From Nitrospirota bacterium (GTDB lineage Bacteria; Nitrospirota; Nitrospiria; 2-01-FULL-66-17), in contig JBMOMC010000011.1 in the NCBI GenBank assembly GCA_049325335.1, forward strand, positions 36,950 through 52,825: DNA of 15,876 bases, given 5' to 3'. Position 1 is the stretch's first letter, and every line of letters begins with the position of its first letter. Positions 1 to 15,876 of this stretch are shown one piece after another. The translations under genes were made by a program, and so were the position numbers. The notes beneath the pieces were generated by a model. That model had not been told where the DNA came from and searched no databases. It saw only the letters and a program-made list of their open reading frames with translations.

Positions 1-231
1 GGGGCGGTGTACGTGTACACGCGAGATGGCGCGGGCGTATGGACCCAGCAAGCCTATGTGAAAGCCTCGAACACCGAGACCGAGGATGGGTTTGGGCGCG
101 CGGTGGCGGTGAGCAGCGACGGGGACACGGTGGTCGTAGGCGCAACGGGTGAAGACAGCAGCGCGACCGGGATCGATGGCCCTGCGGGCAATAACGGGGC
201 GCTCAATGCTGGGGCGGTGTATCTGTATTGA
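1..231 (+). CDS. C-terminal fragment of an FG-GAP/integrin-like beta-propeller repeat protein (5' end outside window)
   Basis: Open frame from base 1: GAVYVY...QQAYVKASNT...DGFGRAVAVSSDGDTVVVGA...AGAVYLY*, a typical FG-GAP repeat unit. Confidence 0.85.
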   Translation, partial: GAVYVYTRDGAGVWTQQAYVKASNTETEDGFGRAVAVSSDGDTVVVGATGEDSSATGIDGPAGNNGALNAGAVYLY

Positions 232-271
232 GACCTGGTGCAGCGGCCCGTTGCCCGTCGCACCCGGTCGC

Positions 272-301
272 TTGACACGTCTCTTTGCCGCGTGATATAA
301 G
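272..301 (+). promoter_or_regulatory. Putative sigma70 promoter for glnA
   Basis: TTGACA at 272-277, 18-nt spacer, TG-n-TATAAG extended -10 at 293-301. Confidence 0.7.
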
Positions 302-337
302 CGGCTCACTCGTCCGGCCGTGGCGGCTGGAAACCGG

Positions 338-393
338 GGGGACAAAGACGTCCTTCAGGCGTTGAACTGCGCCTGGGGCGTCTTTTTTGTTTT
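338..393 (+). terminator. glnA leader intrinsic terminator overlapped by an ANTAR-type hexaloop hairpin (attenuator)
   Basis: AAAGACG(344-350)/CGTCTTT(379-385) and CAGGCG(356-361)/CGCCTG(370-375) stems followed by TTTGTTTT; competing hairpin GGAC-AAAGAC-GTCC at 340-353 with loop A1 and G4. Confidence 0.75.
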
Positions 394-447
394 CGAGGCG
401 GTGCGATTGCGCGTGGTGGATCGGATTGAATCACAAAGGAGATGGCG

Positions 448-1857
448 ATGACGGCGAAGGAAGTGTTGGAGTACGCGAAGAAACACAAGGCGGTCATGGT
501 CGATCTGAAGTTCGTCGACCTTCCAGGCATTTGGCAGCACTTTTCCATTCCCATCGAGGAACTCAGCGAAGGCATCTTCAAGGAGGGGTTGGGGTTTGAC
601 GGATCGTCGATCCGCGGCTGGCAGGCGATCAACAACAGCGACATGTTGGTCATGCCGGATGCGGGAACGGCGGTCATGGATCCGTTCATGAAGCTGCCGA
701 CGCTCAGCCTGATCTGCAACATCGTGGATCCGGTATCGCACGAATCCTACAGCCGCGACCCGCGCTACATTGCGCAGAAGGCCGAGAAGTACCTCAAGTC
801 CACCAAGATCGGCGACACCGCGTACATTGGCCCCGAAGCCGAGTTCTTCATCTTCGACACCGCGCGGTTTAATCAGAACAGCCACAGCGGGTACTACTTC
901 CTGGATTCCGACGAAGGCGTGTGGAACTCCGGCAAAGAGGGCGACAATCGGGGGTACCGCCCGCGCCACAAAGAGGGGTACTTCCCGGTTTCGCCCACCG
1001 ACGCGCAGGATGACATCCGTACCGAGATGACTATGGAACTGCAGCGCATGGGTATTCCGGTGGAACGCCAGCACCACGAGGTGGCGACCGCGGGTCAGGC
1101 CGAAATCGACATCCGGTTCGATTCGTTGGTGAACATGGGCGACAAACTCATGACGTTCAAGTACGTCATTAAGAATGTGGCCAAACGATATGGAAAAAGC
1201 GTGACATTTATGCCTAAGCCGCTTTTCGGCGACAACGGCTCCGGCATGCACACGCACCAGTCGATTTGGAAGGACGGTAAGCCGTTGTTCGCGGGTAAGG
1301 AGTACGCCGGGGTATCGCAGATGTGCCTGCACTATATCGGCGGCATCCTGAAGCACGCGGGCGCGATTGCGGCCCTGACCAACCCGACCACCAATTCGTA
1401 CAAGCGGCTGACCCCGGGCTTTGAAGCGCCGGTGAACCTGGCGTATTCGAGCCGGAACCGCTCCGCGTCGATCCGCATCCCGATGTACTCCAACAGCCCG
1501 AAAGCCAAGCGTATCGAAGTGCGGTTCCCTGATCCGTCGTGTAATCCGTACCTCGCGTTTGCCGCGATGTTGATGGCCGGGCTGGACGGCATCGAGAACA
1601 AGATCGATCCGGGCGCGGCGGTGGAGGGCGATCTGTACGAGATGAGCGCGAAGGAACTCTCGCGCATCAAGACCATGCCCGGAAGCTTGGATGAGGCGCT
1701 GGAGAACCTCTCGGTGGATCACGCGTTCCTGCTCAAGGGCGGGGTCTTCACCAAGGACGTGATCGAGACGTGGATCAGCTACAAACGCGAAAAAGAGGTG
1801 GACGCGATGCGGCTGCGCCCGCATCCGTACGAATTCTTCCTGTACTACGACATTTAA
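448..1857 (+). CDS. glnA: Glutamine synthetase type I (beta subtype)
   Basis: [70 protein letters not shown] adenylylation tyrosine, C-terminal [21 protein letters not shown] at 436-441 favours ATG 448 over 442. Confidence 0.98.
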
Positions 1858-1888
1858 GCGAGATATCCCAAGCTTGGTTATGTACACC

Positions 1889-2005
1889 GGCCGCTCAAAA
1901 AGATCCGGATGCCAGGCCGGAGGGAGGAGGAAACCGGAGCGTACTCAGTCGTACGTGAGGATTTCCGACGACCGACAACGCCGCAGACAGACTTTTTCAG
2001 CGGCC
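1889..2005. mobile_element. MITE-like palindromic intergenic element with terminal inverted repeats
   Basis: GGCCGCTCAAAAAG (1889-1902) vs CTTTTTCAGCGGCC (1992-2005), 13/14 complementary; internal stems GGAAACC/GGATTTCC and CGTAC/GTACG. Confidence 0.6.
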
Positions 2006-2023
2006 TGCTAAAAGGAGGGAGTG

Positions 2024-2332
2024 ATGGGCGTCCATCGCATTACCAGCCCCGCGGCCAAGGCGTACATGCAGCGGGAGCGGATCTTGGGAGAAGGATTGTC
2101 GCTGTTGGCTGCCGCGGCGGACAAGCCGACGCTGAGTTCCGAGGCGTTGGAAGCGGCCGGAGACTTGGCCGCACAGTTGGTGCCGCACGCGCCGGGGTAC
2201 GGCGGCAAGGCGTTGCAGATCGTGGCCGCGCAGTTTTGGCGGCAAGCGAAGGTCAAGGAGAAGGCGGCGGACATGTTGTCGTTCGACGATCTGGAGAAAA
2301 AGGTCAACGCGCTGCGTCGCTTGGTTGGTTAG
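2024..2332 (+). CDS. Small alpha-helical hypothetical protein (102 aa)
   Basis: AGGAGG at 2013-2018 before ATG 2024; Ala/Leu-rich helical sequence filling the gap between glnA and the aminotransferase. Confidence 0.8.
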   Translation: MGVHRITSPAAKAYMQRERILGEGLSLLAAAADKPTLSSEALEAAGDLAAQLVPHAPGYGGKALQIVAAQFWRQAKVKEKAADMLSFDDLEKKVNALRRLVG

Positions 2333-2350
2333 GGTTGTCCCGGGGTCGTG

Positions 2351-3463
2351 ATGGAACGCGAGATTCTCCAGTATCTCGAACCATACGACCCCGGGGTGTT
2401 TCCGGCCGCGGTCACCGCGCGGTACGGGATCCCCGAATCCCGGATCGCGAACCTGGCCTCCAACGAGACGCCGTACCGGCTTCCGCGCTCGGTGGTCAAC
2501 GGCCTCGCTCGGAGTCTCGCCGAAGTTACCCGGTACCCGGACCCGTCCTACCGACGGGCCAAGGACGCGGTTGCGGCGTACGTGCGGTGTTCGCCCAAGG
2601 CCGTCAGCGTGGGCAATGGGGCGGGCGAAGTGCTCGCGACGCTGGCAGCGGTCACGCTCGAGTCGCACGCCCGCGCGATCGTGCCCATCCCGTCGTACTC
2701 GTTGTACCTGTTCGTGGCGATGGCGCAGAACGCCTCGCTCGAATTGGTACAGATGGATCCCCCCGGATTCGCGTTCGACGTGGATCGCGTCATCGATCAG
2801 GCGCGCGACGCGGCGTTGGTGCTGATCTGCTCGCCCAACAATCCGACCGGGGCCTCGGTGCCGGCCGCCGCGATCACCCGGCTGCACCAGGAGACATCTG
2901 CCGTGATTGCCGTGGATGAAGCGTATGCCGAATTCTCAGGCCGCAGCGTGCTGCCGCTGGTCAAGACCCATCCTCGGCTGGCGGTGATTCGATCGTGCTC
3001 CAAATATTTCGGGCTCGCGGGTCTTCGCGTGGGCTACGTGGTGGCGGACCCTGGGTTGATCGACCGGATGGAGCGGGTCCGGCTGCCGTTCAACGTGAAC
3101 CGCCCTGCGGTCGCGGCGCTCGAACTGGTCACGCGGCAACGCGCGTGGTTCGCGGCCCAAGCGCGCCGTATCGTGTCTGATCGCAAGGTCTTGGCCGCGG
3201 CCGTGGCGCGGGACACACGGTGCGTGGCGTTGCCCTCCGACGCCAACTTTTTGCTCATCAAACTGCCGGACGGGTTGTCGTCCGTGAGCGTGATGGACGG
3301 ACTGCTGAGTCGAGGCATTATTGTGCGCGACGTCAGCGGCATGCCGGGATTGGGCGACGGGTACTTGCGCGTGACGGTCGGTACGCCTGCCGACAACCGA
3401 CGGTTCGCGCGCGCGTTGGCCGCGTTGCCGGATACCAGAAAGGCGGGCCGATCGCGACGATGA
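2351..3463 (+). CDS. hisC: PLP-dependent class I/II aminotransferase, HisC (histidinol-phosphate aminotransferase)/CobD-like
   Basis: [39 protein letters not shown] (PLP lysine), SDANF, GIIVRD, LRVTVG; substrate not certain, GTG 2348 is an alternative start. Confidence 0.75.
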
Positions 3464-4989
3464 CTCCGCTCGAGCGCAAAGTCCAGGAACTGACCTGCTT
3501 GTACGAAGTCGCTCGCGCATTGGCCACCTCGCTCGACATCAAAGAGAGCAGCGGCGCGGTGATTCGTATCCTCGTCACGGTCCTCGGCGCCACGCAGGGG
3601 AGCCTTGCGCTGCGCGATTCGGTGACCGACGACCTGGTGATCACCGCCGCGCACGGCCTCACGCCCGACGAAATGGCGCGCGGACGATTCAAACCCACCG
3701 AGGGGGTAACCGGCGCGGTCTTTACCAGCGGCGAACCCATGATCGTGCCGGACCTGGGCAAGGAACCGCTGTTCCTGAATCGCACCCAATCGCGCGCGAA
3801 CCTGTCGCGCGTCGCGTTGGTCGCGGTGCCGGTGCAGGCGCAGGGCGAGACCCTGGGCGTGCTGAGCGTGGACCGTCCGTCGCCCGATCCCTCGGTCAGC
3901 CTCGACGAGGATGTGCGCGTGCTGACCGTTGCGGCCTCGCTCATCGGCCAGGCGGTCAAACTCCAACGCATGGTGGATGAGGAGCGCCGAAAACTTGAGG
4001 CGATCAACCTGTCGTTGCAGCATCAGTTGCAGGCCAAGTATCGCGCTTCGCCCATCGTGGGCCGCAGCCGGGCCATGAACGATGTCTTCGAGGCGATCGA
4101 ACGCGTAGGCGGGAGTCGGGCCACGGTGTTGCTCCTGGGAGAAAGCGGTACCGGCAAGGAATTGATCGCGCGCGCGATCCACTACAACAGCCCTCACGCC
4201 GAGGGGCCTTTTGTGACGCTCAATTGCGCGGCCCTGCCGGAACCTCTCGTCGAGAGCGAACTCTTTGGCCACGAGAAAGGCGCGTTTACCGGCGCCACCG
4301 CGTTGCGCAAGGGACGGTTCGAACTCGCGGACGGGGGCACATTGTTTTTGGACGAGATCGGCGAACTCCCGCTCGCGATGCAGTCCAAGTTGTTGCGGGT
4401 GCTCCAAGAGCGGACATTCGAGCGCGTGGGGGGCAGTAAATCGATCACGGTCCAGGTCCGGTTGATCGCCGCGACCAACCGAGACTTGGAGCGTGCCGTG
4501 GCCGACGGCTCGTTCCGTGGCGACTTGTATTATCGCTTGAAAGTGGTGCCCATTCACATTCCGCCGCTGCGTGAGCGCCGCGAGGACATCCCTCTGCTGG
4601 TGGATCACTTTCTCAAGCGGTTCCGCCAAGAGCACCAGAAACCTGCGACGATCATGCCGGATGCGTTGGCCCGGCTGGTCGAGTATCAGTGGCCGGGGAA
4701 CGTGCGCGAGGTGGAGAATACGTTGGAGCGCCTGGTGATCATGGGCCGACAACCCCAGATTACGTTGCAGGACGTCGTGGCGGCGATCGGCGAACGAGAC
4801 CGGCCGGCCTCGTTCGCGGGCCCTGGGGAGGCGTCGCTGACCTCGTCGGTGGAAGATTTGGAGCGGCAGCAGATCGTCAAGGCAATGGAGGAGGCTGGCG
4901 GCGTGCAGGCTAAGGCCGCCAAAGAGCTCGGCATCACGCCGCGGCAATTGGGGTACCGGCTCAAGAAATACGGCCTGGTGTCCTCGTGA
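3460..4989 (+). CDS. NifA-like sigma54-dependent activator (GAF - AAA+ - Fis-type HTH)
   Basis: ATG 3460 overlaps upstream TGA (ATGA); GAF region ([22 protein letters not shown]); Walker [83 protein letters not shown]. Confidence 0.92.
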
Positions 4990-4996
4990 GCGGCCG

Positions 4997-5356
4997 ATGA
5001 CGACCTATCTCAGCGCGGCATTTCTACAACAATGTTTCGCGATGCACCGCTACGACCTCGTGGTCAACCGCCTGACTCCGGCCGGCGTGGTCGTGTCGTG
5101 TCGACAGTGCAGGCTCCGGCACGCGGTCCGTCTCGGGCCGTGGCAGGCGGACTCCGACGCCGCGCAGCAGGCGACGCCCGTGGTTGGCGTGGGCCTGCTG
5201 GTGTGCGCGGCCGGGCATCTTCCGGCCGTGTGCGTGCAGAACGTGGACGTGCAGCGCGACCATGTCCAGGTCGCGTGTAAGGAGTGCCGGACCACGGCCG
5301 GGTTCCGGCTCGCCGAGTGCGTGACGCGCGATTTGGGCGGACGAGGCGCGCCGTGA
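4997..5356 (+). CDS. Hypothetical protein with two tandem C-x3-H...C-x2-C zinc-binding repeats
   Basis: C13-x3-H17-x17-C35-x2-C38 and C70-x3-H74-x19-C94-x2-C97; starts 7 nt after the activator stop, and its stop overlaps the next start. Confidence 0.75.
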   Translation: MTTYLSAAFLQQCFAMHRYDLVVNRLTPAGVVVSCRQCRLRHAVRLGPWQADSDAAQQATPVVGVGLLVCAAGHLPAVCVQNVDVQRDHVQVACKECRTTAGFRLAECVTRDLGGRGAP

Positions 5357-5967
5357 ACGCGCCGTCGGAGGTTCCCACGTTCGAGTCAGTGGCCGCGTTC
5401 CACGGCCACGTGTGCCTCGACATTGCGCTGGGGTATCGGGTTGCGACCGCGGCCATGCGCGAATTGGGGTGCGACCGGCCGCGCGACGAGGAACTGGTCG
5501 CCATTGTAGAGAACGACTCCTGTTCGGTCGACGCGGTTCAGGCCGTGACCGGATGTACCTTCGGCAAAGGCAATCTCGTGTATCACCCATACGGCAAGGC
5601 CGCGTATACCGTGATCGACCGACGCACCGGCCGTGCGGTCAGGATCTATTGTCATTTTTGGGAGGCATTCGACCGCGGCGAGGGCGTGGCATTTATTGCG
5701 TTGATGAACCGCGTGTTGGCCGGCGAGTCGTCGTCGGCCGAGCGTGAACGGTTCGGCCGTGAGATGGCCGAGATTTCTCAGCGGATCTTATCGCTACCGG
5801 AACGGGAACTGTTTTCGGTGTCTCGCGTGGAGACGCCGCCTCCGCCTTCGGCACGCATCTTTTCCTCCGCGGCGTGCGACCAATGCGGTGAATGGACTAT
5901 GGAGACCCGCCTCGCACTGATCCACGGCAGGAGACTGTGCCCCCCGTGTCGAGACGTAAGGGGTTGA
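5353..5967 (+). CDS. FmdE-family protein (formylmethanofuran dehydrogenase subunit E-like) with C-terminal zinc finger
   Basis: GTG 5353 overlaps upstream TGA; FHGHVC, ENDSCSVDAVQAVTGCTFGKGNL, GKAAYT; C-terminal CDQCGE...LCPPC. Confidence 0.9.
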   Translation: MNAPSEVPTFESVAAFHGHVCLDIALGYRVATAAMRELGCDRPRDEELVAIVENDSCSVDAVQAVTGCTFGKGNLVYHPYGKAAYTVIDRRTGRAVRIYCHFWEAFDRGEGVAFIALMNRVLAGESSSAERERFGREMAEISQRILSLPERELFSVSRVETPPPPSARIFSSAACDQCGEWTMETRLALIHGRRLCPPCRDVRG

Positions 5968-5993
5968 GCCCCGACACGTTCCGGTGTCGGGGC
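5968..5993 (+). terminator. Perfect 10-bp GC-rich hairpin right after the fmdE-like stop (possible terminator or stabiliser)
   Basis: GCCCCGACAC-GTTCCG-GTGTCGGGGC; the T run is delayed to 6002-6006. Confidence 0.55.
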
Positions 5994-6260
5994 ACTGCAC
6001 GTTTTTGAACCGCCGTCTCCGACCTTCGTTGCTCCGTTAAAAAAGAATTCGGAGGAAACCGGCATGCTGACCGGTCTTTCTCCTAACGCGAGCACCGCGC
6101 CAGGGGTTGTCGTGGTCGGCGACGCGGTGTGGCGAAACCTAGTCGCGAGAAGGAACGTACGAGCAGGCAATTCACGATATCCACACGGCATTGCATCGGA
6201 TCGCACGTTGAGTTGATCTGTGAGTCCACAAATAGTGGGTCGTCGGAAACATGAGGCAGG

Positions 6261-7649
6261 GTGGTGATGTGGTGGCCCCCGACTAACGTCTACACGGTTC
6301 TCCTAGGGATCATTACCGCGGTGGCGGTGCTGGTCGTGGTCTGCGGCGTGGCCGTTGCGATTCGGCGCGCGTTCAAACAGCGGCGGTACAGGACCAGGGA
6401 CCAACTCCGCGCCCATTACGCGCCGATTGTCGCGGCGCTCCGGCCGGGCGACGAGCCGCCTGAGTCGCTTGATCAGCCGAACAATTCGCCGGCCTGGGAG
6501 GTCATCGGGGCCGAGCTCCGAGAGGCCATCGAACGCGCGGCGAGCGTTCAAGAACGGGAGTTTCTCTCCGGCGTGTGTGGGCGACTCGGATACGTGGAGG
6601 CGCATATCCGACGGTTGTCAGACGGCCGGCCGGGCGCTCGAGCCTTAGCGGCCGATCATCTGGGCGCCATGCGGCATCGTACCGCGGTCCCAGCTCTCGC
6701 CCGCGCGCTGGATGATTCGGACCTCGACGTGCGCACCGTGTCCGCGCGCGCGTTGGGGATGATCGGCGGCGAGGACGCGTTGGGCCATCTCGTGCATCGT
6801 CTGCTGTCCGCTTCCCCCGACGAGCCGGAAATCTCGTTCCGAGTGATCAAGTCTGTTCTCATGGCTGGCGGTCCGTCGGTGGTTGCTCCTTTGGAAAACG
6901 GGTTGCTGCACCCGGTATGGCGAATTCGGAGCGCGGTCATTGATATTCTTGGACAGGTTGGAGCCGCGGAGACGGCGCCGCGTTTGGTCGAGTTGCTGTC
7001 GGACCCGGAACCCGACGTCCGCGCAAAAGTCGCGCGCGTCCTCGGTCAACTCGGTCATGGTCCGGCCGTGCCCACCCTGCAGACCGCGCTCGGGGATCCC
7101 GCGTGGGTTGTTCGGTTGCAGGCCACCCGGTCGCTCGGACTGTTGGGCGGAGCGGCCACGTCGGCGTTGCAGGATCGGCTGCTGGACACGCAGTGGCACG
7201 TTCGGGCGGCCGCGGCGGAAGCGCTTCGGCGGAGCGGATCGGACGCGTTGTGGTCAATCTGGAGCACGCTCTCGGACTGCCGGGATCGCTACGCACGCGA
7301 GCAACTGTTCGAGGAACTGCAACGCTCATCGCTCTTGCAAAAGTACATCGGGTTACTGGAAAGCCATCGCGTCGAGGAACGGACGCGGAGCGAGACCGTG
7401 GTCCAAGACTGTCTCCGCGAAGGGGTCACGAGCCTCATCATCCATTCGCTCAAAACCCACCCCAGCGCCGATGTGCGACGGCGGCTGTTGGATCTGCTGA
7501 CGCCGTACCGTCAGCCGGAGATCATTGCGGCGATCGAGGAAGTGAAAGCGAGCGACCCGGATCATGGTCTGCGACGGCTCGCCCAGGCTGTGCTGGACGG
7601 CGCGACGGTCTCCGCGCAGAGTCAGAGGAGCAACGGCCATGTGGTATGA
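6261..7649 (+). CDS. Membrane-anchored HEAT/PBS-lyase repeat protein
   Basis: N-terminal hydrophobic helix (VYTVLLGIITAVAVLVVVCGVAVAI) then RRAFKQRR; repeats such as ALDDSDLDVRTVSARALG, LLSDPEPDVRAKVARVLG, ALGDPAWVVRLQATRSLG, LLDTQWHVRAAAAEAL; start may be 6261, 6264 or 6267. Confidence 0.9.
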   Translation: MVMWWPPTNVYTVLLGIITAVAVLVVVCGVAVAIRRAFKQRRYRTRDQLRAHYAPIVAALRPGDEPPESLDQPNNSPAWEVIGAELREAIERAASVQEREFLSGVCGRLGYVEAHIRRLSDGRPGARALAADHLGAMRHRTAVPALARALDDSDLDVRTVSARALGMIGGEDALGHLVHRLLSASPDEPEISFRVIKSVLMAGGPSVVAPLENGLLHPVWRIRSAVIDILGQVGAAETAPRLVELLSDPEPDVRAKVARVLGQLGHGPAVPTLQTALGDPAWVVRLQATRSLGLLGGAATSALQDRLLDTQWHVRAAAAEALRRSGSDALWSIWSTLSDCRDRYAREQLFEELQRSSLLQKYIGLLESHRVEERTRSETVVQDCLREGVTSLIIHSLKTHPSADVRRRLLDLLTPYRQPEIIAAIEEVKASDPDHGLRRLAQAVLDGATVSAQSQRSNGHVV

Positions 7650-9096
7650 CCTCGCGGTGGAGACGATCCGGTGGTTCAACTACCTCGTCATCATATATTA
7701 TGTCGCGGCCAACGGGGTGTACGGCGCGTTTATTTGGTCGTCGTTTGGACTCACGCTGCGCCACCTTGTACGGATCCGATACGGCGGCTACCCGGCCATC
7801 GCGGCGGCGAAAACGACGCCGCCCGTCTCGGTGTTGGTCCCAGCGTACAACGAAGAAGCCAATATTGTGCAGGCCGTGTGGTCGCTGTTGCGCCTGAACT
7901 ATCCCGCGCACGAAGTCATCATCATCAACGACGGGTCGACCGACGGAACGCTCAAGCGTCTGGTGGAGGAGTTCAAACTCCGTCCGGTTGATCTCATCTA
8001 CCGGCAGCACATCCCAACCCAGCCGGTGCGCCGGTTCTATACCAGTCCGTTAATCCCGGGGCTGACCGTGCTGGACAAGCGTCACGGAGGCAAGGCCGAC
8101 GCGCTGAACGCGGGAATCAACGTCACGCGCGCTCCGTATTTCTGTTCCGTGGACTCGGACTCGATTTTGGAACCCGACGCGTTGGTTCGGTTGGTACGTC
8201 CGATCGTGGAGAGCCCGGACCCCAACGCGATTGTCGCGATCGGTGGGATTGTCCGGGTCGTAAACGGGTCGGAAGTCCACGAGGGTCGCATCAGTAAAAT
8301 CGGTCTGCCGAAAGACGCGCTCTCGATGTTTCAGATCGTCGAATACCTGCGCAGCTTTTTGGTCGGCCGGACCGGATGGGGAGCGTGGAACTCGTTGCTG
8401 GTCGTGTCGGGAGCCTTTTCGCTGCTGCAAAAGCGGGTGGTGCTTGAGGTCGGGGGCTACGACACGGACTCCGTGACCGAGGACATGGAACTGGTGCTCC
8501 GCCTCCATCGCTTCCTGCTCGCCGAGAAACGGCACTATCAGATCGTGTTCGTCCAGGACCCGATTTGTTGGACCGAAGCGCCGACGAGCCTCAGGATGTT
8601 GGCGCGACAGCGTCGGCGGTGGCACCGAGGGATGGTCGAGTCGCTGTTTGTTCATCGGGGAATGATCTTGAACCCCCGATATCGCCAGGTCGGATGGTTC
8701 GCCGTTCCGTATCACCTGTTGATCGAATCGCTGGGACCGGTGATTGAGCTCGGCGGGTATGCGGTGGTCGCGCTGTCGTATGCGATAGGTCTCGTGGACA
8801 CGCGGTTCTTGGTCCTCTTCCTGGTCCTGTCGCTGTTAGTCGGCGTGTTCTTCTCCGTCTCGGCGGTGGTCTTGGAGGAAATGAGCTACCGGCGGTATGT
8901 GCGGTGGCGGGATTTTCTTCGGCTGCTCGCATACGGGGTCCTCGAAAACTTCGGGTATCGCCAACTGTTGGCGTGGTGGCGGTTGCAGGCCCTTGCGCAA
9001 CTCTTCACCAGACGTCGGTGGGAGTACGTGCGAAAACGCGGGTTCCAGAAAAAACGCGCCCAAACCGAAACGGCCGATGGAACACAATGCGCATGA
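7639..9096 (+). CDS. Processive GT2 glycosyltransferase (PgaC/IcaA/NodC-like polysaccharide synthase)
   Basis: GAGGAG RBS before ATG 7639; N-terminal TM helix; VPAYNEE, NDGSTD, GGKADALN, VDSDS, VTEDME, QRRRW (D,D,D,QxxRW); C-terminal TM helices. Confidence 0.93.
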   Translation: MWYDLAVETIRWFNYLVIIYYVAANGVYGAFIWSSFGLTLRHLVRIRYGGYPAIAAAKTTPPVSVLVPAYNEEANIVQAVWSLLRLNYPAHEVIIINDGSTDGTLKRLVEEFKLRPVDLIYRQHIPTQPVRRFYTSPLIPGLTVLDKRHGGKADALNAGINVTRAPYFCSVDSDSILEPDALVRLVRPIVESPDPNAIVAIGGIVRVVNGSEVHEGRISKIGLPKDALSMFQIVEYLRSFLVGRTGWGAWNSLLVVSGAFSLLQKRVVLEVGGYDTDSVTEDMELVLRLHRFLLAEKRHYQIVFVQDPICWTEAPTSLRMLARQRRRWHRGMVESLFVHRGMILNPRYRQVGWFAVPYHLLIESLGPVIELGGYAVVALSYAIGLVDTRFLVLFLVLSLLVGVFFSVSAVVLEEMSYRRYVRWRDFLRLLAYGVLENFGYRQLLAWWRLQALAQLFTRRRWEYVRKRGFQKKRAQTETADGTQCA

Positions 9097-10505
9097 CACG
9101 ATCGGGATTGACGTTGGCGTGGGGGGTGATACTGCTGACCCATGGTCTCGTCATGGCGGATCGTGTGTGGGGTGGGCGGGCGGACACTGCCTATGGCGCT
9201 GGGAACGGAGGCGCAGCCGGAGGAACGATTTTGATCGCGGCTCTGGCCGACGGTGACGCGGCGATGGATCGAGGCGATTATCCCGCGGCCGTTCGGCACT
9301 ATCGCGCGGAACTCAAGCTTCATCCCGAGTCGTATGACGTCAAGTTCAAATTGGCGCGGGCGCTCGCGTTTTCGGGCCACCGCGAGGAGGCGATTGGCCT
9401 GTACACGGAGCTGCTGACCACGCGACCGACGAATTCCGATGTGTTACTGGCACGGGGACGCGTGTACACCTGGGAGAATCGCTGGCGCGAGGCCGAAGCG
9501 GACCTGACGGCGGTGACGACGCGGTTGCCCAACTATGGGGAAGCCTGGTCGGCGCTCGGCGATGTGTACCTTCGCAGCGGGCGTCCCGCGAAGGCCGTTC
9601 AGGCGTACGGCAAATGGATCGGGGCTGGTGCCCAGGACCCTCTCGCGTATATTGCGCGTGCGCGGGCGCACCGAGCGGCTGGGAACGTCGCCGCGGCCCG
9701 AGTCGACTTCGAAGCGGCGCGTGAACGCGGCGGGCCCGATGCCGAGGTTGGGGAGTATCTAGCCTCCCTTGATCCGCGCCGCCGGGATCCGGAGTCAGTG
9801 GCTCCCGACGAATATCGTTGGTTTGGGCGGCTGTCGTCAGGGATCAGCGATTTCTCTCCGGATCGCGGGACGTGGCGCAACTACAGCCTGCTTGTTCGCC
9901 GATACTGGCAACGGGCCTCGCTTGGCGTGGAGCTGCTCCGCGCGGAGCGGTTCGATCAACAGGACCAAGCCCTTGCGCTCGATGCCTACGTTGATCTGTG
10001 GCCACGTTCGTACGCGAACCTTCGCTATCAGTACTCCCGCGCCGCGGTGCTCTACCCGGACAACTCTTATCGTATCGAAGTCTTTCAAGGCGTGGGACAA
10101 GGGTGGGAATTGTCCGCAAGCTACGATCATTTGAGCTTCGACGCCAACAGCGTCGCGTTGTACGGCGCCGGGTTCGGGAAATACACGGGTAACTGGTATC
10201 TACGATGGAAGACGTTGTTCATTCCGTCTTCGGCACGATCGAGCCTCTCGCATCGTGTGCTGAGCCGATATTATTACGCGGGGAACGGCGATGATTACGT
10301 GGAGCTCAACGCAGGATTTGGCCGAGGCGGTGAATTTATCCCAGGAACCACGGTCGTTGACGCCACGAGCAGCCGCTCGGTCGGCCTCGCGTTTCAGACG
10401 TACCCGCATCCGCGTTGGGGCCTGACGTTCTCGGCGGGATATGACAGTGACCGGGATTCTTTTGTTGAACGAAGTCTGTCGGCCGGCGTACTCGCGCGGT
10501 GGTGA
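9093..10505 (+). CDS. TPR-repeat plus YaiO-like outer-membrane beta-barrel protein
   Basis: ATGA overlap with GT2 stop; signal-peptide-like N-terminus; TPR helices (PESYDVKFKLARALAFSG, PTNSDVLLARGRVYTW, PNYGEAWSALGDVY); aromatic-rich beta strands ending in W; family name recalled, not searched. Confidence 0.8.
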   Translation: MTRSGLTLAWGVILLTHGLVMADRVWGGRADTAYGAGNGGAAGGTILIAALADGDAAMDRGDYPAAVRHYRAELKLHPESYDVKFKLARALAFSGHREEAIGLYTELLTTRPTNSDVLLARGRVYTWENRWREAEADLTAVTTRLPNYGEAWSALGDVYLRSGRPAKAVQAYGKWIGAGAQDPLAYIARARAHRAAGNVAAARVDFEAARERGGPDAEVGEYLASLDPRRRDPESVAPDEYRWFGRLSSGISDFSPDRGTWRNYSLLVRRYWQRASLGVELLRAERFDQQDQALALDAYVDLWPRSYANLRYQYSRAAVLYPDNSYRIEVFQGVGQGWELSASYDHLSFDANSVALYGAGFGKYTGNWYLRWKTLFIPSSARSSLSHRVLSRYYYAGNGDDYVELNAGFGRGGEFIPGTTVVDATSSRSVGLAFQTYPHPRWGLTFSAGYDSDRDSFVERSLSAGVLARW

Positions 10506-10580
10506 TGCGCGGTTGGCGGCATGCCGTCCGCTCTGGATCTCCTGTGAGCCGACCCAGCTAGACAGCGCGCAAACCACCCC

Positions 10581-12620
10581 ATGAACACCAGGATCACGGA
10601 AGATCCGAGTGCCTCGTTTGTCGGCAGGGTCGGTCGCTGGACGTCCCTGTTCGTCACGCTCTCTATGGCGCTACTGATCGCCCTCCTTGCCGCGCGAGTG
10701 ATGGAACTGCTGTACGTCCTCATGAAACACGGCGCCCCCTCGGATCTGTCGAACGTGCTCCCGCACGCCTTGCTGTTCGATCTCGCGTGGTTTCTCAAAC
10801 TCCTTGCCGTATTCGTTGTTCCGTTTCTCATTGTCTGTTTCGCGCTGCGCTCCGCGACCGCGCGGTATTGGGCGTACGGCGTCGTGGGATCCGTGGTGAT
10901 TTTCTCGTATACCCTCCTGATTAAGTACTTCACCACGGCACGGGTTCCATTGGGCGCCGATCTCTTTGCGTACTCAGTGCCGGAGATTACGGGCATCATT
11001 CGGACGAGTGCCGCGATCGACGCATTCACCGTGGGCCTGGTGGCTATCCCGCTCCTGCTCTTCTGGGGATCCCTTGCGTGGTTGCGTGTCAGGAAACCCG
11101 TGTCACCCGGGTATGCCGCGGTCATTGTGGGACTCGGCTGGGCGCTGCACGGGACGTCCATTGCGGCACCGGTTCCGACCGCATTCGAGACGGAGTTTTC
11201 CTACAATCTCGCGTCGAACAAGATGGCGGTGTTTGCCGGAGAGTCGTATGCCTACGTTGTCCGGGCCGTGGTCGGCGACAGGCCGTCGGAGTCCGACCCG
11301 ACTACCCGGTCACCCGGTCGCGTGGCCCGATTGACGTATGTGAATCCCGAGTATCCGTTCTTGCGTCAGGAGACCACTCCTGACGTACTCGGCGAATTTT
11401 TCAATCTGGACCCCGCCAAACCGCCCAATGTGGTCGTTCTCCTCGTGGAGGGATTGGGCAAGGCCTTCAGCGGCCCGAACGCGTATTTAGAGAGTTTTAC
11501 CCCGTTCCTGGACGAGCTGGCCGGGAAGAGCCTGTATTGGGAAAATTTCCTGGCATCACAAGGTCGGACTTTCGCGGTGCTGCCGTCGGTGTTGGCCTCA
11601 TTGCCCTACGGAGAGCAGGGCTTTAATGCGTTCGGCAAAAATATGCCGAACCATCACTCGTTACTAAGCGTTCTGAAGCACAACGGCTATCGGACAAAGT
11701 TCTATTCCGGTTCGGATCAGGCGTTCGATTTGGATAATCAACGACTCTTTATCGCGCGTCAGCGCGTAGACGTGGTGGTGACGGAGCAGGACTTTGACGC
11801 GAGGTACAACAAGAACCCGGACACGGGGTGGGGGTACCCTGACCGGGAACTGCTGCGGAAAGCCCTAGAGGTGGAACAACGCGATTTCAAAGAACCGTAT
11901 GTATCGGTTCTTCAGACCATGAGCATGCATTCGCCTTTTTTGGTGCCGGACCAAGACTCGTATATGAAGCTGTTCGAGGAGCGGATGAACCATTTGGGTC
12001 TTGACGAGGCCGCGAAACAGCGGCATCGCGCGGACGCGAACATCTATGCCGCGATCCTCTACGCCGACGACGCGCTACGGCACTTTTTCGACGAATACCA
12101 AAAGCTGCCGGCATACGGCAATACGATCTTCATCCTGACCGGTGATCACCGGTTGCCGGAAATTCCGATGTCGACCAAAATCGACCGGTTCCATGTACCG
12201 TTGATCATCTTTTCGCCGCTGCTCAAGCGGGCGGTCCACTTCGAGTCGATTTCCTCGCACCTAGACATTACGCCGTCGCTGTTGGCGTTGTTTCGGGAAC
12301 GATTCGATCTTCGTACGCCGTCGACCGTGGCGTGGGTCGGGTCGGGACTGGATACCGACCCGACGTTCCGCAACATTCACGCGTATCCGCTCAAACACAC
12401 CAAGAACAATTTGATCGATTTTATCTCGGGCATGTCCTTCATCGATCAAGACGTGTTGTTCACGGTGAGTAAACACATGGACTTGGAGCCGACGAAAAAC
12501 GATCGGGAGAAGAACCGGTTGACGGCGGAGTTTGATGATTACAAATCGCGAAACAACCAGTTCATTCGCGATTTAAAACTGATTCCCGATACCCACTACG
12601 AACAGTTCTACTCCCGGTAG
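10581..12620 (+). CDS. LtaS/MdoB(OpgB)-type membrane phosphotransferase (alkaline phosphatase superfamily)
   Basis: About 5 N-terminal TM helices; PNVVVLLVEG (metal Glu), TPFLDELA, QGRTF (nucleophile Thr), SMHSPF, YADDAL, TIFILTGDH, HVPLII, SHLDITPSLL; no CxPxR sulfatase motif. Confidence 0.85.
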   Translation: MNTRITEDPSASFVGRVGRWTSLFVTLSMALLIALLAARVMELLYVLMKHGAPSDLSNVLPHALLFDLAWFLKLLAVFVVPFLIVCFALRSATARYWAYGVVGSVVIFSYTLLIKYFTTARVPLGADLFAYSVPEITGIIRTSAAIDAFTVGLVAIPLLLFWGSLAWLRVRKPVSPGYAAVIVGLGWALHGTSIAAPVPTAFETEFSYNLASNKMAVFAGESYAYVVRAVVGDRPSESDPTTRSPGRVARLTYVNPEYPFLRQETTPDVLGEFFNLDPAKPPNVVVLLVEGLGKAFSGPNAYLESFTPFLDELAGKSLYWENFLASQGRTFAVLPSVLASLPYGEQGFNAFGKNMPNHHSLLSVLKHNGYRTKFYSGSDQAFDLDNQRLFIARQRVDVVVTEQDFDARYNKNPDTGWGYPDRELLRKALEVEQRDFKEPYVSVLQTMSMHSPFLVPDQDSYMKLFEERMNHLGLDEAAKQRHRADANIYAAILYADDALRHFFDEYQKLPAYGNTIFILTGDHRLPEIPMSTKIDRFHVPLIIFSPLLKRAVHFESISSHLDITPSLLALFRERFDLRTPSTVAWVGSGLDTDPTFRNIHAYPLKHTKNNLIDFISGMSFIDQDVLFTVSKHMDLEPTKNDREKNRLTAEFDDYKSRNNQFIRDLKLIPDTHYEQFYSR

Positions 12621-12728
12621 GTTCTCGCACGATCCCCGAACGGGTTGCAGTTTTCTCCGAGTTGGTAGAAGATGGGGACCTCAACGCCCGTGACCACACA
12701 CGCCTCACACTCCAACGAGCCATCCGCG

Positions 12729-13106
12729 ATGGGCCACAAGCCGGTCCCGGTGCCTGCGCCGAGGCGGTTACTCCGAGCTCTTAGATTCTCCTGGGCGGGC
12801 CTTGCGGCCGCGTGGCGGAGCGAGTGGGCGTTTCGCGTGGACGTGATAGTGTTCCTGGTCGGCGCGCCGGCTGCGCTTTGGCTTGGACACACCGGCCTTG
12901 AACGCGCGGCGCTGATCGCGAGTTTATTCCTGGTGTTGATCGCGGAGTTGGTGAACACGGCGATTGAGGCGGTAGTGGACCGTATCGGGCCGGATCGCCA
13001 CGCGCTCTCAAAAAAGGCCAAGGACGTGGGATCAGCCGTGGTGTTCCTGGCTCTTTTGAACGCCGGCGTGGTTTGGGTGCTGATTCTGTTCTCGCGGCTG
13101 TCCTAA
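12729..13106 (+). CDS. dgkA: Prokaryotic diacylglycerol kinase
   Basis: RLLRALRFSWAGL...EWAFR, ELVNTAIEAVVDRIG, HALSKKAKDVGSA; three hydrophobic segments; alternative start 12672. Confidence 0.92.
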   Translation: MGHKPVPVPAPRRLLRALRFSWAGLAAAWRSEWAFRVDVIVFLVGAPAALWLGHTGLERAALIASLFLVLIAELVNTAIEAVVDRIGPDRHALSKKAKDVGSAVVFLALLNAGVVWVLILFSRLS

Positions 13107-13169
13107 CCAACCGTATAGAACGCCGGCGTCACCGGCGAACGAGTCCATTCTCAACCCAAGGAGGGGATT

Positions 13170-13613
13170 ATGTTCCAAGACTTCAAAGCATTCGTCTTGC
13201 GCGGCAACGTGTTGGACATGGCGGTCGGGATCATCATCGGCGCCGCGTTCGGCAAGATCGTCACGTCCCTGGTCAACGATGTTCTGATGCCGCCGATCGG
13301 ACTGATAGTCGGTCGTGTGAACTTTTCGGACCTTTTCATCAACTTGTCTGACACGGCGTATCCCAGTGTGGACGCGGCCAAGGCCGCTGGCGCGCCGACG
13401 CTCAACTACGGCCTGTTCATCAACACCATGGTGGATTTTCTGATCGTGGCCGCGGTGATCTTTGTCATGGTCAAGCAGTTCGCCCGGCTGCAACGCCAGC
13501 CCGAACCGCCGTCAGCGGTCCCAACCACCAAAGCCTGCCCGCACTGCATCTCGACGATTCCGATTCAGGCCACGCGCTGCCCCAATTGCACTTCGGAGCT
13601 GAGGGCTGCGTAG
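13170..13613 (+). CDS. mscL: Large-conductance mechanosensitive channel with C-terminal zinc ribbon
   Basis: [63 protein letters not shown]; tail CPHC-x10-CPNC. Confidence 0.96.
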
Positions 13614-13635
13614 CCGGTGAGAATCTTGATCCGTG

Positions 13636-14727
13636 TTACGCGAGACGGTGCGCGGCGAGCGAGGCAGGGTCGCCGCCCAGCCGATGAATATCGGCCGGGC
13701 GGAACGCACCTTTTTCCGTGATGATGGCCGTGATCAACTCGGCCGGAGTCACGTCAAACGCGGGGTTGTCCACGGCCACGTCATCCGGCGCGACGTGCGC
13801 TTGGCCGTTCACGTGCGTGACTTCGCGCGGGTTGCGGGATTCGATCGGAATGTCCGCCCCCGATCGTAACGACAGATCGAGCGTCGAGGTCGGCGCCGCC
13901 ACGTAGAAGGGTAGGCCGTGGTGTTTGGCGAGCACGGCCACGCTGTAAGTCCCGATCTTGTTCGCCACGTCGCCGTTGGCGGTGATGCGGTCCGCGCCCA
14001 CCACGCACGCCTGGACGCGGCCTTGGCGCATCAGCGCGCCTGCCATGTTGTCGGTGATCAACGTCACCGGAATATTGTCCTGCATCAGTTCCCACGCGGT
14101 AAGGCGCGCGCCCTGGAGAATGGGACGGGTCTCGTCCGCCATCACGCGAATTTTCTTGCCGCTCTCCCACGCCGCGCGGATCACGCCCAACGCGGTGCCG
14201 TACCCGCCGGTGGCCAGCGCGCCCGCGTTGCAGTGGGTGAGCACGGTGTCGTTGTTCTTGATGAACGTGGCGCCGATCGCGCCCATGGCCCGGTTCATGG
14301 CCACGTCCTCGTCCAGGATCGTCTGCGACTCCGCGATCAATCGGTCGGTCAACGCGCGCGGTTGCAGCGCTCGGTTCGCGGCCGCCGCGCGTTTCATCCG
14401 ATCCAGCGCCCAGAACAGATTCACCGCGGTTGGCCGCGTCGCGGCCAACTCATCCGCGATCTTGAACAGCCGTCCCTGAAACTCGTCGCCGGACGCGGAC
14501 CCCAGTTCCTTGGCCCCGAGCGCCAGCCCCATCGCCGCCGCGATCCCGATCGCGGGCGCGCCGCGCACCGCGAGGGTCTTGATCGCCTCAGCCACCTCGC
14601 GGTAATCCGCGCAGTCCCAATACACGACCTCGCCGGGAAGACGGCGTTGATCCAATAACCGCACGCGGCCGTTGTGCCAGGCGACGGTGATGAAACGGGG
14701 TTGCGATGTGTTCGATGTCTCGGACAT
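13636..14727 (-). CDS. mtnA: S-methyl-5-thioribose-1-phosphate isomerase
   Basis: [69 protein letters not shown] 14727 lies just downstream of a promoter match. Confidence 0.95.
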
Positions 14728-14748
14728 AGGGATAATTCCAATTTTCGT

Positions 14749-14778
14749 ATTGTAGGCTGAGCGCGGAAGTGGTGTCAA
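14749..14778 (-). promoter_or_regulatory. Putative sigma70 promoter for mtnA
   Basis: Minus strand TTGACA (14778-14773), 18-nt spacer, TACAAT (14754-14749). Confidence 0.7.
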
Positions 14779-14817
14779 AAGGGCCTACCAGCCCGCCTAG
14801 TACCGCGAGCCGCTATC

Positions 14818-15099
14818 TTATGCGGTGCGCTTGAAGGTGATCCGGGGCTTGAGTCCAGCGGTCGCAGCCATGTCGACGAGCGTGTCGAGTGAGAACAGGT
14901 TGATGCGGCCGCGCATCAGATCAGAAATGCGGGGCTGTGTGACGCCGAACCGCTCAGCCGCTTCGCGCTGCGTCCAACCCGAGCGTCGGATCATCTCTGT
15001 CAGTTCGATCATCAAGTCTGAGCGTGCGCGCATGCTCGCGGCCGCCTGCGGCGTGTCTTCAATCGCGTCCCAGACGCTTGCAAAGCGTTTGCTTTTCAT
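14818..15099 (-). CDS. XRE-family HTH protein, HigA-like antitoxin
   Basis: AGGAG RBS at 15108-15104; FASVWDAIEDTP...MRARSDLM...WTQREAAERFGVTQPRISDLMRGRINLFSLDTLVDM. Confidence 0.88.
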   Translation of the reverse strand: MKSKRFASVWDAIEDTPQAAASMRARSDLMIELTEMIRRSGWTQREAAERFGVTQPRISDLMRGRINLFSLDTLVDMAATAGLKPRITFKRTA

Positions 15100-15134
15100 C
15101 GGACTCCTGTGCCAACAAACGAGACCGGTGTCAT
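15096..15134 (-). pseudogene. Probable remnant of an internally deleted RelE/HigB (Gp49-like) toxin gene: 12-codon ORF MTPVSFVGTGVR
   Basis: ATG ACA CCG GTC TCG TTT GTT GGC ACA GGA GTC CGA TGA; its TGA overlaps the antitoxin ATG; resembles the MKPxxFxG start of Gp49-like toxins. Confidence 0.55.
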
Positions 15135-15147
15135 CGTGTGTCACATG

Positions 15148-15163
15148 ATACAAGTTCTTGTAT
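15148..15163. promoter_or_regulatory. Palindromic operator, probably bound by the XRE antitoxin
   Basis: Perfect inverted repeat ATACAAG-TT-CTTGTAT, overlapping a minus-strand TATCAT -10-like hexamer (15150-15145). Confidence 0.65.
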
Positions 15164-15267
15164 GCCTGTGAAAGCCCCACTTAGGGGCGAACAATGGGGG
15201 GGGGCGGATCTATCCGAATCACGCGGAGGCGACGTCCGGGTCACGACGCCTTCACAGCGGGTCGAAG

Positions 15268-15297
15268 TTGAACCAATAGCGCTTACGAGCTTATACT
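15268..15297 (+). promoter_or_regulatory. Possible sigma70 promoter for the MNT-HEPN pair
   Basis: TTGAAC (15268-15273), 18-nt spacer, TATACT (15292-15297). Confidence 0.45.
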
Positions 15298-15345
15298 AGC
15301 GATCAGTTCTCTCCGGTATTTGTCGTCCAAGAAGGGAGCGGTCAT

Positions 15346-15648
15346 ATGAGGCTCCAAATTCCGATTGATCGTGCACAGATCGAAGCGTTCTGCCGGAAGT
15401 GGAAGATCGCGGAGTTTGCATTCTTCGGGTCCGTTCTGCGGGACGTTTTTCGTCCGGACAGCGACGTGGACGTCCTGGTCACCTTCGCAGACGACGCGCA
15501 CTGGAGCTCGTACGAGTGGGTCGACATGATCGATGAACTCGAACGTCTCTTCGGTCGGAAGGTCGATCTGGTGTCGAGCCGGGGTCTCCGGAATCCATTT
15601 CGTCGTCGTGCCATCCTGAGTTCACCACAAGTCCTCTATGCCGCCTGA
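15346..15648 (+). CDS. Minimal nucleotidyltransferase (MNT) antitoxin
   Basis: FFGSVLRDVFRPDSDVDVLV (GS-x10-DxD), ELERLFGRKVDLV, NPFRRRAIL; GGAG RBS upstream. Confidence 0.92.
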   Translation: MRLQIPIDRAQIEAFCRKWKIAEFAFFGSVLRDVFRPDSDVDVLVTFADDAHWSSYEWVDMIDELERLFGRKVDLVSSRGLRNPFRRRAILSSPQVLYAA

Positions 15649-15751
15649 AAAAGGCGACGCGGCGTATCTGTGGGATATGCTAGACGCCGCGCGAGCGGTC
15701 CGCGAGTTTACCAGCGGTCGCACGTTTCGCGATTACCTTCGCGACCGCATG
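15638..15751 (+). pseudogene. Truncated HEPN (DUF86/HepT-like) toxin
   Basis: Overlaps the MNT stop; MPPEKGDAAYLWDMLDAARAVREFTSGRTFRDYLRDRM is a DUF86-type N-terminus; similarity stops after codon 38 and no R-x4-H motif follows within the window. Confidence 0.75.
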
Positions 15752-15794
15752 CGCAATCCAACGTCGATCTTGACTGGACATTCGTTCTGTCTCA

Positions 15795-15811
15795 TTGCAA
15801 GACCTGACCCC
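15795..15811. repeat. REP-like element end TTGCAAGACCTGACCCC
   Basis: Resembles GGGGTCAGGTCTTGCA-type extragenic palindromes (recalled); degenerate partner arm GTCGATCTTG at 15763-15772. Confidence 0.45.
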
Positions 15812-15876
15812 GGAGGTGGACCCCGGAGGTGGACCCCGGAGGTGGACCCCGGAGGTGGACCCCGGAGGTGGACCCC
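15806..15876. repeat. 13-bp tandem repeat GACCCCGGAGGTG, 5 identical copies plus 6 nt, running to the window end
   Basis: Units start at 15806, 15819, 15832, 15845, 15858 and 15871. Confidence 0.97.

Follow-up and report, generated by a model that had tools for sequence, protein, structure and literature searches.

Which genes of a co-oriented run in a Nitrospirota genome form a functional unit, and what does that unit make? The window (the whole stretch of DNA analysed, 15,876 nucleotides) carries five genes at 6,261–13,106 that the first-pass annotation had assigned to a single synthase-dependent polysaccharide system, suggesting a gene-neighbourhood survey, a GT2 phylogeny and structure prediction of the complexes as checks. 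As it described, the five genes are co-oriented and the first three overlap: all five plus-strand ORFs are real, and so are both the 11-bp overlap of the HEAT and GT2 ORFs (7,639–7,649) and the ATGA shared by the GT2 and TPR-barrel ORFs (9,093–9,096). One 8,219-bp contig matches positions 5,038–13,256 with 0 differences and covers both junctions of the cassette defined below, but it is not an independent confirmation, because its sequencing run may represent the source sample. The locus proteins had also been said to contain no PilZ, deacetylase or glycoside-hydrolase domain, and none of these families was among their Pfam matches. A search for a sigma-54 pattern in positions 5,901–6,270 was negative.

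The GT2 glycosyltransferase (7,639–9,096, plus strand, 485 aa; GT2 family E-value 1e-22) contains the motifs of processive synthases, D98, D172-x-D174, T280-E-D282 and Q324-R-R-R-W328, and QxxRW is present in 147 of the 150 representatives of its family. When its predicted structure (pLDDT 94.4) was compared with solved structures using Foldseek, ranks 1–13 were all occupied by hyaluronan synthases (E-values down to 2.7e-16, TM-scores 0.49–0.65), and rank 14 was PcManGT, a non-processive enzyme that shares the fold. The D,D,D,QxxRW motifs and the synthase fold that characterise the membrane GT2s of synthase-dependent systems are present here, in line with the processive enzyme that had been proposed. 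A strict hydropathy scan gave just two transmembrane (TM) segments in the GT2, and the product of the enzyme might therefore be short. In the suggested phylogeny, which consisted of quick trees in which NfrB is a misplaced long branch, this GT2 falls into a clade of its own, apart from PgaC, YaiP and BcsA (SH-aLRT 97). A scan of the genome contigs with the single protein yielded 12 loci, approximately half of which are weak, unrelated GT2s.

The gene immediately upstream (6,261–7,649, plus strand) encodes a membrane-anchored HEAT-repeat protein of 462 aa (HEAT_2, E-value 1.7e-38). Its single N-terminal TM helix (residues 13–31) precedes a basic stretch, suggesting that the repeats are cytoplasmic; in 105 of 108 aligned rows, K and R are more abundant behind the helix than ahead of it. 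In the neighbourhood survey, whose profiles were built from these very loci and whose related genomes are not independent, the HEAT gene lies directly upstream of, or is fused to, the GT2 gene at 59/60 loci of the Bacteroidota sample, 13/13 of the Pseudomonadota and 21/21 of the Bacillota sample, and likewise at 58/61 metagenome loci and 11/11 plasmid loci; natural HEAT-GT2 fusion proteins were found. The model of the HEAT-GT2 complex scored 0.78, against 0.00 for the best control, and passed a mark that is reached by 116 of 157 solved pairs but by only 2 of 215 mismatched pairs; its runs share at least 92% of contacts, and the pLDDT of the partner is at least 80. In this model, the HEAT TM helix packs against synthase helix 388–417 and the repeats lie on the cytoplasmic face; the predicted contacts include residues 44–48 and 189–193 of the GT2 and residues 125–132, 155–160 and 190–198 of the HEAT protein. 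The HEAT protein is thus a predicted partner subunit of the GT2 synthase, and the earlier statement that the locus contains no recognisable co-polymerase is probably wrong in terms of function.

The third gene (9,093–10,505, plus strand) encodes a 470-aa protein that combines TPRs with a predicted 14-strand outer-membrane barrel of the YaiO family, scoring far above the family cut-offs (TIGR04390, 127 versus 32 bits; PF19413, 97.2 versus 23.9 bits). Foldseek placed BcsC on top (E-value 8.9e-10), with a TM-score of just 0.35, whereas VIA-align matched the barrel best to porins of the general or uptake type, namely Omp33, CymA (Z 19.6, rmsd 3.3, 227 aligned) and OmpG. Slam was absent among the matches listed in these fold searches. 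A barrel gene is located within 6.5 kb of the GT2 gene at 51/57 and 11/11 loci of the diderm samples and at 0/19 Bacillota loci, so that, as for other systems of the synthase-dependent kind, TPR and barrel accompany the synthase in diderms and are absent in monoderms. These features agree with the exporter role suggested previously, and the modelled barrel is likely to be the exporter.

The resemblance to CymA, an oligosaccharide porin, leaves room for another reading, in which the GT2 produces a short or lipid-linked oligosaccharide, as NodC or the enzymes of periplasmic glucans do, an OpgB-like enzyme decorates it, and the product remains periplasmic or leaves by diffusion through the barrel. 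The scarcity of strongly hydrophobic segments in the GT2 and weak NCBIfam matches to NodC and OpgB point in the same direction. However, hyaluronan synthases rank above every other fold, the barrel carries a TPR domain here as well as in many other copies, and the HEAT-GT2 pair is kept in monoderms and haloarchaea, which have no periplasm. We therefore regard an oligosaccharide product as unlikely. Slam translocons (type XI secretion) also consist of TPRs and a 14-strand barrel, and the Pfam TPR_Slam match of this protein (E-value 1.3e-6) raises the idea of a protein translocon, with the GT2 glycosylating a surface protein or lipid. This match is confined to the TPR part and falls below the cut-off (29.2 versus 35.2), the neighbour clusters contain no conserved cargo family, and the GT2 retains the motifs and fold of a polymerase; a translocon is accordingly very improbable.

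The fourth gene (10,581–12,620, plus strand) encodes a 679-aa membrane phosphotransferase similar to LtaS and OpgB, with N-terminal TM helices and a sulfatase-fold domain (Sulfatase, E-value 6.8e-33) that keeps the catalytic Thr and the metal ligands (E290, T330, H450, D522 and H523). Its NCBIfam scores are far below the cut-offs for both LtaS (NF053595, 41.6 versus 970 bits) and OpgB (31.4 versus 572 bits). The family profile shows that an S-x-N-H segment following GDH is deleted. We equated this segment, by motif spacing, with the second GroP site of LtaS (S486/N488/H489 in Lm), which is needed for polymerisation according to the accessible part of PMC4192460; judged in this way, the transferase is devoid of the LtaS polymerase site. 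Its gene is present at 15/57, 1/11, 0/19 and 0/22 GT2 loci and is thus missing from most of them. Where close homologues occur, they adjoin or are fused to a GT2 in 20 of 24 Bacteroidota matches and in all six matches from the window's own phylum; four clusters of GT2-sulfatase fusions (30–41% identity to the window transferase) were identified, and some relatives are fused to TPRs. The LtaS-like gene is therefore optional, yet tied to the synthase where present. Together with the pairings described above, these results show that HEAT, GT2, barrel and transferase co-occur and fuse in other genomes.

It is likely that this enzyme decorates the polymer. The first-pass annotation had named phosphoglycerol and phosphoethanolamine as alternatives for the added group; the link of a head-group transferase to the synthase stands, and the balance shifts towards the latter. 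Among ten transferase-bearing genomes, psd scored above its cut-off in all ten and pgsA in four, and six of the seven Bacteroidota-sample carriers have no pgsA above the cut-off. Phosphatidylethanolamine (PE) is thus a likelier donor than phosphatidylglycerol (PG): phosphoethanolamine is probably the head group added, and phosphoglycerol is a possible but doubtful one. The window genome itself has both pgsA and psd, and so its gene content does not fix the donor. A poly(glycerol phosphate) resembling lipoteichoic acid, with the GT2 supplying its glycolipid anchor, would account for the presence of LtaS among the best NCBIfam and PDB sequence matches, for pgsA in the genome and for the adjoining dgkA, but the deleted S-x-N-H segment, the carriers without pgsA and the many GT2 loci without transferase make such a product hardly credible.

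The remaining gene, dgkA (12,672–13,106, plus strand), encodes a diacylglycerol kinase of 144 aa (DAGK_prokar, E-value 1.1e-33), although translation may in fact begin at a second in-frame ATG (12,729). Behind dgkA comes mscL (13,170–13,613), a sixth gene in the same orientation that was omitted from the earlier description. The proposal that all five genes constitute one dedicated, co-inherited system draws on their orientation, the 51-bp gap before dgkA and the chemistry, because such transferases release diacylglycerol (DAG), but it is already contradicted by the single-copy dgkA of this genome, which, by a profile of this family's DgkA, has no counterpart at any of the 205 other GT2 loci scored, lies far from the module in 5/5 other transferase-bearing genomes and is syntenic with its flanking genes in 4/4 relatives read, all of which have no cassette. 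dgkA is a resident neighbour outside the cassette, and the functional unit consists of four genes, not five; the HEAT, GT2, TPR/YaiO and LtaS-like genes of the proposed unit remain.

The relatives also indicate what occupied this place before. dgkA follows bcsA in 4/4 relatives in which the slot was read, and bcsG is also there in 3/4. Nucleotide similarity to the closest congener ends at 6,132 and resumes at 12,639, delimiting a replaced interval of 6,133–12,638, and tblastn with the BcsA and BcsG of the congener found no orthologue of either in the window genome, which is 99% complete. Therefore, the cassette appears to have replaced a phosphoethanolamine (pEtN)-cellulose module in place, a position that had gone unnoticed in the first pass. 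Replacement in a slot is no proof of equivalent function.

The family is present in 66 of 301 Bacteroidota-sample genomes (22%); its share is 10% in the Bacillota sample and 4% in that of the Pseudomonadota, and it also occurs in Deinococcus and haloarchaea. A phospho-receiver, overlooked previously, is usually encoded upstream; the window copy has none and belongs to a receiver-less subclade. All five loci with a C-terminal HEAT extension are receiver-less, as are 20 of 93 without it, but the carriers of the extension form one clade, and no inference can thus be drawn. Clustering of the neighbours of GT2 loci revealed no further conserved partner family but only small groups: a protein without a Pfam match (14 loci), a CE4 deacetylase (5 loci), and DUF4838, an epimerase and glmS (4 loci each).

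Taken together, it is quite likely that the HEAT, GT2, TPR/YaiO and LtaS-like genes form a cassette for making, decorating and exporting a cell-surface polysaccharide, situated in the bcsA-bcsG slot of its relatives. The GT2, whose motifs and fold are evident and whose activity and sugar we infer, would assemble a chain from a nucleotide sugar, of which UDP-GlcNAc is the likeliest, and move it through the inner membrane. The HEAT protein would bind the synthase, its TM helix running along helix 388–417 and its repeats gripping the cytoplasmic face, and would fill the partner or activator role held elsewhere by PgaD, the BcsB anchor or PilZ; in most relatives, the phospho-receiver may signal through it. 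In the periplasm, the transferase would move a phospholipid head group via Thr330 onto the chain, releasing DAG that the resident DgkA could recycle, as it formerly would have done for BcsG. Guided by the TPR domain, the chain would then be exported through the 14-strand barrel.

Known synthase-dependent polymers are only a handful, namely cellulose, PNAG, alginate, Pel, NGR and hyaluronan, and most of those made by bacteria are switched by c-di-GMP. More tentatively, the cassette may belong to a widespread, unnamed synthase class in which HEAT is an obligatory second subunit and usually relays a phosphorelay signal where other synthases depend on c-di-GMP; an enzyme with the LtaS fold, without relationship to BcsG, may have become its pEtN transferase independently, and displacement of the pEtN-cellulose module may have swapped one zwitterionic matrix polymer for another. 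If so, a new polymer and a new kind of synthase partner would be added, orphan YaiO barrels would gain a function, and head-group decoration would have a second route. The window copy is convenient for testing, being compact and receiver-less, with relatives that carry cellulose genes in the slot as natural controls.

The literature searched, with subscription papers and supplements outside its scope, contains no description of a HEAT-GT2-YaiO system or its product. Xanthomonas xagABCD, which we presumed to be a candidate name, was set aside by description, because the accessible parts of the papers mention neither HEAT nor YaiO; the XagB-like Sfz2 is described there as a GT2 with an EpsE-like N-terminal domain and BcsB-like and hydrolase neighbours, whereas the sequence of the window GT2 has no EpsE-like domain. 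PMC12419801, PMC3684757 and PMC9950754, as far as accessible, are unrelated to the system. In Myxococcus, a single-domain receiver, EpsW, activates polysaccharide synthesis by direct contact with EpsZ (accessible part of PMC12802240). However, that pathway, as described there, is of the Wzx/Wzy type and the target is a phosphoglycosyl transferase, and the window copy has no receiver.

The E. coli yaiS-yaiP-yaiX-yaiO locus likewise has a YaiO-family barrel adjoining a GT2, but YaiP is only 24% identical to the window GT2 and branches apart from its clade, the K-12 protein lacks QxxRW, and the locus carries a deacetylase and an acyltransferase and no HEAT gene. Class I hyaluronan synthases are the closest solved folds of the window GT2, although the identity is just 15–18%; they are not known to require a partner protein, whereas this kind of GT2 almost never occurs without the HEAT protein. 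The metal ligands and catalytic Thr of the transferase align with those of S. aureus and B. subtilis LtaS within the LtaS/LtaP/OpgB (MdoB) group, from which it differs in the missing S-x-N-H, in relatives fused to GT2 or TPRs and in the many carriers without pgsA. The BcsA/BcsC/BcsG system of E. coli (type II, pEtN-cellulose) also combines a synthase with a head-group transferase, and its BcsC is the top Foldseek match of the barrel; head-group transfer from lipid by BcsG releases DAG, as stated in the accessible part of PMC11379886. The cassette has no PilZ, BcsB or BcsZ, its GT2 is 23% identical to BcsA, and the likeness of its transferase to BcsG is an analogy, because no BLAST or Pfam (PF11658) similarity was detected. 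The poly-beta-1,6-GlcNAc systems, PgaABCD of E. coli and IcaADBC of staphylococci, share with the cassette a small GT2 in the membrane that bears the D,D,D,QxxRW motifs, a TPR/barrel exporter and a membrane partner for the synthase. The best NCBIfam match of the window GT2 is TIGR03937 (129 bits, under the cut-off of 422), and across 282 aa it is 27% identical to PgaC. Neither PgaD nor the PgaB/IcaB deacetylase has a Pfam or BLAST match among the window proteins; the window has instead a HEAT partner, a 14-strand YaiO barrel and an LtaS-like modifier.

All five ORFs named in the first-pass annotation were present in the sequence, on the forward strand: those for a HEAT-repeat protein (6261–7649), a GT2 glycosyltransferase (P0002; 7639–9096), a TPR/YaiO barrel protein (9093–10505), an LtaS-like transferase (P0004; 10581–12620) and a DAG kinase (dgkA; 12672–13106). 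The HEAT/GT2 (11 bp) and GT2/barrel (ATGA) overlaps and the assigned domains (HEAT repeats, GT2, TPR plus YaiO barrel, sulfatase fold and DAG kinase) were also confirmed, and, as claimed, the Pfam/NCBIfam search matched none of these proteins to a PilZ, deacetylase or hydrolase family. An 8,219-bp contig from a sequencing run, possibly of the source sample itself, covers both junctions of the cassette (the first four genes) with 0 differences. In a run from a second study, short fragments identical to parts of the GT2, transferase and flanking genes show that these are present, though not that they are linked. The next gene after dgkA, on the same strand, is mscL (13170–13613), whose C-terminal CxxC...CxxC zinc-ribbon tail (weak DZR match) is kept in the congeners. 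Elsewhere in the window, a 103-aa ORF without a Pfam match and a class I/II aminotransferase gene (2021–3463) lie between glnA and a gene for a GAF-AAA-HTH sigma-54 activator; both are found in congener G001 and are absent from the aligned stretch of G002 and G003. Small ORFs at 14818–15648 resemble, by eye, an HTH antitoxin and an MNT-type nucleotidyltransferase.

The first-pass annotation had proposed a gene-neighbourhood survey, in which the HEAT–GT2 pairing proved to recur across three phylum samples, metagenome loci and plasmid loci. The GT2 family profile matched in 66 of 301 Bacteroidota-sample, 13 of 351 Pseudomonadota-sample and 25 of 251 Bacillota-sample genomes, the samples being named for the phylum of their centre loci. 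We retrieved 60 of the 70 Bacteroidota matches (3 close to contig ends and 7 lower-ranked ones were left out), 13 of 13 Pseudomonadota and 21 of 25 Bacillota matches (4 left out), together with 80 metagenome loci and 12 of 14 plasmid matches (11 scored; one has a split GT2). Scored by profiles made from these same loci, HEAT is immediately upstream of or fused to GT2 in 59/60 Bacteroidota, 13/13 Pseudomonadota, 21/21 Bacillota, 58/61 metagenome and 11/11 plasmid loci; in own-phylum loci, it is immediately upstream in 10/17 and within 7 kb in 17/17. These counts, like those for the barrel and receiver below, are descriptions rather than tests, because related genomes are not independent. The pair also occurs in annotated records of Mesorhizobium, Bacteroides, Erythrobacter, Deinococcus, Planococcus and three haloarchaea. 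A 547-aa protein without a Pfam match (L083:6610–8253) is encoded next to GT2 at 14 loci from three phyla.

P0002 retains D98, D172-x-D174, T280-E-D282 and Q324-R-R-R-W328, and 147 of the family's 150 best representatives carry QxxRW. Its predicted model (pLDDT 94.4) has hyaluronan synthases at Foldseek ranks 1–13, followed by a non-processive archaeal mannosyltransferase, BcsA and chitin synthases. P0002 scores 129 bits against a PgaC/IcaA cut-off of 422 and shares 27, 23 and 24% identity with E. coli PgaC, BcsA and YaiP, respectively. In the suggested phylogenetic comparison, a 32-row quick tree placed all 26 HEAT-linked GT2s on one side of a branch (SH-aLRT 97) and PgaC, YaiP and BcsA on the other; the split was repeated in a 68-row quick tree, in which NfrB and one weak GT2 were misplaced on long branches. 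A strict hydropathy scan found two TM segments only, which counts against a long polymer. UDP-GlcNAc is a candidate substrate, given the PgaC-like best match, the glmS and nucleotidyltransferase genes adjoining one haloarchaeal copy and the CE4 deacetylase in the neighbour cluster of 5 loci. Another copy is flanked by genes for a nucleotide-sugar dehydrogenase and epimerases, so the products may vary by lineage.

A second HEAT–GT2 pair is found genus-wide (L192:6465–9277 on contig C43 of the window's genome; L021–L023 in G001–G003), with no barrel found nearby. Its GT2 forms a long branch within the subclade of P0002 and no longer carries DxD, TED or QxxRW, as the copies in G002 and G003 show; it looks like a retained pseudo-synthase.

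The first-pass annotation had also reported a missing co-polymerase; the HEAT protein is instead a probable second subunit, as suggested by natural HEAT–GT2 fusions and by complex prediction (score 0.78; best control 0.00). At least 92% of the predicted contacts agree between runs, with partner pLDDT of at least 80; 116 of 157 solved pairs and 2 of 215 mismatched ones attained the score mark, figures that apply only approximately to the alignments used here. In the model, HEAT residues 10–36 contact GT2 389–430, and the repeats contact GT2 41–60, 115–137 and 189–195, which supports binding. No solved structure of such a complex is known to us. A single N-terminal TM helix is followed by a more basic stretch in 105 of the 108 HEAT rows aligned; by the positive-inside rule for membrane topology, the repeats would therefore be cytoplasmic.

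The barrel model comprises TPR helices and 14 predicted strands. BcsC is its top Foldseek match (E 8.9e-10, TM-score 0.35) and PelB ranks 13, while the best VIA-align matches include Omp33 (Z 20.0, rmsd 2.6, 191 aligned), CymA (Z 19.6, rmsd 3.3, 227 aligned) and OmpG. Fold likeness alone shows no function; the gene layout and diderm-only occurrence point to polymer export. Within 6.5 kb of GT2, a YaiO barrel gene is present in 51/57 Bacteroidota and 11/11 Pseudomonadota loci (the diderm samples), 13/22 metagenome loci and 0/19 Bacillota loci. In P0011, P0023, P0054, L117:8968–11103 and similar metagenome loci, one ORF encodes both an inner-membrane GT2 and a YaiO-like barrel domain, a topologically odd arrangement that may reflect read-through or assembly errors. 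Four loci from another class of Nitrospirota (L071, L072, L075 and L076) have YaiO barrels with a different GT2 clade and no HEAT gene.

The transferase is optional in the family (15/57 Bacteroidota, 1/11 Pseudomonadota, 0/19 Bacillota, 0/22 metagenome and 5/15 own-phylum loci) but is tied to the synthase where present. Close P0004 homologues occur in 23 of 301 Bacteroidota-sample genomes, 22 of which also have GT2, and 20 of the 24 matches are within ∼6 kb of GT2 or fused to it; of the other four, one is in a genome lacking GT2, one is a second copy, one is on a different contig and one is at contig ends. All six own-phylum matches are inside the GT2 locus. GT2–sulfatase fusions form four representative clusters (30–41% identity to P0004) and occur in four retrieved loci. 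E290, T330, H450, D522 and H523 of P0004 align to the LtaS active site. The S-x-N-H segment after GDH is absent; by spacing, it corresponds to the second GroP site, which LtaS polymerisation requires (PMC4192460), and so the transferase seems to perform single transfers. Among 10 transferase-bearing genomes checked, psd exceeded the cut-off in 10 and pgsA in 4 (absent in 6 of 7 Bacteroidota carriers), which favours PE as the head-group donor, although PG could arise by another route and the window's genome has both genes. Some LtaS-like partners (L283:8913–11339 and L098:5799–8345) have a C-terminal TPR domain, through which they may be tethered to the export path.

A receiver domain is encoded upstream in 50/58 Bacteroidota, 11/12 Pseudomonadota, 13/20 Bacillota, 31/38 metagenome and 6/11 plasmid loci, and in only 1/16 own-phylum loci. 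The window has none, and its GT2 belongs to a subclade, with branch support, in which most loci lack the receiver. EpsW provides a precedent for a receiver directly activating polysaccharide synthesis (PMC12802240).

The order fmdE–[slot]–dgkA–mscL is preserved in the three congeners. The slot was read in G001–G004; G005 gave no dgkA match. It contains genes for a PilZ-bearing BcsA and BcsG in G001 and G002, and in G003 for BcsA together with a small protein and a galactose-oxidase-like one; G004, of another genus, has the order bcsA-bcsG-dgkA, with BcsA and BcsG sharing 37 and 31% identity with their E. coli counterparts. The G003 arrangement, with the galactose-oxidase-like gene in bcsG's stead, recalls Streptomyces cslA-glxA. 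No bcsB or bcsC was seen within the slot of relatives (L187:6015–10608, L188:4492–8625 and L190:3076–7246). Nucleotide similarity between the window and G001 ends at 6132 and restarts at 12639, and a related contig, from the same run as the 8,219-bp contig, links 6098 to 12820 across different sequence. No BcsA/BcsG orthologue was found in the window's genome, and no close GT2 relative in the three congeners (best E 1e-44 to 1e-49). From these sequence comparisons, we infer that bcsA-bcsG was probably ancestral in the slot and that the cassette took its place. The single-copy dgkA, previously counted as part of the system, is better regarded as a resident neighbour: it stays in place in the congeners, is linked to 0 of 205 GT2 loci scored with a profile from the window's DgkA family only, and is distant from the module in 5/5 other transferase carriers (Pfam search). 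It would suit both slot occupants because BcsG releases DAG from PE (PMC11379886).

The locus is real and is read here as a form of synthase-dependent secretion, for which the proposed mechanism is fairly likely. No description of a HEAT–GT2–YaiO system was found in the literature searched. This window contributes a probable exchange of bcsA-bcsG for the cassette at the same site, evidence that dgkA is not a member, a test of the head-group donor and a copy without the receiver. The locus would function like Pga and Bcs, yet it belongs to neither.
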